Below are positions 1-64,000 of a stretch of DNA of 64,000 nucleotides, one piece after another. The notes under the pieces are model-generated. The model ran no database searches. It was not told where the DNA came from and worked only from the letters and a program-made list of their open reading frames with translations. The DNA comes from a virus (Duplodnaviria; Caudoviricetes), in the IMG/VR virus record IMGVR_UViG_3300047160_003616, positions 12,649-76,648 of that record. The stretch is one strand, 5' to 3'. Made by a program: the position numbers and the translations under genes. The number at the start of each line of letters is the position of its first letter. Positions within the stretch are counted from its first letter, which is position 1.

Positions 1-381
1 CGGGGAGCAGTAGCAGTACCAGTCACGGTCGCCGTAAGTGCTGTAGTAGCGGCTGCGCTCCTCGTAGCGGCGCAGTTGAGCCAGTCGCCTGGCCTGTTCC
101 AGGGTCTCATCGGCCCACTCACGGGTCGGGGCCGGGGGGATCACCGCGGGTGCAGCCAGCCGGGCCCGGCCGAAGGCCTCGGCACACTCGGGGCAGCGGC
201 CGACTTCGCCGTCATGGGGCTTATCGCAATCCCAGCAGATGGCCTTGTGCTCGGTCGGGGTAAAGACAATCGGGCCCACCGTGATGCGCTCCTGGGGCAC
301 CAGCAGCAGATTGCCGTCGTGCTCGATCTCAGGGGTTGGGAAGTCCAGCTCCTCTAGTTCTCGATCAGGCGCGATGGTCAT
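1..381 (-). CDS. Hypothetical protein with CxxC pairs, runs off the window start
   Basis: ATG at 381 after GAGGAG; CWDC...CPEC; frame near the window start is ambiguous. Confidence 0.4.
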   Translation of the reverse strand, partial: MTIAPDRELEELDFPTPEIEHDGNLLLVPQERITVGPIVFTPTEHKAICWDCDKPHDGEVGRCPECAEAFGRARLAAPAVIPPAPTREWADETLEQARRLAQLRRYEERSRYYSTYGDRDWYCYCSP

Positions 382-423
382 GGCACTCCTCTCAAATTGG
401 TGGGGTGCCTCATTGTAAAACTT

Positions 424-621
424 CTACAGCGGTTCCACGATGGCGAATACCGCGGCCATCGGCCGCGGTGGTTTGGCCCCGTTGAGTACCTTGCGCAGCG
501 CCTTGTCCAGGTGCGCCGCACAGCACACCAACGGCTCGGCGGTCCCGGCCTGCCGGGTGGTCCAGGTGGCCGCCCGCTTGCACACCGGCAAGAAGCACTC
601 CGCTACCCCGTTGTCCCCCAT
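424..621 (-). CDS. Small Cys-rich hypothetical protein
   Basis: Internal ATG of ORF 424..657; CFLPVC/CCAAH; tiles with neighbours. Confidence 0.5.
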   Translation of the reverse strand: MGDNGVAECFLPVCKRAATWTTRQAGTAEPLVCCAAHLDKALRKVLNGAKPPRPMAAVFAIVEPL

Positions 622-791
622 ATCGCCTCCCTGGCCGCCGTGTAGTGCGTCTGGCACAGGTCCAGATCGCTCGGGTCCTCATCGTAGAAGGTGACTCGGC
701 CCCAGCCGTGCGCACTGCGGGGCACGTCGGGAACCAGCTCGATCATGGCCGTACAGCCGGGGGCGTCACAGTGCAGTTCCATTGGCCTCAT
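603..791 (-). CDS. Small Zn-binding hypothetical protein
   Basis: CDAPGC...DLCQTH pattern. Confidence 0.55.
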   Translation of the reverse strand: MRPMELHCDAPGCTAMIELVPDVPRSAHGWGRVTFYDEDPSDLDLCQTHYTAAREAIWGTTG

Positions 792-993
792 CTATCCAGC
801 GAACCGTGGTCGCCCCGTCATGGCCGTGGATCGCCTCCATGGCCGCGATGTTGTCGTAGAACGCGGAGGAGGATAGCGCGGTCTTCCAGCGCAGCGCCAC
901 CGTCCCGTCATAGAATTGCACACCCTCGGCCACCTCCCCGGTGCCACTGGTGCCGCTGATGTCCTCCGCACGGTCGAGCACAAAACGTCGCAT
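766..993 (-). CDS. Conserved small phage protein (RRF..D.SGTSGTG..AEG..F.DG...HGH type)
   Basis: Motif I recognise from many actinophage hypotheticals; start at MRRFVL. Confidence 0.7.
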   Translation of the reverse strand: MRRFVLDRAEDISGTSGTGEVAEGVQFYDGTVALRWKTALSSSAFYDNIAAMEAIHGHDGATTVRWIDEANGTAL

Positions 994-1057
994 AGGGGTA
1001 CCGCCCTGGTTGTAGGTCCCCGCCCCGCGCACAGCATACTATTAGGTATGTGTTGAG

Positions 1058-1240
1058 TTAAAGTCCCGTACTGTTGGAATCTTTTTCGCCGTCAATGGCT
1101 TCCAGAATCGCAGTGAAATGGTCGCGCAACGTGGCGAACAGCGGTCCCTTGTCGGCCAGCATAACGGTGATCATCAGGCCCTCAAAGGCCCGCAGGCGGG
1201 CCTGGGCGATCAGCTCCTCATCGGTGTGGACTTCGCTCAT
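1058..1240 (-). CDS. Hypothetical protein
   Basis: MSEVHT start overlaps the stop of the upstream gene (ATGA). Confidence 0.55.
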   Translation of the reverse strand: MSEVHTDEELIAQARLRAFEGLMITVMLADKGPLFATLRDHFTAILEAIDGEKDSNSTGL

Positions 1241-1623
1241 GCCTCGATCACCCGGGTGCGCCGCGGACGGCCGATGCGCACGTAGAACACCTCGCCGTCG
1301 GGGCTGGGGTGAATCCCGGAGGCGGTGATCACCAGACAGCCCGGCTCGTCCAGGGTGATCGGCTCGGAGAGAGGCAGCTCCAGGGTGCCCAGCCAGAGCA
1401 CGTCGTAGGTGCCCGCGGACAGGTCCACGGTGTAGGCCCGACCGACCGGGCCGTCCACCCGGATGGCGTTGGGAGCCATCCGCCCGGAGTCGAAGCGGGT
1501 GGGCACACACTCCGGGCAGATGCACTTGCCGCCCTTGAGGGATTGGTGGGAGGACCGCCAGTAATGCGCGTCCTCGCCGCCGTGCAGCTGCCAGTCGACT
1601 AGGGCATCAATGTCCTTCAGCAC
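1237..1623 (-). CDS. Hypothetical protein
   Basis: 128 aa ORF in a tightly packed operon. Confidence 0.6.
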   Translation of the reverse strand: MLKDIDALVDWQLHGGEDAHYWRSSHQSLKGGKCICPECVPTRFDSGRMAPNAIRVDGPVGRAYTVDLSAGTYDVLWLGTLELPLSEPITLDEPGCLVITASGIHPSPDGEVFYVRIGRPRRTRVIEA

Positions 1624-2161
1624 CTTGTCTTCGGGCCTGGGTTTTTTCCTGACAGTCAGGACACACCTCGATTCTCTGCACCGAGGCTATCGCGGCCAGA
1701 TGCCAGATGCACCCAGATGCACAATCCCAGCCGTAGTACCAGTTCGGCCCGAACAGCCGGTGATCGTGATGATAGGGCGTGATGATCAGGCCGTCGTAGT
1801 CGGCGACGACCTTGCGCCAGTCGATGGGCCAGTGACGGCGGAGGTGAGTCTCCTCACCAAGGATGCCCGCCATCCGGCGCTCGTACTCGGTCTCCACGGC
1901 ATAGGCGAACTGGAAGGCCGCCAGCTCGGCATCGGTGCCGACGTAGCGGATATTGGCGTCCTCGCGCAGGTGGATCTGAGAAGCGTGGGTCAGCCCGTCG
2001 GTGCAGAAGTCCTCGGCCACACACCAGTGCCACCAGTCGTCCTCGCCGGTGACCGAGACCCACAGGCCACTGGGCTTATGGTGCAGCCAGGGCATGGTCT
2101 GGATGTAGACGCGGTTGGGGTTGTAATCCCATGGGGTCTCGCTGTAGTGGATCAGTTCCAT
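1607..2161 (-). CDS. Conserved phage protein of unknown function (HKPSGLW...YDG..I.PY...WDC.SGCIW)
   Basis: Start MELIHY at 2161; Trp-rich conserved-looking motifs. Confidence 0.7.
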   Translation of the reverse strand: MELIHYSETPWDYNPNRVYIQTMPWLHHKPSGLWVSVTGEDDWWHWCVAEDFCTDGLTHASQIHLREDANIRYVGTDAELAAFQFAYAVETEYERRMAGILGEETHLRRHWPIDWRKVVADYDGLIITPYHHDHRLFGPNWYYGWDCASGCIWHLAAIASVQRIEVCPDCQEKTQARRQGAEGH

Positions 2162-2166
2162 TGGGT

Positions 2167-2979
2167 CTAGTAAACCAAATTGGGTGTCGCCCCACTGGGA
2201 TACCAGGCCCGCACGTAGTCCACCAGGAACTGACTCGGGAACGACGACGGGTAGGGCCCCTGCAAGCCGTGGTTGAACATCACGTACTGCGGCTGGCCGG
2301 TGTCCTGCTGCGCGCCGCTGTCGCTGGTTCCGCACGGGAACTGCTTGTAGAGCTTCCCGTCGATATAGATGATGTTATTCGGCGGCGCGTAGTGAAAGGT
2401 CCACACGTGGAACGCCCCGCCCAGGTAGCCGGGGTAGTTGAAGCTCTCGCTCAACTCGGCGGGCATCCCATAGCCCACGTGGTAGTTGGTCCCGATCACC
2501 CCGCTCCACACCTCGGCGATGTCCATCTCCACGGTGACGCTGGGTTCCGGCCGCTGGCGCAGCACCCAGAACGCGGGCCAGTTGAGATGGTGCGTGCCGT
2601 CGCCGGGGAAAAGGCAGCGGGCCTCCCACACGCACTCCGCGCCGATGGCGAACCCCTTGCCGGGGCCCGTCGGGTAGGTGGACACCAGCGAGCCGGTCTT
2701 GGCGTCGGAGAGCGTGAGCACCAGATTGCCGTTGGCGACGGCGACATTGGACGACGGGATGGCGACATCGTTCATGGAGGTGCCAGTGGGCCACGGCTGA
2801 TAGGACCACAGGTTGGTGTTCAGTGACGAGCCGTTGAAATCGTCGCTCATGGCCAGCGTCCAGCTGCCGGGAACGCCGAGAGGTTGCGGGGTGGTGGGCG
2901 CGGTGTTGATCACCGGGGCGGGCACTGTGAGGGAGCTGGTGGCCCCGTCGGCCGCGACCAGGTTGACGGTGAGGCTCAT
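2167..2979 (-). CDS. Glycoside hydrolase family 16 (laminarinase-like)
   Basis: SDDFNG..L....W, WPAFW and catalytic EMDIAE (E-x-D-x-x-E) motifs. Confidence 0.85.
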   Translation of the reverse strand: MSLTVNLVAADGATSSLTVPAPVINTAPTTPQPLGVPGSWTLAMSDDFNGSSLNTNLWSYQPWPTGTSMNDVAIPSSNVAVANGNLVLTLSDAKTGSLVSTYPTGPGKGFAIGAECVWEARCLFPGDGTHHLNWPAFWVLRQRPEPSVTVEMDIAEVWSGVIGTNYHVGYGMPAELSESFNYPGYLGGAFHVWTFHYAPPNNIIYIDGKLYKQFPCGTSDSGAQQDTGQPQYVMFNHGLQGPYPSSFPSQFLVDYVRAWYPSGATPNLVY

Positions 2980-3290
2980 GCGACGGCCGTCGCGGAGAGG
3001 CCGTTGGAGGCCACCGTCCACACCCGCCCGCTGGGGTCGGTGACGCCGGTGATCTTCACCGACTCGGGCGTGCTGGCCGTGGTGGTGGTGGCCACCGTGG
3101 CACTGGACGCGGTGATGCTCTGAGTGGACCCGTCGGCGGCGGTCACGTTGACCACAAGGCCGGTCACCGGCTTGGTCGTGGTGGTGCTGGTGGTCAGCAC
3201 ATCCCCACCGGAGATGGTCAGGGTCATGGTGTCCCCGGCGTTGTAGGAGGCTTTGTCGAGCGTGGCGGTGACGTTCCAGGTGTCAGGCAT
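2976..3290 (-). CDS. Thr/Val-rich Ig-like beta-sandwich protein
   Basis: ATLDKASYNAGDTMTLTI; ATGA-coupled to the GH16 gene. Confidence 0.7.
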   Translation of the reverse strand: MPDTWNVTATLDKASYNAGDTMTLTISGGDVLTTSTTTTKPVTGLVVNVTAADGSTQSITASSATVATTTTASTPESVKITGVTDPSGRVWTVASNGLSATAVA

Positions 3291-3362
3291 GCCCTGACGG
3301 TACCCATACTCGGCAGTCTGCAAGGTGACGCCACGCCGTACAGAAAGTTTCTTTTTCTCGTT

Positions 3363-3728
3363 TTAGTCTGGCCAAATTCCCAGCCGCAGGCTGCGCTTGT
3401 GGTGCCACTCGGCCAGCTCGTCGGTGAGCACCCAGACCTTGATCTCCTCGGTGTCCCAGTCGTGCCAGCGCATCCGGGCGTTCACCAACAGGTTGCAGCC
3501 CAGCTTCCATTCCTCGGGGAAGGGTGGCTCGGGGACGGCCAGATCCAGCGTCCAGCGCCCGGCCCGGGTGTTGCCCGCATCGTCGGTTTTCAGCACGGTG
3601 TACTGGTGAGCCAGCGGGGAGCACATGAGCATGTGCACCATGGGCATCTCATCGAAGTAGAGCCGCGGCTCATCCGGCGGCGGGGCCGCGAAGAAGTAGC
3701 ACGGGGTGGACTCGTTGACCTCGGTCAT
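3363..3728 (-). CDS. Hypothetical protein
   Basis: MTEVNE start; operon tiling. Confidence 0.55.
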   Translation of the reverse strand: MTEVNESTPCYFFAAPPPDEPRLYFDEMPMVHMLMCSPLAHQYTVLKTDDAGNTRAGRWTLDLAVPEPPFPEEWKLGCNLLVNARMRWHDWDTEEIKVWVLTDELAEWHHKRSLRLGIWPD

Positions 3729-3729
3729 G

Positions 3730-3882
3730 TCACCAAGTGCACAGCCCGGACAGCTCACGTAACCGCGCCGCATAACGGCGTCCAAGCTGGGCCTGTTCGC
3801 TCATCTCGCGCAGCACGTTGCCGGGCACCTCAAAGAGGCCCCCGCATTCGGCCTCGCAGTCGTGGACCTGGGTCTGGCTCAT
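3730..3882 (-). CDS. Small hypothetical protein (50 aa, below ORF-track cutoff)
   Basis: MSQTQVHDCEAECGG...; ATGA overlap with upstream stop. Confidence 0.5.
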   Translation of the reverse strand: MSQTQVHDCEAECGGLFEVPGNVLREMSEQAQLGRRYAARLRELSGLCTW

Positions 3883-4190
3883 ATCGTCCATTCCGGGGCC
3901 TCCTGGCCCATCGGCGTCGGCCTGGTGTAGGGCCGGGGGTGTTTGCGCAGCTTCATCTTGGACACGTCATAGCCGCGCTCGGCTTCATCAGCCAGCTCCT
4001 CGATGGTCTTGCCGTAACGCTTCTCGGCCTCGGCCACATCGGCCGGGGTGGCATCGGCGACCGGGGTGCGCTCGCGGTCTAACTCCTCGGGGGTGTAGCG
4101 GGCATGATCGCGCACCCGCTCATGATCGGCCTGGCACTCAAACAGGGTCATGCCGGGATGCCAGGGGCATTGCATGTCGCCGATCTTCAT
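3879..4190 (-). CDS. Hypothetical protein
   Basis: MKIGDMQC start overlaps the upstream stop. Confidence 0.55.
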   Translation of the reverse strand: MKIGDMQCPWHPGMTLFECQADHERVRDHARYTPEELDRERTPVADATPADVAEAEKRYGKTIEELADEAERGYDVSKMKLRKHPRPYTRPTPMGQEAPEWTI

Positions 4191-4408
4191 CGCAGCGGCT
4201 CCTTCAGTCGGGCCTTGGTGAGCATCATCGAGACCTCCTGTTTGATCTGGTCGACGGTGAAGCCGTCGGGACAAGAGGTGAAGAAGTCCCAGGCGATGGC
4301 CTTCTCCCGGTCGGTCTCGGGCACCAGTAATGTGTTCTCCTCCACCGGCCTGCCCTCCTCATCACGCTCGGTCATCCAGGGTGGCATTCCCTCAGTCCTC
4401 ATGCTCAC
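4187..4408 (-). CDS. Hypothetical protein
   Basis: 73 aa ORF tiling with neighbours. Confidence 0.5.
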   Translation of the reverse strand: MSMRTEGMPPWMTERDEEGRPVEENTLLVPETDREKAIAWDFFTSCPDGFTVDQIKQEVSMMLTKARLKEPLR

Positions 4409-4652
4409 CTCGCGGGATGGCGTCGATCAGCCGGTCCAGCGTCATCGCCAGCGCGATGCGCAGGAAATCCTCCTCCAACGGGCCGCCGCCGAAGATCCGG
4501 TCTAGGTCTGCCAGCAGGGCAGGGACACCGGGCAACTGCCCATGCCAGCGCATCAGGGCCAGATTGCCCAGCAGGCCATCCAGGTTGAACTGGGCCTCAA
4601 ACTCGGCGAAGCGGCGGTCGTCGTCATCGGCGATGTTCTCGGGCATGCTCAT
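4392..4652 (-). CDS. Hypothetical protein
   Basis: MSMPEN start, ATGA overlap. Confidence 0.55.
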   Translation of the reverse strand: MSMPENIADDDDRRFAEFEAQFNLDGLLGNLALMRWHGQLPGVPALLADLDRIFGGGPLEEDFLRIALAMTLDRLIDAIPRGEHED

Positions 4653-4765
4653 GACACACACTCCTCGTGACATAGCTCGTCGTCCTCATAGGTCACCTCG
4701 TCGCCGGGCTCAATAGGCTCGCCACACGCCGCACAGGTGCCGGGGTAGCGGGCCTCAAAGCTCAC
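4649..4765 (-). CDS. 38 aa Zn-ribbon protein (ARYPGTCAACGEPIEPGD...CHEEC)
   Basis: GTGA overlaps; small phage Zn-binding pattern. Confidence 0.65.
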   Translation of the reverse strand: MSFEARYPGTCAACGEPIEPGDEVTYEDDELCHEECVS

Positions 4766-5040
4766 GGGGTGCTCCGATGGTGCCCGTCGCCGGTCTGCGG
4801 GTGATACAGCGTCATCTCATTGGGGTGGCGGCGGAACAGCTCGGTGATCACCGCGGCCTGGTTGGCCTTGACCAGCTCGTCCAACTGGGCCAGCTCGGCC
4901 GCGGCTTCGGGGTGGCACTTGCGCAGATGCTCGGTGATCTCGGCGGCCCAGCCGCCGACGAGGCGCTCGCCTTCCCGGTGCGGGCCCTCCTCGCTGGGCG
5001 GCTGATACCCGCACAGCTTGCAGGTGACTTTGTCGGTCAT
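4762..5040 (-). CDS. C2H2-like Zn-finger protein
   Basis: CKLC...HLRKCH; CAACCAGGAGG upstream. Confidence 0.7.
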   Translation of the reverse strand: MTDKVTCKLCGYQPPSEEGPHREGERLVGGWAAEITEHLRKCHPEAAAELAQLDELVKANQAAVITELFRRHPNEMTLYHPQTGDGHHRSTP

Positions 5041-5075
5041 GTTCGGGACCTCCTGGTTGTAGGTTCACCGATTAT

Positions 5076-5101
5076 AACTCTTCTATAGGGTCACCAATTC
5101 C
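5076..5101 (-). promoter_or_regulatory. ECF-type promoter GGAAT-N18-GTT
   Basis: Minus strand GGAAT 5101-5097, 18 nt, GTT 5078-5076. Confidence 0.6.
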
Positions 5102-5489
5102 TGGCGAAATAAATCCAACATTTGCGCATCTCGGCGTTGGCGTGGGCGCGGATCAAGGCCGGGGTGGTCAACGTGGCCCACTCGGCATCGCCATAACGAA
5201 TACGAACAGCTGTTCGATAACCGTCGCCGACCTCGCCGGTCTTGGCGTTGCGCACCAGGCAGGCCAGCAGCGGCTCGTCGTGGCACCGGTTGATCTCGGC
5301 CACTGCGCAGCACATGCCGTCCACGGTGTTACACCAGTTGAACCCGTTCCCCGGCTCGGAGGCCCCGCAGGACACCCCGTAGCGCGCCACCAGCACCTGT
5401 CGCCAGATCGAGCCGTAGTGGGTGAACGTCCGGTCACTGGCGGTGGTGCTCAGCATGCCGTAGGCCACGATGCCCAGGTCGACCTTCAT
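5091..5489 (-). CDS. Hypothetical protein
   Basis: 132 aa; CAACCAGGAGG upstream. Confidence 0.7.
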   Translation of the reverse strand: MKVDLGIVAYGMLSTTASDRTFTHYGSIWRQVLVARYGVSCGASEPGNGFNWCNTVDGMCCAVAEINRCHDEPLLACLVRNAKTGEVGDGYRTAVRIRYGDAEWATLTTPALIRAHANAEMRKCWIYFARNW

Positions 5490-5574
5490 TCAAATTCCTC
5501 CTGGTTGATTAGCCTGGGCCTTTTATAGCTCAATGCGCTCGGCCCGCAAAGCTAAGCCGAGCGTAGCATCCTTG

Positions 5575-5781
5575 TCAAGTTTGCTGTGACCAGCGGAACC
5601 CGAGCCCGGTGCGCGGGGGCATGACGGCCACGTGGATGGTGTCCCCGTGTTCGGGGTGAAACTCCACCCCGGCGATGGACCACTGGTCCATACCCTTCTC
5701 GTCGGTGCCCTCGTGGATCAACTCGCAGTCGATCACCGTGCCGTCACCGCGGCAGATCTGCACGCCTTCAGGACGGCCCAT
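5575..5781 (-). CDS. Hypothetical protein
   Basis: MGRPEG start in ORF 5575..6063. Confidence 0.55.
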   Translation of the reverse strand: MGRPEGVQICRGDGTVIDCELIHEGTDEKGMDQWSIAGVEFHPEHGDTIHVAVMPPRTGLGFRWSQQT

Positions 5782-6037
5782 GGCGCATCCTCTGGCATTC
5801 GATGCACAGCAGCTTCTCGGGCTGCAACAGATCGGCTCCATTCCACTCGGGCATGAAGCGTCGGCACTGCGCGCAGCGGTACTCCTGGGGCGGGTAGTCG
5901 CCCCAGGACAGCAGCCCGGTATTGATCTGCACCGGCTCATTGGGGTAGCGCAGCCCGGCACGGAACGTGGTTTGCTGGCCCGGTGGGCCCTCTTTGCCGT
6001 AGTCGGCCAGCTCATTTGCCAGGTCGATTTCAGCCAT
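5768..6037 (-). CDS. Zn-ribbon protein
   Basis: CAQC...CIEC. Confidence 0.6.
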   Translation of the reverse strand: MAEIDLANELADYGKEGPPGQQTTFRAGLRYPNEPVQINTGLLSWGDYPPQEYRCAQCRRFMPEWNGADLLQPEKLLCIECQRMRHGPS

Positions 6038-6137
6038 GATGGTGATCTTTCACGGCCCCGCAAGGCTCTGGCCGTGAGCCTAACATTCTTGTCAAGTCGG
6101 CCTCACCTCTTCTGCAGCTTGTAATACAAGCCGGGCC

Positions 6138-6476
6138 TCAGCCATAGCCCTGCGCCCGAAACTTCACCTGCAGGGCTTCGGTCGCCTGGATGACGGCTAC
6201 CCAGCGCGGGTAGAAGAACAGCTTGGCCTCGGTAGTCAACGGGTGGTGACAGTGCCCGCAGACCAGACAGACCTCACTGGCCAGCCCTTCTTCGCCATTC
6301 TGGTCACGGTAGTGTCCAGAATCGTAGATAGTGTGCTGTATGCCGTAGTGATCTACTCGCATTAGCGGGCGGTGACAGCCGGGGCAGTCGGGGGGATTGT
6401 CGATGGTCACTGTGAACCCCAATTCCGTTGGGATCGGTAGCCGGGGTGGCGGCCTAGAACAGGGCATGAACACCAT
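6138..6476 (-). CDS. Cys-rich hypothetical protein
   Basis: CPGC...CLVCGHC; start uncertain. Confidence 0.5.
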   Translation of the reverse strand: MVFMPCSRPPPRLPIPTELGFTVTIDNPPDCPGCHRPLMRVDHYGIQHTIYDSGHYRDQNGEEGLASEVCLVCGHCHHPLTTEAKLFFYPRWVAVIQATEALQVKFRAQGYG

Positions 6477-6599
6477 CGAAGTGCCTGTTGTGGCCGCCTG
6501 GGACAAGTTGTGCACGCACCCCGCGGGGCCGGTCTTATTGGCCGCCGCGGAGGCGGCGGCGCTGCTGGATCTGATCGTGGCCTGGCACTGGGAGCGCAC

Positions 6600-7049
6600 C
6601 TAGTCATGCGGCAGCAATTCGCTTAATGCCTGCTCAGAGGGCGTGACGTGGTGGCGCATCTGCTCGATCATGGCGGCTCTGGTGTCCACGGCCCGGACGA
6701 ACTGCAGGGCCGCAGTGCACACCTGGGTACGCTTGTGCGCGGTCGGCCACTCCTGATAGTCGGCGACGGCGGTTTTCAGCTTATCGAAGAGATTGGGTTC
6801 GGTCACGTTTGCAGCCTCCTGAGAGCCTCTGTGCGCCACGAGACTGCGCCGATGACTCACCATGTCATTCAGGTCTTCAAATTCGATTGTGGTGCGATTC
6901 CAGCCGCTGTAGAGGGCATATCTGGCCAGGTGCTCCACCGTGGTCTGGCGGGAAACGGCATAGCTGCTGGCCCACCAGGTCTGCCCGAGCGGGTCGGTGT
7001 AGCCCCAGGAGGACCCGTCGGGGGCCATGCCGTGCAGGGTCCAGGTCAC
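6600..7049 (-). CDS. Hypothetical protein
   Basis: 149 aa; GTGA overlap. Confidence 0.6.
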   Translation of the reverse strand: MTWTLHGMAPDGSSWGYTDPLGQTWWASSYAVSRQTTVEHLARYALYSGWNRTTIEFEDLNDMVSHRRSLVAHRGSQEAANVTEPNLFDKLKTAVADYQEWPTAHKRTQVCTAALQFVRAVDTRAAMIEQMRHHVTPSEQALSELLPHD

Positions 7050-7171
7050 GACAGCAGCCCTATCGTCAACCCGATACTCAGGCCCAGCAACACCCCAGAC
7101 AGGAAGAACAGCGTGATGACTAGGGCGAATCCGCCCCAGGTGGCGCTGTAGCCAATGCGAGGCTCGGTCAT
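7046..7171 (-). CDS. Small membrane protein
   Basis: One hydrophobic helix; coupled overlaps. Confidence 0.55.
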   Translation of the reverse strand: MTEPRIGYSATWGGFALVITLFFLSGVLLGLSIGLTIGLLS

Positions 7172-7214
7172 ATCCAGGTCTTCCTGTCTGGGGCCATGCC
7201 GTGCAGCGTCCAGC

Positions 7215-7364
7215 TCACTGGTGGGGCTCCTGGGTGAACGCTTTGACCTGGGCAAGGGCTTCCTGAGCCATGTCCTTGTAATGGCGGGCCAACAACGCGA
7301 AGCCGCCCGACACCAGTGCCGCAGTGGCCGCAAATGCCGCGCAAACCCAGCTGGCCGCGGTCAT
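7215..7364 (-). CDS. Small membrane protein (MTAASWVCAAFAA...)
   Basis: 49 aa; N-terminal hydrophobic segment; ATGA overlap. Confidence 0.55.
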   Translation of the reverse strand: MTAASWVCAAFAATAALVSGGFALLARHYKDMAQEALAQVKAFTQEPHQ

Positions 7365-7428
7365 GACGCGGCCCCCCGAGGGGGCCGCCAGTCCTGGGGC
7401 ACCACCGGGGTGAACAGGGGTTTGTCGC

Positions 7429-7572
7429 TCATTGGCGTTCTCCGTAATTGACCGGGGCCAGTGGGGCTATCGGGGGGTGGATGTCGGGGTGGGCCTGGTC
7501 GTCCAGGGCGATGACGGCCCCGAGGACGATGCCCGCGGCCACCACCCAGAACACCACCCTCCACCAGGTCAC
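7429..7572 (-). CDS. Small membrane protein (MTWWRVVFWVVAAGIVLGAV...)
   Basis: 47 aa; GTGA overlap. Confidence 0.55.
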   Translation of the reverse strand: MTWWRVVFWVVAAGIVLGAVIALDDQAHPDIHPPIAPLAPVNYGERQ

Positions 7573-7757
7573 GGGCCGATTTCGTCACCGTTGGCGATCT
7601 CGGACAGCAGGGCGTCGAGCACATTGGCCAGTGCCAGGATCATCTGCCAGGCCCCGGCCGGGGTTTTGCTCGCCGCTTGCAGCTCGGTGTAGTCGCGCAG
7701 GGTGTCGCGCAGACCCCGCAGCTTGTCCTTGTCCACCATGACCAGGCGTTCACCCAT
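7569..7757 (-). CDS. Hypothetical protein
   Basis: MGERLV start downstream of a GGAGG-containing hairpin. Confidence 0.55.
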   Translation of the reverse strand: MGERLVMVDKDKLRGLRDTLRDYTELQAASKTPAGAWQMILALANVLDALLSEIANGDEIGP

Positions 7758-7959
7758 GCACCGTCGCCCCCTCCGGGGGCGAGGGCGGACGCTGGGCAAC
7801 CAGCAGCCCGCACAGCGCGTCCAGAAGGCCCGACAACAGCAGCTGAGTGCCCAGGGGATGGTCGCAGTCGTCCTCCCACTGCTGCAGCGCCGTGCGGGCC
7901 CGGAGGTAGTGATACAGGGCGGTTTCCTGCGTGATCGAGGGCCGCGGCATGAAGCTCAT
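7750..7959 (-). CDS. Hypothetical protein
   Basis: 69 aa ORF tiling. Confidence 0.5.
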   Translation of the reverse strand: MSFMPRPSITQETALYHYLRARTALQQWEDDCDHPLGTQLLLSGLLDALCGLLVAQRPPSPPEGATVHG

Positions 7960-7962
7960 GGT

Positions 7963-8262
7963 CTACGATCCCATGTTCGCCAGCTCGGCGACGGGGCAAC
8001 GGACGGTGACTTCGTTGCCGTCGGCCCTGGTCATCTGCACGGTGCGGTGCCAGTGCAGCGACCCCTGTGAGGTCATCTGGCACAGCGGGCAGGTGTAGGA
8101 GGGGGCCCCCTCCGGGGGCCCGCTCGACAGCTCGACGGGGGCGCGCAGGTCGTCGGAAATGCGCTCGGACAGCTCCACCAGGGCGCGGGCCTCGTCGGGG
8201 TGGCCGCCCTGCAGGTACATGGCCGCGGTCAACAGCAGCTCGACATCGTGGCCGGTCATCAT
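7963..8262 (-). CDS. Hypothetical protein with CPLC motif
   Basis: 99 aa ORF. Confidence 0.55.
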   Translation of the reverse strand: MMTGHDVELLLTAAMYLQGGHPDEARALVELSERISDDLRAPVELSSGPPEGAPSYTCPLCQMTSQGSLHWHRTVQMTRADGNEVTVRCPVAELANMGS

Positions 8263-8263
8263 C

Positions 8264-8353
8264 TCAGCGGTCCTTGTACAAGAGCCAAAAGGCCAGGTAG
8301 GAGAGGGCGAGGATGATCAGAAGCACGATGATCGTGGCCCCCACCGAGGTCAT
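8264..8353 (-). CDS. 29 aa membrane peptide
   Basis: MTSVGATIIVLLIILALSYLAFWLLYKDR. Confidence 0.5.
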   Translation of the reverse strand: MTSVGATIIVLLIILALSYLAFWLLYKDR

Positions 8354-8749
8354 TATTCCTGCTCTTGGGGGCGCTGTCGTGACGGGCGAAACGGGCTCGG
8401 CGTGTCACTAGATAGCCTTTCTATGAACCTCAAAAAATACTGCGCATTGGGGGATGACCACCCCGGTGCCCTCGCCTCGGCGACCGGAGTCCCAAAAGGA
8501 CAGGGGCTTTCGGGAAACGAGGGGTGATCGGAGGGCCGGGGGTGTGGGTGCGGAGGGCCGCCAGCAAAGACTGTTTTCCCAGGACATGCGAACTAGCTGA
8601 AAAAGAGTTCGTTCAGCAAACTTTTGCGTTTTCATGTGTTGATCATCCAGCAAACATTTTTGGATGGTGCCCATCTTCTCTGGGCTGACCTGCATAAACA
8701 GTGTTTCGACATGAGTCGAAGAGAACTATATATAAAGGGCCCGAAACGC

Positions 8750-9382
8750 TCATGCCGACTGACTTCCAGCAAGCTGGCGCTCCTTGAGCAGGTGCCAGGT
8801 ACTCAGCTTCAGCTCGGTCCAGAGGCTGGGATCGGGGGTGAACTCGGGCGAGGCCCCCGCCGGGGGCCAGCCGACAAAGGCCAGGACGGCGTCCCCGGGG
8901 CGGCGCAGGTGCACCGGATACGCCTTGTCGTAGGTCCACAGGGTATCGGGCATGCCGGGCACGTAGCGCACGGCACTGGGGATCTCCCGGCACCGGCCGA
9001 ATAGCTTGTTGACCTCGGAGTTCTTCTCCATCAGGGTGTAGCGCCGCGGGACCAGGATGCCCTGCTTGTTCAGCCGCCACCACCGTGGCGGGGCTCCCAT
9101 GTTCCTGGGCGGGACCAGTCCCACCAGGTAGGCATCGCCCAGGGAGGACACTCGGATGGACTCGGCGCGGTTGGCGTGCCGGGTGCGCTTGGGCAGCCCG
9201 GAGATCCGGTAGAGCTTGTCCATCCGGTTGCGCCAGGCCTTGTGGTCGCGCTGAAAAGCGTCCCAGCCTGCGAGAACCTCGGGGGCAATGGAGTACCACC
9301 AGGCCGCGGGGGTGTCCCCGGGCGGTAAGGGGCCGATCATCTCGGCCAGGTCGGCGAGGTTGTCGGTGAGCGGCAGCGTCAT
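8750..9382 (-). CDS. Hypothetical protein
   Basis: 210 aa; AAGGAAG upstream. Confidence 0.7.
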   Translation of the reverse strand: MTLPLTDNLADLAEMIGPLPPGDTPAAWWYSIAPEVLAGWDAFQRDHKAWRNRMDKLYRISGLPKRTRHANRAESIRVSSLGDAYLVGLVPPRNMGAPPRWWRLNKQGILVPRRYTLMEKNSEVNKLFGRCREIPSAVRYVPGMPDTLWTYDKAYPVHLRRPGDAVLAFVGWPPAGASPEFTPDPSLWTELKLSTWHLLKERQLAGSQSA

Positions 9383-9403
9383 TCAACTCTTCCTTAGCGC
9401 TAG

Positions 9404-9573
9404 TCTTAAATCCCTTATAGCACAAGGGATTTAAGATCTATTGCGGCACAACGGATTTCATCCGTTGCCGCAAGCTCCTCTCTCCTGGCGTCAAATCCCT
9501 TGCGGCGCAAGGGATTTCGTTTCTCAATTGTGTTGTGGGACAACACAATTGAGAGCAGCCCCTCCGGGGCTGC
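9404..9573. repeat. Cluster of five adjacent inverted repeats
   Basis: Arms of 13 bp (9404-9436), 14 bp bulged (9441-9473), 11 bp (9493-9517), 15 bp (9522-9554) and 8 bp (9555-9573). Confidence 0.9.
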
Positions 9574-9639
9574 CAGCGACTGAAAATGCGCCGTGCGCAT
9601 CGCCAGTCGGCGGGGACTCGGGCGTGTTGCATTGGAGTG

Positions 9640-10011
9640 TCATAAGCGCTCCGGGGGGTCTTCCCCGAACAGTAAGCGATGTCCTTCAGCAATACGCTCG
9701 CGTTGTTCCTGGTCAGCACGTCCGCGGGGGATAGGGACATTGGCGTCGTCCAGGGCGTATTCCAGGTCCTTAATGCGGTTCTCCATGAGGTTGAACAGGT
9801 CGTGTGCTGCTAAGAAGCGGTGTTCAATGCCTTCGGCCGAATTTGTGTCGTGGTGTAAGAACCAGATGCCACTGCCTACGGCCACTCCGGTCATCAGGCC
9901 AATGGCGAAGCTCACGAGCAGGGACGGCACCAGGTGCAACTGCCACAGCTGCCAGGTGGCCAGTGTGGCGATGCCGCTGCAGGTCAGCCACCAGGCCTGT
10001 TTTCGGCTCAT
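9640..10011 (-). CDS. Membrane protein, two TM helices plus coiled coil
   Basis: Hydrophobic N-terminal half. Confidence 0.65.
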   Translation of the reverse strand: MSRKQAWWLTCSGIATLATWQLWQLHLVPSLLVSFAIGLMTGVAVGSGIWFLHHDTNSAEGIEHRFLAAHDLFNLMENRIKDLEYALDDANVPIPRGRADQEQRERIAEGHRLLFGEDPPERL

Positions 10012-10253
10012 TGGAATGCCGCCGGGGGGTCGTCGGGGTTGGGGTGAGGATTGTCGGCCAGCCAGTCGGAGAGGGGATAGGCCCAGGCCATGTCATCGGT
10101 TTCGGGCTTGGGGTTCTCGGCCCGAATCTGGGTAAGGAGTGCTTCCATCCGCCGCCGTTGTGCGCGGGTGTAGAGCGCACCGGCGAGGGTGATCAGGGTG
10201 GCACCGGTGGCGATCCAAATGACGATCCAGTCGACGCTACTCAGGGCGCTCAT
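10008..10253 (-). CDS. Membrane protein
   Basis: N-terminal TM helix. Confidence 0.65.
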   Translation of the reverse strand: MSALSSVDWIVIWIATGATLITLAGALYTRAQRRRMEALLTQIRAENPKPETDDMAWAYPLSDWLADNPHPNPDDPPAAFQ

Positions 10254-10410
10254 GTGATCCGCCCCCCTTCGGGGGGCCAGTGGCCAGGGCTGACAGCAGT
10301 GCCTTCATGGCGGTGATGTCCTTGGTGATGCGGTCCAGGTAGAAGGCCATGATCCAGACGCTGACCAGGATGATGACGGCCACGATGAGGGTCAGGACGG
10401 TGGTGCTCAC
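10237..10410 (-). CDS. Membrane protein
   Basis: MSTTVLTLIVAVIILVSVWIMAFY...; GTGA overlap. Confidence 0.55.
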   Translation of the reverse strand: MSTTVLTLIVAVIILVSVWIMAFYLDRITKDITAMKALLSALATGPPKGGGSHERPE

Positions 10411-10643
10411 AGGCTCATCTCCCCGGCTGCCAGGGTGGCGGTGATGAAGTGACTGATCCAGCGCAAGGTGGTCTCGGCCAGGTGCCGGGCCTCCACCGCG
10501 GTGCGACTGTCGGTGAGAAAGGCTTGGGTGAGGGCAATGGTGGCCATCTCAAAGGCGTGCTTCTGCTCGGTGAGGGCGTGCTGTTTGGCCTTGTCGTAGT
10601 AGCTCTCTAAGGCCTTGTCGAGAGCATCGGGGTGCTCGGTCAT
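10407..10643 (-). CDS. Hypothetical protein
   Basis: 78 aa; TAAATG junction. Confidence 0.6.
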   Translation of the reverse strand: MTEHPDALDKALESYYDKAKQHALTEQKHAFEMATIALTQAFLTDSRTAVEARHLAETTLRWISHFITATLAAGEMSL

Positions 10644-10859
10644 TTACGGCTCCCGATGGGGTCGTTGGTGGTTGTCGGCCGCGGTGTCATCGGCCGCCCA
10701 GAAGCGCTGTTTGGCCAGCTCGTAGGCCTTCTCACTGAACCGGGTGGAATCCCGGCTCTTAGCATCGAGGATGCCGATCTCGATACCCACCTGGCGGATC
10801 AGCTGGTCGATCCGCTCGTGCAGGTAGGACTCTTCAGATGTCTTCGGCGAGGTCATCGT
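10644..10859 (-). CDS. Hypothetical protein
   Basis: MTSPKT start after GAGGAAGAG. Confidence 0.55.
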   Translation of the reverse strand, partial: TMTSPKTSEESYLHERIDQLIRQVGIEIGILDAKSRDSTRFSEKAYELAKQRFWAADDTAADNHQRPHREP

Positions 10860-11046
10860 CCTCCAACTCTTCCTCCTCGGCGACAAAGGCGCGCAGGGAT
10901 TCGGCGATGTCGATCAGGGCATGGGCGATGGCCGCCAGGGGACCGGTGTCAACGATCAGGGCCCTTTTGGCGGCGGCGAGATGATCATCGGTGGTCACCG
11001 CCTGTAGTTGACGCTTTATCTCGGTGAAGTCCTGCTGACGAGTCAT
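10834..11046 (-). CDS. Hypothetical protein
   Basis: MTRQQD start after AGGAG. Confidence 0.6.
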   Translation of the reverse strand: MTRQQDFTEIKRQLQAVTTDDHLAAAKRALIVDTGPLAAIAHALIDIAESLRAFVAEEEELEDDDLAEDI

Positions 11047-11053
11047 TTTTCTC

Positions 11054-11149
11054 CTATCGCCGCTTGCGGTACGCATTGCGTCCCCAGATCGCCAGCTGGG
11101 TCATGATCGCCCCGAACAGGCCGCCCACCAGAAACTCTGCCCAACTCAT
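11054..11149 (-). CDS. Small membrane peptide
   Basis: MSWAEFLVGGLFGAIMTQLAIWGRNAYRKRR. Confidence 0.55.
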   Translation of the reverse strand: MSWAEFLVGGLFGAIMTQLAIWGRNAYRKRR

Positions 11150-11168
11150 AGCACTCCCTGTCTGGCCG

Positions 11169-11570
11169 TCATGCGGGTAGCGCCGGTCTGCTGGGGGCCG
11201 GGCAGCCGTTGGTGTACTGCACCAGGGCAATGGCCAGGCACAACCCGCCCAGAACGAGGCCCAGGACGAACAGCGCCCAGAGCACATACACGAAGCGCTT
11301 GCGCCAGCGGATCAGCTCCTGGTGCTGGGCATCCTCAGTGGGAGTATCGGCGGCGATCAGGTCGTTCAGCTCGTCGGCCATGGTCTCGGTCAATTCCTGG
11401 GCCGGGGTCTTGGGCAGCACGTCGGTGGCGTGCGGGTCCGGGCCGTAGTACATCCGCTGGTGGTCGCGCAGCTGCTCATGGCGGCCCAGCGGCGCATCCT
11501 CGGGCACCTCGATCACGTCGATCACGGTGTCGGTGTCGTCCTGTTCGACGGGGACGCTATGTCTGCCCAT
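11169..11570 (-). CDS. Membrane protein with C-terminal TM helix
   Basis: MGRHSV start; TAATG overlap. Confidence 0.65.
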   Translation of the reverse strand: MGRHSVPVEQDDTDTVIDVIEVPEDAPLGRHEQLRDHQRMYYGPDPHATDVLPKTPAQELTETMADELNDLIAADTPTEDAQHQELIRWRKRFVYVLWALFVLGLVLGGLCLAIALVQYTNGCPAPSRPALPA

Positions 11571-11824
11571 TAGCCGGGGCCCCCTCCGGGGGCCCGAGAG
11601 CGGTGCTGTCCATCCTCGTTGGCCTCCTGGGCTTCTAACATCTCGGCCAGATTTCTCAGCCGGGCCTTGGTCTCCTTGTCGGCACCCTCCCAGTCGGCCT
11701 CGATGACCAGGGCGCACTGGTAGCGCTCGCCTGCGCGATAACGGCGCATGCTGCGGTCGCCACCGTCGTAGACCACGTAGTTATCCCTGGTCAGCACGAT
11801 GGGACGGTCGTCGGGGGTGCTCAT
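11570..11824 (-). CDS. Hypothetical protein
   Basis: MSTPDD start, ATGA overlap. Confidence 0.55.
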   Translation of the reverse strand: MSTPDDRPIVLTRDNYVVYDGGDRSMRRYRAGERYQCALVIEADWEGADKETKARLRNLAEMLEAQEANEDGQHRSRAPGGGPG

Positions 11825-12126
11825 GCCGCGGCCAGCTCCTCTTTCCACTTGCTGATCTCCATGCTGACCGGGTCCTCGCCGCTTTGCGCCTCGTCCAGCT
11901 CGGCGGTGACCTGCTCCAACTCGGCATGCCCGATGGTCTCGGCGATCACCTCGCCCTCGATGTCGGGGAGGGTGATGGTGGGGTCGTGACCGGTCATGTC
12001 CAGGTCGATCACCTTGCGGTGCACGCGGGACATGGCGATGCGCAATAGCTGCAGCTCCTCGGTGAAAAACTGCCGGTCGGCATGCTCAGGGGTATTGGCG
12101 GGCAGGTTGTCAGCAGTGTCGGTCAT
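11821..12126 (-). CDS. Hypothetical protein
   Basis: 101 aa; CAACCAGAAGG upstream. Confidence 0.7.
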   Translation of the reverse strand: MTDTADNLPANTPEHADRQFFTEELQLLRIAMSRVHRKVIDLDMTGHDPTITLPDIEGEVIAETIGHAELEQVTAELDEAQSGEDPVSMEISKWKEELAAA

Positions 12127-12150
12127 TCGATTCCTTCTGGTTGTGTTGTT

Positions 12151-12540
12151 TCACGTGAAACCCTTCAGAACTGCCTCACGCAGTCGATAGCCTATGGTTC
12201 CCGGCACAAGATTGTGGATGTCATTGGTGGCTAATGCCAGCATCGACTCCATACCGCCAATGATGTGCTGAGCTGCAGTTATCGCCTCCTCGTAGACAAC
12301 ATCGGTGAACCACTCCCGGCCGCCGGTGAGCGGCTCACCATGACGAGTGGCCCAGGTGATGAGCTGCTCCTCAGTCCTCTCAGTGCTGTCATGGGGCTCG
12401 GAGACCCAATGACGCAACATCGTGAAATGACCAAGGTTCTTGGCCTCCTTACGCAGCACTGCAAAGCGGGTGGAGGGGTTGTTAGTGCGGCCCACTTTGG
12501 TCACACCATCGGCAAACGCTGCCACATACAGGTGGCCCAT
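12151..12540 (-). CDS. GIY-YIG superfamily (T5orf172/MUG113-like) protein
   Basis: HLYVA....GVTKVGRTNNP..R...L and GREWF motifs; lower GC than flanks. Confidence 0.75.
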   Translation of the reverse strand: MGHLYVAAFADGVTKVGRTNNPSTRFAVLRKEAKNLGHFTMLRHWVSEPHDSTERTEEQLITWATRHGEPLTGGREWFTDVVYEEAITAAQHIIGGMESMLALATNDIHNLVPGTIGYRLREAVLKGFT

Positions 12541-12656
12541 TCTATTGCCCTTCCCGCGCCGAGGAGTGATGGACTCATTTTACATGCTCCACAGGGTGTG
12601 GCGTGAACAGATGGGGCAGATGGGATGCGTGATAAAGATGACATCTGGAACACTTG

Positions 12657-12902
12657 CTATAACTTTTCTACACGCTGTGGCTCGTGCTGACGGGACAGTC
12701 GGTTAGAGGGATGAGTGGGTGGGCCGGTGGTGCCTGCGTGAGAGTCGTGCTTGTGGGTGCGGTACTCATAGGCCAGCTGGGTGAGGATCTGCAGCAGGAT
12801 GATCGGCTCAAAGCGATGGTTGAGCGGGTCCGCCAGGATCTCCTCGGCCTGAGCCAGCAAGGAGTCCAGGGAGTGTGGATCGTGCTGGGGTGCCACGGGC
12901 AT
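12657..12902 (-). CDS. Hypothetical protein
   Basis: 81 aa; overlaps an alternative ORF. Confidence 0.45.
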   Translation of the reverse strand: MPVAPQHDPHSLDSLLAQAEEILADPLNHRFEPIILLQILTQLAYEYRTHKHDSHAGTTGPPTHPSNRLSRQHEPQRVEKL

Positions 12903-13036
12903 CGGTCGGGTTCCTTTGGCAGTAGTCGGCCAGGACTAGGGCCACCAGGGACAGGTCTTCGGGCCCTGAGTGCTCCACGGTGCCCCGAACCGGGGGGTGG
13001 TGGGGTGAGAGGACTTCGTAGGCATAGACCGGGTCT

Positions 13037-13252
13037 TCACGGGGCAGCTGGGACAGGCGGCGAATAGAGAGGGAGCACATCGGTGACCCCTGCCGCATCA
13101 CATCGCAGTACAAGCTCATTGAACTGGTGGCGCAGCTTGGCCTGCTCCCAGGCCAGCAACGCGATGTCGGCGCGGTAGGTGTCCACCGGGCACTGGTGCA
13201 GATGCTCCACCCGATAGAACCGGCGGTAGTAGTCGGCCAGAGTGGCATCCAT
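13037..13252 (-). CDS. Hypothetical protein
   Basis: TGATG coupling; 3' part competes with the alternative frame 12808..13119. Confidence 0.4.
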   Translation of the reverse strand: MDATLADYYRRFYRVEHLHQCPVDTYRADIALLAWEQAKLRHQFNELVLRCDAAGVTDVLPLYSPPVPAAP

Positions 13253-13542
13253 CAGGCATCAGCGGGTTCGGGGGTCTTGGCCGTAGCCTTCTTGGCGGGT
13301 TCCTCCTTGGGGGTGCGCATGGAGGCGTGGATCTTGCCGATGACCTGTTCGTAGTCCTCCATCACGTTGAAGGTGACACCAGAGGGCAAAGTGATCTGCG
13401 AGCCCGACCAGGCGATGCTCACCGACACCCCCTGGGTGGCCACATCGGGGCGCATGGACTTGCGCGGTTTGACGGCCACGATGGCCCCGGGGTTGATGGC
13501 CACCGGGGGGTTGCCGGTGTCGGCCAGGGTCAGCTGAATCAT
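13252..13542 (-). CDS. Hypothetical protein
   Basis: MIQLTL start, ATGA overlap. Confidence 0.65.
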   Translation of the reverse strand: MIQLTLADTGNPPVAINPGAIVAVKPRKSMRPDVATQGVSVSIAWSGSQITLPSGVTFNVMEDYEQVIGKIHASMRTPKEEPAKKATAKTPEPADA

Positions 13543-14390
13543 TGGCGCTGTCTCCATGCTCGTTTGATGTTGGCCTGCAGGATGTTAACCAAGTCTTCGG
13601 CGTCATCGGGATCGAGGTTGAGGTTGCCGCCCGCGTCCAGCTCAAAGCCGCGCAGCTGCACCCAGCCGTTGTCCACGGCCACCGCGGGCAACGGTGAGGG
13701 CACCCGGGGCAAAAACTCGGTGAGGGAGGAACCCTTGTGCAGGGCATACCACTTGTCGGCCAGCTCCTCAGCCGGGGTGCTGGCCTGGGCATTGGCGAGG
13801 TCGCGGTGCAGCTGGTCGATGTCGATGTCGGATGACATGTAATCGGAGGCTCCCGGCATCTGCTGGGGCTCATCGGTCAGCTCGATGCCGCCGGGCGGGG
13901 TAAGGGTGGTGGTCTCGGTCACCGTCCAGCCCTCGGGCAGCTGGACCGCGGTGACTTTGGCCCCCGGGGTGGCTTCGCCTTCGCTCATCATCTCCACCGG
14001 GTTGACCTCCATCGGCAGATCGCCCACCGAGCGCACCCCGGCGGCGGCGGCCAGCCCACCCAACAGCGAAGGGTCGCCGGTGTCGGCCGGTGCCGGGCCG
14101 CCGGGGCGCGTTTCTAGCGGAATGGAGCCCATCACCGCGTCCCGCTCGCTGGTGTAGTCCACGGGCCCTCCGGGCCCGCCCTGATCTATTCGCTTGACCA
14201 TTTGCAGCCTCTTCTCGCGTTCCTTTTCCTGCACTCGGGCGTGGTAGGCATCACAACAGCGTTTGTGCCCGACCCGCGGGCCGCCCAGCACGATGGTGCC
14301 GATGGCCTCGCCCTCGTTGATCTGTTTGCCGCAGATGCTGCCCGCGGCGTCGGGGATCGTGCAATTGCCCATGCCCTTATCCCAGCTCAC
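13539..14390 (-). CDS. Hypothetical protein, Cys-rich N-terminus
   Basis: 283 aa. Confidence 0.7.
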   Translation of the reverse strand: MSWDKGMGNCTIPDAAGSICGKQINEGEAIGTIVLGGPRVGHKRCCDAYHARVQEKEREKRLQMVKRIDQGGPGGPVDYTSERDAVMGSIPLETRPGGPAPADTGDPSLLGGLAAAAGVRSVGDLPMEVNPVEMMSEGEATPGAKVTAVQLPEGWTVTETTTLTPPGGIELTDEPQQMPGASDYMSSDIDIDQLHRDLANAQASTPAEELADKWYALHKGSSLTEFLPRVPSPLPAVAVDNGWVQLRGFELDAGGNLNLDPDDAEDLVNILQANIKRAWRQRQ

Positions 14391-14431
14391 ATTTCACCCC
14401 TTGCCTGGATTAGAGGTTGGCTGTAGGTAGC

Positions 14432-14587
14432 CTAGTGCACCCGGTCGGGGTGCCGCGTCAGTTCCTGGCGGTGCTTTTCGCACGCCCAGTACGGCTTGCC
14501 GCCGATCATGATTAGCATGGTCCCGGCGAACGGGCAGCCCGGGGCCACGCAGTCGGCCTGATGCGGGTGCTTGTCGGAGTAGTTCAC
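14432..14587 (-). CDS. Small Zn-binding protein
   Basis: CVAPGC...ACEKH; GTGA overlap. Confidence 0.5.
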   Translation of the reverse strand: MNYSDKHPHQADCVAPGCPFAGTMLIMIGGKPYWACEKHRQELTRHPDRVH

Positions 14588-15009
14588 CTCACCTCCTCGA
14601 CGGCGGTCTCATAGCCCATCTTCTGAAAGATGGCGGTCAGCGTGTCCACGGCCTCGGGGGTGGTGCAGTGCACCCGGATGGAGCGGCCCTCGGGCTTGTG
14701 CGCGACGAAGTAGGTGCCCGGCTCGCCGAGCGGGGAGGGTTGCGGCAGCCTGGCGGCCCCCTGGGCCTCCTCGCGGGTGGGATGCACGCCGATCAGCTCC
14801 CAGCCGCCGTCGGGGCCTTTGGCCCAGTACTGCCAGCCGTCCTCGCCGTCGTGGGTGAGCACCACGTGCTCGCGGTCCTCGGTGGCCCACAGCTCCTTGA
14901 GCCCGGCATAGGAGAACCGGTGACCCTCGATCTCGGGCCGGGTGGCCCGGGTGGAGGCCCGCAAGGTGCGCGCCATGCCTTGGTTGAGCGGGTGCTTCAG
15001 GAAGCGCAC
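14584..15009 (-). CDS. Hypothetical protein
   Basis: 141 aa ORF. Confidence 0.6.
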   Translation of the reverse strand: MRFLKHPLNQGMARTLRASTRATRPEIEGHRFSYAGLKELWATEDREHVVLTHDGEDGWQYWAKGPDGGWELIGVHPTREEAQGAARLPQPSPLGEPGTYFVAHKPEGRSIRVHCTTPEAVDTLTAIFQKMGYETAVEEVR

Positions 15010-15078
15010 TACGGCCTCTCGGGATCGTAATGCCGGATCAGCCAGGCCAGGATGAACAGGGCGATCAGCGAGGCGGCC

Positions 15079-15567
15079 TCACCCGGTTCCATGCGCCTCG
15101 CCCTGATCGTGAGCGGACTCGGTGGGCCTGGGTTGGTCGTCCTCGGTCTCGGCCTCGGTGGGGGCGGCCTGGTCGTCCACCTGGTGCACCCGGTAGGGTA
15201 GCTGCTCCTCCTCGGTGGGCTGGCGCTCGTTGGCCTCCTCGGCCAGCGCCTTCTTGGCCTCCTCATCGCGCACCTGCTCGCGCCATTCGGCCACCCTGAC
15301 GATGTTGTCCTGGTAGTCCTTGAGGATCAGTCCGAAGGCGGCCACCCACGCGAGCACGGCATTGATCCACTTCTCGGTCGCCGCGTTGATGCCGGGCATG
15401 GTGACCACGGTGTTGGCCAGCACGATGCCCATGGTGAACAACGCCAGAAACAGGCTCCAGTGCTCGGCGAGCCAATATGGGGGCGGGCCTTTGGTGGCGA
15501 ACCATTTGGGCAGCTGGTGGTTACCGATGTCCCCGCCCTCGTCATCGGCGCGGTGGGTCACCGGCAC
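15079..15567 (-). CDS. Two-TM membrane protein (holin-like topology possible)
   Basis: Two hydrophobic segments and an acidic tail. Confidence 0.6.
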   Translation of the reverse strand: MPVTHRADDEGGDIGNHQLPKWFATKGPPPYWLAEHWSLFLALFTMGIVLANTVVTMPGINAATEKWINAVLAWVAAFGLILKDYQDNIVRVAEWREQVRDEEAKKALAEEANERQPTEEEQLPYRVHQVDDQAAPTEAETEDDQPRPTESAHDQGEAHGTG

Positions 15568-15689
15568 ACCACCTCGGGGTCACTGGTGGTGTCCACCAGG
15601 AACCGGCCCAGCAGGAAGTAGATGGTCACGAAGCTGACGCCCCAAGCGGCAGCGAGGATGCCCAGCCCGATGATCAGGTCTTTGAGCAT
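15558..15689 (-). CDS. Small membrane protein
   Basis: GAGGAGG SD; MLKDLIIGLGILAAAWGVSFVTIYFLL. Confidence 0.6.
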   Translation of the reverse strand: MLKDLIIGLGILAAAWGVSFVTIYFLLGRFLVDTTSDPEVVCR

Positions 15690-15919
15690 GGCCGCCTCCT
15701 CACCTTTTCTGTGGGCTCGGAGGCTGTTTTGCAGGGTTAATTCCGATAGAAGATATGCACGAGATGAGTGGGGTGGTGGGCCTCATGAAATGCCGCATAG
15801 TCTTCCAGCCGGTCGACGCTGTAGCTGCGCCAGTCCCAGCCGCAATCGAGACAGACAGCATCGTTCAGGGGTAGTTCCCTCATACCCGGAAAGAACGGCG
15901 CACCTCATGAGTTTGTCCA

Positions 15920-16648
15920 CTACGGCATGGTGATGCCGTGTGGCACGATCACGTCGCCCTGGGTCATCAGCAGGGTCTCGAAATCGCTGAAGCTCACATC
16001 GAATTGGCCCCTGCGCCCGAAATCCGGGCCCCAACTGGTCAGACAGGTGACCAGCTGAGTGCTGTAGTTGATACCCAGGGCCAGGTACTCATGTCCCCCG
16101 GCCACGTTCTCATCAGTCAGCGCCCCGATATGCACCAGCCCGGAGGGGTCCGGGTTGAACATAGAGCGCGTCCATAATGTGCCCACCAAACATGGCGTGA
16201 CCTGCAAAGCGGCACGAAATTCAGCGAAGCCGAAACAATGCTGGTATCTGTCGGCCCAATTCAACTCCACGGCGGCCTTAGCTATATCCAATCCATCGCT
16301 GCCCCCATCATGGGGCGGATAAAAATACTCCGGGTCGCCCTCCTCGTGGGTGGCCACCGAGTAGAACTGCAGCGCCAGGGACTCGGTGCACCAACTCACC
16401 TTCTTGGCCCGCCGCACCGGGGCGGCGAAGTCGGTATTAAAAAATCCGGCCATCGCATTGCCGGTGCAGGCGTTGGTGTTCCATTGATTCAAAATTGGCT
16501 GGGTATAAGACCACAGCGTCGTTACGTCACGTGACGGTTTGTCGGCCGCAAAGGCGTAGTTAAGCGAGCGCGTGTCGTGATGGATGTGACGCCCCAACCG
16601 GTAGGGCGCATCGGTGGGCACCGGCAATTTATGAATGATCTCGGCCAT
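15920..16648 (-). CDS. Papain-like (C1A-type) cysteine peptidase
   Basis: Q.N.N.C (catalytic Cys), GGHE (His), TSWG in place of NSWG, GRRGQF. Confidence 0.8.
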   Translation of the reverse strand: MAEIIHKLPVPTDAPYRLGRHIHHDTRSLNYAFAADKPSRDVTTLWSYTQPILNQWNTNACTGNAMAGFFNTDFAAPVRRAKKVSWCTESLALQFYSVATHEEGDPEYFYPPHDGGSDGLDIAKAAVELNWADRYQHCFGFAEFRAALQVTPCLVGTLWTRSMFNPDPSGLVHIGALTDENVAGGHEYLALGINYSTQLVTCLTSWGPDFGRRGQFDVSFSDFETLLMTQGDVIVPHGITMP

Positions 16649-16681
16649 AAAAAACCTCCTCTTCTTCGGAGGAGGTTTTTT
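16649..16681. terminator. Bidirectional intrinsic terminator ending the pentamer array
   Basis: AAAAAA-CCTCCTC-7 nt-GAGGAGG-TTTTTT. Confidence 0.85.
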
Positions 16682-16683
16682 GG

Positions 16684-17372
16684 GTAAAGCCCCTGCCTTG
16701 CCGAGCCCGGCCTAGCCACGCCCAACCTGGCCTTGCCAGGCCTTGCCGAGCCCAGCCTTGCCCGGCCGCGCCGCGCCAAGATCTAGCCTCCTCACCTATT
16801 AGGTGGGGAGATGAAGGTAAAACCCCTGCCCTGCCCCGCCGGGCCGAGCCAGGCCGTGCCCGGCCTTGCCGATGCCGCGCCGCGCCAAGCCACGCCCTGC
16901 CTAGCCATGGCAAGTCTGTTGAAAAATTGAGTTGTGATAAAGCCCCTGCCCTGCCATGCCGCGCCTTGGCTAGGCGAGCCACGCCGTGCCATGCCGTGCC
17001 AAGCCTAGCCACGCCTAGCCGGGCCTAGCCGCGCCGGGCCACGGCCTGCCGAGCCCTGCCATGGCAAGTCTGAAGTTGTGTGTAAAACCCCTGCCCTGCC
17101 TAGCCCAGCCGTGCCGGGCCGAGGCCAGCCACGCCGCGCCTAGCCATGCCAGGCCATGCCTCGCCACGTCAAGTCATGAAATTATTGTTAAAGCCCCTGC
17201 CTTGCCTAGCCTCGACACGCCACGCCCAGGCCCGCCCGGCCATGCCAGGCCTCGCCGAGTCCGTGAAAGATTTGAATTGTAGGTAAAGCCCCTGCCTCGC
17301 CGAGCCGAGCCCCAGCCTTGCCTTGCCTCGCCGTGCCACGCCACGCCATGGCTTGCCAAGCCGCGCCCTGCC
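16684..17372 (-). ncRNA. Array of six GGC-NN pentamer-repeat units (candidate guide RNAs, VIPR-like)
   Basis: Units 17283-17372, 17188-17262, 17082-17175, 16937-17072, 16817-16918, 16684-16788; each about 12-24 GGCNN pentamers ending in GGCAGGGG(C/T)TTTA, separated by AT-rich linkers. Confidence 0.85.
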
Positions 17373-17376
17373 ACGA

Positions 17377-17934
17377 TTATTTGTCGCCGAGCAGCCCTTC
17401 CAGTCGTGTCAGCCGTTCCTGCACTTTATCCAGCTCGGTGGTGGTGTGCTCCTTGGTGCTGCGATGATCCTGCTGAATCAGTTGCATCGCTGCGGCCAAC
17501 TCACGCTGTTGCACGTCCAGGCGGCGGCAGAAGTCCACCTGGGCGGCGAATGCCGCCCCCACCACCTCAAAGGCTTGCCGGGCGATGGGGTCCAGGGCCA
17601 ACCAGTCCACATGAGTCACCGCGTTTTGCCCGCGCACCAGAGCCTTGGAGGACTTGCGCTGATGCCGCCGGGCCAGCCGCATGTGCTCGGGGGCCTGAAG
17701 CACGCGATAACCCGTGTTAATCACCGCGTCAATAGCACGGTTGTCGACACGTTCAAACTCGCGGGCGGCCCGCTGGGTGGCCTGTTGCAGCACCCGGCGA
17801 TCCTTATCCCCGTCGAGACCCAGCGCCTCACCCATCGCCTCGTAGGTCAGTGTCCCATCCACGGGGGTGGTCCTGAGCAGGTCGTAGATGACCCGCCAGC
17901 GGGCTCGCTCGTTGAGCGGGGAGAACGGGCTCAT
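17377..17934 (-). CDS. HTH/coiled-coil accessory protein of the RAMP-pentamer locus
   Basis: LTYEAMGEALG winged-HTH-like segment, C-terminal heptads; ATGA-coupled to the RAMP gene; stop 4 nt before the array. Confidence 0.75.
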   Translation of the reverse strand: MSPFSPLNERARWRVIYDLLRTTPVDGTLTYEAMGEALGLDGDKDRRVLQQATQRAAREFERVDNRAIDAVINTGYRVLQAPEHMRLARRHQRKSSKALVRGQNAVTHVDWLALDPIARQAFEVVGAAFAAQVDFCRRLDVQQRELAAAMQLIQQDHRSTKEHTTTELDKVQERLTRLEGLLGDK

Positions 17935-18506
17935 GACTGCTTGACCCCCATCACCTCAAAGCGACCGTAGAGGGGACGACGCTCGCCCAGTCCGATCAAC
18001 AGCCCCGCCGTGGTGGCGATGCGTTCGATGTCCACCAACTCCAGCAGGGCCGTGTCCAGGGTGCCGTTGACCTCCACCGCCCACTCGGGGAACCACGGGC
18101 GCACTCGCATCACCCGGCTGGCCCCCACCTTGACGCTGGCCCGGTAGTAGAACGTGGCCGCGTACAGCTCCTCGACGGTGCGCGGGCCCTTGTAGCCCAG
18201 CGCGATCACGTCGTCCTTGATCAACACGCCCTGCTCCACCTGCTTGCCCTGTTTGGTCTTGCGACCACCCTCGATCAGGCACTTGAAGATGTTGGCACCG
18301 GGGATATAGGGGCCCTCCACTTCATCGAAGTAGATCCCGCCGAAAAACTCGGTGCGGGCCAGCAGGTGATGGTCCTCGTCGGTCTTGTTGCGTTTTCGGG
18401 TCAGGCGCTTGACCTCTTTGGCCGCGGGATCGAGCGGATCGGCCAGCCGGGCACTGTGCATGATCAGCGGACGGGTTCCCCGAAGGGTGAGGGTGAAATC
18501 AATCAT
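17931..18506 (-). CDS. Stand-alone Cas7/RAMP-like protein (Vipr-like)
   Basis: FTLTLRGTRPLIMH (beta1), PYIPGANIFKCL (RAMP P.IP motif), RVRPWF, C-terminal G-loop AGLLIGLGERRPLYGRFEV. Confidence 0.8.
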   Translation of the reverse strand: MIDFTLTLRGTRPLIMHSARLADPLDPAAKEVKRLTRKRNKTDEDHHLLARTEFFGGIYFDEVEGPYIPGANIFKCLIEGGRKTKQGKQVEQGVLIKDDVIALGYKGPRTVEELYAATFYYRASVKVGASRVMRVRPWFPEWAVEVNGTLDTALLELVDIERIATTAGLLIGLGERRPLYGRFEVMGVKQS

Positions 18507-18513
18507 GGCGTAG

Positions 18514-18542
18514 ATGCTATAGGACTGTCACGAGGCGTGCAA
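18514..18542 (-). promoter_or_regulatory. SigA-type promoter, probably leaderless transcript of the RAMP gene
   Basis: TTGCAC-17 nt-TAGCAT; ATG follows 7 nt after the -10 with no SD. Confidence 0.65.
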
Positions 18543-18636
18543 TATATTCCACGATTAAGGTCACAGTGCAAACACAACCACATAGCGTGGCGGTCGGACC
18601 ACACCATCAGGCAGCCGCAGCGACAGCGGTCGTCGG

Positions 18637-18840
18637 TCATGGGGCGGGGAATATGGGGTTGTCGGCCACCTTGACGGCCTTCAGGTTGAACCTCGTGACC
18701 GTTGCCCGCACGTCCTCAATCCATCGCTGAATCGGGCCGACATTCATTGGATGGTCGGAGCGAAACGTGCTGGCATTGATGTCACTAAGCACGTCAAGGC
18801 GTTCAAGAATGATTGCCGCCAGTTCGTCCGCAGCGTCCAT
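18637..18840 (-). CDS. Hypothetical protein
   Basis: 67 aa; GGGAG upstream. Confidence 0.55.
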   Translation of the reverse strand: MDAADELAAIILERLDVLSDINASTFRSDHPMNVGPIQRWIEDVRATVTRFNLKAVKVADNPIFPAP

Positions 18841-18861
18841 GTGTGTAACTCCCTTCTTCGG

Positions 18862-19071
18862 TCATGTCGGGGCTCCGTGCCAACCCTTCTCGGGCGGCAG
18901 CGTGTGCTGCTCGCGGGAGTAGTCCAGGGCCAGGTCGGCGATCAGCTGCCCGTCGGCGTAGACGACCACGTGCTTGCCGTCCACCGCCGCCTGGTGCATG
19001 GCATCGGTGATGCGCTTGAGCCGGTTGGCCATCCCGATCACCGCCCAGACGCCGTCGTCGGTCACTCCCAT
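18862..19071 (-). CDS. Hypothetical protein
   Basis: 69 aa ORF. Confidence 0.55.
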   Translation of the reverse strand: MGVTDDGVWAVIGMANRLKRITDAMHQAAVDGKHVVVYADGQLIADLALDYSREQHTLPPEKGWHGAPT

Positions 19072-19352
19072 ATCGCCAGCGCCATCAGCCGGGCCAGCCG
19101 GGTGATCGCCAGCGCCTCACTGCTGGAGTGCGCCCAGCCCTGGTGGTCGGGGTGCAGGTCGCAGGCGTACACCTCACCACGGATGGCGAGTCGGCCTTCA
19201 CATATCGGCTCGTGCCGCCCGTGCCGGGCGATGTCACCTCGGCCATGCTCGATGATGTCAGCCACCTCTGTGCCGAAGATCGCTTCCATAGAGTGATGGC
19301 CCACCACGCCTGCCTCACCCAACGCGAAACGAGGGACCATCTGATCGCTCAT
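19062..19352 (-). CDS. Hypothetical protein
   Basis: MSDQMV start, ATGA overlap. Confidence 0.55.
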   Translation of the reverse strand: MSDQMVPRFALGEAGVVGHHSMEAIFGTEVADIIEHGRGDIARHGRHEPICEGRLAIRGEVYACDLHPDHQGWAHSSSEALAITRLARLMALAIWE

Positions 19353-19465
19353 GGATACCACACCGTCCCGCAACTGCAGCTGACCCGCCAGGGGCGCGTC
19401 TGGCCGTGGCTGCACACGTAGTGCCCGGCACGGTAGTGCGTCCAGATCACGTGCCACACATTCAC
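19349..19465 (-). CDS. 38 aa Cys/His peptide
   Basis: HYVCSHG...SCSCG; GTGA overlap. Confidence 0.5.
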   Translation of the reverse strand: MNVWHVIWTHYRAGHYVCSHGQTRPWRVSCSCGTVWYP

Positions 19466-19665
19466 GCCAGGCCCTTGGACAGGTAGTCACGGTCGTAAAG
19501 CATCCGGGCCAATGCCTTGTCGCGGGCCTCCTCTTCGGTCTTGCGCAGCGCCCAGCCGGTGTGGCCCCGCCCGTCATTGACGGTGACCGAGAACTGGCCC
19601 TCGCCCTGATCCACATGCCAGATCAATCCACCGGGCCAGGGCTGATCACAAGTCGGGCACTTCAT
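19462..19665 (-). CDS. Hypothetical protein
   Basis: MKCPTC; coupled overlaps. Confidence 0.6.
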   Translation of the reverse strand: MKCPTCDQPWPGGLIWHVDQGEGQFSVTVNDGRGHTGWALRKTEEEARDKALARMLYDRDYLSKGLA

Positions 19666-20060
19666 AGGATGTCCTTCTTTCGTGGGTCCTCGGTCTTGCG
19701 GCCATCCTCACGGATGTACCCCGGCTCGCCCCCGTCCAGGCCGTGCACGATGCCGTAGCGCATGCGGTCGTGATCGGTCTCGGTCTCCTTGTTGGTGCGC
19801 CCGATGGGTTCGACATTGGGTATCCACACCCCGGTCTCCGCCTCAGTGCCGTCCTCGCCCTTGCGGATGATCTCCTGCCAGTTGATGGCGATCTCGATGC
19901 CGATGCGGGCGAACTCCTCATGCGCGGCGATGTCGAAAATGGCCTTGTTGGTGTCGGTGAAGTGAGTGAAGTCGAAGGCGGCCGACAACCGGTTCATGGC
20001 GTAGGCCATCTTGGGCACCTCGTCGGGGTATGGGACGAAGTCGGGGATGGGCCGGTTCAT
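19662..20060 (-). CDS. Hypothetical protein
   Basis: 132 aa; ATGA overlap. Confidence 0.65.
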   Translation of the reverse strand: MNRPIPDFVPYPDEVPKMAYAMNRLSAAFDFTHFTDTNKAIFDIAAHEEFARIGIEIAINWQEIIRKGEDGTEAETGVWIPNVEPIGRTNKETETDHDRMRYGIVHGLDGGEPGYIREDGRKTEDPRKKDIL

Positions 20061-20227
20061 AAGCGCCTGGCCTGGTGCCGAGTAGAACTTTTACGCTCGG
20101 TGTCCACATGCTCCAAAAACTCGCTCCCACCCGGATCGGTAGCGCGATAGACCTTGCCGCCGCAGGTCTTGCAGCGCCGCATGCCCTGCGCCGACCACAG
20201 CGCGAGCCTGGTGTTGTAGTCAGACAT
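20057..20227 (-). CDS. Small Zn-ribbon protein
   Basis: MSDYNT...CKTCGG...H. Confidence 0.55.
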   Translation of the reverse strand: MSDYNTRLALWSAQGMRRCKTCGGKVYRATDPGGSEFLEHVDTERKSSTRHQARRL

Positions 20228-20399
20228 AGGCCCCCTCCGGGGGCCGCCAGGCACGCGCCTCATCGAAGCTGCGCAGCTGCACGCAGGGGATGTACTCACG
20301 GGGCTTCCAGATCCACCACCAGTTGTTGCGCTTGCGGCACAGCCATTTGGTGGGGTCATTGGGCCCGACGAAGCCGGGACGGGGCCGGGTGGGGGTCAT
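20220..20399 (-). CDS. Small Trp-rich hypothetical protein
   Basis: 59 aa; ATGA overlap with the HNH stop. Confidence 0.5.
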   Translation of the reverse strand: MTPTRPRPGFVGPNDPTKWLCRKRNNWWWIWKPREYIPCVQLRSFDEARAWRPPEGAYV

Positions 20400-20869
20400 A
20401 CGCGGTCCAGGTCATTATGGGTGAACAGCTCATTGCGTTTGGCGATCACAGCCGCTTCGGCCTCGGGGATGGTGGGAAAACGGCCCGCATGGATGTACTT
20501 GCCATTGTGCTTAACCTGAGCCCTCCATGCCCCCCTAGCCTTATCCCAAATCACTCCCCGCACACCCGATGTACCAGCCGAATTGGGGCCCGACCGATTC
20601 TCCTTGTTCTGCTTACTGGTCACCAAGCGCAGATGAGCAGGGTTGACACAATGCTTGGGACAGGTATGACGATGGTCTAACTCCCGATCATCGGGAATAG
20701 GCCCATGTGCCCACTCGTAAGCAATCCGGTGCCCATACTTCATCGTGCCGCCGAGATAGAACTCGGCATATCCCTTGCAGGTGCGGCCCGCCGTCCACAG
20801 CCAACAATCACCTGAGCGATCTACTTTGCTCCAAAACCGCTCCTCGGTGGTCAATGACCATCTGGGCAT
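20396..20869 (-). CDS. HNH homing endonuclease with AP2-like DNA-binding domain
   Basis: RFWSKVD..CWLW, HRIAY, DH..C...CVNPAHL, N..N; SGVRGV.W...W.A. Confidence 0.9.
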   Translation of the reverse strand: MPRWSLTTEERFWSKVDRSGDCWLWTAGRTCKGYAEFYLGGTMKYGHRIAYEWAHGPIPDDRELDHRHTCPKHCVNPAHLRLVTSKQNKENRSGPNSAGTSGVRGVIWDKARGAWRAQVKHNGKYIHAGRFPTIPEAEAAVIAKRNELFTHNDLDRV

Positions 20870-21862
20870 TTACAGCAGCCGCTCACATTGAACACAGCGA
20901 TGAATGGCTTGCTCAGCATTGAAAGCCAGATGGCCTCCCACGGTTTGCAACCTCATCATCGTGGCGTAGCGAGCATCGTTGGCGACTTCGGTGAACGCAT
21001 TTTGCACATCCCAGATCGAGACCGGCTCGGGCAACTGATTGACAATATCGAGAATGCTGTCGAGCACCTTGCGGCTGAGGTTGGCTTCCCTGGCCAATTG
21101 TGCAGCAAAAGCTTGGGGACTGCCGGGAGGGGTCATGTCACGGGTCGCAGCCAGGCGATTCAGATAATCGTCCAACTGGCTCAGGACGAGACCTGCAGCC
21201 TCTTCCATACTGGCAATGACCTCATCGACTGTGCGACCCTTCAGACTGATCTGACCCAGCTTCTCCTCGGTCGTCATCCCATTGGTGCATTCCAATCGCT
21301 CGGCGTACACGCCCACCGAAGGCGGCTTGGACTGATAGGGGTAGCTCAAAATACGGAAGCCCGCTTCAGTGATGTCGCCTACATGAGCTTCGCTCTTGCT
21401 GGGGAAGCTGATCTGGTGCTCCGCCGTCGTAGCGTCGAGATGAAATCTGGTTTCATCGGTGAGGAGTCGTCTGATGGTGTCCTGGGGGTCAAGCATCTTG
21501 ATTACAACTTCGGCGACCCGCGCTAGGGGAAGCATCGTTTGACTGGGCTGATGAATCGCAATGATTTCATCGTTCAAAGACTCGATGACTGTGTCAGCAT
21601 CCTGATGGCGCTCCAGCTTGTACCGAAGCAATGTGGCCCGGAACTCAGGAGTGAGGTCTTCGTAGAACCCAGCGGGTATTTTCAAATAGCCGGTCAGCGC
21701 CTTGTTGGCCGCGGCGTCGAGGGCGAAATGCTTCTGGGAGCCGTTGGTGATGGTGAGCACGGTGGCGTCGTCGGTGACGGTGAAACCGGAGAGCTTGGCG
21801 GTAATGGTGCCCTCCTGTCGCTTGGCCAGATGATCGTGGAGTTCGGCCACTCTGAGTTGCAT
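20870..21862 (-). CDS. DUF932-like phage protein
   Basis: ERLECTNGM motif; 330 aa. Confidence 0.6.
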   Translation of the reverse strand: MQLRVAELHDHLAKRQEGTITAKLSGFTVTDDATVLTITNGSQKHFALDAAANKALTGYLKIPAGFYEDLTPEFRATLLRYKLERHQDADTVIESLNDEIIAIHQPSQTMLPLARVAEVVIKMLDPQDTIRRLLTDETRFHLDATTAEHQISFPSKSEAHVGDITEAGFRILSYPYQSKPPSVGVYAERLECTNGMTTEEKLGQISLKGRTVDEVIASMEEAAGLVLSQLDDYLNRLAATRDMTPPGSPQAFAAQLAREANLSRKVLDSILDIVNQLPEPVSIWDVQNAFTEVANDARYATMMRLQTVGGHLAFNAEQAIHRCVQCERLL

Positions 21863-21902
21863 GAAGGAAGCCTTTCACTTTTGCTGTAGGGATACGTTTA
21901 GT

Positions 21903-22964
21903 CTATACCTGCAGCAAGGCCCATGTATTCAGAAGGGTAGACGAACTTCCGGCGGTGCTCTTGGTCCACACCACATAGGGGAAGGCCGCCCGGCCGGTCA
22001 CCAGCGTGGGGTTGGCATTCAGCAGCGGCATGAGGTGGATGCCGCCACCCAGATATGAGCCGTCGGCGTCATTGCCCAACGCCACCGCGGGACCCAGCTT
22101 GGCAAAGGTGGCCCCGGCGTTGCTCACCCAGCACTGCCCGGTGTAAACCCCGGAGGCCACGCTCACCGTAGTGGCCAGTACCTGCTTCTGGTAGGCGGCG
22201 AAGCTCATCGCCCGCACAGTGGTCAGGCCCCCGACGGGGGCCAGCTCACTGGGATCGGAGGAGTAGCCATTGCCGGTGTGGTACTCCCAGCCCGCCTGGG
22301 TGCCCACCACGCCGGGATGAATCTGCGGGCTACTCAACAGCTGGACGTTGGAGCCTATCCGAGCCCAGGGCTTGCGGATGCGGTAGACGTTTCCGCTGGC
22401 GTCCGAGCCGTACACCAGCAGGTAGGGCGTCTGGTATTGCACTCCGCGGTCGAACACGACCGAGCCCACCACCGGCAACAGCTCCTCACCGGATAACGTG
22501 ATGGCCCCGTTGGGCATGGCGGTGAAGTGCTGCAGCAGCCCGCCCAGCACCCCGGCGATGCTCACCGCGTGCAGCAGGTAGAGGAACTCGGGTGGCCTCG
22601 ACGCCCCGCCGATCAGCGTGGCCGAGTCCACCGCGGTGTTCATCGGGATGACCGGCTGGGTGTGCCCGGTGGTGCTGGGCACCTGGACCCGGGTGCCCCG
22701 GGTGTCGAAGATGACCCAGGACGGCGTGGTGTCCTCGGTGTAGGCGGTGTAGGCCCCCGGCGTGGTGCCATCGGCAGTGGCGGCATACCAGCGGCGCTGA
22801 GAGGCCATCAGATAGCGCCCGTCGATCAGCGGGTGCACCCACACCGGGGCGGCAGCGGCCAGGGTGGAGGGATCGTACAGCGCGCTGGGAGTCTTGGTCA
22901 GCACGCTCACCCCGGCGATGTCCAGGGCAGCCGGGGAGACCTGGGGTGCGGGAGAGGTGGCCAC
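21903..22964 (-). CDS. Hypothetical protein (beta-rich, possibly virion-associated)
   Basis: 353 aa ORF with strong GC3 bias. Confidence 0.7.
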   Translation of the reverse strand: MATSPAPQVSPAALDIAGVSVLTKTPSALYDPSTLAAAAPVWVHPLIDGRYLMASQRRWYAATADGTTPGAYTAYTEDTTPSWVIFDTRGTRVQVPSTTGHTQPVIPMNTAVDSATLIGGASRPPEFLYLLHAVSIAGVLGGLLQHFTAMPNGAITLSGEELLPVVGSVVFDRGVQYQTPYLLVYGSDASGNVYRIRKPWARIGSNVQLLSSPQIHPGVVGTQAGWEYHTGNGYSSDPSELAPVGGLTTVRAMSFAAYQKQVLATTVSVASGVYTGQCWVSNAGATFAKLGPAVALGNDADGSYLGGGIHLMPLLNANPTLVTGRAAFPYVVWTKSTAGSSSTLLNTWALLQV

Positions 22965-22966
22965 GG

Positions 22967-23707
22967 TTAGGTGAACTCGTCACCCTCGTCGTGGCGGGCC
23001 GGGATGAACTCGCGCACGGTGGGCGAGACCGGTTCGGCCTCGATGACGCCCTTGGGGATGGGCTTGCCCTCCACCCGGGCCATGAAGGCCTCCTGCAGCT
23101 CCTCGGGCACGAACTCCTGGGCGGCGCGGATCAGCCGGTCCACGGTGTAGACCATGTCAGCCATCTTGCGCCCGGAGGCATCACGTGCGGTCATGTCGTG
23201 CAGGCGGGAGGCGGCTTCCATCGCCTGCTGCACGGTGATGGTGGTGTTCTCGTCGGTGACGGTGCCAAAACCCTTGGCCATCACCGATTCCAGCAGCGCG
23301 TACTCGGTAACGATGTTGTCGATGCCGTTGATGTGGTCAAGGTTGGCCTCTTCGGCCCGGCGCTCCAAGATCCGCCGCAGCGCGGCCTGGGCGGGCTTTT
23401 GCACGTTGAAGTGCCAGCGCCGATGCTGGCGCACGCTGTAGGACTCGATGAGGCGCTTGTCGCCGCCCGCCGCCCGGCGGGCGTTGATGCTCATGCAGGC
23501 CTCGGTGACCTCCCGGTTGGACAGCCCCTTGGCGATCAGCTTGTTGACCAGGCTCATGGACTCTTCCTCGCAGCAGACATAGCAGCGCGAGACAATCTTG
23601 GGATTGCCGATCTCCCCGGCGTCCCGGGCGGCCTCGATCTCGGCGAGCGCGGCAGCACTGAGCGTCAGGGCCCGCTCCTCGATCTCGGCTCGGGAGAGTG
23701 TCATCAT
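22967..23707 (-). CDS. Hypothetical protein with CxxC and HTH-like segment
   Basis: CYVC...GLSNREV...QHRRWH. Confidence 0.7.
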   Translation of the reverse strand: MMTLSRAEIEERALTLSAAALAEIEAARDAGEIGNPKIVSRCYVCCEEESMSLVNKLIAKGLSNREVTEACMSINARRAAGGDKRLIESYSVRQHRRWHFNVQKPAQAALRRILERRAEEANLDHINGIDNIVTEYALLESVMAKGFGTVTDENTTITVQQAMEAASRLHDMTARDASGRKMADMVYTVDRLIRAAQEFVPEELQEAFMARVEGKPIPKGVIEAEPVSPTVREFIPARHDEGDEFT

Positions 23708-24010
23708 CTACCCCTCGTCGTGGTGGAAGTGCTTACCCGGCCGGTGGCCGAAGTTGGCGTTGAACGCCCGGCGAAACATCCCGCAGCGAATCGACTCGTC
23801 GGAGAACCCGTTGGTGGGCAGGATCTCCTTGGAGGCTCTTAACAGCAGTTGGTCGCGGGTCAGGTAGTCGCGTTTATCCCGCAGGGCGGTGACCCCCTCA
23901 CGCCCCTTGGCGAGCCAGGCCGCGGCCTGCTCCTCGATCCCGTAGTCCTCCCCGCTCTTGAGTCGCAGCACCTGGGGTGGGCCCAGATACTCAAAGTCGA
24001 AGACAGACAT
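23708..24010 (-). CDS. Hypothetical protein
   Basis: 100 aa abutting neighbours. Confidence 0.65.
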   Translation of the reverse strand: MSVFDFEYLGPPQVLRLKSGEDYGIEEQAAAWLAKGREGVTALRDKRDYLTRDQLLLRASKEILPTNGFSDESIRCGMFRRAFNANFGHRPGKHFHHDEG

Positions 24011-24016
24011 GAGGAT

Positions 24017-24655
24017 TCACCCGGCTGCGGCTAGTTCTTTGGCCATCTCTTGCAGATCCGGTTTGCCCTCGGGCCGGGTGATGGGCTCCGGGGCAGATGC
24101 CGCCGGTGGCGCGGGCTGCTTGGGCGAAACCAGCCCCAGCATCTCGTCGCACTGGTTGAGGGCCACCTTGAGCCCCTCCATCTGCACAAGGATGTCCTTG
24201 CGGGCGGCCTCTAAGTGGCGCTTGAGCAAGGGGTGCAGCGTATTGGTCACGATCAGCCTCCCGTTTTTATCTTTGGTGGGTTTGATGAGTTCCAGCGGGG
24301 GCCAGAACCCGTTTTGCTTGGCGTCGTAGTGGTCCACCATACGGACCAGTCCTGAATCGGCGTATTGCTGCACCGGAGTGCTCGACGCCGAGTTGGGCAG
24401 CAGCTCATCACGGGCCGCGGCCTCGGTGTAGCCCTGCATGCAGATCAAAACGAAGGCCTCCCGTTGCCGTTTGGGCAAATACGGGAGGCCCACCATGAGA
24501 TCACCGAGGAAGACATCCTCCCCCTCCGGGGTGACCATCACATCACTCATGCCCCGATCCTCCATCAGGGCATGCCAATGGTCCAAGTGCTGGAACATGC
24601 GCTTAAAATATTGAAGTCTGCGCTTGACTGGGTCGTCGGGCAGTCGACGTGTCAT
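24017..24655 (-). CDS. Sigma-70 region 4-like (ECF-type) DNA-binding protein
   Basis: LPKRQREAFVLICMQGYTEAAARDEL resembles the region 4 HTH. Confidence 0.65.
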   Translation of the reverse strand: MTRRLPDDPVKRRLQYFKRMFQHLDHWHALMEDRGMSDVMVTPEGEDVFLGDLMVGLPYLPKRQREAFVLICMQGYTEAAARDELLPNSASSTPVQQYADSGLVRMVDHYDAKQNGFWPPLELIKPTKDKNGRLIVTNTLHPLLKRHLEAARKDILVQMEGLKVALNQCDEMLGLVSPKQPAPPAASAPEPITRPEGKPDLQEMAKELAAAG

Positions 24656-24663
24656 GGCGTCCC

Positions 24664-25332
24664 CTACGGGGGCGGATGCATCATTTTTGTGTCCTGATCT
24701 GCCACCAGTTGAATAATTCCGCGTGTCTGAAGTTCACTGATTAGCTTAAATTCGCGTCCACGACGTAAGTTGCACCCACAACAACTCGGTACCAAATTAG
24801 TCGGGTCATTGTTGGCTTTGTCGTGATCAAGGTGATCGACACAGATTCCATCGAGTCCGCCCCAATGAAGATCGGTCTTACCGCAGTCATATACGAAGTG
24901 CCAATGACATTCGTGTGGTCCAGAACCGATCTTGTCATACAGCACCGCTCGATGCTCCATCACAATCGCACCGGTTGTAGCAAGAGGATGATCGTACTGC
25001 ATGGTTCGACCGTGATACCCCGACTCAGAAACAAACCGCCCCATCGCAGGAAGGCCCCACTTTTTCCCACGCAAGGACGCTGATTTCTTCGCCCGTGCCT
25101 CTGGGGTGTGCAACCTATCAACTGTTGCTCTCACCGCAGCACGCTGCTCATCAGTCCATCTTCCTTTATGCCCTTCCGATACCGCCGCCAGAAACGCAGC
25201 CATGACTTCCGGCTGTTCCCGTCGTTGTACCCACTCAGCCTTCATCCTAAATGAGGTCTGCTCTCGCATTTCAGCCGTCCTCATATAAGAAGAATGTCGG
25301 CCACATTGGCAACCCGGAGCACATTTACTCAA
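24664..25332 (-). CDS. HNH endonuclease (NUMOD3-like segment)
   Basis: EHRAVLYDKIG, VDHLDHDKANNDPTNLVPSCCGCN; low GC. Confidence 0.85.
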   Translation of the reverse strand: MSKCAPGCQCGRHSSYMRTAEMREQTSFRMKAEWVQRREQPEVMAAFLAAVSEGHKGRWTDEQRAAVRATVDRLHTPEARAKKSASLRGKKWGLPAMGRFVSESGYHGRTMQYDHPLATTGAIVMEHRAVLYDKIGSGPHECHWHFVYDCGKTDLHWGGLDGICVDHLDHDKANNDPTNLVPSCCGCNLRRGREFKLISELQTRGIIQLVADQDTKMMHPPP

Positions 25333-26033
25333 TGTTGGCTCCTAACTTGCCAATAGCGAATATCATTCAGGAGTTTGCAAAATGCGTTGACCTCTTTGAG
25401 GAAGCTGTCGGCCTGGCTGAACAGATAGAACCGGAAGTAGGCGTGGTAGCGATCCTTCTGGCTCTTGCGGTTAGCCGTGGCCTGCTTGTCTCCTTGGGTA
25501 CCGTCCAGCACGCCCAACCAGCCGTCGTCGGAGATGTCCCCGGCGATCTGGCGGGCGTAGATGGCTTCCAGCATCAGTTTGTTGACCTGGGGCACCAGGC
25601 TCAACTTGACCCGTTCCAAGTTGACCAGGGTTTCCTCAATATCCTGACCGGTGAGTTGGGTCCACCGCTCGATGACGCCGCGCTCGTCGGTGAGCCACAC
25701 AGTGCGGCCCGCGGCATCCTTGACCACGATCCCTTCGCGCTGCACGGGCACGCGCAGACACTCATAGAAGCGGTCGATCACCTGGATGGTCGCCTCAAAG
25801 GCTTCGGCGAACATTCCCTCGGCGCTCATTCTGATACGTTCCAGAGCGGCGCGGTCTTCGGGACGCCAGGAGAATCGGATCTTTTGGAAGAGGTTGTTCT
25901 CGGAGGCCAACGCGGCCTCCTCGGTGATCGCGGTGGCCTCGGCCACCGGTTGTAAAGTCTCGGTGATCATTTGCTGAGCGAGGCGCTCCGCGAAGTCACC
26001 GAGGGGTCCACCACCTACAGAGGGATTCAACAT
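25329..26033 (-). CDS. Hypothetical protein
   Basis: Helical protein; start at MLNPSV uncertain. Confidence 0.65.
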   Translation of the reverse strand: MLNPSVGGGPLGDFAERLAQQMITETLQPVAEATAITEEAALASENNLFQKIRFSWRPEDRAALERIRMSAEGMFAEAFEATIQVIDRFYECLRVPVQREGIVVKDAAGRTVWLTDERGVIERWTQLTGQDIEETLVNLERVKLSLVPQVNKLMLEAIYARQIAGDISDDGWLGVLDGTQGDKQATANRKSQKDRYHAYFRFYLFSQADSFLKEVNAFCKLLNDIRYWQVRSQH

Positions 26034-26091
26034 TCCTCCAAATCGGATTCTGACGGCAGAATAACATGAATGAAACATTCGGGTTTGGTTG

Positions 26092-26532
26092 TCATGTCTC
26101 GGGTTTCTCCTCCCAGACCTTGATCTGCACGCCCAGCTCCTCGCCGATCTCGGCAACCCGCTTGCTCGCCAGCAGCGTGGTGACCTGGGCGTCGTCCTGA
26201 TAAACCACCCCCGTCATGGCGTCCAGACAGGCCCGGGAGAGCTTGTCGATGTCGGGGGCCTTGGTGGCCGGTGGGGTCTTGGTCTTGGGAGCGCCCTTGG
26301 GCCGGTAGAGCACGAAGGATAGCGTCATGGCCACGGGCCCCCGCAGGGGGCCCTGCCCGCGGCCCTCCACGCCTTCGGGGTAGGCCCCGGCTTCGATCAG
26401 CGCGTGGTGGGCGGCCAGCGCCACCCGTTCACGCCAGGGGGCCAGCTCTTTATTGGATTCGCGCACACCCCACTGGGTGCGCACTTTGGAGCCCTGACTC
26501 TGCGGTTTGCCGGGCACAAAAAACTGGATCAT
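26092..26532 (-). CDS. rusA: RusA-like Holliday junction resolvase
   Basis: FFVPGKP.SQGSK, PDIDKL.RA.LDAMTG.VY.DDAQV. Confidence 0.9.
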   Translation of the reverse strand: MIQFFVPGKPQSQGSKVRTQWGVRESNKELAPWRERVALAAHHALIEAGAYPEGVEGRGQGPLRGPVAMTLSFVLYRPKGAPKTKTPPATKAPDIDKLSRACLDAMTGVVYQDDAQVTTLLASKRVAEIGEELGVQIKVWEEKPET

Positions 26533-27290
26533 TCCTCCTGGCCTTTCAGCCAACATTGGAAGCGTGCCGGGCATTTGTCGATGATGTCCTTATCCCCTGG
26601 CCCACAACAGTATTTGGGCGGCTCGTTGGCCTCGATGGCCGCTCGCACCCGGTCGAATTTGGCATAGATCGAATCCAGGAGTTGGCGGTCGCGTTTCACG
26701 TGGAACTCACGCAGCCGATAGGGAAAGCCCGCCTCGGCCATCAGTAGCACGCCCAGGTCGGCGTCCTGGGAGTCCAGGCCCAGATTGAGCTGGGCGATCC
26801 AGGAGGGCTCGGGCTCGTCCTGGAACTTCCACTTGTAGTGGGTGCGGGTTTTGAACTCCACCGGCAGCACAGATCCGTTGGGGTGATGCGCAATCCAGTC
26901 GATCCGGCCGCGCACGTGGTGCGCGGCGTTGACGTATTCGACCTCGATGTCCTCCTTGGTGACCAGCTTGCACATCTCCATCTGGGTCTGGATCACCCCG
27001 TGCAGGGCGGAGCCCATGGCCAGCGTCATCTGGCGCTGCACGCTGTTGCGCTCCCAGACCATCAGCGGGGCGGTGGCCGGATGGAACATGTAGAACAGCT
27101 GGCGCTCGCCCATTAGAGCGTGCGTGGAGGGGTGGAAATACCCATCGCCGAGGCCGTAATAGGGGCGCGAATCAATGCGGATGTCGTAGTGCTCGGGCCA
27201 GTCGTCGGCCAACATCCCGGCCTCAAAGAACGGGGTGATCAGGTCGCGCTGACCCAGACTCTTGAGCAGGGAATCAAACCCGGTAGCCAT
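26529..27290 (-). CDS. Cas4/RecB-like PD-(D/E)xK exonuclease
   Basis: G..LH, E, RGRID, VEFKT, Q...Y-like motif, C-terminal Cys cluster. Confidence 0.8.
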   Translation of the reverse strand: MATGFDSLLKSLGQRDLITPFFEAGMLADDWPEHYDIRIDSRPYYGLGDGYFHPSTHALMGERQLFYMFHPATAPLMVWERNSVQRQMTLAMGSALHGVIQTQMEMCKLVTKEDIEVEYVNAAHHVRGRIDWIAHHPNGSVLPVEFKTRTHYKWKFQDEPEPSWIAQLNLGLDSQDADLGVLLMAEAGFPYRLREFHVKRDRQLLDSIYAKFDRVRAAIEANEPPKYCCGPGDKDIIDKCPARFQCWLKGQEE

Positions 27291-27624
27291 CGAGCAACTC
27301 CTTGAAGTCGTGGAATGACAGCACAACGTAGTCCTCGCCCCCGACATGCAGGCCATTGCGCAACGCGAAGCGCAGCGGGAGGATGAACCGTTTGCCTAAA
27401 GCCATTGCAGTCTCGCCCATCTGGCGCAGATCGGCAGATCTGAGACTGAAGGAGTGCGATTCGGTGTACTTGCAGTCAGCCAGTAGCGGAAACGGACCCT
27501 CGTTGCCGCGGGTCACCGCATCGCCGGGGTCGAAAAACCTGATCCCGGAGTGGATGGTGGTGTCCAGGCCCAGGTGCTGGGCCACCTCGTCCTCCCAATG
27601 CTGCCAATGCTCACGCCTGGTCAT
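27274..27624 (-). CDS. PD-(D/E)xK nuclease, archaeal-type Holliday junction resolvase-like
   Basis: WEDEVA..LG...SG...GD...ADCKYT. Confidence 0.65.
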   Translation of the reverse strand: MTRREHWQHWEDEVAQHLGLDTTIHSGIRFFDPGDAVTRGNEGPFPLLADCKYTESHSFSLRSADLRQMGETAMALGKRFILPLRFALRNGLHVGGEDYVVLSFHDFKELLDGYRV

Positions 27625-28735
27625 GAAACAACACCTTGTCCTGATAGACCTGGGTGAGGTTGACGTTCACCTCGGTCTCATCGGGGTCGGACATCGGGGC
27701 CACCTGGGCACCGATGCTGGCGATGGTGGCCATCACCTGCTCGGCGAGCTTCTTCTGCACCGGCTTATCGGATTTGACGGCCTCCATGAACCGCTCAAAG
27801 CCCTGCACCTTGCTGCCGGGCAGCAGGTCGTGGTGATACCAGCCGCCCTTCTTGGCGACCACGCCGGATAACGGTGCCAGCCTTGTGATCTCATCCAGCG
27901 AGTCGATGCCGAAGCCGTGCTCGTCGGTGGGCACGTTGTAGAACCAATACATCGCCGTGCGGCCCTCCGGGCCGACACCGTTCTTGCGCACCTTGGCGTG
28001 CACGTCGTAGCCGATGCGCATCCGCTCCCCGTTGATGGTGGCTTCCTTCTTCTCCCGGCCTCGCACCAGCTCGATACGCAAGGTGCACAGATGCCGCCAA
28101 GACCAGCCACCGGGGGTGTCCACCAGGCCGGGGATGCGGGTATTGAGCACGGCGCGCACCTGGTTGACCCCGATGGTCAGGCAGTTGTAGATGGAGGCAT
28201 GCGTGGTGGCCGCTCGGGAGAACTCGCTGACCCCCGCGGCATTGCCGGTGACCGTGCGCACCTCGGCGTCGTCACTGGTGCGCACCGTGGGTGCCCCGCC
28301 AATGGAATCCAGGATGGCACAACAGACTTGGCCGCTGGCGGCAGCGGTGCGGTACATGTTGGTGGCGCGCTCGATGCTCGACGGCTGCATGTAGAAGATG
28401 CGGCTAGTCAGCAGGTCGGGACCGACGATCATCTCCAACCAGTCCTTGTCCAGCTTGTGCTCCACGTCCATGATCAGCCCGAAGCGATCCGGGTAGCGGT
28501 CCAGCGCATTGAGCATGGCGTGCAACGCCAGCGTGGTCTTGCCGGTGCCCTCCTTGCCGAAGATTTCCACCACGCGGTTGGACGGGAAGCCACCGAAGTC
28601 GGTGGCGTAGTCCAGCGCCAGGGAGCCGGTGGAGATCGGGTCTCCGACCGGGATCTTGTTGGCCATCATGATCTCGTCCTCGCCGAACTCCTTCTGCATA
28701 CCGGCGAGCAGGGTCTCGGCTTTGGGATTGGGCAT
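27611..28735 (-). CDS. recA: RecA recombinase
   Basis: STGSLALD, Walker A GKEGTGKTT, ILDSIG, NQVR. Confidence 0.95.
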   Translation of the reverse strand: MPNPKAETLLAGMQKEFGEDEIMMANKIPVGDPISTGSLALDYATDFGGFPSNRVVEIFGKEGTGKTTLALHAMLNALDRYPDRFGLIMDVEHKLDKDWLEMIVGPDLLTSRIFYMQPSSIERATNMYRTAAASGQVCCAILDSIGGAPTVRTSDDAEVRTVTGNAAGVSEFSRAATTHASIYNCLTIGVNQVRAVLNTRIPGLVDTPGGWSWRHLCTLRIELVRGREKKEATINGERMRIGYDVHAKVRKNGVGPEGRTAMYWFYNVPTDEHGFGIDSLDEITRLAPLSGVVAKKGGWYHHDLLPGSKVQGFERFMEAVKSDKPVQKKLAEQVMATIASIGAQVAPMSDPDETEVNVNLTQVYQDKVLFHDQA

Positions 28736-31700
28736 CAGGGCAGTCCTTCCCGGTCGTAGAGATGATCAAGGCGGTCTACATGCTCTAAGCAGCAGCCGTT
28801 GTCCAGGCGCTTGACGGTCAGCGCCACCGGAGCCCCCAGCTGCAATAGGTCTTTGGCCAGCGCCCAGGCCTCGGGGAAGCACACCACCCGGAAGTCGGCC
28901 TCGTTCCACTCCACGGTGATATGCGCCATCTCCGCGCCGGGCGTGCGGCCCGACTTGGTCACGGTGAGCCGGATGTTGGTGAGCTGGCCGCCCACGCAAA
29001 ACTGTTGTCCCCGAGTGAAATTGATCATGTCCATCGGGTCACGTAGGGCCAGCTTGTCCAACGCGGTGACGTAGCGTTCCAGTGGGTCCACGGTGACGTA
29101 AGTGCCCACCAACGTCTTTTCGATCTCATACATCACCTTGGGATCGGCGAAGTCGGGCACCTCGACGCGCCACTGGTCGTTGCCGCTGGCCAGGCGGCGC
29201 TCCACCACGGTGTTCAGCTTGACCGGGTCGACCAGGGTGGAGTCGGCCAGCCCGCGGGCGGCCCGATACCGTGCCAGCCGCCTCAGCATCTCCTCCCGGG
29301 TGCCCATCTCGTTGAAGGCCCCGATGTAGATCAGGTTGACGGCCACGCCCTTGTCAGCCCCGTCCTTGGAGCGCGACAGGTAGTCCTCCAAGGAGGTGTA
29401 CGGCCGGGCGGCCATGATGCCCTTGCAGGAGGCCGCGCCCACCCCGCGCACGGTGTCCAGCCCGTAGCGGATGTCGTCGCCCTCGATGGTGAATTTGGGC
29501 TCGCTCTTGTTGATGTCAGGCGGCAGGATGGTGATCTTGCGCCGCCGGGCCTCGCGCACGTAGCTGTTGATGTGCTTGGCGTCGGTGGCCATCAGCGCCA
29601 CCAGGAACTCCTGCGGATAGTAGAACTTCAGCCAGATCTCCCAGGTGGCGATGAACGCCCCGTACTCCACGGCGTGGCTCCAGTTGAAGGCGTAGCGCCC
29701 GGACGCCTCGATGGAGGTCCAGATCTTCTCGGCGATCCTGGTGGCCTCGGCCTCGTCTAGCGCCTTGGAGTTCTGGTAGTGGGTGAACTCCCAGTTGGCC
29801 AGGCAGCCGGTGAGGAACTTCTCCTTGAGCGCCACCAGCTGGTCCATGTACTTCTTGCCCACCGCGGTGCGCACGTCATCGGCTTCATCGGCGGTGAAGG
29901 AGGCCAGCAGCTGCACGGCCTCCATGATCTGTTCCTGGTAGACCAGGATGCCGAAGGTGTTGGTGGACCAGCCCGGCCCTACGATGCGCTCCATCAACGG
30001 GTGGTCGTAGAGCACCGGTTCCAGCGCCGCACGGCGGCGCAGGTAGGTCTCCTTGAGCCCGGCGTCGGCCACGCCGGGCCGGATGATGGAGGTGAGATCG
30101 GCGATGTCGCGGTGGCTTTGAGGCTTGAACTCGATGCAGGCCTGGGTGCAGTTGGAGGTCTCTACCTGGAAGATACCCAAGGTCTGGCCGTCGGCGAGCT
30201 GTGGCCAAATGTCCGGGTCGGTGAAGTGCTCGTCGCCGAAGGTGAGCACATTGGTGCAGCCCTTGGGCACCGAGAGCCCGGTGCGGTCGAAGTCGATCCA
30301 CACCCCGTGGCGCTCATAGATCAAGCGGCGGGCGCGGGAAATGGTGTCCAGATGGCGCAAGCCCAGCCAGTCGAACTTCACCCCGCCCAGGCGCTCCACG
30401 TCGTGCATGTCCAGCTGGGTGGTCGCGCCTTTGGTCGGGGAGTCCCGTAGTGGCACCCGGCCCAGGATGGGCTCAGCGGAGATCAGGATGCCCGAGGGGT
30501 GCACCCCGGAGTGCCGGGCCAGCCCGGTCAGCTCACCCATGAACTGAAACACCTTGGGGTACTTGGCCGCATAGGGAGCCAGCGCATGGCCCTTGCGCTC
30601 CACCAGCTCGGTGTAGGTCAGCTCCTCCTCGTCGGGGTTGTTGGGGTCCTTGAGCCGCTCCACCTCCTCGATGTGCTTGGAGATGGCGTCAACATCCAGA
30701 CGACCCTCGGTGGTCTCGGAGACCTTGTAGGCCCGGGCCAGATCGCGCAGCGTGGCCTTGGGCCCGCTGCGGTTGAAAGTCCCGATGGCACAGACATTCT
30801 CCTCGCCGTAGCGCTTGCGCAGATACTTCAACACCAGCGGGCGCTCGGACTGCGGCACGTCCACGTCGATGTCGGGCAGGCCTTTGCGGCCGGGGGAAAG
30901 GAACCGGGAAAACAGCGTGCCGTATTTGAGCGGGTCGATCAGGGTGATGTTGGTCAGGTAGGCCACCAGACACCCCCCGGCCGACCCGCGGCCGGGGCCC
31001 ACCAACAAGGGCTCCTTGATCGCTCCCTTTTTGACGAACTGCGACCAGGAACCCGAGCGGAAGGCCATCGCCGAGTCGCGCACGATGTTGAAGTAGCCCG
31101 CGAAGTGCCGGTCGCGGATCAGCTTCAGCTCCTCCTCTAGCCGGGCCAGATAGGGCCCTTGGTCGAGTCCCTCATCCACCACGTAGCGCTGAAAACCCTC
31201 CCCGCAGGCCGCCACCAGGGAGGCGAAGTCCTCGTCCTCGCTGACGGCCAGCCGCGGCATGCTCATGGTGGGCTGGATCGTGACGTGGCACTGGGTGGCG
31301 ATGTCGGCGGAGTTCTTGATGGCCTCGGCGATCACCTCGGCCGGGATGCCGTGTTTGCCCATCCACAGATAGATCTCGTCCTCGCCCATCAGGTGATCGG
31401 CGATCTGGCTCATGGTGGCCAACGTGCTGCGCATCTTGTCGGAGTCCTCGCCGGTGTTGAACAACCACACCAACTCCTTGTTGATCCACTTCTCCGGGGC
31501 GGCGTGATGGGAGTCGTTGACCACCACCATCGGCACCGACATCTCTTGGGCGAAGCGCATTTTGGCGTGATTGAGGCGGCGCATCTTGGCGTTCATCGCC
31601 ATGTGCTCAGGCTTGGAGTCGTTCATGTACTGCCAGGTATGCAACTCGATAAAAAATCGGTCCCGGTAGATGTGGCGCAGCGTGCCCAGCAGTTGGCGGG

Positions 31701-32184
31701 CGGTGTCCTCCTGGCCGTCCTGGATGGCCTCGTAGAACTGGGTCATCATGCAGCCATCGGAGGCCCAGATGCCCTCGGCGTACTTGGCCAGCAGCTCGGG
31801 GGTGGCGATGGGTTTGTAGTCGAAGTACGGGGCCTGATAGGCCTCGCTCGACAGCGCCCACAGATTGGACAGGCCCTCGTTAGTCATCGCCAGCAGGCAC
31901 AGGTGACTGGGCGAGGGACGGCGCAGCTTGCCCTTCTGCTTCCGATGCCAGGCCACCTGCTCACCGAACATCCAGTAACCTTCAATCCCCGGGACGAACC
32001 CAAGACCCGCCGCGCCCGCGGCGCGGCTCATGGCCAGGTGCTGGTTGCACTCGCCGTGATCAGTGAGCGCGACATGGCTCATGCCCAGGGCCACGGCGCG
32101 GTCGACCACCTCCTGGACCCGGGCCTCCCCGTCGAGGAAGGAGCCCTCGGTGTGCTGGTGGAAATTGACTTGCAGAGTCATCAC
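28735..32184 (-). CDS. dnaE: DNA polymerase III alpha subunit
   Basis: PHP motifs H.HT..S.LDG, TDHG, NDSH; GPGRGSAGG; PDIDVD; C-terminal OB fold; no obvious intein. Confidence 0.95.
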   Translation of the reverse strand: MMTLQVNFHQHTEGSFLDGEARVQEVVDRAVALGMSHVALTDHGECNQHLAMSRAAGAAGLGFVPGIEGYWMFGEQVAWHRKQKGKLRRPSPSHLCLLAMTNEGLSNLWALSSEAYQAPYFDYKPIATPELLAKYAEGIWASDGCMMTQFYEAIQDGQEDTARQLLGTLRHIYRDRFFIELHTWQYMNDSKPEHMAMNAKMRRLNHAKMRFAQEMSVPMVVVNDSHHAAPEKWINKELVWLFNTGEDSDKMRSTLATMSQIADHLMGEDEIYLWMGKHGIPAEVIAEAIKNSADIATQCHVTIQPTMSMPRLAVSEDEDFASLVAACGEGFQRYVVDEGLDQGPYLARLEEELKLIRDRHFAGYFNIVRDSAMAFRSGSWSQFVKKGAIKEPLLVGPGRGSAGGCLVAYLTNITLIDPLKYGTLFSRFLSPGRKGLPDIDVDVPQSERPLVLKYLRKRYGEENVCAIGTFNRSGPKATLRDLARAYKVSETTEGRLDVDAISKHIEEVERLKDPNNPDEEELTYTELVERKGHALAPYAAKYPKVFQFMGELTGLARHSGVHPSGILISAEPILGRVPLRDSPTKGATTQLDMHDVERLGGVKFDWLGLRHLDTISRARRLIYERHGVWIDFDRTGLSVPKGCTNVLTFGDEHFTDPDIWPQLADGQTLGIFQVETSNCTQACIEFKPQSHRDIADLTSIIRPGVADAGLKETYLRRRAALEPVLYDHPLMERIVGPGWSTNTFGILVYQEQIMEAVQLLASFTADEADDVRTAVGKKYMDQLVALKEKFLTGCLANWEFTHYQNSKALDEAEATRIAEKIWTSIEASGRYAFNWSHAVEYGAFIATWEIWLKFYYPQEFLVALMATDAKHINSYVREARRRKITILPPDINKSEPKFTIEGDDIRYGLDTVRGVGAASCKGIMAARPYTSLEDYLSRSKDGADKGVAVNLIYIGAFNEMGTREEMLRRLARYRAARGLADSTLVDPVKLNTVVERRLASGNDQWRVEVPDFADPKVMYEIEKTLVGTYVTVDPLERYVTALDKLALRDPMDMINFTRGQQFCVGGQLTNIRLTVTKSGRTPGAEMAHITVEWNEADFRVVCFPEAWALAKDLLQLGAPVALTVKRLDNGCCLEHVDRLDHLYDREGLP

Positions 32185-32684
32185 TGCGTGACAGGGATAG
32201 GGAGTCCCTCGGAAAGAGACTCATCGAGGCGGCGAAGCTGGTCTCGGGTCATCACGTAGCAATCGCCGTGCCCGACATTTTTGAGGTTGGCCGGGGTGAT
32301 GAAATCCCCAGACCGCACCCAGCCCAGCAAGGTGACTTCGGCACCGCACACCAGGGCCAGCACGTAGAGATCGCAGGAGTCGACCTGCTTCCAGCGCGGG
32401 GCGATCAGCCGGTGGTCGGAGTGGGTCACCGCCTTGATGTCCACCCGCACCCCGTCATGCAGCACGTCATAGGAATGCGCCGTGGCCGGGGCGGTGAGAT
32501 CGGGGAAGACGTTGGCCCACTTGGCGTAGGCGATCTCGGCGGTGACCCCGGCCACCTTGTCCCCGAACGGGTCGGGGGAGAAGTGCGGGTCGGTCAGCTT
32601 GGCCGCCGCACAGGCGAGTTCACGGTAGGCGGCGATCATCCGCACACACGCCAGTTCGCCGGGGTCCAGACTGATCGTGACCAT
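32181..32684 (-). CDS. Hypothetical protein, nuclease-like (YD....VDIK)
   Basis: 167 aa; possible PD-(D/E)xK fold. Confidence 0.6.
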   Translation of the reverse strand: MVTISLDPGELACVRMIAAYRELACAAAKLTDPHFSPDPFGDKVAGVTAEIAYAKWANVFPDLTAPATAHSYDVLHDGVRVDIKAVTHSDHRLIAPRWKQVDSCDLYVLALVCGAEVTLLGWVRSGDFITPANLKNVGHGDCYVMTRDQLRRLDESLSEGLPIPVTQ

Positions 32685-32706
32685 CAGTGGTCCTCCCCTG
32701 CTTGAG

Positions 32707-33663
32707 TTACTTGCTCTTGGCCGCCGCGATCAACTGCTCCTGCAGGGTGGCGAAGTTGGTGCCCGAGGTCGGGGCACTCACCGGGGCGTTCGCTTGCGCC
32801 TCGTCATTGTGGGTGGTGTCCGGGTGGTACTCATCCATCCCGGACGGTGTGGTGGTGGCCGTGGCCGTGGCAGCCCCGTCGGCGGTCAGCCAGAACTTGT
32901 AGCGGTCCTCACCGGAGTAGTAGGCCACGTACTCCTTGGTGGTGGTGGGGCACTTCAGGAAGCGGTTGGGGTCCTTCTCGTCCCACGGCTCGCCGTAGCC
33001 ATAGAGCTTCTTGACCAGCTCCACATCGGTCAGCTCCTCCACCGCGGGCAGCGGGATGATGGAGTAGGCGGTGTCGAAGCCCTCGCCGGTGCGAGTGATC
33101 TCGTAGTCGCGGTCGCACAACGTGCCATAGCGGTTGTAGCAGGAGACCGCCAGCGTCTTCCAGAAGTTGTTCAGGCTCTGCTGCACCACGCCGAAATAAC
33201 GGGCGGGCATCGCGGTGCCCTCTACATCCTTGTCGTAGAAGTAGTCCTCGATGACCAGCTTGCCGTCGCGCTGCACCTCCTGGCGCAGCACCGCGATGGC
33301 CATGGAGATCTGCCGCGGTGCACCGTCACCCTTGACGTTGGGGCCGGGGGCCTGCGGCTTGACGATGGGGCCGTTGGGCTTGCGCTGCCAGCCGATGCCC
33401 GGGGACGGGCTCACGTAGCGCAGCAGCCGGTCGGGGTCGGCCGGGTCGACCATAAAGTTCTTGGTGGTCCCGGACTTGTCCAGGATGAACTCGTGAATCC
33501 ACTGGGTCTCGTAGTCATCGGCCAAAAACCGGATGATCTTCTTGTCGCCGTTCTTCCAGTTGATGTACTGGATGTTGCGCCCGGCGGCGGCCCCGCGGGC
33601 CGCATCGGCCTTGCGCTGGCCCTCAGTGATAGCTTGCTGCATTGCTTGCATGCCAGATGTCAT
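32707..33663 (-). CDS. Single-stranded DNA-binding protein (gp32-like)
   Basis: K.IRFL, DRDYEITRTGEGFDTAY, position in the replication module. Confidence 0.7.
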   Translation of the reverse strand: MTSGMQAMQQAITEGQRKADAARGAAAGRNIQYINWKNGDKKIIRFLADDYETQWIHEFILDKSGTTKNFMVDPADPDRLLRYVSPSPGIGWQRKPNGPIVKPQAPGPNVKGDGAPRQISMAIAVLRQEVQRDGKLVIEDYFYDKDVEGTAMPARYFGVVQQSLNNFWKTLAVSCYNRYGTLCDRDYEITRTGEGFDTAYSIIPLPAVEELTDVELVKKLYGYGEPWDEKDPNRFLKCPTTTKEYVAYYSGEDRYKFWLTADGAATATATTTPSGMDEYHPDTTHNDEAQANAPVSAPTSGTNFATLQEQLIAAAKSK

Positions 33664-33762
33664 GTGCGTGTACGTGCTTTCTGTGTGCGTGTGTCGTATT
33701 GCGTGGGACTGAATTACCAGTCAATTTGAACTTTACTACATGGTTAGGACAAGGAGGGCATT

Positions 33763-34029
33763 TCAGCACACCGTTTTTTCCGGCGGCACCGCGGGGGCGG
33801 CCTTCTCGGCGGCCTGCTTGACCGCGATGCGTTCCTGCAGCGCGGCCTGCTGCTGGGCCTGCCGGGTCAGACAGTCCGGGATGGCCTCGTTGAGGCGCAC
33901 ACATAGCGGGGAGGTCGAGTCGTCGGCCAGCAGCCTCATCTTGCCCTCGGGATGCGCCTCGTCGGCCGGGTAGTGGCGCACCTTCTCACCCGAGGGCAGG
34001 GTGCGGATGGACACGCGCTTGTCACCCAT
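33763..34029 (-). CDS. Hypothetical protein
   Basis: MGDKRV start after GGGAGG. Confidence 0.55.
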   Translation of the reverse strand: MGDKRVSIRTLPSGEKVRHYPADEAHPEGKMRLLADDSTSPLCVRLNEAIPDCLTRQAQQQAALQERIAVKQAAEKAAPAVPPEKTVC

Positions 34030-35086
34030 AATGACCTCCCATTTTCTGCTGAAAATCGTACTCACCCAGTCGGACATAAGCGGGCATTGTGTGGAAGGAG
34101 GTGTAGCGGCAGAACTCATCGAGGTCGGCGACATCCCCCAGATCCTTGCCCTTGGAGGGCCGCACCCGGAACACCTCGGCATACCGGGTCAGCCCTTCCA
34201 GCAGGGTGCGCTCACCCTTTTCCCCGCTGTGGTCGGCATCGAACCACACCACCACCTTGTCCAGACAGCGCAGCAGGGCCAGCTGGCCCTCGGTGACCGC
34301 GGCCCCGAAGGTGGCCACCACGTTGCGCATCCCGATGGAGTAGGCCTTGGCCACGCTCATCGGCGACTCCACCACGAGCGCTACGCGCTCGTCGTCCAAC
34401 AGGTCGTAGGCATACAGGCTCTCGGCCTTGGGGAAGCCCGGCGAGTTGCGGTACTTGGGGAACTCGGGGTAGGTCTCCCCGGGCACCACCCGCTTCTGCC
34501 AGCCCACCAGGGTGTCGTTGATGAAATGCGGGAACACGATCCGGCGCTCGGTGGGGTCATAGCCCAGCTTGAGCAGCTGCTGGGTCTCGTGGGTGATGCC
34601 GCGGTGATCCCAGTAGACGTGCGGATGATCGAAGGCCGCCAGCACCGAGGGGTCGTAGGCGGGCAGGTTCAGTGCGTAGACCCCGGGCCCGGCCAGTGCG
34701 GCGGCCAGCTCGTCCTGCAGGATCTTGGCCTCGACCACCGCCCCTTCCAGCAACTCGCCCACCGTGGGCAAGATGTCGGCGAAGGCCTCCACACCCTCCA
34801 TGCGCATCATCAGATGGAACAGGTCCCCCGACCATCCCCCGGCATAGCAGACGTAGAGCTTCTTCTCGATATTGCAACAGGCACTGGGGTTTTCGTCGCC
34901 GTGGCTGTGGTGCGGCTCGACGCGGTCCAGCAGGCAGCTGTGCAGGATCTCGGTGGTGCCGTCGCGGTTGGGCACTTCCGACTGGTTCTCCGCGCCGTAG
35001 TGATCCAGCAGGGCCCGGGCGTCCAGGCGCTGCAGATACTGCGTGTAGATCTCCTTGGTGGCGATCTGGCCCAGGTCGAGTCTCAT
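34022..35086 (-). CDS. dnaG: DNA primase (Zn-binding domain + TOPRIM)
   Basis: C...H.HGD.NPS.C, RIVFP, VVES..S, FDAD..G. Confidence 0.9.
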   Translation of the reverse strand: MRLDLGQIATKEIYTQYLQRLDARALLDHYGAENQSEVPNRDGTTEILHSCLLDRVEPHHSHGDENPSACCNIEKKLYVCYAGGWSGDLFHLMMRMEGVEAFADILPTVGELLEGAVVEAKILQDELAAALAGPGVYALNLPAYDPSVLAAFDHPHVYWDHRGITHETQQLLKLGYDPTERRIVFPHFINDTLVGWQKRVVPGETYPEFPKYRNSPGFPKAESLYAYDLLDDERVALVVESPMSVAKAYSIGMRNVVATFGAAVTEGQLALLRCLDKVVVWFDADHSGEKGERTLLEGLTRYAEVFRVRPSKGKDLGDVADLDEFCRYTSFHTMPAYVRLGEYDFQQKMGGHYG

Positions 35087-35237
35087 GGCTCGGCCACCGG
35101 CTGGCTGGGGTCCTGATGGCAGTGCAGGCTGGTGACCCGGGAGACCAGCGGGTTGGCATGCCACCACTGCTTACCCTCTTGAAACTCAAACTCCATGATC
35201 TGCTCGTGGCAGTGACGGCAGACCTCGATCTCCCGCT

Positions 35238-36482
35238 TCATAACGCGGCCTGCCTCAGCTCGTGGCTGCCAGTGATCGAGGTGAAGTTGGTCAGCTCCCA
35301 GTTGAGCATGAAGGTGGTGATGTCGGAGCGCCGCGAGCCCAGGATGGTGGCCTTCATCTGACCGTTGCGGCGGATCTCGGCGTTACGCGACAGGGCCAGC
35401 GCCAAGTCCACTTCGCGCTCCACCTCGGCGGCGTCGGCGAAGGATTCCAGGGTGGGCTCGTCGTCCCCGCGGCGCATCTGACACGCCAGCATGCACGGGA
35501 TCTCAGACCCGCCCCGGGAGATCTCGGAGTGCAGCCGGTCTAACACGATGGCCCGGGTCTGCTTGGTGCTCACGGTGTCACGGCCGGGTTCCAGCCGGGA
35601 GAGCTGGTCGATGAGCAGGAAGTCTGCGCCCAGCTGGCGGGTACGCCCGATGAGCGAGGGCACCGTGCGGTCGCCGGGCTCGGGGCGCTCCACGAACACC
35701 CCGCCCAGGGAGCGCAGCTGGTTCTGGGCCTCCCAGAGCGTCTGGATGTCGTGGATGGGCAGCTCGTCACGCAGCAGCTTGTCGTAGCTGACCCCAGAGA
35801 AGAAGGCATCCAGGCGCTGCTGGATGTCTTTGAGGCTGACCTCCAAGGTGAAGATCACCGGCCGGAAGCCCTCGCGCACCGCGGCGATGGCGGCGTTGCA
35901 GAGGAACATGGTCTTGCCGGTCTTGGCCACCGCACCGATGGCGGCCAGCTCGCCGGGGCGGATGCGCCCGGTGAACTCGTCCAGCATCTGTACGCCGTAG
36001 GGGGCGGCCCCGGCCGTCGGGCCCGCATCGGCCTGGCCGTACCAGCCCCGGCGTTCCTCGATGTTGTCGGCCATGTTGACCCTCGTCAGTCGCGGAGTGA
36101 TGATCTCGGAGGCCGCGTAGGCCTCGGCGTAAAGAATCTTGAGCGCGCCCTCGGGGTCCAGATGCGAGTCCCCGGCGGCCTTGCGCAGCATGTCTTGGAG
36201 CTGGTTGGTGATGAAGCGCCGTCGCAGCAGCGCCACCAACTCAAAGGTCTCCTCCTCGACGTTCTCCGCGGGCTTGTAACCGCCGCCGAACTCCTGCTCC
36301 AACACCCAGGCCGTGGGCGCGGCCCGGCGGCGCGAGTCGTCCCAGTAGCCGTGGGTGAAGACGTAGACGGCCTGATAGATCGGCTCCTCAAACCACTCCG
36401 GGCGCACGCCCATCTGATCGGCCTCGGCAATGGCCTCGGCGGACAGCATCTTGCCCAGCAAGCGGCGCTCGACATCGCTCAT
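35238..36482 (-). CDS. dnaB: DnaB-like replicative helicase
   Basis: AVAKTGKT, FTLE, LIDQL, ACQMRR, DAAEVEREVD. Confidence 0.9.
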   Translation of the reverse strand: MSDVERRLLGKMLSAEAIAEADQMGVRPEWFEEPIYQAVYVFTHGYWDDSRRRAAPTAWVLEQEFGGGYKPAENVEEETFELVALLRRRFITNQLQDMLRKAAGDSHLDPEGALKILYAEAYAASEIITPRLTRVNMADNIEERRGWYGQADAGPTAGAAPYGVQMLDEFTGRIRPGELAAIGAVAKTGKTMFLCNAAIAAVREGFRPVIFTLEVSLKDIQQRLDAFFSGVSYDKLLRDELPIHDIQTLWEAQNQLRSLGGVFVERPEPGDRTVPSLIGRTRQLGADFLLIDQLSRLEPGRDTVSTKQTRAIVLDRLHSEISRGGSEIPCMLACQMRRGDDEPTLESFADAAEVEREVDLALALSRNAEIRRNGQMKATILGSRRSDITTFMLNWELTNFTSITGSHELRQAAL

Positions 36483-36550
36483 GGGGCCCCTGGTTGACCT
36501 ATAGAAGAAGTGAAAAGCTCAGTCTACCAGAGGGGTCCGACAAAAAACCG

Positions 36551-37165
36551 TTACGACACGCTCTCCGCGCCGACATTGGCGAAGGCCTTCTCGCCGAACT
36601 CCTCCAACAGGATCTTGGCCATGATCGAGTGCAAGTCATCCTCGCGCAAGTTGCCGCGGCGATAACAGGAGAGGGCGATCTCGCGGATGATGGGCAGGGT
36701 GAACCGGCGCTTGCCCAGCGTGCCCTCGGCGCGCTCGGGCTGGATCGGGGAGCCGTCCTTGTAGGTGAAGATGTTCTTGCGCAGCCCCCAGTAGAGCCAC
36801 TGGTTGGACTTGCCGAAGAAGTTGGCGGCCTGGGAGGTGGAGTACACCTTCTCCACGCCGGTCATCAGCACGTCGTCATCGAACTGCTCGGCGATGGCGA
36901 TGCGCTTGAACTCGTCCCACTGGCGCTGCACCTCCGCGGGGGTCTCCCGCGGGGTCTGCGACCACTCGTAGCCCCAGTCGTCGTCGCGGTAACCGTTGTA
37001 CTGTGCCGGGTCCTCGGGGCCCCCTTCGGGGGCCCGGGGCTCTGGGTGGTAGTCCTTCTCGGGCCAGTCGCCGTAGACCGGGTTGCCCTCGGCGTCGGTG
37101 CGCAATGGGACCTCGACGGCCTCCCCGGCCTCGCCGGGGACCGTGTCATCAAATTGGACGGTCAT
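36551..37165 (-). CDS. MerR/Xis-like HTH DNA-binding protein
   Basis: YSTSQAANFFGKSNQWLYW...RRFTLPII. Confidence 0.7.
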   Translation of the reverse strand: MTVQFDDTVPGEAGEAVEVPLRTDAEGNPVYGDWPEKDYHPEPRAPEGGPEDPAQYNGYRDDDWGYEWSQTPRETPAEVQRQWDEFKRIAIAEQFDDDVLMTGVEKVYSTSQAANFFGKSNQWLYWGLRKNIFTYKDGSPIQPERAEGTLGKRRFTLPIIREIALSCYRRGNLREDDLHSIMAKILLEEFGEKAFANVGAESVS

Positions 37166-37178
37166 GCTCACTCCTGGG

Positions 37179-37832
37179 TCACCTGATGTGGAAGGACGAA
37201 GGGGTGTGGCCCACCGAGATGATCGAGGCACGCACGGCCTCCATCACGTTGGGGTCTTTGACCACCAGCTTGGTCAGGGCCTTTTCGTCCAGCTTGGTCT
37301 CGGTCTTGACCACCTGCTTGAACACCTTGGCCGAGTACTCGTCGCCGAGTAGTTTGCGCAGCTTGTCGTAGTCCAGGTTGAGCTTGGGCTTGCCGCCCTC
37401 CCGGGTGAACTTCTTACCCAGCGCGGGCACCTCGGCCTCCCCGGCGGCATAGCCGGGGTCGGGCACCGCGTCGGCGATGTTGGCCGCGGTGATGTGCGCG
37501 AACACCCGGGCCCTCCGCGCCTCATAGCGCAGCTTGATCAGGTCCACCAGCTCCTGAAAGTCCAGCTGCTCGGTCATCATGGCGGCCAGCTGCTCCTCGG
37601 TACAGGGCTCCTCGGACTCGGCGTCAATCGGGTTGGCCAGCATGGTCTCCACCAGCCCGGAGAGCTTTTTGGTCAGCTCGGCCAGCCGCACGATGTCGAC
37701 CTTGTCCAGGGCATTCTGCAGCTCGGTGCGGCGCTGCTCGGCCGAGAGCTGTTTCTCCGGTGCCGCGGCGGCCTCCTCGGCCAGCGCCTCGTAAGCGTCG
37801 ACCACGGCTTCCAGTTCTTCATTGATGGTCAT
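37179..37832 (-). CDS. Coiled-coil hypothetical protein
   Basis: 217 aa; GAGGTAA upstream. Confidence 0.7.
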   Translation of the reverse strand: MTINEELEAVVDAYEALAEEAAAAPEKQLSAEQRRTELQNALDKVDIVRLAELTKKLSGLVETMLANPIDAESEEPCTEEQLAAMMTEQLDFQELVDLIKLRYEARRARVFAHITAANIADAVPDPGYAAGEAEVPALGKKFTREGGKPKLNLDYDKLRKLLGDEYSAKVFKQVVKTETKLDEKALTKLVVKDPNVMEAVRASIISVGHTPSSFHIR

Positions 37833-37932
37833 CAGTTATTACCTCTTCTCGTTTCTTATTCTACGTCACAGAGCTATAGAACATTCCAAGAAGAGGGGTA
37901 TGGAACAAGTCACACAGGTGTGAGCCGGGTCA

Positions 37933-38223
37933 TCATCGTCCTCCCCGGCGGGTCTCGTCCAGGCGTTTGCGCACCTCCACGATGACCTGCTCCAACACTA
38001 GCGAGGTCACCTTGGACAGGTCTTCGTAACGCAGCACCACCTCGGCCTCGGTGGGCACCCCGTTCCACCACACCGCGGCCTCAGAGCCGGGTTTCAACCA
38101 ATCCGTGGCCTGGCCGGTGGCGTCATAGACGGTCACCGTGGCGTCCATGCGCAGGCGTAGCTCCATGCGCTGCACCTGGACGGGTTCCAGGTTGTCGGGG
38201 ATGCTCACGACGAGCGTTCCCAT
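37933..38223 (-). CDS. Hypothetical protein
   Basis: 96 aa. Confidence 0.6.
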   Translation of the reverse strand: MGTLVVSIPDNLEPVQVQRMELRLRMDATVTVYDATGQATDWLKPGSEAAVWWNGVPTEAEVVLRYEDLSKVTSLVLEQVIVEVRKRLDETRRGGR

Positions 38224-38375
38224 TCAGGACGACCCTTGTTGTCCAGCCAGTGATTCTGACGGTGATTGTGTAGCCAGAGCTTGGTTTTCTTGTCCTCGCG
38301 GGGGCCGGTGTAGCGCTCCTTGCAGGTGGAGCATTCAAACATCTCCACCGGCCCCAGGTGCTTGATATTGCCCAT
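38205..38375 (-). CDS. 56 aa C2H2-like Zn-finger protein
   Basis: FECSTC...HRQNH; TAATG overlap. Confidence 0.6.
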   Translation of the reverse strand: MGNIKHLGPVEMFECSTCKERYTGPREDKKTKLWLHNHRQNHWLDNKGRPEWERSS

Positions 38376-38734
38376 TACTGGCCTCGGTGCGAGGTGTCGC
38401 CGTCCACCGCGTCGAACACCGGTGTGCTGCGCTGATCGCCGAAGATGACGCCCACCAGGAAGCCCTCCATGTAGGCGCTGGCCAGGTTGGTCAGCTTGCT
38501 TGACTCGACCCCGGCCGGGCCGTCGGGGTTGGTGCCCTCCCAGTCCATGTGCTCGCGCATCACCTTGGCCCGCTGGATGGCCCAGGCGAATGCCGCGTCC
38601 TCGTTGATGCGCAGCGCGGCCAGCACCTGGGGCAGGGTGGCGTTGTCGGGCATGGAGTCCTTGGCCGCGTGGATGCGGTGATAGTCCGGGTGATCGGACT
38701 GATCGGGGACACTGATCTTCTTGGACTCGGCCAT
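38375..38734 (-). CDS. Hypothetical protein
   Basis: MAESKK start, TAATG overlap. Confidence 0.65.
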   Translation of the reverse strand: MAESKKISVPDQSDHPDYHRIHAAKDSMPDNATLPQVLAALRINEDAAFAWAIQRAKVMREHMDWEGTNPDGPAGVESSKLTNLASAYMEGFLVGVIFGDQRSTPVFDAVDGDTSHRGQ

Positions 38735-39651
38735 TACAGCTCCTTCATCCGGTGCTGGCCGCAATCGCCGAACACCTGCTCCCACAGCTCATCCATGGCC
38801 GAGGGCACGGCGGCCGAGGCCCAGCCGCGGGCGTTGGCGATGGGGCCCGCCACGTCCTCGGGGCCGATCACCAGCCCACCCAGGTCGACGGCCTTACCCG
38901 CCTTAAGGGCCTCGCGCATCTGACCCTGGGCGGCCACCGTCTTCATCTGGAACTCCCACTGCTCCTTCTCGGTCAACAGGACCGCGCCCTTGTCGATCAG
39001 GGCCTGCGGCATGTGCTCCTTGGCCTTCAGGAAGGCGCTGACGAACCAGTCGGGCACATCGGTGTCCCGCTGCTCGATGGGGGCCCCCAGGACCAGCACA
39101 GGCCCACACAAGGGGTCCTCGGTGTCATGGGTGACCCGGTACATCGCAGTGGCGATAGGGTTACGCGGGCGCTCGTAGAGCGCCTGACCATAGCAGTAGT
39201 ACACCACCTCGCCGACATCCGACCAGTCCATGTCGGTGGCACCGATGGCGTCGTGCATGTCGTCTAACCCGCGAATGTCGCGGAACTCGTAGCTGCCGTT
39301 GGGCTGGATGAGCAGCCCGCAGACGCCCTCGTACTCCTTGGCCTCGGTGGTGAACTGCTGGGTCTCGATGTTGAACGCCGTCAGCGGCCGGTTGGGCTCA
39401 CCGTCGTCGCGCACCGGCTCGCGCTCATCGACCTGCCGCCAATACGCCTGGGCCTCCTCGTCGGAGGCAAAGCGGCGGGCCTCGCGCCAGGTGGGGGAGA
39501 CCACCAGATGACACTTGGGCAGCGGGATGTCGGTGCCCGGCACCACGCCGGGACGGCTGGGGTCATACTCCACCACGTACTGGCCGTCGACCAGCGACTT
39601 CTCGGTGCCGCTGACTAGGCTGAGCAGCTGGATCACCCAGAACTCACTCAT
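38734..39651 (-). CDS. Two-domain hypothetical protein (DUF3846-like central part)
   Basis: LLIQPNG...L..M...IG...RN.IAT...L.GPVLVLG. Confidence 0.65.
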   Translation of the reverse strand: MSEFWVIQLLSLVSGTEKSLVDGQYVVEYDPSRPGVVPGTDIPLPKCHLVVSPTWREARRFASDEEAQAYWRQVDEREPVRDDGEPNRPLTAFNIETQQFTTEAKEYEGVCGLLIQPNGSYEFRDIRGLDDMHDAIGATDMDWSDVGEVVYYCYGQALYERPRNPIATAMYRVTHDTEDPLCGPVLVLGAPIEQRDTDVPDWFVSAFLKAKEHMPQALIDKGAVLLTEKEQWEFQMKTVAAQGQMREALKAGKAVDLGGLVIGPEDVAGPIANARGWASAAVPSAMDELWEQVFGDCGQHRMKEL

Positions 39652-39823
39652 CGAGTACCCCCTGATATTCCAGCAGCTCGCCCAGGCCCTGGGCCATCTC
39701 GATGGCCTCGGGGTGCTCAGTGAAGAAGTGCCGCCCCAGCTCGGTGTCTAACACCAGCTCACCGGCCTTGGGCACCGGGAACTCCCGGTGGCACAGGTTG
39801 CAGTGCGCCCGGCGCTCAGCCAT
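39644..39823 (-). CDS. C2H2-like Zn-finger protein
   Basis: HCNLC...HFFTEH. Confidence 0.6.
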   Translation of the reverse strand: MAERRAHCNLCHREFPVPKAGELVLDTELGRHFFTEHPEAIEMAQGLGELLEYQGVLDE

Positions 39824-40196
39824 TGGGGGCCGCCTTGATGGCCTGGGAGATCTCCCAGAGCGTCTTGGCGTCGGCGAACAGGTTCTGCTCGATGGTGGTC
39901 AGCGAGTCATAGAACGCCTCACGGTTGTCGATGGGGGCCCAGTAGGCACACAGCAACAGCAGCGCCTGACCGACGAAGCCGATGGTCAGGTGCTCGGTGC
40001 GCTCCTCGGTCTGGCGCAGCGTGCTGCGCAACGCCACGATGGGGGTCTCACCACCACGGCGGGCCAAAAACTCCTCGGCGCTCTCAGCCCAGACCTCGGT
40101 GAACCGCAGCAGCTTGTCGGCTTCGGGGGCCGGGTCGGCGGCAAAGGCCGCCCGCTGCAGCTGCCACTCGGCCTGATCATGCACTCTCATCGTCAT
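39816..40196 (-). CDS. Hypothetical protein
   Basis: 126 aa; GAGGAGG upstream. Confidence 0.65.
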   Translation of the reverse strand: MTMRVHDQAEWQLQRAAFAADPAPEADKLLRFTEVWAESAEEFLARRGGETPIVALRSTLRQTEERTEHLTIGFVGQALLLLCAYWAPIDNREAFYDSLTTIEQNLFADAKTLWEISQAIKAAPNG

Positions 40197-40332
40197 CCTC
40201 CTCTTGGGGCACGGTCACGACATGGTCGGGATTGCCGTCGATATGGCGGTCGACGGCAGTCTCGACAAACTCCGCGCTCGATGACACCACCATCCACTGA
40301 CAGGTGGTGCAATCGGCACGGAAGGTATTCAT
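40177..40332 (-). CDS. C2H2-like Zn-finger protein
   Basis: FRADCTTC...RHIDGNPDH. Confidence 0.6.
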   Translation of the reverse strand: MNTFRADCTTCQWMVVSSSAEFVETAVDRHIDGNPDHVVTVPQEEDDDESA

Positions 40333-40551
40333 TTACTCAGCCTTCGGCCAGATGGGGTCGGTGTGCAGGTTCTTCCCGAGGCGCTTGCCGCCGCGGGCCC
40401 CGCCACACGCCATACAGGCCGCATAGATCGGCATGCCGTTCACGAACTCGTGCGTCTTGGGCACGTTGCCCTCAAACACACTCGGGTCGCGGAACAGCTC
40501 AAAGCCTTCGTTGGCCATCCGGCGCAAGAAGACATCAGATGATGCACTCAT
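40333..40551 (-). CDS. Hypothetical protein (CMAC...H)
   Basis: CAACCAGGAGG upstream. Confidence 0.65.
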   Translation of the reverse strand: MSASSDVFLRRMANEGFELFRDPSVFEGNVPKTHEFVNGMPIYAACMACGGARGGKRLGKNLHTDPIWPKAE

Positions 40552-40595
40552 GATTCATTCCTCCTGGTTGTTGGTCCTGCCATCCTAGCAGGTCT

Positions 40596-40622
40596 AACCT
40601 ATAGCGTTTGTGAAATTATTCC
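40596..40622 (-). promoter_or_regulatory. ECF-type promoter GGAAT-N19-GTT
   Basis: GGAAT 40622-18, GTT 40598-96; spacer contains CGCTATAG. Confidence 0.55.
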
Positions 40623-40840
40623 TCACCTAGGCGTTCCTCCGCCCACCAGCCATCAAAGCAGCACTCGCACAAGATCCCGATGCCACCGACGTGGGCGAAG
40701 CCGGTGTCATTGCAGCGCACACAGGGGTGCGCGCTGGCCAACGCCCGGGCGGCATGGCGGAACCGGCGGTCCTCCTTGGGACCGTGGTGCCATTCCCGCG
40801 GACGCTTCTTGTGCTTGGGTTTTTGGTGAGACAATCTCAA
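40616..40840 (-). CDS. Small Zn-binding protein
   Basis: CVRCNDTG...CECC; TTG start assumed. Confidence 0.5.
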   Translation of the reverse strand: MRLSHQKPKHKKRPREWHHGPKEDRRFRHAARALASAHPCVRCNDTGFAHVGGIGILCECCFDGWWAEERLGEE

Positions 40841-40850
40841 CCCACCTCGG

Positions 40851-41063
40851 TCATCGTCCCCACCCCGGCGTGCCCGGTGGCGGCGGCTGGTTGGTCTGCC
40901 ACGGGCCCCAGCCCGGTTGATTGGCCGGGGGGTACGGGGCACAGATCTGGTGCGCCGGGTCGTAGAACTGCCCGGGGTCGCAGGCATAGGCCTTGGCAGC
41001 CAGTATTCCGGCCAGGAAGGCCAGCAGGATCGGCAATACAACCACGATGAGATGACGCTTCAT
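40851..41063 (-). CDS. Small secreted protein
   Basis: Signal peptide (AKA-YA), CDPGQFYDPAHQIC. Confidence 0.7.
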   Translation of the reverse strand: MKRHLIVVVLPILLAFLAGILAAKAYACDPGQFYDPAHQICAPYPPANQPGWGPWQTNQPPPPGTPGWGR

Positions 41064-41260
41064 TCGTTCTCCTCCTCTAGATAGCGCCGGTAGTCCTCGG
41101 CCTCGGTGGCCAGCTGCTCGACACTCTGCACGATGGTGGTGGTGGACAGATCCAGTGCGGGCTCGTCCACAATGACCGCCCGGATCGCGTCAGCGATCCG
41201 GTCCTCAGCCATCACCATCTGATCGAAGCCGTCGTCCTCCTGCAACAGGATCACCCTCAT
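41060..41260 (-). CDS. Hypothetical protein
   Basis: ATGA overlaps. Confidence 0.6.
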   Translation of the reverse strand: MRVILLQEDDGFDQMVMAEDRIADAIRAVIVDEPALDLSTTTIVQSVEQLATEAEDYRRYLEEENE

Positions 41261-41601
41261 GACTCACCCTCCTCCGGGCCCCCTTCGGGGGCCCCCCAGT
41301 CGGTGTCCTCGTCCCAGTCGGGGATGTCGAAGTCCAGCCCGGCCAGGGTGTCGGGCACCGGGCTGTAGTCGGCCATCTTGGCCAGCCGGTCCACCGCGGC
41401 GGCGGCCATGGTGATTACCATGCGCGGGGAGCTGTGTGCCATCCGAGACAGCAGGTCGGTAAAGGCCGCGGCGGGGTCGAACTTCTCGCCGTGACGCTCG
41501 GCCTTGCGGCCGAGGGACGCCCGCCAGTCATTGACGACCTCGTCCAGGCTCTCCTGCAGCAGGGCGTAGCCCTGGTCCAGGGAATCGGTGTTTTTGGCCA
41601 T
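41257..41601 (-). CDS. Hypothetical protein
   Basis: 114 aa. Confidence 0.65.
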   Translation of the reverse strand: MAKNTDSLDQGYALLQESLDEVVNDWRASLGRKAERHGEKFDPAAAFTDLLSRMAHSSPRMVITMAAAAVDRLAKMADYSPVPDTLAGLDFDIPDWDEDTDWGAPEGGPEEGES

Positions 41602-41602
41602 G

Positions 41603-41851
41603 TCAGGCCTCTTTCTCTTTCTTCAGCTCTTTGATGACCTTGAACAGCCCCCAGCCGATGACCTCATCTTCGGGGGTGGCGGCGACATCTATCGCCTCCA
41701 AGGTCGTTCGGAAGGCCGATTCGGTCAGTGCCTCGCCCTGCTCGGGGGTTCCCCCCAGGGAGTCCAGCAGGTCGGTGTTGGCCGACGTGATCAGCCGGGC
41801 GAACTTGGTTTCGTTGGCTACCCGAACGAACTCGGGTGGTGTGGTGCTCAT
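41603..41851 (-). CDS. Hypothetical protein
   Basis: CAACCAGAAAGG upstream of MSTTPP. Confidence 0.65.
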   Translation of the reverse strand: MSTTPPEFVRVANETKFARLITSANTDLLDSLGGTPEQGEALTESAFRTTLEAIDVAATPEDEVIGWGLFKVIKELKKEKEA

Positions 41852-41900
41852 GTCGATTCCTTTCTGGTTGGGGTGGCCGCTGTAGCGCGGCACCGATTGT

Positions 41901-42293
41901 CTAACTATCGAGATCGCGGGAGGAGAACGACGGGCAGAAGTGGAACTCCGCGCCGCCCAGCATGGCGACCTGCTGATGGACGGTGTAGCCGTCCGGGCTT
42001 TGTTCGAGATGCCAGAGCACCTGACGTTGGGTGTAGCCCAAAGCCCGCTCGGCGCACAGCCGTCCTGAGAGATCTCTGGCGTTGTGCACGTCCTCGTGGT
42101 TGAGCCCGGCCATCCTCAGCTCATCCCGGTAGGCGAACGGGTCACCGTCGCCCTTGTACCCGTAGATGGCAAAGTCTTCCGAGTCGGCGTGCGCCGTGCC
42201 GATGGTGCCGAGGCCGAGGCCGCCGACGAGTCCAGCGATCAGGGGTGCCGCGAGCACGATCTTGCGCCATGTGAACGGTGAGGCAATTTTCAT
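41901..42293 (-). CDS. DUF732-like secreted mycobacterial protein
   Basis: Signal peptide AHA-D, L..AG, G.LC...A.G, F...FCP pattern. Confidence 0.7.
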   Translation of the reverse strand: MKIASPFTWRKIVLAAPLIAGLVGGLGLGTIGTAHADSEDFAIYGYKGDGDPFAYRDELRMAGLNHEDVHNARDLSGRLCAERALGYTQRQVLWHLEQSPDGYTVHQQVAMLGGAEFHFCPSFSSRDLDS

Positions 42294-42432
42294 TTCGATT
42301 CCTTTCTCACGTCCCGCTTCCAGGCGGAACGGTTTCCCTTACCGGGCCTGGTGAGTTCCCGATGGCGATTGCGGTGGGGCACCGCCGCATTGCTGCGGCG
42401 CAGTTCTTGTCGTGCCCGCAGGCGTTCGGTGG

Positions 42433-42981
42433 TCATTTCGCTTCCTTCTTGGTCTCGGCCATGGCCTCCTGCAGAATCCCGCGGGCAATGCCCGAGACAC
42501 TCAGCCCGTCCTTGGCCAGCTCCACGGCCACCCGCAGCGCCTTGCGCGCCTCGTAGTAGCGGCCATGGTTGGTGGAAAACAGCACGTCGTACTTGTCCTC
42601 GCCGCCATAGGGGCCGTAGTCCTTGGCCTCGCCGGTGGGGCAGCCCTCGATGCAGAGGGCGTCGGAGTTGCGATGCTCGTAGGCGCAGAACGTCCAGTTG
42701 CCCACGGTCACGGTCAGCCCGTATTCGCGGCAGTTCTCAAACGTACCGAACTCCACGGCGTCGGGGTTCTTGTAGAACCAGTCGCAGACCCCGCACTCGC
42801 CGAACAGCTTGTCGGCGATGTGGAAATTCTCCCGGCTGGTAGCCACCTGATCACGGGTGTCGGGCAGGAAATCGGGCTGATGGCCCAACACCGCCGCGTG
42901 ATTCCTGGTGCTGATGGCGTACTGCTCGTCAATCGCCGCGCTCAGCGCGACGGCGTACTTCTGCATGATTTTGTTGCTCAT
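42433..42981 (-). CDS. Hypothetical protein
   Basis: 182 aa; GAAAGGA upstream. Confidence 0.7.
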   Translation of the reverse strand: MSNKIMQKYAVALSAAIDEQYAISTRNHAAVLGHQPDFLPDTRDQVATSRENFHIADKLFGECGVCDWFYKNPDAVEFGTFENCREYGLTVTVGNWTFCAYEHRNSDALCIEGCPTGEAKDYGPYGGEDKYDVLFSTNHGRYYEARKALRVAVELAKDGLSVSGIARGILQEAMAETKKEAK

Positions 42982-43014
42982 GATCGTGGTCCTTTCGTAG
43001 TTCCTAGTCTATAC

Positions 43015-43040
43015 AACAGTAACTAGGGCTAGTTTGTTCC
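43015..43040 (-). promoter_or_regulatory. ECF-type promoter GGAAC-N18-GTT containing the palindrome AACTAGGGCTAGTT
   Basis: GGAAC 43040-36, GTT 43017-15. Confidence 0.65.
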
Positions 43041-43241
43041 CTACTCCGCCCGCTCTATCGGGAGGGCGACGGTCTTCATGTAGTCGCCGTTGCGCTTGAG
43101 GGCGAACTCGATCTCCTCGCCCCAGATCCGACGGGAGATGACCGGGCGGTTATTGAGGTCCCAGCCGACCCAGCTCACGCCGTCCTTCTCGATCTCGCGC
43201 TTCTGCGCATCGCTGAGCCGACGGCCCTTCTGGCGGCTCAT
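43041..43241 (-). CDS. Hypothetical protein
   Basis: 66 aa; ATGA overlap. Confidence 0.6.
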   Translation of the reverse strand: MSRQKGRRLSDAQKREIEKDGVSWVGWDLNNRPVISRRIWGEEIEFALKRNGDYMKTVALPIERAE

Positions 43242-43681
43242 GACGCCAACACCACCCGCTCGTCCCAGGCCGCCTCGATGTAGGAGCCGTTGGGGCCGTG
43301 GATGCGCAGTACGCCCGCGCCGGTGACGGCGTTGACCAGGCCCAGGTTGGCGAGGAAGTCACCCGGCATGACGTTGTTGGCCTGCCGGGTGCGCAGAGTG
43401 ACGGTGGCCGCGGGCTCGGTCAGGTTTTCTAGCTCGGACTCGTAGTAGGTCGGGTCGTAGTCGACGGTGACGATGTGGCCCAGCTTGGCGTCCTGGTAGT
43501 TGCCGCCGTCGGGGAAATGCACGGTGTAGCGGTCAGAGTCGTAAGGGTTGGCGACAACCTCGCCGCACTGCATGAAGCCGACGGTGCCGATGTTGCCGTG
43601 AACGACGCGCACGGTGTCACCGATGTGGATGCGCCCGCAGTTGAGCGCCTGGCAGTTGGTGGGGGTGTGGATTGCGTTCAT
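43238..43681 (-). CDS. Hypothetical protein (SH3-like repeats possible)
   Basis: CAACCAGGAGG upstream of MNAIHT. Confidence 0.65.
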   Translation of the reverse strand: MNAIHTPTNCQALNCGRIHIGDTVRVVHGNIGTVGFMQCGEVVANPYDSDRYTVHFPDGGNYQDAKLGHIVTVDYDPTYYESELENLTEPAATVTLRTRQANNVMPGDFLANLGLVNAVTGAGVLRIHGPNGSYIEAAWDERVVLAS

Positions 43682-43717
43682 GGTGGTCCTCCTGGTTGAA
43701 GCGTTCATAACAAGTAG

Positions 43718-43743
43718 AACAAGAACTAGGGCTAGTTTATTCC
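43718..43743 (-). promoter_or_regulatory. ECF-type promoter GGAAT-N18-GTT with the same palindrome
   Basis: GGAAT 43743-39, GTT 43720-18; near-identical to 43015-43040. Confidence 0.65.
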
Positions 43744-43764
43744 CTAGCCCTAGCCTCATTCTTA

Positions 43765-44109
43765 TTAGTCGCCGTAGAGGTCGCGGATGACCTTGTTCAG
43801 CCCGCCCGGATTGGCCAGGGCGGCCTCAGCGACCTTTTTGGCCGCCGCGGCCAGGGCCGCGGCCACGGACTCGACGCCCTCCATGTCGGAGAACAGCTGC
43901 CACTCCTGGGCGGTGGCCGGGATGGCCTTGAAGGTGAAGTTGCCCCGGTGGTCGCGGATGTCGTAGAGCATCTGGCCGAAGTTGGCGCGGGGCTCGGTGT
44001 CGCACGCCCCGAACTCGGAGAACTCCTCGGTGACGGCGAAGAACTCGTCTACGACTGCACGCACGGAGGGGCGGTTGAAGGGGATGACGTTATTGGGGGT
44101 CTTTTTCAT
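43765..44109 (-). CDS. Hypothetical protein
   Basis: 114 aa; CAACCAGGA upstream. Confidence 0.7.
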   Translation of the reverse strand: MKKTPNNVIPFNRPSVRAVVDEFFAVTEEFSEFGACDTEPRANFGQMLYDIRDHRGNFTFKAIPATAQEWQLFSDMEGVESVAAALAAAAKKVAEAALANPGGLNKVIRDLYGD

Positions 44110-44148
44110 GGTGGTCTCGATTCCTGGTTGGTGTCGTACCTACTATGT

Positions 44149-44174
44149 AACAACCTATAGCGAAATTATATTCC
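44149..44174 (-). promoter_or_regulatory. ECF-type promoter GGAAT-N18-GTT
   Basis: GGAAT 44174-70, GTT 44151-49. Confidence 0.6.
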
Positions 44175-44181
44175 AGGCTTC

Positions 44182-44780
44182 CCGTGGTGTCTCTAGCTGC
44201 TGATTCTTTTCTTACCACGGGGTACCGACAGATCCTGAGAGTGGTCTGGGGGCCTCTTCCGGCGGGGGAGGGAAGGGAGCAGAACTGTCCCTGTAAAGGA
44301 GGGACAGCTGCTGCGACTTCCGTTTGGGGTATGGGACCTACACGGGGGACCAGACCGGCCCAGGATCAATTCTGGCGGTATCTGTCAACGAGGTTTGGCT
44401 ACCTCATCCCCACTTGACTGCTTGTAGGCGGTCACAGCCTGTCGGGCTACGGGTATTACTCGCTTGCCCCAGGACCGGGAGAGCCATGAAGGACTCCATC
44501 AGATCTTCTGTTGCACGCCCGGGTCTGCCTTGATCGTGCTGTCTGATGGAACGGGAAGAAGGTCGTCCCTCTAACGGACTACGCCATCTGCTTGTGGGGC
44601 AGAGACCCATTGTTTTAAGATGCGGGTAGACATCTTGCCAGAGATGCTGCTTTGAGATTCCCCCGGTTCTGATCCGCCGGGGGTTTCTGTTTGTAGGAGG
44701 AACGGTAATCCTCCGAATCACACTGGTGCAACCAGCAATTCGTCAACGCTAGATGTGGGGCCCCCGGAGGGGGCCCACCC
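44182..44780. ncRNA. Candidate structured non-coding region of about 600 nt
   Basis: No credible CDS; several nested helices and a possible pseudoknot. Confidence 0.4.
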
Positions 44781-45362
44781 CTAGATCTTGTTTCTCCCTT
44801 CGATGTGATGGCGCAGCTGCTCGGCCTGCATACGCTGAGCACGCTCCCACGGGTCCTCCGGGGGAGGCATTCGCTCCTCCGCGGAGACCACCCGTAGCTG
44901 CGGCTTGTCGTGGCCCATCACCATGACGTAGGTGGTGTCGGGCCGGAACAACAGGTTGCCCCGCAAGTACCCGGCACCGGCCTCGGCGGACTCGATTCCA
45001 TGCCGGATCAAGTAGGCGTGGGTGAGATGGCGGGTCCTGGTCGGGTGGGTCTGCTCATGGGCGGGCAGCTCGATCCAGATCACCTCGTGATCCCGATGGG
45101 CCTCATCGCAGCGCCGCCGCACTGAGTCGGGCACCTTCTGAGCAAGGAATGAACTTCCTCTGCGGCCCACGTCCTGCCACTCACGGGCGGTCATCCAGAT
45201 GATGGGGCCACGGTCGCGCTCCCTGCGCTCCCAGACCACCCGCAAGGCGGCCCGAATGGCACGTGCCTCCTCCGCGGCGGCTCGGGCCCCGTCTTCCTCG
45301 GAGGCCGATCCCTCCCCGTGGGTGTGCGAGCGGATGAAGTCGTCGTCAGGCGGCTGAGTCAT
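44781..45362 (-). CDS. Hypothetical protein
   Basis: 193 aa; ATGA overlap. Confidence 0.65.
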   Translation of the reverse strand: MTQPPDDDFIRSHTHGEGSASEEDGARAAAEEARAIRAALRVVWERRERDRGPIIWMTAREWQDVGRRGSSFLAQKVPDSVRRRCDEAHRDHEVIWIELPAHEQTHPTRTRHLTHAYLIRHGIESAEAGAGYLRGNLLFRPDTTYVMVMGHDKPQLRVVSAEERMPPPEDPWERAQRMQAEQLRHHIEGRNKI

Positions 45363-47212
45363 AGCAATCGGTTTCCGAAAATCAACCAGGGAATGTTGTC
45401 CTGCTCAGACCGTAGCGCCCGCTCCCGACGATCCCCGTAGCTCAGCAGCTCCTCGGTGCCCTGAGTGACAGCGGAGATCACCCGGCGGTCCTGCTGGATA
45501 TTCCAGACGCGCTCCTCCACCGAGTCTTCTGTCACAAATACATAGTTTGTCAAACCATCCAGATGGCTGTCGGCCCGGTCGATCCGGGAGGCCCGTTGCA
45601 TGGCGTCATCGAAGGAATATGGCGGCTCATACTGTACGACGTAGCGGGCGCACTGCAGGTTGAGCCCATGGCTCCCGGCATCGGAGGTCAGGAAACAGGT
45701 CACGTCCGGGTCGGTCATGAACCGCTCCTTGGCGGCCTGGCTGTCCCTATCGGACTGACCCACGCCATAGTGCACCACGTGTGGCACCTCGATGTGCGGG
45801 GCGATCAGATGCAGGGTCAGGTTGGTCCACTTGGTGAAGACGGCCACCTTGTCGCCGGATTCCCGGATGGATTCCAGCATCTCGTTGAGCTTGGTCAGCT
45901 TGGTCGAGGAGGCGTCGGCGATCAGATGCCCATAGTCGGCCAACAGTTCCTGGCCCACCTCGTGCTCGGTGTGGCGCAGCGCCTCGGGGGTGTTGCACAG
46001 GTAGCGCAGTAGGGCGTAATAGGGCCCCAGGTTCACGCTGCGGCCCCGATTGTCGCACCAGAGGTTCCAGGCCTTGTCGATGATGATGTCGGCCAGCTCG
46101 GCCTCCTCATCGGACGGCTGCACCGGCTCCTTGAGGGTCGCCATGCCGCGGAAGAACTCGCGCACCCCGGGATCGGTTTTGCGCACCGCCTGGGTGTAGC
46201 CCTCCACCCGGTGGCGGATCTCGGTCAGGGCGGGCAGGTCCCACTCGATGACGGTGAGCGGAAAGGACCGATGGTTTTTGGTCTCGATGTCCAGCGTCTT
46301 GACCTCCGCCGCGTAGCGGCGGAGAAACTCTCGGGTGGTGTCCAGCGGGTTGGGCCCGCCCGCCAGGCTGAACACGTCCTTGAAGCGCAATGGGTTACCA
46401 TTGACCACCGACGCGCTCATCGGCCAGACGATGGGCCGACAGATCTTGGTGAGGCGCTCAAAGGCCCGCCGCGCCTTGTTGGGCAGACTGTTGTTGATGC
46501 CGCTGCACACGATGCGGTGACACTCGTCAAAGACGAACAGCACCCGCAGCCCGTGACAGAGCAGTTCCAGCTCGGCGTAGTCCACCCAGAGCTTCTCGTA
46601 GTTGCAGATGTAGGCCTGGTGCTCGGCCGCATAGCCCTTGCGCCGTTTGGCCTTGGTGCCGTCGTTGATTATTGCGTCCAGCTTGGCGTCGTCGGCGAAG
46701 AACCGGCACAGGTCAATCTTGGACTTGGAGACCGTGCAGGCGATCACCAGGTCGATGCGGTCTTGTTCAAACAGATGGGCCGCTCCCGCGGCCGAGCAGA
46801 AACTCTTGCCTGATCCTGTCGCCCAATTGAAAAAGAAATACTCAGATTCCAGGGCACGATTGAGTGCGAATTGTTGGAACCGATGTAGGTCATATCCCTC
46901 GACTTTTAAAGGCAACTGCCAGCGCATCATATTAACGAGAATTTCTTCACAGGATGGACCAAAGACTGGCTCATAACCGTCTTTACATAATTGATCAATG
47001 AAAGAGGGTAAATTGAATAATTCCATCAGCACCAGGTGATGCGAGATCCACTGATGGTAGTGGTTGAAAAAGTCCTGGCGATCCTGCGGCTGGAACAGCA
47101 AAGTGCCAGGGTAGTCGGGACTCTCTTCTACAACAATAAGTTTGTCGAGGTCGATCTCGCCACGTTCTACCTGGCCCACCAATGAGGTGAGGTCATCAGT
47201 GATTGCGTACAT
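45359..47212 (-). CDS. SNF2-like superfamily 2 helicase
   Basis: ATGSGKS, FDECH, SAS..NG, GSHGLNLQ, QRASRIDR. Confidence 0.9.
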   Translation of the reverse strand: MYAITDDLTSLVGQVERGEIDLDKLIVVEESPDYPGTLLFQPQDRQDFFNHYHQWISHHLVLMELFNLPSFIDQLCKDGYEPVFGPSCEEILVNMMRWQLPLKVEGYDLHRFQQFALNRALESEYFFFNWATGSGKSFCSAAGAAHLFEQDRIDLVIACTVSKSKIDLCRFFADDAKLDAIINDGTKAKRRKGYAAEHQAYICNYEKLWVDYAELELLCHGLRVLFVFDECHRIVCSGINNSLPNKARRAFERLTKICRPIVWPMSASVVNGNPLRFKDVFSLAGGPNPLDTTREFLRRYAAEVKTLDIETKNHRSFPLTVIEWDLPALTEIRHRVEGYTQAVRKTDPGVREFFRGMATLKEPVQPSDEEAELADIIIDKAWNLWCDNRGRSVNLGPYYALLRYLCNTPEALRHTEHEVGQELLADYGHLIADASSTKLTKLNEMLESIRESGDKVAVFTKWTNLTLHLIAPHIEVPHVVHYGVGQSDRDSQAAKERFMTDPDVTCFLTSDAGSHGLNLQCARYVVQYEPPYSFDDAMQRASRIDRADSHLDGLTNYVFVTEDSVEERVWNIQQDRRVISAVTQGTEELLSYGDRRERALRSEQDNIPWLIFGNRLL

Positions 47213-47711
47213 CACACACCCAGTCAATAGGATTCCCGGCTAAGCCACGCCGGAAATTGCAGAGCCAACAGGCGGGGACTAAATTCTCTGGATCATTGTT
47301 AAGTCTATCTCCATCCAGATGGTCGACATGGATGCCGTCGTTTTGTCCTTCGCCCCATGTCAATAGCGTGCCGCATTGCCAGTGACACAGATGTAGCCCC
47401 GTGCCGATCTTGTCGTAGAGCACAGCTCGGTGTTCACCAAGCTGATGATTGTCTTGAGCCAGTGGATGCTCCTGTTGGCCGGTCAGAATGCGATATCCTG
47501 CGCCGTCGATGAAGAACCCAGTGGCCAGTTGGTTGTCCTTGAGTCGCTTACCCCGGCGGACCTGTGACATCTGCTCTAGCACCTCGGGTGATCTAACATA
47601 CCGTCCACTATTCCCCTGTCGATGACCACCGTCCGGGTCGGCCCACTTTGCTCTCAGCGCAGCCGACATTCGGGCCCGGTATTCGGGGGTGCGCTCATAG
47701 CTTCCGGCCAT
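47196..47711 (-). CDS. HNH endonuclease
   Basis: EHRAVLYDKIG, VDHLDGDRLNNDPENLVPACWLCN; paralog of 24664..25332. Confidence 0.85.
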   Translation of the reverse strand: MAGSYERTPEYRARMSAALRAKWADPDGGHRQGNSGRYVRSPEVLEQMSQVRRGKRLKDNQLATGFFIDGAGYRILTGQQEHPLAQDNHQLGEHRAVLYDKIGTGLHLCHWQCGTLLTWGEGQNDGIHVDHLDGDRLNNDPENLVPACWLCNFRRGLAGNPIDWVCDVRNH

Positions 47712-47874
47712 GTGGAAAATACTACAGGGGCCCCCGCAGGGGGCCCAGCGCCGCGCCCCGGTAACGATCCGGGCTGGTTGAGGGTTAGGGCCTCACCTGT
47801 CCCACGACTCGCGGCTGATGGGGGCGGGAGGGTTCGGGCCTCCTGACGGGTACAAGTACCCCGCCCCCGGGTCT

Positions 47875-48240
47875 TTATGCCATGGCGAACTCCTTGAGGG
47901 CCAAGGGATAACCGGCACACATCCGCTTGGCGAACAGGCTGGGTTCTAACGCGATGGCGGTGGCCTGATCGCCGATGTCGGGTTCGATGACCAGATGGTG
48001 CTTGAGACCCAGCGAGAAGGCCAGTGAGTCGAGCACCATCAACGCGGCCTCGTCGGGCACGCCGAGGATCACCACGTTGTTGGAGTCGTGGTGCCAGCGC
48101 TGAATGAGACCGGGGAATTTCAGGGTGAACTCGATACCTGCGTGCAGCGCCTGGGCCATGGCCAGACCTGGAGACAGATCAGCCCGAACAGCCACATATA
48201 GCTTGTCCGGGCCGGGGGTGACGGGATGTTCTACCTACAT
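47875..48240 (-). CDS. Peptidyl-tRNA hydrolase type 2-like protein with in-frame ATG-TAG at the 5' end
   Basis: KLYVAVRADLSPG..AQA.HA, EPDIG...TAIA; the only in-frame ATG upstream (48240) is followed by TAG. Confidence 0.75.
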
Positions 48241-48359
48241 GCGGCTCAGCCTACATTAGAACCGCCCTCGGCGGAATCGAATCACCGAGGGCGGTCTATG
48301 GCGGGATTGGCTATTACCTACGCCCCAACCAGGAGAGCGGCAAATGTCCCTACCGCCTT

Positions 48360-48554
48360 CTAGCTTATCTCGGGGCATTCGCGTTTGTGAACGATGGCGT
48401 CACTCATAGCCACGAACAGCGGTGCGGGGGCCAGCCCACCCTCCCCGCACCGCGGGCAGGTCCAGTAATAGTGCCCGTTGCGGGCCGCGGCGTGCGGCTT
48501 GCCGTCGGCGATCCAGCGGGCGTTGAGCTGCTGTAGGGCCTCGGTCTCGCTCAT
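48360..48554 (-). CDS. Zn-finger protein
   Basis: CPRC...HKREC. Confidence 0.6.
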   Translation of the reverse strand: MSETEALQQLNARWIADGKPHAAARNGHYYWTCPRCGEGGLAPAPLFVAMSDAIVHKRECPEIS

Positions 48555-48862
48555 AGCTTCTTCCCCCGATGCCGCCCGGTGTCGAAGTCCCACAGCTCGA
48601 TCACCACGGCCAGCTTTCGCTCCAAGCTGGTGCGCTCGCCGTCCTTCCACTGGTAGCCCAGCTTGTCGGCCAGCGCGTCCAGCTCGTCGCTGATGATCTC
48701 GCCTATCGACTTGGCCACCAGCAGCCCGGCCAGCTGCTTGACTTCGGTGTCGGAGGGCTTTGGCTCCCCGGTGCCCTCCATGACGGTGATCAGCGCCTTG
48801 ATCACCTTGAGGTGATCCTGGGGGTCCAGCTGTATGCCCTTGGTGATGGGGCCCTCGATCAT
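48551..48862 (-). CDS. Hypothetical protein
   Basis: MIEGPI start, ATGA overlap. Confidence 0.65.
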   Translation of the reverse strand: MIEGPITKGIQLDPQDHLKVIKALITVMEGTGEPKPSDTEVKQLAGLLVAKSIGEIISDELDALADKLGYQWKDGERTSLERKLAVVIELWDFDTGRHRGKKL

Positions 48863-49206
48863 GAGCCGAACTCCTCGTCCACCCGCGGCGCATACCAGGC
48901 CCACTCCCGCTTCCAGGTGGGGCCCTTGGCCTTGAGCATGTCCCTGATGGCGTCGAGGATGTAGAGCTGCTTGCGGGTGCTCGCTCCCTCGGTGCGGATG
49001 GCCACTTCCAGGTCATTCAGCCCCAGCCCCAGCTGGCGCTCGCGTTCCTTCAGCTCGGCGCGCTTGTCCATCACCGCGGCCCCACCCTCGATCTCGACCA
49101 GGGCCTGCACGGCGTGATCACACAGCGCCAGGGCCTGGTCCCGGGTGAGGAACTCGCCCGCCTTGACCTGCTTGCGCAGCAGCAAGACCTTGTCCCGGGT
49201 CATCAT
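48859..49206 (-). CDS. Hypothetical protein
   Basis: MMTRDK start. Confidence 0.65.
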   Translation of the reverse strand: MMTRDKVLLLRKQVKAGEFLTRDQALALCDHAVQALVEIEGGAAVMDKRAELKERERQLGLGLNDLEVAIRTEGASTRKQLYILDAIRDMLKAKGPTWKREWAWYAPRVDEEFGS

Positions 49207-49553
49207 GTGCGCACCACCGAGGCCTGGTTCACCCGCTCGATCAGCCGGATGTAGGCGTTGAGAATATCCATGACCTTGTCGTCCCACTCGTTCTCGTCTA
49301 CGACGCCGCCGACCTCCACGGTCTTGCGCAGCTCCACCAGCTCCTTGATGGAGAAGCCGCCGTCATTGAAGTCGGCCACGTCGGCATCCACCAGCCGGGC
49401 CAGGGATCGCTTCATGGACAGCGCGGCGTCGTGGGAGAGCAGCACCTTGACGGTGTGGATGCCCTCGCTGACCTGCAGCTGTGCCCCCCGGCCCCCGGGG
49501 CCGGGGTTGAGCTGGTAGCCATTGTCGGCACTGATCTCGGTGGTAATTCTCAT
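49203..49553 (-). CDS. Hypothetical protein
   Basis: 116 aa; ATGA overlap. Confidence 0.65.
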   Translation of the reverse strand: MRITTEISADNGYQLNPGPGGRGAQLQVSEGIHTVKVLLSHDAALSMKRSLARLVDADVADFNDGGFSIKELVELRKTVEVGGVVDENEWDDKVMDILNAYIRLIERVNQASVVRT

Positions 49554-50242
49554 GGCGTGTCCTTCCGTAGTGTCTCCACCACGATGTCCAGGTAGTTGGC
49601 GATGCCGTCCAGCTCGATGGCGATCCGGGTTTGTTCCTCCACGATCTGGGCCAGCCAGGCGCTGGTCTTGGCCAAGTCGGGAGACAGCGCGTCCCCCACC
49701 AGCGCCAGCTCCTTCTCGATGTCGCGGACCAGCGCGGCCAGCGCCAGCCGCACACCGCGGTCATTGGCGTGGTAGCGCACCGACTTGTAGACGCGCTCCA
49801 ACCGGTCGGCCACGCCCCCGGAGGGGGCGACCTTGTAGGCCGCTTCCGCCTCGGTGGAGAGCCGGGACTCCTCGGCCTGCGCGGTGACGGCGTCGACAAT
49901 GAACTTGTCGGCCCCCGGACTGTTGCGCACGATGATGCGGGCCCCGGACTTGGCCAGGGTGGCCACATCGGTCTGGTAGTAGCGGGTGCGCACCCCGCCG
50001 TTGTAGTGCACCCGGGCCGAGCCGTCCTTGCCCTCGTCGGGCACCTCGTCCACCGGCACCAGGTAGCACAGCGGCCAGGACTCCTTGCGCGAGCCCACCT
50101 TGGCCACTCGCCATACGGTGTCGGATAAGGCCTCGCCCTCGGGGAAGACGATGATGGAATTGCGACTCGGCCAGCCCTCGCCGCTGTAGCGGTTCTTGGA
50201 GACCGGGATGCTCCGCATCCCAGGCGGCAACGTGATGGTCAT
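49550..50242 (-). CDS. Hypothetical protein
   Basis: 230 aa. Confidence 0.7.
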   Translation of the reverse strand: MTITLPPGMRSIPVSKNRYSGEGWPSRNSIIVFPEGEALSDTVWRVAKVGSRKESWPLCYLVPVDEVPDEGKDGSARVHYNGGVRTRYYQTDVATLAKSGARIIVRNSPGADKFIVDAVTAQAEESRLSTEAEAAYKVAPSGGVADRLERVYKSVRYHANDRGVRLALAALVRDIEKELALVGDALSPDLAKTSAWLAQIVEEQTRIAIELDGIANYLDIVVETLRKDTP

Positions 50243-50472
50243 CGTGACTCCTCTCGGTCCAGCTTGCGGAGAAACCAGTCCCAGCCCTCGTCGCCGTGGG
50301 TGGGCCGGTCACAGCCGTTCCAGATCTCGTGCTCGCGCTCCCACTTGTGGGGCTTCTCAAAGAAGTACAGGGCGTCCTGAATATCATTCAGGTGCCCGGC
50401 GTCGGTCAGAACATGGGCGAACGCCAGCACCTCGGTGCTGTCATTGACCCAGACCCCAAAGGTAGTGCTCAT
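50239..50472 (-). CDS. Hypothetical protein (A..L.DAGHL...QDALYFFEKPHKW)
   Basis: CAACCAGGAGG upstream. Confidence 0.7.
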   Translation of the reverse strand: MSTTFGVWVNDSTEVLAFAHVLTDAGHLNDIQDALYFFEKPHKWEREHEIWNGCDRPTHGDEGWDWFLRKLDREESR

Positions 50473-50501
50473 TCGATTCCTCCTGGTTGTGTGTACAGAC
50501 T

Positions 50502-50527
50502 AACCTATAGCGTTAGTGAAATGTTCC
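50502..50527 (-). promoter_or_regulatory. ECF-type promoter GGAAC-N18-GTT
   Basis: GGAAC 50527-23, GTT 50504-02. Confidence 0.6.
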
Positions 50528-50528
50528 C

Positions 50529-50729
50529 TTAGCCGTCGTCGCCGACATGGGTGCGGGCCGCGGCCTTGGCCGCGGCGATGTTGGGGTATTCGCCCAGGCA
50601 CTCCTGACGTTCCCGCGACCAGTACCACAGCTCCACTCCGCCCTTGGAGAGGTGAAAGATCTGGTAGGAGGCCCCGCTCCCCAGCGGGGCCTCGTCCCGC
50701 TCGTTCCAGACCAGCTCGGGGATGCTCAT
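50529..50729 (-). CDS. Hypothetical protein
   Basis: MSIPEL start, ATGA overlap. Confidence 0.6.
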   Translation of the reverse strand: MSIPELVWNERDEAPLGSGASYQIFHLSKGGVELWYWSRERQECLGEYPNIAAAKAAARTHVGDDG

Positions 50730-50941
50730 TGCGGGCCCCTGTGGTGGCCGTCCAGCTGCGCGGTGAGCCGGTCCAGCTCGTCCTGCAGCTCCTCCCAGGT
50801 CTCGTATTTGACGATCACCGCGGCGGGCTTGCCCGCCTTCTGGATGACCACGATGTCGTCGTCCTCGATGGCCTTGCTCATCATCTCGGTAAGCGCCTTC
50901 TCGGCGAGCTTGTTGGCCTCGTCGGTCAGTCTGTCGGTCAT
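50726..50941 (-). CDS. Phd/YefM-family antitoxin-like protein
   Basis: L..M...A.EDDDIVVIQKAGKPAAVIVKYETWEELQ. Confidence 0.75.
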   Translation of the reverse strand: MTDRLTDEANKLAEKALTEMMSKAIEDDDIVVIQKAGKPAAVIVKYETWEELQDELDRLTAQLDGHHRGPQ

Positions 50942-51609
50942 AGCTTGTTCCCTCGGTGTTGGGTGTCGGTGAACTCGTCCAGCACGATCTCGCCGGGCAG
51001 TGGCGTGGAGCGCCCGTCGCCGACCTTGAGCCCGGCCAAAAAGCCGTCCACCCAGCCCGATGCCATGTTGGCCACCGCGTCGGTCTTATTGGCCGGGGTG
51101 CCCAGGGCACCGATCAGCCGGGCCCCGCGCTGGTTGGCCATGTAGATCACCGAGTCGGCGTCCATCTGGGCCAGGTCGAATACGTCACGGATGGTCTTGC
51201 CCGAGTCGATGTAGCCGTCATTGGACTTCACCGCCTCCGAGAGCGCCCAGAAGTGCGGGTGGTTGGGCCGGTCAGGGAAGTCGGGGTCTACCGGCTTAGG
51301 TTCTAGCTGGGCCAGCTCCTCGGGGCTCATGCGCAAGATCTCGGCCATGTTGGGGTCGTCGTCGTGGCTCTCGGTGTTGTAGGGGATGCCCCGGCGGTGC
51401 AGGAACTCGATGGGGTCCTCGCCCGAGGCCATCAGCTCTCGCGTCATGGCCGCGGCCGGAGAGACCTTGGCCAGCTCATCGTCGGGATCGAACTGCAGGG
51501 TGGCCCCGGGCCCCTGCCCGGGGCCCTCGATCACCCTTTCGACCTTGGCGATGGCCTCGCGGTCCCGCGGGGCACCGAACATCTCGGCAATGCGGTCCTC
51601 GTCGGTCAC
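50938..51609 (-). CDS. Hypothetical protein
   Basis: 223 aa. Confidence 0.7.
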   Translation of the reverse strand: MTDEDRIAEMFGAPRDREAIAKVERVIEGPGQGPGATLQFDPDDELAKVSPAAAMTRELMASGEDPIEFLHRRGIPYNTESHDDDPNMAEILRMSPEELAQLEPKPVDPDFPDRPNHPHFWALSEAVKSNDGYIDSGKTIRDVFDLAQMDADSVIYMANQRGARLIGALGTPANKTDAVANMASGWVDGFLAGLKVGDGRSTPLPGEIVLDEFTDTQHRGNKL

Positions 51610-51851
51610 GACACCTCCTCGGGCATCCAGTTGTTGGCGTAGGCCTTGGCGTCGGCCAGCCGGGTGACGCGAGCCAATTCCTGGTACTCGTCGCCATCAT
51701 GGGCGGCACGACTGACAGCCCAGCCGCTCAGACCGCCTGCCGGGGCCTTTACTCGGGTGATCTTCCACACCTGAGCCGGATAGGTACTGACGTAGGTGGT
51801 CTTCACCGTGTTGAGCTTGCGCCAGGTGATCCATTCCTTGTTGCGGCTCAT
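51606..51851 (-). CDS. Hypothetical protein
   Basis: 81 aa; ATGA overlap. Confidence 0.6.
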   Translation of the reverse strand: MSRNKEWITWRKLNTVKTTYVSTYPAQVWKITRVKAPAGGLSGWAVSRAAHDGDEYQELARVTRLADAKAYANNWMPEEVS

Positions 51852-52138
51852 GACTGAGCCGCCAGGAAAGCCTCACGCTGAGCCTTGCGGTACTCCACCC
51901 AGCGCTTGCTGTCATGGATACTCAGCGTCACCCGTTCGTTGAGGCGATAGGTCGGACGCAGAGTCTTGGGGTAGTGTTCCCCGCCGCCCTGCACGTTGAC
52001 ATCGACCCACACGTAGTTGCCCCTGATCTCGACAGCAGTCACCTGGTAATAGGCCCAGGTGTTGGCGATCACATCGCCGGGCTGCAGAAGTTTGGCAAAG
52101 GTGGTCTGGGGTGGCCTCTTCATCTTGGTAGCTGTCAT
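51848..52138 (-). CDS. SH3-like hypothetical protein
   Basis: AKLLQPGDVI; CAACCAGGAGG upstream. Confidence 0.65.
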   Translation of the reverse strand: MTATKMKRPPQTTFAKLLQPGDVIANTWAYYQVTAVEIRGNYVWVDVNVQGGGEHYPKTLRPTYRLNERVTLSIHDSKRWVEYRKAQREAFLAAQS

Positions 52139-52178
52139 GGTGGTCCTCCTGGTTGGTTCTTGCGAATCTACCACGTAT

Positions 52179-52204
52179 AACAGATACCTAGCGCTATTTA
52201 TTCC
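52179..52204 (-). promoter_or_regulatory. ECF-type promoter GGAAT-N18-GTT
   Basis: GGAAT 52204-00, GTT 52181-79. Confidence 0.6.
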
Positions 52205-52208
52205 CGAG

Positions 52209-52484
52209 TCATTCCCCCAGGTAGCGGACGCGCAAGATGTTGTCCTGGACCGCGGCCTCCCACTTGCCGGTCTTGAACGGGCCCGGGATGTTGTTCTGGT
52301 CGCCACCCTTGTTGATGCCAGTGGCCAGGGCATACAGCGAGGAAGCGTTGGCATACTCGCGGGGCCAGCGGGCCCAGGTGAAGGGCCGCTGGACCAGCTC
52401 GTGAGCGAACTCCTCGTAGATGCTGGCGCGCTTGCTCCGCTTCGGGGCAGGGACAAAGTCTTCGTCCCACTGAATATTAGTCAT
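52209..52484 (-). CDS. Hypothetical protein
   Basis: MTNIQW start 11 nt after a promoter -10. Confidence 0.65.
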   Translation of the reverse strand: MTNIQWDEDFVPAPKRSKRASIYEEFAHELVQRPFTWARWPREYANASSLYALATGINKGGDQNNIPGPFKTGKWEAAVQDNILRVRYLGE

Positions 52485-52494
52485 GCCACACTCT

Positions 52495-52520
52495 AACACT
52501 AAGTAGACGCTAAGTATTCC
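52495..52520 (-). promoter_or_regulatory. ECF-type promoter GGAAT-N18-GTT
   Basis: GGAAT 52520-16, GTT 52497-95. Confidence 0.6.
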
Positions 52521-52716
52521 ACTGAAGGAAGGTGGGGTGCGCAGCTGTGACTCGCCCGTATGACTGGGGTCTAGATCACGCTTTGGCGGGATGAAGTATC
52601 ACTAAGACCCGATTTGACGCACCATCACCTTCCGCTCAAAGGAGAGGGCTGCGGGTCGGACAGGAACTCTCACGAGATTGAGAGGTGTCCCGCAGCCCCT
52701 CCGGTCCAGGGAGGGT

Positions 52717-52751
52717 GGAGGACTGCGGAGGAAGAGACTCCGCAGTCCTCC
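52717..52751 (-). terminator. 14-bp perfect hairpin downstream of Ro60
   Basis: GGAGGACTGCGGAG-7 nt-CTCCGCAGTCCTCC; no U-tract. Confidence 0.6.
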
Positions 52752-52769
52752 TGTCCCCTCGGGTGGGGC

Positions 52770-54467
52770 CTAGAGGCGATCCGCGACGAAGTCGCTGATC
52801 AGGTTGGGCACCGCGGCATCGAACCCGGCCACATCCAGCGAGCCCGGGTCGGTGGGATCGGCGATGGAGAAGTTGGTCGCGGTCATGCCGACGACCACCT
52901 CCTTCACGTCGTGCCCCACGTGCTGACGGTAGGACTTCAGCGCCTGGAACGGGTGTACGGAACCCGCCCAGGTCTCGTTGTCGGTGAGGACCACGATGCC
53001 GTCGAAGTCCAGGTGATGCTTCTGTGCCCAGATCATCGGCAGGCTGCAGTCCGTAGATCCGAACGGCAGCGCGTCGATGTAGGAGATCACGTCGTCCAGC
53101 CGACGCCGGGCGCTGATGTCCAGCCGGTCAATCGGGCCCCGCATGGGGGGCACAACCAGATTGCTGCGACCATAGCGGGTGTACCCGCCGCCGTAGCCAC
53201 CGGTGAACCCGACCACCTCGGTGGTGCCCGGTGCTTCGGTGGCCAGTGTCACCAGCGCCAGGGCGGCCGAAGCCTCCCGGCAGCTGATCGACAGGTCCCC
53301 GATGGTCGAGGTCATCGACCCGGACACGTCCAGGGCGAGCAGCAACCGCTTATTGGTCGGCTCCACCGCACCGAAGGCGTTGTAGAACGCGGTGTCCAAG
53401 GCGTCGGTCAGATGACGCAGCGGGGTCCAGGTGCTCTTGCCCCGGAAACCGTGACCGCTGGCGTAGGTGCGCTGCGCGATCAGCACGTTAATGGGGTGCA
53501 CCCGGCCAGCCTTGAGCTTCTCAGAGTCCATCAACTGGTCGGCCACCGCGGCAATCCACTGGCCCGTGCCACCGAATACATTGGTCAACCGGGGCAGCTG
53601 ACGCATCAGCGCGGTCTGGGGAACACCTTGCGCGAGCAGTGCCTCCCAGACCTCGGGCGACTTGAGCGCCTCGTCGGGCAACATTTCCCAGGTCATCCCG
53701 TGACCCCGGTTGATGATCTCCACCCACGCCTTGGCCGTGGTGGCGTCCTTGGCGTCCAGGTAATCCGCCATGATGGCCAATTCGCCGTCGATGGCAACAA
53801 CACCACCCTCTTCGACGCTGACGAACGGGATGACCCCACGGGCCACCCAGCCCAACAGGGCGTTACGGTCGGCCGAGATCTCCCCGGTCTTGCCCGCATA
53901 GCCCTTGACCAGGCGCAGCAGGTCGCGGTGCGACCAGTCCTCGCGGGCCCGGTACTTGGTGACCTGGTAGGCCAGCCTGTCCACCGGCTTGAGCTTGTAC
54001 CAGTTGCCGATGGCCCGGTTGAGGCTCGGCCCCCGGCCGCGGAACTGCTCCACGTACTTGTTGAACTGGAACAGCATGGTGCCGGTGCGGCAGACACGGT
54101 GCATGACCGCCAGCGCCTTCTGCCGGGTCTCGGTCGCGTCGGCAGACGCGGCGACGGCCAACGCGAAGATGGCCTGCTTGTTCTTGGGAGCGCGCCCGGC
54201 TTCAGAGACCGCCAGGATGTCGGCGATCATCTCGTCGGGCTTATTGGCTGCCATCCGAAACACGACCTCGGCGTTCTGGCGGGTCAACTCGGCGGCCGAC
54301 GTGTAATACGTGTTGCCGTCGGTGCCCAGCGTCAGAAACCGGTGGAAGCGGGCCTCGTCGCCAATCTCAAAGACGTAGCCGCTTGCGGTGTTTTTGACCT
54401 GATCCTGCCGCGCCTTCTGACCCTGCGGGGTCGAGCGCGTAGTGATCGAGGCCAGGATGTCAGCCAT
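52770..54467 (-). CDS. rsr: Ro60/TROVE-domain RNA-binding protein (Rsr ortholog)
   Basis: QVKN.ASGYVF, RF.RFL.LG.DG.TYY, KYR.RE.WSH.DLLRL, vWA MIDAS DVSGSM, G.TDCSLPM.WA, TDNETW; start MADIL after AAGGAG. Confidence 0.95.
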   Translation of the reverse strand: MADILASITTRSTPQGQKARQDQVKNTASGYVFEIGDEARFHRFLTLGTDGNTYYTSAAELTRQNAEVVFRMAANKPDEMIADILAVSEAGRAPKNKQAIFALAVAASADATETRQKALAVMHRVCRTGTMLFQFNKYVEQFRGRGPSLNRAIGNWYKLKPVDRLAYQVTKYRAREDWSHRDLLRLVKGYAGKTGEISADRNALLGWVARGVIPFVSVEEGGVVAIDGELAIMADYLDAKDATTAKAWVEIINRGHGMTWEMLPDEALKSPEVWEALLAQGVPQTALMRQLPRLTNVFGGTGQWIAAVADQLMDSEKLKAGRVHPINVLIAQRTYASGHGFRGKSTWTPLRHLTDALDTAFYNAFGAVEPTNKRLLLALDVSGSMTSTIGDLSISCREASAALALVTLATEAPGTTEVVGFTGGYGGGYTRYGRSNLVVPPMRGPIDRLDISARRRLDDVISYIDALPFGSTDCSLPMIWAQKHHLDFDGIVVLTDNETWAGSVHPFQALKSYRQHVGHDVKEVVVGMTATNFSIADPTDPGSLDVAGFDAAVPNLISDFVADRL

Positions 54468-54507
54468 AACTTTCTTCTCCTTCTGGTTGGTGTTTCTTCG
54501 GTTGTGC

Positions 54508-54575
54508 GGCGCGGGCACGGGAACGTGGACCGGGTGTCTGAATGGTTTGATAACCGACCCTCTTCAGCTCGCGCC
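54508..54575 (-). ncRNA. Short Y RNA-like element 1 (68 nt)
   Basis: Terminal stem GGCGCG-A-GC/GC-C-CGCGCC plus GUCGGUUA motif. Confidence 0.75.
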
Positions 54576-54591
54576 ATGAAGTTGTGTGCGC

Positions 54592-54662
54592 GGGGCGGGC
54601 ACGTTAGTGATGACCGGGGTATCCATTTCCAGTAGGTAACCGACCATCGTCCAGCTCGCCCC
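54592..54662 (-). ncRNA. Short Y RNA-like element 2 (71 nt)
   Basis: Same terminal stem; second helix GAUGGUCGG/CCGGUCAUC. Confidence 0.75.
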
Positions 54663-54685
54663 AACGCAAAGCCTTTCAGGATAAG

Positions 54686-54827
54686 GGTGCGGGCACGGGT
54701 TTGCAACCGACATTTAGCTGCTCTACCAGGCTGAGCTACGCGCTCCGGGGTGGTTACCGGACCACGACTGGATTTGAACCAGCGACCCGCTCCTTAACTG
54801 GGTAACCGACCGCATTCAGCTCGCACC
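54686..54827 (-). ncRNA. YrlA-like Y RNA 3 with permuted tRNA domain
   Basis: T arm CUGGUUCAAAUCCAG precedes D arm UAGCUCAGCCUGGUAGAGC; closed acceptor stem. Confidence 0.85.
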
Positions 54828-54840
54828 GTTTGTCCTGTGG

Positions 54841-54984
54841 GGTGTGGGCACGGGATTGCAAACCGACTCGGGCTTGCGCCCTGGCGACTTAGGCCACTCG
54901 TCCATACGCCCGAAGGCGCACTGGGATTTGAACCCAGGCTCTCCCTTTTGCAGAAAGATAATCGACTCGCGTTCAGCTCACACC
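54841..54984 (-). ncRNA. YrlA-like Y RNA 4 with permuted tRNA domain
   Basis: T arm CUGGGUUCAAAUCCCAG, acceptor stem capped by UUCG, D arm GGACGAGUGGCCUAAGUC. Confidence 0.85.
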
Positions 54985-55004
54985 GACGTATGTAGTTGTC
55001 AAGT

Positions 55005-55126
55005 GAGGGTGCGGGCACGGGGTTGCCGACCGGGTAGCCCCGAAGGGCAATCACCCGCGAACGGGTGACAGGACTCGAACCTGCAATAACCATTGATAAC
55101 CGATCATGCTGTCAGCTCGCACCCTC
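55005..55126 (-). ncRNA. YrlA-like Y RNA 5
   Basis: T arm GCAGGUUCGAGUCCUGU, UUCG-capped acceptor stem, D arm replaced by GCCC-UUCG-GGGC. Confidence 0.8.
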
Positions 55127-55140
55127 ATCTTCAGTTTTAG

Positions 55141-55213
55141 GAGTCGGGCACGTTTGCAGCACCGGAGTGAACTTTTTGTTGTAAAGGTTAACCGACGCCA
55201 TCCAGCTCGACTC
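55141..55213 (-). ncRNA. Short Y RNA-like element 6 (73 nt)
   Basis: GAGUCG-A-GC/GC-C-CGACUC terminal stem, GUCGGUUA motif. Confidence 0.75.
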
Positions 55214-55224
55214 GCAACCGTCCC

Positions 55225-55253
55225 AGGTTAAACCCGATTTTTTATCTTTGCAA
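55225..55253 (-). promoter_or_regulatory. SigA-type promoter for the Y RNA-Ro60 operon
   Basis: TTGCAA-17 nt-TAACCT, 12 nt upstream of element 6. Confidence 0.6.
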
Positions 55254-55269
55254 CAGGTTTTTTGACCTG

Positions 55270-58200
55270 CTAGTTCAGGTAGTTCGGAGTGAAGCTGGCA
55301 CCGTAGGCGTAGGAGTGCGGGCTCAGGATCGCCACTTGCACGTAGAACTCCTGCACCGGGTCGGTACAGCTGGTGATCGCTAGTCCGGTATAGCGCAGCG
55401 CGGTCACATCCAGCAACGGATTTTCCCCGATGGACCCCATGCCCACCCGGTAGCGGATCTGGGCGATGTCGCACCACAGGTCGTTGAGGTACATCTCGTC
55501 GGCCGCATCGCCGCTGCAGGTGAACTCCACCGAGTACTGCTGGTCATCGACCTCGGGGATGGCGATGAAGTCCGACAGGTACTCAAACCAGTAGCCCACG
55601 ATGGGGGTGAAGGTCTCCTCGTAGATGTAGACCCCGTCGGAGATGCGCCGCAGTGCCACGGTCACCTGGTTGGCGTTGGCGTTGGGCTTGTAGTAGATGG
55701 CCCCGATGCGGAACAGTCCCCCGGCCACGAAGTTGAGCTGCTGGCGGATCTTCACCCCGGCGATCCCCGCGCCTGCGGCGCGGGTGAAGTGCAACACCCG
55801 CTTACCCTGGAAGGTGCGGTTGGGGTCGACCTGGATGGCCACCACGGCCCGCGGCTCGCCCCAGACGATGATCTGATCCGACCAGTCGGCGAAGGAGTCG
55901 GCCCACATGCCCGCCGGGATCTGGTCGGGGATCAGGGTGGTGTAGTAGGCCAGGTCGGTGGCCCCGACATTGGTGTCGTTGAGGTTTGGGGTGGCCCACA
56001 TGTCATCGGAGCGCACCAGCCCGGTGTCGGTGAACACACAGGTCACCTTGTTGAACTGGGAGGTGGTCTGGAAGTCGCGGAACAGGGTGCCCTCGGTGGC
56101 GTCGGTGGTGGACACCTCCACGGTGTCGAACCACACCTGCCCGGCGGTGGCCGAGGAGTCCACCACCAGGGCCAGCCGCATCACGTTGACCCCCGGCGGC
56201 ACGGTGAACCCGGTGGAGTCGGCCGCGGCGGCGGTGATCTGGACCCAGACGTTGCCCCCGGGGTCGGCCGGGGTGGACGCGGGCCACGGGCTGTAGGTCA
56301 GCCCGCGCACGTCGCTGGACACGAAGGGGGCGTCGGTCTCATCGACCCTGGGGACCGGGGCGTTGTAGTAGAACGCGCACAGCTGGATGGCCAGGGCCCC
56401 TGACGGGGCCGCCAGGCCGGTCCAGTGCGCCCACACGCTGGCGTCGATATGGGTGCCCGGGGTCACGTCCATGTAAGAGGACACCAGGGTCTTGGTGGTG
56501 CCGTCGGCGGTGACGGTGGCCGCCCCTAGATACCAGTGCCCGATGGCCGGGTCGAAGCTCCACACCCCGGTCTGCTGAATCCAGTTGTTGATGTCGGTGT
56601 CGAAATTGGAGTTGAGGATCTCGTAGGAGAACGGGGTGGCCGTGGTGATCGGCCCGGAGGCCAGGCTGGCGGTGTTGGTGGCCACCCAGGTGGCCACCGG
56701 GTCGTAGAGGCTGAAGGCGAACACGTCGGGGTCCTGCTCATTGATATAGGTGGTGACATAGGGCTGCACCTCGCGGATACCAGCGAAGTAACCCACCGCG
56801 GCATCGCGGGTCACCGTGCGCACGTCGTAGCGATGCACCATGGTGGTGGTGAACCGCAGCCGGGTGTCGGTGGTGATCACCCGCCCGGTGACCACGTCGG
56901 TCAGCGCCGTCAGCCCGTTCATCACGGCGGCGGGCAACCGCAGGGTACCGCCGGGGAACACCCACCAGTCGGCCCCCTGCTGGGGCAGCGTGGTCGGCGC
57001 GAAGGCGTTGTTGAGCAGCGGGGTGAAGGCGTCGGCCGGGTTGGAGCCGTTGGCCACCGGCAGCAGTGAGGAGGCCGCCAGTGCGGTGGCACCGGACTGG
57101 ATCAGCGGGGCCGAGGTGGTGACGTTGATCTGCTGGGCGGCCAGCGTGGTGGGATTGGGCACCTGGCGCTTGAACAGCCAGGGGGACGAGACCTCGGTGC
57201 GGGTCTGCTCGGTCAGCGAGAGGTCGACGGTGTTGGGCAGTGTGGAGGTGTTGTAGCCGGGACCGGTGGTCACGCTCATCGGGCTCACCGTCTGCCCGTA
57301 GAGGCTGTTGACCGCCTTGTTGATGGTGGATGGGTTGAGCCAGTTGACGCTGCCCACCCCCTGCAGCAGCACGTCGGCCCCCACCGTGAGCAGCCCCGCC
57401 AGCCCGGAGGGCCGCGGGCCGCTGGTGGTGATGGACTGGGTCACGCTGACCGGGAACACCTGATAAGAGGTCTGGATGCCCGCGTCATAGACCGGATAGG
57501 GTTCCGGGGTCAGGTTGGAGAACTCCAAGTTCAGGTACTTGCACGAAATCTGTTGGGGGAAGAAGAGTTTGCCCTTCTGGCAGAGGTAATCACGCCAGAC
57601 CGGAGTCCAGGTCTTCTCGGTGTAGTGGGTGGCGTCCCCGCCCCCGGTGCCATGCTCCTGCATCACCCAGGCCGCCGCATAGATGGCGTTGTCTAAGGAG
57701 GTGGCCGGGATGTTGCCGTGTGAGTCTGGGATCACCGGGTCGGGGGATACGTAGACCTGTGGGTTGGCCATGAAGCTGGGGACCGCGGTCGCCCAGTTTT
57801 CCAACTTGATCACGTGTGCGGTGAACAGCCCGCGGAAGTCATGGAAGCCGATGGTGCCGTCGAAGCTCATCTGGGTACAGGCGGGCGGCAGTGGCTGGCT
57901 TACCGTGCCCAGCACCGCCTGGCGGGAGGTGGTCACCTCGATGAACACCGTGGGCGAGGGGGAATACTCCCAGCCGACCATGATGCGCAGCGGGGTGTAC
58001 TGGGTGGGCAGCGGGGATAGCGGGCAACCGGGCAGACCGCTGCCGGGGCCGTAGGTGGTGGTGCCGTCGGTCAGTTTCAAGACGATCTCCGCGGCCCCCA
58101 CGTCGTAGTAGATGGTGGGGCAGAACTGCCCGGTGGTCGGATTGGCCGGGACGACCTGCAACAGGATCGGGTTTTGCGGCGGGCCACCGGGTTGCCCGCC

Positions 58201-59568
58201 GGTCACGACGGTGGTCACGGTAACCCCGCCCCCGGTCAGGTTGGTGATGTCGGGGACCAGGTTGGCGATGGCCTGGGCACCCAGGTTGTTCAGGAAGGTC
58301 ACCGTCCATGGCCCTCCGGCCAGCCCGGAGGTCACCAGCAGATTGCCCGCGCCGATGGAGGACATGCCGACCAGCGCGGACTGCAGCGCGGACGGGGCGG
58401 CGTTGTAGGGGATCGGCACCGAGATGGCCCCGCCGTAGGACAGCGTGAAGGTGCCCCCGGTCGGGGACCCGGTGACCACGATGGTCTGCTCGGCATTGGA
58501 GTAGCCCGGGTTGAAGTCCGGGGTCCACTCGATGCCGACCCAGGCGTCCTGATTCTTCAATGGCCCGGCGGCGAACGGGAACTTGTAGTCGGTGGTGCCC
58601 CCGACATCGGAGATGTCCCAGCGCCCGGTGCCCTGCTGCCACTGGGTGTTCTCGTCAGTGGTGGGCACCGCGGTGACCGGGGAGAGCTTGCGGGTGCCCA
58701 CCGAGTCGTCGTTGGAGTAGTACACGTTGAGCATCTGCCCGGCATAGACCGGGTCCAGATACAGCGTGTCCATCAGCTGCGCGGCCCCGCCCGCGTTCCG
58801 CACGTCCAGGTAGAGATTCACCACGGCGGCCGGATCGGGCTGGGGCATCGACTTCCAGTAGGTGTGCGGGTGGTTGTCAAAACACTTGGCGGCGTCCCAG
58901 TGCTTGAGGTAGGACGCGAAGATGTTGCCGACCGGGTCCTGTGCGGGCTCGATGCCCTGGGTGCCGTCGGCCAGCGTGTAGATGTTGCGCCGGATCAGCC
59001 CGTTGCGGATACCCACCACGTAGGGCTGGGTGCCCACCAGCGGGTCGTAGACCCGGGTGATACGCCACTGCACCGCTTTGGCCACGATGGGATAGCAGTA
59101 GAAGTGCGCGGTATACCAGGCCTGCGTCTGGGAAACCGACAGGTCCACGGTGAGCGGGTTCATGGTCTCGTCACAGATCGCCCGCCAGTTGTTGAGCCGG
59201 TCCAGATACCACAGCTCGATGTGACAGCCCACCCGCAGCGCGTCGAAACCCATCTCCGAAACGGAAAGCGGCAGTTTGAAGTTGACCGTGAGCACCTCGG
59301 TCAGCGACTGGGGCAAAGCGGCCGAATTGGCCGGGCGCGGCTGGCTAAACCACATCCGTAGCGCCGGGGGCTGCACCACCTGTGGGGTGTTGGGATCGCC
59401 TTGGGTGTTGGCGCAGCACTGTTGCAGCAGGCTGTAGAGCCCCAGCGGGATGGAGAAGTCGACGTACATCCCCTCGACGGCGGAGGTGAGCGCGGTGCTG
59501 GCGGCATTGGCGATGGAGGTGACCGCGGAGACCGCGGAGTTCAGGGCGGCTCCGATGGCGGCGGTCAT
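55270..59568 (-). CDS. Large virion structural protein (baseplate/tail, carbohydrate-binding-like domains)
   Basis: 1432 aa, beta-rich, follows baseplate genes; EQTIVVTGSPTGGTFTLSY repeat-type motif. Confidence 0.75.
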   Translation of the reverse strand: MTAAIGAALNSAVSAVTSIANAASTALTSAVEGMYVDFSIPLGLYSLLQQCCANTQGDPNTPQVVQPPALRMWFSQPRPANSAALPQSLTEVLTVNFKLPLSVSEMGFDALRVGCHIELWYLDRLNNWRAICDETMNPLTVDLSVSQTQAWYTAHFYCYPIVAKAVQWRITRVYDPLVGTQPYVVGIRNGLIRRNIYTLADGTQGIEPAQDPVGNIFASYLKHWDAAKCFDNHPHTYWKSMPQPDPAAVVNLYLDVRNAGGAAQLMDTLYLDPVYAGQMLNVYYSNDDSVGTRKLSPVTAVPTTDENTQWQQGTGRWDISDVGGTTDYKFPFAAGPLKNQDAWVGIEWTPDFNPGYSNAEQTIVVTGSPTGGTFTLSYGGAISVPIPYNAAPSALQSALVGMSSIGAGNLLVTSGLAGGPWTVTFLNNLGAQAIANLVPDITNLTGGGVTVTTVVTGGQPGGPPQNPILLQVVPANPTTGQFCPTIYYDVGAAEIVLKLTDGTTTYGPGSGLPGCPLSPLPTQYTPLRIMVGWEYSPSPTVFIEVTTSRQAVLGTVSQPLPPACTQMSFDGTIGFHDFRGLFTAHVIKLENWATAVPSFMANPQVYVSPDPVIPDSHGNIPATSLDNAIYAAAWVMQEHGTGGGDATHYTEKTWTPVWRDYLCQKGKLFFPQQISCKYLNLEFSNLTPEPYPVYDAGIQTSYQVFPVSVTQSITTSGPRPSGLAGLLTVGADVLLQGVGSVNWLNPSTINKAVNSLYGQTVSPMSVTTGPGYNTSTLPNTVDLSLTEQTRTEVSSPWLFKRQVPNPTTLAAQQINVTTSAPLIQSGATALAASSLLPVANGSNPADAFTPLLNNAFAPTTLPQQGADWWVFPGGTLRLPAAVMNGLTALTDVVTGRVITTDTRLRFTTTMVHRYDVRTVTRDAAVGYFAGIREVQPYVTTYINEQDPDVFAFSLYDPVATWVATNTASLASGPITTATPFSYEILNSNFDTDINNWIQQTGVWSFDPAIGHWYLGAATVTADGTTKTLVSSYMDVTPGTHIDASVWAHWTGLAAPSGALAIQLCAFYYNAPVPRVDETDAPFVSSDVRGLTYSPWPASTPADPGGNVWVQITAAAADSTGFTVPPGVNVMRLALVVDSSATAGQVWFDTVEVSTTDATEGTLFRDFQTTSQFNKVTCVFTDTGLVRSDDMWATPNLNDTNVGATDLAYYTTLIPDQIPAGMWADSFADWSDQIIVWGEPRAVVAIQVDPNRTFQGKRVLHFTRAAGAGIAGVKIRQQLNFVAGGLFRIGAIYYKPNANANQVTVALRRISDGVYIYEETFTPIVGYWFEYLSDFIAIPEVDDQQYSVEFTCSGDAADEMYLNDLWCDIAQIRYRVGMGSIGENPLLDVTALRYTGLAITSCTDPVQEFYVQVAILSPHSYAYGASFTPNYLN

Positions 59569-61067
59569 GAGGTCCTCACGAAGTTAACTGGATTACCCGG
59601 CTCGGGGATCAACATCCCGGTGGGATCGCTGCGCTGCCGGGTGATGGACACCGAGATTGTGGACTCCTTGGCCGGGGGATAGTAGGCGATGGCCAGATCC
59701 GGGGTGAACACCATGGCCGCCGAGGAGATGGTCTGCACCGGCAGCTGGTAGCCGGTCGGGGTGGTCTGCCCGCCCAGCGCCAGCACCTGCAGGGTCTTGT
59801 GGTCCACGTAGTCGGCCTGGCTGGTGTAGGGGAAGACATACGGCGTGCCGTCGGGGTTGAGCGCCGGGGGCGTCTGCGGATGGATGCCGTATTTGCCGCC
59901 GGGATAGTTGTCCGGGGAATCAGCGGTCTCAAACGGGATGGTGGCGGTGTACTGCCCGGTCTCGTTGAACACCTGGAAGTTGGCCTCGGTGCGGTAGGTG
60001 CTCATCGGATCGGCGTTGGTGGTGTCGATGGTGCCGTAGGTGACCGAGTCGATAGGGCTGCGCTTGCCCCCGCCCACCAGGTAGTAGTAGCCGAACTCAG
60101 CACTGATATTGAACGCGGTGTAGGGGGCCAGAGTGGGATCGGATTGTGCGTCGTAGAGCCAGGTTTCGCTGGGCAACAGGTCGATGGGCAGCATCTCGGG
60201 CGGCGGCAGCTGGGCCAGTATCGGGGTGGCGGTGACCTTCTTCTCCACCTGGTAGTAGGTGGAGTCGCTGGCGGCGGTCTGCACCGGTATCGGGGAGTTG
60301 ACCGCCAGCCCGTTGGCGTTGACGGTGAAGATCACGTCGATGGGCCCGATCTTGTCCAACATGTCGCGGCACAGCCGGATCTCCTCGGGGGCCAACGGGT
60401 TCTTGTAGGGCCTAATCGCCACCTCGTTGCGCACCCCGCGCTGCTGCACCGACCACGGCGGGCCGTTGGCGGCGACGTAGGTCGCAGCGTCGGCCTCGGT
60501 CTCAAAGATCTCCTCGGCCCCGGTGACCAGGTTGACCGCGACATAGACGGTGGGCGTGGGGGCCCGGCCCAGATCGGCGGTCAGCCCGTAGTTGTCCCGG
60601 TAGCGCCACACCTCGTAGATGTCGCAGTCCACCCCGACGGCGGCCTGGATCGTCATGCGGATGCCGTTGGGCGTGCCGCCGAGGTTGCAGGCCTGGAAGA
60701 AGTCCACGATGCGTGCCCGGTACCAGGCGTCCTTGACCCGGATCTCGTCCCACTGGTCGCTGGTGAGCTGATCGAGCATGCCGTTCCACGGGTAGGACTC
60801 GGCCGGGGAACGGGCCAGGAAGTTGATCTTGCCGAAGATGTAGTCCAGCTCGTTGAAATACACCGTCTGCAGCGCCCCGCCGAGCCGGGCCAGGAACACC
60901 TGGTTGGTCAGCGACCCGGCCCCGGTGGTACCGCACAGCGCGTCCACGAACTTGTACAGGTTGGTGTCAGGCGTTGCGGTGTAGACGTATTCGTCAAAAT
61001 GGGCCAGCCGCGCCTCGGTGGACCGGGGCGGCATGAGCGGGAACGGGTCGGTGGTGCCCACAATCAT
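59565..61067 (-). CDS. Baseplate-associated structural protein
   Basis: 500 aa immediately downstream of baseplate J; LD.IFG, ACN.GGT..GI. Confidence 0.7.
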   Translation of the reverse strand: MIVGTTDPFPLMPPRSTEARLAHFDEYVYTATPDTNLYKFVDALCGTTGAGSLTNQVFLARLGGALQTVYFNELDYIFGKINFLARSPAESYPWNGMLDQLTSDQWDEIRVKDAWYRARIVDFFQACNLGGTPNGIRMTIQAAVGVDCDIYEVWRYRDNYGLTADLGRAPTPTVYVAVNLVTGAEEIFETEADAATYVAANGPPWSVQQRGVRNEVAIRPYKNPLAPEEIRLCRDMLDKIGPIDVIFTVNANGLAVNSPIPVQTAASDSTYYQVEKKVTATPILAQLPPPEMLPIDLLPSETWLYDAQSDPTLAPYTAFNISAEFGYYYLVGGGKRSPIDSVTYGTIDTTNADPMSTYRTEANFQVFNETGQYTATIPFETADSPDNYPGGKYGIHPQTPPALNPDGTPYVFPYTSQADYVDHKTLQVLALGGQTTPTGYQLPVQTISSAAMVFTPDLAIAYYPPAKESTISVSITRQRSDPTGMLIPEPGNPVNFVRTS

Positions 61068-61094
61068 CTTCCTTTAGCTAAAATCGACAATCTC

Positions 61095-61153
61095 GGCTGG
61101 GCCAGGCTGGACATGACCAGGCGGGGCCTGGCAAGGCAAGGCAAGGGTTTTAC
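61095..61153 (+). ncRNA. Orphan GGC-NN pentamer unit (seventh copy)
   Basis: 10 pentamers ending GGCAA-GGGTTTTAC; TAAAAT at 61079-84 upstream. Confidence 0.7.
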
Positions 61154-61239
61154 TTCAGCTGATTCATGCCCTGAATCCATCTCCAAATCACATAGAGCAA
61201 TACACAGAGGCCGATGATGACGGCGATCAGGGTGAGCAT
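61150..61239 (-). CDS. 29 aa membrane peptide
   Basis: MLTLIAVIIGLCVLLYVIWRWIQGMNQLK. Confidence 0.45.
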   Translation of the reverse strand: MLTLIAVIIGLCVLLYVIWRWIQGMNQLK

Positions 61240-61296
61240 CAGGTCCCTCTTCTCGACGGGGCCCCCTCCGGGGGCCCGAGCAAAAATGATCTTGAT

Positions 61297-63063
61297 TCAC
61301 GGGGTCGCTACCCGCCGCAGGACAACCCCTTGATAGACGGCCAGCTGATTGTCGGCGAGCTTGAAGTCGGCGACCTCACTGACCGCGGGGGAGGGATCGG
61401 AAGAGTTGTTGAAGATCTGGATGCCATAGGCCAGCGGGGCATCGGCACTCTGGGTGACCTTGCAGTCCACCACCCCCAGCGTCTGCTGCACGTACATGGT
61501 GATCACCGACAGCTTGACGCTGACCCCGAAAGGCATGGAGTTCCAGAACGATTGCATCCGGGTGATGATGTTGGAATTGACCGTGGCCACCGAGTAGGTG
61601 CGGTCGTATTCGATGTCCAGGCAGGGCTGCAGGTAGGCGAACGTGCCCTGGTGCACCATCACATCGGTGGTGATCTGTTTGGCCGGAGCGATCAGCGCGC
61701 CCAGCAGCTGGGGCACCTGGTTGTAGACGTAGTCCAGCGTCACCGGGGTGCCGGTGGACGGCCCGGCCGAGGACCATTCCACCCCGGCCACCTCGGCGGC
61801 CGAGCCTTTCAGCAGGGTGGTCGGGTTGGGGCTGCCCGGATTGGTGTTGGGGGCCAGCAACCAGTAGTGGGTGCCCCGAGTGTAGACCACCCCGCCGATG
61901 GTCAGCGTGGACGGGAAACTCACCACCGGCACCGAGCCCAGTCGCATGAACCGATTGCCCGCGGTAGGAGACCCCGCCGACCCGACGCGCTCAAAGTTGT
62001 CGGTGTAGAGCGCGTCCGAGGTCAGCGAGGACAGCGTGGCGGCGCTGACCGAGGTCGCCTCGGTGACCGCGAAAGGTGAGACCCCGTCGACAAAGATGTC
62101 CACTTTGTTGCAGATGCCGTTGAGCGGATTGTTGCGGCTGCTCTTGGTGGTGTACTGGAACTCCAAGTCCACGATGTTGCCCGGCACCAGTGCCCCACTG
62201 GAGATGGTGGTGAACTGCGGGCTGGTGCCCGCGGTGTAGATGTAGTCGTTGATCGGGGAGTAGAAGGTCTCGTTCTCCTGGCCCAGCTGATCAAACACCG
62301 ATTCCATGGCGGGCCAGGCGTATTTGACATCCTGATTGACCGGCAGGATCACCTCGGTGGTGGGTACCGGGATCTGGGTTTTGTATAGCGAGAGCGGGCC
62401 ATACACCGCCACCCGGCTCACGTTGTTGTTCTGCTGGCACAGCGCCTCGTAGTAGTCGGAAGTCCCGGCCATGTTGCGCAGCAGGGTGTCCTTGAAGCGC
62501 TGGCGCAACTCGGCGTCGGTCTCCGGGTCCACCCCGCCTGTCATCGCGCCCAGGTTGGTCACCGTGGACCCGCCGATCACATCACCCACGTAGGTGATCG
62601 AATTGGGCGGCACGTTGCCCGTAGAGCCCACCACGGTGCACTGCACGGGCACGTCGCAGTTGAGGTTGCCGGTGGTGAGCACCACCGCCTGGGTGGAGGC
62701 GAAGTAGAGCGTGGTGATCATCCCGGCCAGCCCCGGCGTGGTGTAGAACTGGGTGCCCAGCTGGAAGGTGTAGTCCTGGGTCGAGGGCATGGTGACGGTC
62801 ACCCGCACCACTCCGGTGGCCGCCTGCCCCTGCAGGCGGCCGAACCCGAAGATGCCCACGAACTGCTCCAGCTCGGCCCCGGATTTGGTGTCGATGTCCA
62901 ACAGGGAGCCCACCAGATACTGGGCCACCGAGGCTTCTGAGATGCACTCGGCCACCGCGTCCACGATCTTGCGCTCGGGGGTACCGACCTCGCAGGACAA
63001 CGTGGGCATAGTGTTGGCCAAAGTGGCCAACATCTGTTGGGAATACTGCGTGGGGGTGGTCAT
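61297..63063 (-). CDS. Baseplate J-like protein
   Basis: G.EL..FV..FGF.RL.G..ATG.V; V.C...G..GNV; GG.D.ETDAELRQR. Confidence 0.9.
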   Translation of the reverse strand: MTTPTQYSQQMLATLANTMPTLSCEVGTPERKIVDAVAECISEASVAQYLVGSLLDIDTKSGAELEQFVGIFGFGRLQGQAATGVVRVTVTMPSTQDYTFQLGTQFYTTPGLAGMITTLYFASTQAVVLTTGNLNCDVPVQCTVVGSTGNVPPNSITYVGDVIGGSTVTNLGAMTGGVDPETDAELRQRFKDTLLRNMAGTSDYYEALCQQNNNVSRVAVYGPLSLYKTQIPVPTTEVILPVNQDVKYAWPAMESVFDQLGQENETFYSPINDYIYTAGTSPQFTTISSGALVPGNIVDLEFQYTTKSSRNNPLNGICNKVDIFVDGVSPFAVTEATSVSAATLSSLTSDALYTDNFERVGSAGSPTAGNRFMRLGSVPVVSFPSTLTIGGVVYTRGTHYWLLAPNTNPGSPNPTTLLKGSAAEVAGVEWSSAGPSTGTPVTLDYVYNQVPQLLGALIAPAKQITTDVMVHQGTFAYLQPCLDIEYDRTYSVATVNSNIITRMQSFWNSMPFGVSVKLSVITMYVQQTLGVVDCKVTQSADAPLAYGIQIFNNSSDPSPAVSEVADFKLADNQLAVYQGVVLRRVATP

Positions 63064-63480
63064 TTAGACTCCTGCGGTGATACCGACCCGGGCCGGTTGC
63101 TGCACGGCGTTGGCGACATCCACGGCCACCTGGACCTGGTCGTAGCCCACCGCCACATTGACGTTATTGATGTTCCACAGCAGCTCATCCAGGCTGTAGA
63201 GCGTGGGGTTGGCCTTGAATCCGGCCATCTGCACGATCTGGTAGTTGTCCAGCACCCGCATCGCCTCGGAGTACACCAGCGACTGGGTGGCGTAGCTGAT
63301 GATGCCGCCGATGTAGTTCTGGAAGTTGGACCCCATGGCCGGGTGGAAGCGGTCGATGCCGAACCGCTCGGTCATCCACAGGGTCATGTCCTGGATGAGT
63401 TTGTTGGTGCCGTAGACGATGCCCAACTGGCTGCCCTGCAGCACCAGGTCACCGTTTTGCACCATGAAGGAGAAGGACAT
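63064..63480 (-). CDS. Baseplate wedge gp25/W-like protein
   Basis: F..QNGDL, G..KL.QD...W..E..G..RFHP..GS. Confidence 0.8.
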   Translation of the reverse strand: MSFSFMVQNGDLVLQGSQLGIVYGTNKLIQDMTLWMTERFGIDRFHPAMGSNFQNYIGGIISYATQSLVYSEAMRVLDNYQIVQMAGFKANPTLYSLDELLWNINNVNVAVGYDQVQVAVDVANAVQQPARVGITAGV

Positions 63481-63708
63481 CTATCCGCCCCCCAACAGGT
63501 TGGCGGCGATGCTGGACTGGATCTGTGGCTGGGCCAGCTGAGCCAGCACGCTCGCCAAAGACATGGCCAGGCGCTGGATCTGCAGGCGCTGCTCCTCACG
63601 CATCCAATCCAGGAAGGCGATCTTGTCCTCCAATAATTTGATCTTGATTTCGGGGTTGGCCTCCTGCTTTTGAGGGGTGCCGCTGCCGTTGCGGGTTTGG
63701 GTGGGCAT
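63481..63708 (-). CDS. Coiled-coil hypothetical protein
   Basis: 75 aa; AAGGAG upstream. Confidence 0.65.
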   Translation of the reverse strand: MPTQTRNGSGTPQKQEANPEIKIKLLEDKIAFLDWMREEQRLQIQRLAMSLASVLAQLAQPQIQSSIAANLLGGG

Positions 63709-63730
63709 TGTTACTCCTTCTTTTTATGGG

Positions 63731-64000
63731 CTACGACTGCTCCGACACGGTGTAATAAGCATCGACATCGTTCTGGGTGATCCTTATCGGATTGCGCGTG
63801 TCGTAGGCCAACCAGTCGGTGTACTCGATGATGACTGCGGGATAGCCGGTGCGTTGAAACACCAGATACCAGTCTGGCGGGACCTTCTCGCTCTGCGGGT
63901 TGGGGCTGTTGGTAGGGAACCATCCACCATCTTTGCCGCCAGTATCAACGTAAACCAAATTGCACCCGGCGAATATATCAAGAATACTTTCCTGAACAAA
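63731..64000 (-). CDS. C-terminal part of a gene starting outside the window
   Basis: Frame open from 64000 (FVQESILDIFAGCNLVYVDTGG...). Confidence 0.6.
   Translation of the reverse strand, partial: FVQESILDIFAGCNLVYVDTGGKDGGWFPTNSPNPQSEKVPPDWYLVFQRTGYPAVIIEYTDWLAYDTRNPIRITQNDVDAYYTVSEQS

What the first reader, a model, noticed from the sequence alone, without database searches (positions are those of the whole stretch)
52770..55253. Phage Ro60 operon with six tandem Y RNA-like elements of two size classes
Seen: promoter, six elements, then Ro60. All six share a terminal stem with an invariant A-C mismatch and compensatory changes (GGCGCG, GGGGCG, GGUGCG, GGUGUG, GGUGCG, GAGUCG 5' arms each matched at the 3' end) and the GUCG(G/A)UUA motif; a second helix was checked in elements 2 and 3. 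Elements 3-5 carry a permuted tRNA domain (T arm, looped acceptor stem, then D arm) with different D-arm types; elements 1, 2 and 6 lack it. Established: bacterial Ro60 (Rsr) binds Y RNAs, YrlA-class RNAs mimic tRNA, and Rsr/Y RNA can tether PNPase; phage-borne examples are known. Inference: six diversified tRNA mimics could be decoys or adaptors against different tRNA-targeting defences, or modular Ro60 adaptors. No RtcB is seen in the window.
Basis: partly seen in the sequence, partly recalled or inferred. Interest (0 to 1): 0.85.

Follow-up and report, generated by a model that had tools for sequence, protein, structure and literature searches.

The report
Phage Ro60 gene with six Y RNAs
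An uncultured actinobacteria-type phage carries a Ro60 RNA-binding protein gene preceded by six small partner RNA (Y RNA) genes, three of which imitate tRNAs in different ways. The RNA-protein pairing is already known, but this is an unusually large and varied set, and I found smaller sets beside Ro60 genes in many phages and actinobacteria.

Summary
Everything lies on the minus strand: a sigma-70-like promoter, six stem-closed RNA modules (55213-54508), a full-length Ro60/Rsr gene (54467-52770) and terminator hairpins.

All six modules share a 9-position terminal stem with an A.C mismatch, a second helix and a (G/A)UUAYC motif. A covariance model built from this shared "handle" finds exactly these six in the 76.6-kb record. 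In 82 other phage Ro60 loci it gave 178 more hits, 177 on the Ro60 strand. Base-pair covariation is strong.

Three modules are short (68-73 nt). Three are long, YrlA-type permuted tRNA mimics: D has a canonical D arm, C a class-II-type D arm, and B a UUCG hairpin in its place.

I counted 2 modules in phage Farewell, 3 in Bxz1, 4 in the nearest relative, 5 in two viral contigs, 7 in Gordonia phage Forza, and 2-4 beside chromosomal Ro60 genes of Actinomycetota. Earlier notes of this scan report similar arrays on other DNA. Six is still the longest contiguous array among the 163 loci I searched.

The most likely function is a set of processed Y RNAs that load Ro60 and tether it to host factors such as PNPase or proteins that bind the tRNA elbow. 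The anti-defence decoy idea is untested.

The parts
55225..55253 (-). Putative sigma-70-type promoter: -35 TTGCAA (55253-55248), 17-nt spacer, -10 TAACCT (55230-55225). The expected transcription start is a few nt upstream of module A.
   Evidence: Read from the sequence. L200 has the same geometry (TTGCTG, 17 nt, TACTCT, 7 nt, UUGC, first module) although the spacer sequence differs. The consensus scanner did not find it, so this part is inferred.
55141..55213 (-). Module A: short Y RNA (73 nt). Stem GAGUCG-A-GC / GC-C-CGACUC, helix 2 GGCGUCGG/CCGGUGCU, and an A-rich apical loop.
   Evidence: R2 48.9 bits, E 2.4e-7. The ortholog in L200 (3028-3103) has the same stem, and its helix 2 carries a C-G to G-C flip.
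55004..55127 (-). Module B: long Y RNA (124 nt; the stem can extend to 12 bp). It has a T arm (CAGG-UUCGAGU-CCUG) and a closed acceptor-like stem (CACCCG-UUCG-CGGGUG). A GCCC-UUCG-GGGC hairpin stands where a D arm would be.
   Evidence: R2 49.7 bits. Rfam YrlA 24.1 bits, E 0.014, below the gathering score. The L200 ortholog (3115-3234) keeps the same three hairpins with different stem sequences.
54841..54984 (-). Module C: long Y RNA (144 nt). In order it has a 5-bp hairpin with a 7-nt anticodon-loop-like loop (CUGCAAA), a T arm, a UUCG-closed acceptor stem, U-G, a class-II-type D arm (GAC-GAGUGGCCUAA-GUC) and an extra GGGC-GCAA-GCCC hairpin.
   Evidence: R2 51.1 bits, E 8e-8. The same D-arm type, with covarying 3-bp stems, occurs in L127, L173 and Nocardia L253.
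54686..54827 (-). Module D: long Y RNA (142 nt), the canonical YrlA type. It has a T arm (GCUGG-UUCAAAU-CCAGU), a 10-bp closed acceptor stem with an 8-nt loop, and a class-I D arm (GCUC-AGCCUGGUA-GAGC).
   Evidence: Rfam YrlA 36.2 bits, E 4.3e-6, below the gathering score of 69. R2 46.1 bits. It aligns with 15 phage and bacterial YrlA-type RNAs, and that alignment shows covariation in every helix that varies.
54592..54662 (-). Module E: short Y RNA (71 nt). Stem GGGGCG-A-GC / GC-C-CGCCCC; helix 2 GAUGGUCGG/CCGGUCAUC.
   Evidence: R2 72.2 bits, E 2e-12. The ortholog in L200 (3399-3469) is preceded by the same spacer.
54508..54575 (-). Module F: short Y RNA (68 nt). Stem GGCGCG-A-GC / GC-C-CGCGCC; helix 2 GGGUCGG/CCGGUCC.
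   Evidence: R2 57.2 bits, E 3.7e-9. L200 has no counterpart at this position.
52770..54467 (-). Ro60/Rsr gene (565 aa), with an ATG start at 54467 and the ribosome-binding site GGAGAAG at 54480-54474.
   Evidence: Pfam TROVE and vWA_Ro60. Full-length matches to PDB 9nen, 2nvo and 1yvp. The nearest relatives are 84-64% identical metagenome proteins; mycobacteriophage Ro60s are about 52-54% identical.
52641..52751 (-). Two strong hairpins just after the Ro60 stop codon (about 52751-52717 and 52702-52641). They are the likely end of the operon.
   Evidence: Fold energy -91.4 kcal/mol, z -4.7, with none of 200 shuffles folding as well. There is no U tract, and the terminator scanner was negative, so terminator function is inferred.

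Best explanation
This is a phage Ro60 (Rsr) operon. One promoter drives a polycistronic transcript holding six Y RNA genes and then the Ro60 mRNA.

Each Y RNA has the same "handle": a terminal stem with an A.C mismatch, a small internal loop, a second helix and a (G/A)UUAYC motif. By analogy with characterised Y RNAs, this handle is the Ro60 docking site. Each RNA also has its own apical "cargo".

Three cargos are plain loops (a minimal, YrlB-like class). Three are circularly permuted tRNA-like domains of the YrlA kind: one canonical, one with a class-II D arm and extra hairpins, and one reduced to a T arm plus two UUCG hairpins.

Host RNases probably cut the short A/C/U-rich spacers and trim back to the stems. 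The six RNAs then load phage Ro60 and act as alternative adaptors or gates, tethering it to host partners such as PNPase or proteins that recognise the tRNA elbow.

Shown here: the gene order, the shared handle, the covariation, the tRNA-like anatomy and the recurrence beside Ro60 elsewhere. Inferred: transcription as one unit, processing, Ro60 binding and the identity of the partners.
For: - The protein is a genuine Ro60.
- Model R2 finds six hits in the 76.6-kb record, all in the array.
- Across the window and 82 other phage Ro60 loci, 183 of 184 R2 hits lie on the Ro60 strand, most of them just upstream of the gene.
- Beside 80 actinobacterial chromosomal Ro60 genes there are 195 hits.
- Handle covariation: 16 of 18 pairs show compensatory changes, and 93.8% of cells pair against 35-42% when partners are slid.
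- On a plain MAFFT alignment of 16 long RNAs, stem 1, helix 2, the T arm and the acceptor stem (6 of 6 pairs compensatory) are supported, and the D arm is invariant.
- Module D matches Rfam YrlA at E 4e-6, and module B at E 0.014.
- The nearest relative, L200 (Ro60 77% identical), keeps the promoter geometry, the spacers and orthologs of A, B, D and E.
- Spacers are 13-23 nt, too short to hold internal promoters.
- Literature: Rsr binds YrlA and YrlB in M. smegmatis, and YrlA-like RNAs occur in 22 phages (PMC4201824). Thermus phage phiLo Ro60 binds two upstream Yrl RNAs and forms a complex with host PNPase (PMC12135203). YrlA folds like a tRNA with a closed acceptor stem (10.1101/312249).
Against: - There are no expression, processing or binding data for this uncultured phage.
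- No Rfam family reaches its gathering score; the YrlA matches of 36 and 24 bits compare with a threshold of 69.
- The published GNCGAA(N)G motif is present only as a variant (G-N-GCGAG-CUG).
- The promoter and terminator were not found by the consensus scans.
- Module B lacks a D loop, so it cannot form a normal tRNA elbow.
- The partner proteins are unknown even for the well-studied YrlA RNAs.
Confidence: 0.8

Rival explanations
1. The tRNA-like modules are decoys or sponges for host tRNA-targeting defences (anticodon nucleases, tRNA-modifying toxins). Each mimic would protect a different tRNA class, and Ro60 would serve mainly to stabilise them.
For: - The three long modules present different tRNA-like features: class-I, class-II and reduced.
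- Several long Y RNAs carry a hairpin with a 7-nt loop shaped like an anticodon loop (Y-U-NNN-A-A). The "anticodon" differs between elements, and ARAGORN even calls some of them tRNAs.
- The phage also encodes a PTH2-like protein.
- In other phages Ro60 loci often sit inside tRNA gene arrays.
Against: - The same multi-module arrays, including a class-II type, occur beside chromosomal Ro60 genes of free-living Actinomycetota. The design is therefore not specific to phage counter-defence.
- Three of the six modules have no tRNA features.
- In modules D and B the anticodon-like hairpin is only 2-4 bp and lacks U33.
- No tRNA-targeting system was identified here.
Confidence: 0.12
2. The array acts mainly in cis, as a structured leader of the Ro60 mRNA. 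Ro60 would bind its own 5' UTR handles to autoregulate translation or mRNA stability, so the modules would not be free trans-acting RNAs.
For: - The array abuts the ribosome-binding site: module F ends 27 nt before it.
- There is one promoter and no terminator between the modules and the gene.
Against: - In M. smegmatis, Salmonella and D. radiodurans the homologous elements accumulate as discrete Rsr-bound RNAs (PMC4201824).
- In Forza, four modules lie downstream of Ro60 among tRNA genes. In S. Typhimurium the Y RNAs are encoded 3' of rsr (10.1101/312249). A leader position is therefore not required.
Confidence: 0.06
3. The modules are decaying tRNA-derived repeats or chance stem-loops with no function.
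For: Only that there are no expression data and no Rfam match above threshold.
Against: - Compensatory changes occur in nearly every pair.
- The hits show strict strand and position linkage to Ro60 across 163 loci.
- Orthologs are conserved in L200 despite diverged spacers.
- There are no hits elsewhere in the record.
Confidence: 0.02

Closest known systems
Mycobacterium smegmatis Rsr with YrlA and YrlB (Chen et al. 2014, PMC4201824)
   Same: - The Y RNAs are encoded 5' of Ro60 on the same strand.
- YrlA is a circularly permuted tRNA mimic (T arm, closed acceptor stem, D arm) on a stem formed by the 5' and 3' ends.
- The handle has the same A.C mismatch in Mycolicibacterium loci.
   Different: - Two RNAs there, six here.
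- The window's short modules (68-73 nt) have no T arm, whereas YrlB is said to have one.
- Here there are three distinct tRNA-like cargos, including a class-II D arm and a version without a D loop.
- M. smegmatis YrlA is cut by RNase P and receives CCA; modules B and C have tight UUCG-capped acceptor stems, which I infer make this unlikely.
YrlA-like RNAs of cluster C mycobacteriophages (ET08 and Bxz1 type; PMC4201824)
   Same: - A myovirus of actinobacteria whose tail and baseplate proteins match phage tail/baseplate families (PHROGs) and which has a PolIII-alpha gene.
- Ro60 about 52% identical.
- Same handle and same YrlA cargo.
   Different: - Bxz1 has three modules (short, long, short) by my count. 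The paper reports only the YrlA-like one.
- In Bxz1 the stem has G-C where the window has A.C.
Thermus phage phiLo Ro60 with Yrl1 and Yrl2 (PMC12135203)
   Same: - A phage Ro60 with Y-like RNAs upstream.
- That work showed experimentally that the protein binds them and that a complex forms with host PNPase. This is the best functional precedent.
   Different: Two RNAs, identified there by a CGAA motif; the host lineage is distant; no tRNA-like cargo was found in the parts of the paper I read.
Deinococcus radiodurans Rsr-Yrn1-PNPase (RYPER) complex
   Same: It supplies the adaptor logic: one end of the Y RNA binds Ro60 and the other tethers an effector. Several small RNAs are encoded upstream of rsr (PMC4201824).
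   Different: Yrn1 belongs to a separate lineage whose T and D arms are in a different orientation. PNPase tethering is not shown for this phage.
Salmonella Typhimurium YrlA crystal structure (10.1101/312249; PDB 6cu1)
   Same: An L-shaped tRNA fold with a closed acceptor stem and conserved D and T stems. Modules D and C keep the GG of the D loop and the UUC of the T loop.
   Different: - Salmonella yrlA lies 3' of rsr in an rtcBA operon under RtcR control. Here there is no RtcB and the array is 5' of the gene.
- Actinobacterial and phage versions carry an extra hairpin before the T arm.

Membership tests
Ro60 / Rsr protein (TROVE ring plus vWA domain) | TROVE HEAT-repeat domain followed by the Ro60-type vWA domain, at full length | tested here: met
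   Pfam PF05731 1.9e-39 and PF25045 1.6e-55. Residues 2-564 align to PDB Ro60 chains, E 1e-96 to 2e-91.
Y RNA (Ro60-associated noncoding RNA) | Encoded next to Ro60 on the same strand | tested here: met
   All six modules lie 41-746 nt upstream of the Ro60 start on the minus strand. The same linkage holds in 163 loci.
Y RNA (Ro60-associated noncoding RNA) | The 5' and 3' ends pair into a conserved stem that carries the Ro60 binding site | tested here: met
   A 9-position stem plus a second helix, with 16 of 18 pairs showing compensatory changes. That this stem is the binding site is inferred.
Y RNA (Ro60-associated noncoding RNA) | Published 5'-strand motif GNCGAA(N)G (bacterial YrlA class) | tested here: inconclusive
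   The modules have G-N-GCGAG-CUG. Bxz1 has GGCCGAG. These are related to the published motif but not identical to it.
Y RNA (Ro60-associated noncoding RNA) | Accumulates as a discrete RNA bound by Ro60 | not testable with these tools
   Needs RNA-seq or Northern blots and a Ro60 pull-down.
YrlA (Rfam RF02553) | Score at or above the Rfam gathering threshold (69 bits) | tested here: not met
   Module D scores 36.2 bits (E 4.3e-6) and module B 24.1 bits (E 0.014); module C gives no match. Relatives also fall below threshold at 33-52 bits, so the model under-detects this lineage.
YrlA (Rfam RF02553) | Permuted tRNA-like domain in the order T arm, closed acceptor stem, D arm, with T-loop and D-loop elbow nucleotides | tested here: met
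   - Module D meets this and has a class-I D arm.
- Module C meets it with a class-II-type D arm.
- Covariation across 16 homologs supports the T arm and acceptor stem.
- Module B does not meet it: there is no D loop, only a UUCG hairpin.
tRNA gene | Canonical cloverleaf with free acceptor ends and an anticodon arm | tested here: not met
   ARAGORN finds no tRNA in the window. The Rfam tRNA model gives 16 bits, E 2.8.

The most novel reading that the evidence does not exclude
Ro60-linked Y RNAs form a modular "handle plus cargo" system that evolves by duplication and cargo replacement. In this phage the array would have expanded to six so that one Ro60 can be steered to, or compete for, several distinct classes of tRNA-binding factor: class-I and class-II tRNA mimics, anticodon-loop-like hairpins with different triplets, and minimal modules without cargo. 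Possible targets include tRNA-directed host defences.

In favour: compared with the 4-module relative L200, C keeps the stem "barcode" of L200 module 3 but carries a different cargo. D keeps that module's cargo. F keeps the barcode of L200 module 2 without its cargo, and B keeps that cargo.
Probability: 0.15. Interest if true: 0.8.

Novelty: new variant of a known kind. Interest (0 to 1): 0.45.

Why it matters
The papers I could read describe at most two Ro60-bound partner RNAs per bacterium or phage, and treat the YrlA tRNA-like domain as nearly invariant in its D and T stems.

This locus, and the survey it prompted, point to a different picture in Actinomycetota and their phages. There, Ro60 normally comes with a family of 2-7 RNAs that share one docking handle and display different cargos. 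These include a class-II-type tRNA mimic and cargo-less forms. Current Rfam models and phage annotations miss them, and in places they are annotated or called as tRNAs.

That gives a concrete and testable handle on an open question: what the tRNA-like end of bacterial Y RNAs binds. Cultured phages with such arrays (Forza on Gordonia terrae, Bxz1-type and Farewell on M. smegmatis) make experiments feasible.

For this window alone the gain is modest. It is a large and well-preserved example of a known ribonucleoprotein system.

Tried and rejected
- **Rfam at gathering thresholds:** no hit in the window. Only sub-threshold YrlA matches appear at E-value thresholds.
- **Megablast of the locus against phage genomes:** no match.
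- **The search for related loci with the single Ro60 protein:** nothing in viral contigs and only two loci in metagenomes. An alignment query was needed. The same alignment found nothing in genome contigs; a Mycolicibacterium Ro60 query worked.
- **IUPAC pattern scan of viral contigs** (GCGAGCTG...TCGGTTA): single, apparently chance matches, not followed up.
- **The look-up of encoding contigs:** The contigs of the closest Ro60 proteins (84-75% identity) could not be fetched, apart from L200.
- **First stem-finder script:** too permissive and discarded. A stricter descriptor found all six modules but with background hits, so counts in this report rest on the covariance models.
- **Model R1 (built from two sequences):** missed module C. 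R2 recovered it.
- **Single-sequence MFE folds:** not significant on their own, z -0.6 to -2.1. The structural claims rest on covariation instead.
- **Handle/cargo identity matrix:** the handles are all 60-87% alike, so cargo swapping is suggested by the stem barcodes but not proven.
- **D-loop comparison with real tRNAs:** a check of whether the class-II D-loop motif matches real tRNA-Ser/Tyr genes in the fetched loci was uninformative. The resemblance to Ser/Tyr-type D loops therefore rests on my own knowledge.
- **Literature:** the Annual Review on bacterial Ro60 (PMC10870794) and the supplements of Chen 2014 are not held. I cannot exclude that multi-copy arrays are tabulated there.
Full report
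**What is there**

The window is part of a 76.6-kb IMG/VR virus record estimated to be about half complete. Its genes point to an actinobacteria-type myovirus: a baseplate J protein, a 1432-aa minor tail protein, a virion protein, a PolIII-alpha and a helicase. Its Ro60 is about 52-54% identical to those of mycobacteriophages such as Farewell, Alice and Bxz1.

The finding lies on the minus strand. The ORF 54467..52770 encodes a 565-aa Ro60/Rsr. It matches Pfam TROVE and vWA_Ro60. It also aligns end to end with solved Ro60 structures from an entry named RO60 (9nen), Deinococcus (2nvo) and Xenopus (1yvp), at E 1e-96 to 2e-91.

Between the stop codon of the tail gene (55270) and the Ro60 ribosome-binding site (54480-54474) lie six stem-closed modules:

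| Module | Coordinates | Length | Class |
|---|---|---|---|
| A | 55213-55141 | 73 nt | short |
| B | 55127-55004 | 124 nt | long |
| C | 54984-54841 | 144 nt | long |
| D | 54827-54686 | 142 nt | long |
| E | 54662-54592 | 71 nt | short |
| F | 54575-54508 | 68 nt | short |

They are separated by A/C/U-rich spacers of 13-23 nt.

**The shared handle**

Each module begins with six variable bases followed by A-GC. The six-base arms are GAGUCG, GGUGCG, GGUGUG, GGUGCG, GGGGCG and GGCGCG. Each module ends with GC-C followed by the exact complement of its own arm.

After a 3-7 nt internal loop comes a second helix. Its conserved core pairs (G/A)UCG(G/A) on the 5' strand with (C/U)CGG(U/C) on the 3' strand, and its outer pairs differ from module to module. 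A (G/A)UUAYC motif follows.

**More than chance**

I built a covariance model from module E and the short RNA of phage Farewell (R1). It found five of the six modules and nothing credible elsewhere in the window.

I rebuilt the model from 33 hits (R2). R2 scores all six modules at E 2e-12 to 1e-6 and finds no other match in the whole virus record.

Across the window and 82 other phage Ro60 loci, R2 gave 184 hits. Of these, 183 lie on the Ro60 strand, mostly within a few hundred bases upstream of the gene.

On the model-fitted alignment, 16 of the 18 handle pairs show changes on both sides. Standard pairs form in 93.8% of cells, against 35-42% when the partners are slid, and no shuffle reaches the observed values. 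Single-sequence fold energies are not significant by themselves, so the structural case rests on covariation.

**The cargos**

Modules A, E and F carry only a 17-23 nt loop.

Modules B, C and D carry a permuted tRNA-like domain in the YrlA order: T arm, closed acceptor-like stem, D arm.

- **Module D** is canonical. It has a GCUGG-UUCAAAU-CCAGU T arm, a 10-bp closed acceptor stem and a GCUC-AGCCUGGUA-GAGC D arm. It matches Rfam YrlA at 36 bits (E 4e-6), below the gathering score of 69.
- **Support for D's architecture.** A plain MAFFT alignment of D with 15 long RNAs from phages and from Mycolicibacterium and other actinobacterial chromosomes supports stem 1, helix 2, the T arm and the acceptor stem. 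All six counted acceptor pairs are compensatory. The D arm is invariant. Overall 91% of cells pair, against 33-44% when partners are slid.
- **Module C** has U-G followed by a 3-bp D stem and an 11-nt loop (GAC-GAGUGGCCUAA-GUC), the class-II tRNA pattern. Before its T arm it has a 5-bp hairpin with a 7-nt loop like an anticodon loop. After its D arm it has an extra GCAA-capped hairpin.
- **Module C's D arm recurs.** The same D-arm type, with covarying stems (GCA/UGC and GUC/GAC), occurs in viral contigs L127 and L173 and in a Nocardia chromosome. That its loop resembles Ser/Tyr-type tRNA D loops is from my own knowledge and was not tested.
- **Module B** keeps the T arm and a UUCG-capped acceptor stem. 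It has a GCCC-UUCG-GGGC hairpin instead of a D arm. Its ortholog in L200 keeps the three hairpins with different stem sequences.

**Operon structure**

Upstream of module A lies TTGCAA, a 17-nt spacer, TAACCT, then 7 nt and UUGC before the first stem.

The nearest relative I could fetch is L200, a metagenome contig whose Ro60 is 77% identical and which has the same large ORF upstream. It has TTGCTG, 17 nt, TACTCT, 7 nt and UUGC at the same positions, although the spacer sequence differs. This supports a promoter that the consensus scanner missed.

The spacers are too short to hold further promoters, and no terminator lies within the array. Two very stable hairpins follow the Ro60 stop codon (z -4.7). 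A single transcript that is processed into six RNAs plus the Ro60 mRNA is therefore the simplest reading, but it is inferred.

**How unusual is six?**

| Locus | Modules found with R2 |
|---|---|
| Phage Farewell | 2 (long, short) |
| Phage Bxz1 and relatives | 3 (short, long, short) |
| L200 (nearest relative) | 4 (orthologs of A, B, D, E) |
| Viral contigs L127 and L173 | 5 each |
| Gordonia phage Forza | 7 (3 upstream of Ro60; 4 downstream among its tmRNA and tRNA genes) |
| 80 chromosomal Ro60 loci of Actinomycetota | 195 hits in all, typically 2-4 per locus; the M. smegmatis-type mycolicibacteria have the published pair |

Multi-module arrays are thus the rule in this lineage. The window's six form the longest contiguous array among the 163 loci searched, but they are not a different kind of thing.

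Notes from earlier runs of this scan report Ro60-linked arrays of 4-10 handle-sharing RNAs on other phage DNA. I did not test those.

In the papers I could read, the documented numbers are:
- two Y RNAs in M. smegmatis and Salmonella;
- a YrlA-like RNA in 22 phages (PMC4201824);
- two Yrl RNAs in Thermus phage phiLo (PMC12135203).

The relevant review and the supplements were not available.

**Mechanism**

By homology, the handle is the Ro60 docking site and the cargo is the effector end. The best precedents are:
- the Deinococcus Rsr-Yrn1-PNPase machine (PMC4201824);
- phiLo Ro60, which binds its two upstream RNAs and assembles with host PNPase (PMC12135203);
- the Salmonella YrlA structure, whose authors expect partners that recognise the tRNA elbow (10.1101/312249).

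I therefore favour six alternative adaptors or gates for one phage Ro60.

- the same arrays occur in bacterial chromosomes;
- half of the modules have no tRNA features;
- module B lacks a D loop.

No RtcB is present in the record. A PTH2-like ORF lies 4.6 kb away.

**Array evolution**

The variable stem positions act like barcodes.
- L200 modules 1 and 4 share barcodes with A and E.
- L200 module 3 has C's barcode (GGUGUG) but D's cargo.
- L200 module 2 has an F-like barcode (GCGCG) but B's cargo.

This fits duplication followed by cargo replacement or loss. The handles are too similar overall to prove it.

**Verdict**

This is a well-preserved and unusually large member of the Ro60-Y RNA system, with cargo variants I did not find described. 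Its main value is as an entry point to a broader, under-annotated pattern.

Noticed in passing
L005 (Gordonia phage Forza, MK814760) 2575-2942 and 5394-6028: Forza carries seven handle-matching modules, none annotated as Y RNA. Four lie downstream of Ro60, between the tmRNA and tRNA genes. The GenBank 'tRNA-Gln' at locus 5543-5610 falls inside a 128-nt module (5540-5667) and gets no Rfam tRNA match at E<=0.01, so it is probably a misannotated Y RNA.
   Followed up: partly
L127 2859-2936; L173 2847-2919; L143 3164-3233; L164 3187-3259; L005 5729-5817: ARAGORN calls tRNAs (Arg-tct, Ser-tga, Phe-gaa, Phe-gaa, Leu-gag) inside long Y RNA modules. The hairpin before the T arm looks like an anticodon arm, with a 7-nt Y-U-NNN-A-A loop. 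Phage tRNA counts may be inflated by such calls.
   Followed up: partly
L208-L287 (80 actinobacterial chromosomal Ro60 loci): Chromosomal Ro60 genes of Mycobacteriaceae, Nocardia, Nocardioides, Promicromonospora, Cellulomonas, Propionibacteriaceae and others have 2-4 handle-matching modules upstream, often with two or three long tRNA-like ones. In Promicromonospora loci L237 and L240 a further pair lies on the opposite strand about 1.5-2 kb upstream.
   Followed up: partly
window 47875-48195 (-): A PTH2-like (peptidyl-tRNA hydrolase 2) ORF of 106 aa (Pfam E 3.7e-7), with an HNH endonuclease ORF (47196-47711) just downstream of it on the minus strand. I checked only the Pfam match.
   Followed up: partly
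window 55140-55128, 54685-54663; L200 3104-3114, 3378-3398; L004 about 2674-2693; L127 about 3154-3173: Spacers between modules repeatedly contain (A/C)CUGAA (for example AAACUGAAGA, CCUGAAAGGCUUUGC), and the D-to-E spacer is nearly identical in L200. This may be a processing signal. A weak RAGATH-26 match (19.7 bits, E 0.69) overlaps one such spacer.
   Followed up: no
window 55269-55254 (-): A small hairpin (CAGGU-CAAAAA-ACCUG) lies immediately after the stop codon of the 1432-aa minor tail gene and directly before the -35 element of the Y RNA/Ro60 promoter. It may terminate or insulate the tail operon.
   Followed up: no
all handles (e.g. window 54643-54634; L004 2713-2728): The conserved GGUUAYC after helix 2, and the Bxz1 5' strand GGCAGGCCGAG, resemble as I recall them the 5' part of vertebrate Y RNAs (GGCUGGUCCGA ... 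GAGUUAUC). This is a recollection and was not tested. In long modules the UUA can pair with a conserved UAA after the D arm in only about 70% of cells.
   Followed up: no

Follow-up and report, generated by a model that had tools for sequence, protein, structure and literature searches.

The locus considered here raises the question of whether a solitary tract of GGY-NN pentamers, lying inside a late operon of a phage and far from a six-unit array of the same kind, is a gene for a guide RNA and, if so, against which sequence the guide would be directed. The whole stretch of DNA that was analysed (hereafter the window, 64,000 nt) is part of a 76.6-kb contig present in soil metagenomes. The phage is an actinophage-type myovirus with about 70% DNA identity to Mycobacterium phage Phrappuccino, Myrna, and cluster C phages.

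Guide RNAs of the VIPR systems (vrRNAs) consist of 9–16 GGY/NN repeats followed by an invariant tail and recognize their targets by a 1-nt skip rule with wobble alignment, with silencing possible on either strand (bioRxiv 10.64898/2026.04.26.720920). According to the VIPR preprints, one Vipr protomer is bound per repeat, G2 is specifically bound, the NN pairs read DNA, and the skipped base is usually at the codon wobble position. A solo vrRNA is defined by the absence of a vipr gene within 20 kb; such RNAs are known from satellites and VIPR-null phages, their redirection of the VIPR of another element is documented, and an identity of 0.8 serves as the cut-off for a target (bioRxiv 10.64898/2026.10.15.759431).

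The coordinates of the features discussed below are given in Table 1.

Table 1. Features of the solo unit, its surroundings, and the VIPR locus (positions in the window).
Feature	Position	Strand	Basis or remark
vrRNA array, six units	16684–17377	−	Same tail core; ends in an intrinsic terminator
Vap-like accessory gene (185 aa), flanked by vipr and the array	17377–17934	−	Assigned by position only
vipr gene (RAMP protein, 191 aa)	17931–18506	−	Match to SUSP1 Vipr; presumed partner of the solo guide
DUF7297 virion structural gene	59565–61067	−	Directly downstream of the target site, late operon
Segment absent in L008	61068–61149		Comparison with L008, where the small ORF–virion gene spacing is 6 nt
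−10-like hexamer TAAAAT	61079–61084	+	10 nt before the first pentamer; predicted promoter function
Guide tract, ten pentamers	61095–61144	+	Sequence reading; in-phase GGY scan
Conserved 14-nt end (last pentamer and tail core)	61140–61153	+	Common to all six array units
Tail core GGGTTTTAC	61145–61153	+	Directly after pentamer ten
29-codon single-pass membrane ORF (small ORF)	61150–61239	−	Own, poorly matched target allele; L008 homologue of the same length
Own near-target, codons 19–28 of the small ORF	61157–61185	−	14/20 to the guide, skipped bases on wobble positions
Baseplate_J-like gene	61297–63063	−	Upstream of the cassette

Composition of the solo unit and its kinship with the array

Re-reading of the locus confirmed the pentamer sequence that the initial annotation had reported on the plus strand, including the position of TAAAAT upstream of it. 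The tract is composed of ten units in perfect register, which is within the range of 9–16 tandem GGY-NN pentamers per vrRNA; eight of them are GGC-NN and two, units 4 and 5, are GAC-NN. The NN pairs are, in order, TG, CA, TG, AT, CA, GG, CT, AA, AA, and AA. The last pentamer is GGCAA, as against GGCAG in six of the six array units.

All genes around the unit are on the minus strand, and its tail overlaps the stop codon of the small ORF. The unit had been described as lying between two baseplate genes; its location between genes stood, while the flanks proved to be the 29-codon membrane ORF and the DUF7297 virion gene, so that the unit fills a gap of about 83 nt. A 78-codon frame that crosses this gap looks like an out-of-frame artefact and is unrelated to the Cys-rich gp86 at the Phrappuccino junction.

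The hexamer TAAAAT is found in three copies on both strands of the contig (2 × 76.6 kb), and TANNNT occurs at 0.19% of positions. The copy considered here is situated in the AT-rich (37% GC) left end of the segment that is absent in the closest relative. A consensus promoter and terminator scan of positions 60800–61500 revealed no consensus promoter, no −35 element, and no terminator.

The resemblance of the repeat and the tail to the array exceeds chance. With at most one mismatch, GGCARGGGYTTTAY has seven matches in the window (the six array units and the solo unit), compared with 0.11 expected by shuffles, and at least six of eight in-phase GGY triplets occur only in the array and at the solo site over the whole 76.6-kb contig. 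A profile built from the six array 3′ ends (nhmmer) recovered the solo site with E = 1.6e-7 as the sole match outside the array at E < 1. These data, with the 14-nt signature shared with six of six array units and a distance to the array of 43.7 kb on the opposite strand, bear out the earlier description of a seventh unit with an array-type 3′ tail located about 44 kb away on the other strand.

Thermodynamic folding of the seven tails (six from the array and that of the solo unit) gave no shared or consistent fold, and beyond the tail core neither sequence nor fold is conserved, even among the array units. The roughly 40-nt pseudoknotted tail of the SUSP1 clade is thus not seen in the solo unit, and because the seven tails have no consistent fold, we file it in the wider VIPR kind and not in the SUSP1 clade. 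The tail variant GGCAA-GGG also ends vrRNAs of another viral contig (L024), and non-GGY units (GAC, GTC) are present in vrRNA arrays of other viral contigs. A search against Rfam gave nothing at the gathering score and one sub-threshold snoRNA-like match, which we judged to be due to chance.

The array is part of a VIPR system, as can be seen from the 191-aa protein of the same locus. This protein aligns along its entire length (residues 6–186) with the Vipr protein of SUSP1 (PDB 36pp_D, E = 1e-32), and residues H17 and R138, which contact the two guanines, are conserved in the alignment; the phage thus encodes a homologue of the protein that loads vrRNAs. No informative family match was obtained for the 185-aa accessory protein. 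The vipr gene nearest to the solo unit is 42.6 kb away on the same contig, and since the published definition is based on the absence of vipr within 20 kb, the unit is a solo vrRNA.

It should be noted that in the Vipr protein of this phage the G-loop residues corresponding to D-W-R of SUSP1, which contact G1, G2, and Y3, are E-R-R; this difference may have a bearing on why the guides of the phage can contain GCC, GTC, and GAC units. In array unit 1 (17300–17377, minus strand), a one-base register slip occurs at a sequence resembling a truncated tail start, and this unit may represent two units fused after the loss of one tail.

Predicted guide target and variability of the junction

We scored guide–target pairs by the published 1-nt skip rule over the 20 guide-read bases. 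The closest relative found is a metagenome contig of a related soil phage, L008, with 74% protein identity in the DUF7297 gene; it is the single relative found to carry the small ORF, in the form of a colinear 29-codon homologue at the same junction. The initial annotation had proposed a search for a gapped target, and this search led to an in-frame match in the syntenic gene of L008: at positions 1736–1764, the guide pairs with 18 of 20 bases in codon phase, over codons 19–28, with the skips on wobble positions.

Other skip rules gave scores of only 11–14 on L008. Of 2000 base-shuffled and 2000 unit-shuffled guides, not one reached 18 on this contig, and the number of 18/20 matches expected in L008 from base composition is 2e-6.

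In the own contig, only three sites among 153,000 positions score at least 14/20, one of which is on the opposite strand at a distance of 4 nt from the guide tail, while shuffled guides on the same contig gave a mean best score of 14.0 and a maximum of 16. The own and L008 alleles differ at four guide-read bases (codon positions 1–2), which corresponds to 14 versus 18 of 20; the own allele has six mismatches to the guide, four of them within the last four units. With identities of 0.90 and 0.70, respectively, the L008 allele passes the published target cut-off of 0.8, whereas the own allele falls below it. Codon changes between the alleles affect 4 of 10 codons inside the guide footprint versus 5 of 19 outside it; we do not regard divergence as higher inside, and the data therefore do not indicate that escape of the own allele was directed.

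Wider searches returned the following. No perfect 20/20 target was found, and the exact first nine guide units had no match in IMG/VR. A scan of IMG/VR with the 18 guide bases that match L008 gave eight loci that represent two unrelated low-GC sequences, which is about the number expected by chance, and these candidates were rejected. The conserved first 24 nt of the small ORF had no match in IMG/VR; in prokaryote genomes the same 24-nt pattern occurred only in unrelated genes, and no match was obtained when the small ORF was compared with cultured phages by tblastn. A 9-nt indel between the guide and the own ORF was considered and dropped, since L008 shows both ORFs to be colinear.

When all seven guides were compared with the contig, no self-target scored above shuffles, with the exception of array unit 6. 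The best contig match of this last array unit, at 16209–16258 (plus strand), includes 24 of 34 guide bases with the skips on wobble positions, and this score was reached by none of 500 unit-shuffled guides. The match falls in a 242-aa gene (15920–16648, minus strand) about 430 nt past the array end, so that unit 6 repeats the pattern of the solo unit, a near-target in the gene next door. The 242-aa gene has no relatives in IMG/VR.

A check for an empty site in relatives, also suggested at the outset, gave a clear result: in L008, the spacing between the small ORF and the virion gene is 6 nt, and the repeat is missing. The segment missing there holds the whole solo guide gene together with the minus-strand ribosome-binding site of the virion gene. 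Because L008 is without the repeat, the segment of about 83 nt (hexamer, guide, and tail) was either gained here or lost in L008. More distant relatives have neither the small ORF nor the repeat. The idea that the units are mobile is thus upheld as far as gain or loss of a unit at this site is concerned, but not as regards a mechanism of mobility, as no flanking duplications were seen.

Soil assemblies add to this picture. One soil contig carries the cassette unchanged, yet it has 19 differences in the Baseplate_J gene 270 nt away, all within 150 nt (61426–61576); this sharp mosaic boundary suggests a recent recombination between co-occurring strains. In a more diverged soil contig, positions 61049–61281 are replaced by 70 other letters. 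This position of the genome is a variable slot, and there is recombination between sister strains that occur together.

A copy of a dispersed GC palindrome is located at 61245–61275, in the spacer that separates the small ORF from the Baseplate_J gene. In L008, an additional membrane ORF of 82 codons occupies this place, so that the palindrome marks a scar left by deletion or replacement.

Proposed mechanism and alternative explanations

We consider it likely that the solo unit is a vrRNA gene of the phage's own VIPR system and that the predicted RNA silences the allele of a rival and spares that of the phage itself. A stand-alone guide acting in trans, as the initial annotation had put forward, is the best reading of the empty site, the 18/20 in-frame match in L008, the Vipr homologue, and the array-type repeat grammar and tail core. 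For its transcription, loading, and silencing activity, and for its role in competition, we predict the following.

Host polymerase would probably start a small plus-strand RNA at the local −10-like TAAAAT. Vipr encoded at the distant locus, 43 kb away, would assemble along the repeats as a polymer that buries the GGY bases and leaves the ten NN pairs exposed; these pairs would read codon positions 1–2 in the last third of the 29-codon membrane ORF. The filament would then bind the sensitive allele on a co-infecting relative. The target is 14–42 nt before the virion gene, and because it lies just ahead of this gene inside the late operon, a roadblock at this site would be expected to stop the expression of the downstream baseplate and tail genes. 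The own allele would be spared by its six mismatches. With the guide and the resistant allele so close together, only a few bases apart, recombination could not easily part the two, which would prevent self-silencing recombinants. Judging by the matches found, the guide is probably a weapon against close relatives.

More tentatively, it is possible that the guide and the resistant allele form a linked cassette that acts as a selfish allele-killer. Such a cassette would silence the late operon of sister phages with the sensitive allele, only genomes or recombinants with the whole cassette would yield virions, and guides would spread, or arise, beside the gene that they discriminate. Some support for this proposal comes from array unit 6, whose best match (24/34) is also in the gene next door. 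Guides beside a resistant copy of their own target are not described in the VIPR preprints.

Among the alternatives, we regard it as unlikely that the unit is a decaying relic, a former guide that is no longer transcribed or loaded and whose match to the relative is a fossil of its past function. The two GAC units, the single substitution in the last pentamer, which does not vary otherwise, and the failure to find a −35 element and a terminator in the 60800–61500 scan are what decay would produce, but the register is perfect over ten units, the tail core is kept, and 18/20 identity to a living allele is retained. Moreover, the tract is identical in several soil assemblies while nearby coding sequence varies, and intact arrays also hold non-GGY units. 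A role in self-regulation, in which the guide binds the own small ORF and times or damps transcription of the own baseplate operon, is very improbable in our estimation: the best nearby match is indeed in the own operon, in codon phase and 4 nt from the guide gene, but a score of 14/20 (0.70) is within the range of shuffled guides on the contig (mean best 14.0, maximum 16) and below the literature cut-off of 0.8, and the relative's allele fits far better.

We give equally little credence to a decoy, by which the RNA would load the Vipr protein of a co-infecting rival and divert it in the manner of satellite solo vrRNAs. Redirection of another element's VIPR by solo vrRNAs is documented (bioRxiv 10.64898/2026.10.15.759431); however, the tail core is that of the phage's own array, the phage encodes its own Vipr, and the predicted target is an essential operon of the rival and not a repeated decoy site. 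Finally, the tract might be no guide, but a GC-rich stretch that is periodic by chance, or it might serve as a structural element in the late mRNA of the minus strand. Its position in an intergenic spacer of a minus-strand operon is compatible with this, as is a fold of the region no better than that of shuffles; nevertheless, the tail signature, the register, the profile match, and the skip-rule-specific match to the relative would then be left unexplained, and Rfam offers only a sub-threshold chance match, so that we find this explanation scarcely credible.

Comparison with known systems

Solo vrRNAs as a kind are already known from the 2026 preprints, and what is new here is the host group and the genomic setting. 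The unit resembles the solo vrRNAs that F5 satellites and VIPR-null phages of the SUSP1 family carry (bioRxiv 10.64898/2026.10.15.759431) in its GGY-NN tract with a cognate tail, in the lack of vipr within 20 kb, and in self-match scores below non-self scores, as well as in action in trans and competing mobile elements as targets, both of which are predicted here. Its carrier, however, is a VIPR-positive soil actinophage-like myovirus and not an enterobacterial phage or satellite, and the unit is inside a baseplate operon, on the opposite strand, and not at a former VIPR locus. The predicted target also differs, being a rival allele of the adjoining gene, whereas the published solo vrRNAs are directed against vipr, vrRNAs, REP elements, and a satellite.

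The type II VIPR system of Escherichia phage SUSP1, consisting of Vipr, vap1, and a vrRNA array (bioRxiv 10.64898/2026.04.26.720920 and 10.64898/2026.04.26.720927; PDB 36pp), shares with the system described here a homologous Vipr (E = 1e-32), a two-gene operon followed by the array, a code with 1-nt skips at wobble positions, and 9–16 repeats per RNA. The differences are in the tail, which here consists of a short conserved core in which no pseudoknot could be detected, in the G-loop (E-R-R versus D-W-R), and in the accessory protein, which here is without a recognisable family.

Phage-borne CRISPR mini-arrays and solitary repeat units are likewise viral stand-alone guide genes aimed at competing viruses, with the effector encoded elsewhere. 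Unlike them, the solo unit has no repeat-spacer architecture, its guide is non-contiguous, the effector would be a Vipr filament, and the predicted outcome is silencing and not cleavage.

Binding sites of the TRAP type consist of triplet repeats with 2–3 nt spacers, and the five-base periodicity of a conserved triplet and a variable pair is similar to them. We dropped a TRAP-type site as an explanation, since the units range in number from 10 to 23, their variable pairs spell a decodable gene sequence, and the presumed partner is a RAMP protein and not a ring protein.

Read as a solo vrRNA gene, the locus widens the range of solo VIPR guides, described from enterobacterial phages and satellites, to include a soil actinophage that is itself VIPR-positive, and it provides an example of a guide aimed, by prediction, at the structural operon of a sister phage. 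It also offers a concrete pair of alleles, the sensitive L008 type (18/20) and the resistant own type (14/20). If tight linkage of a guide and a resistant allele is general, it would explain the avoidance of self-silencing and the inheritance of guides, and it would hint at the origin of new guides, a point left open by published work.

For two vrRNAs of L024, no near-targets were found in the 5 kb that this contig comprises. In two high-GC viral contigs, L023 (9800–11450, minus strand) and L007 (3449–3700, plus strand), vrRNA arrays are interspersed with GC-rich hairpins that match no Rfam family; the hairpin loops read like tRNA T-loops (GGTTCRA), and these hairpins may be a processing signal.
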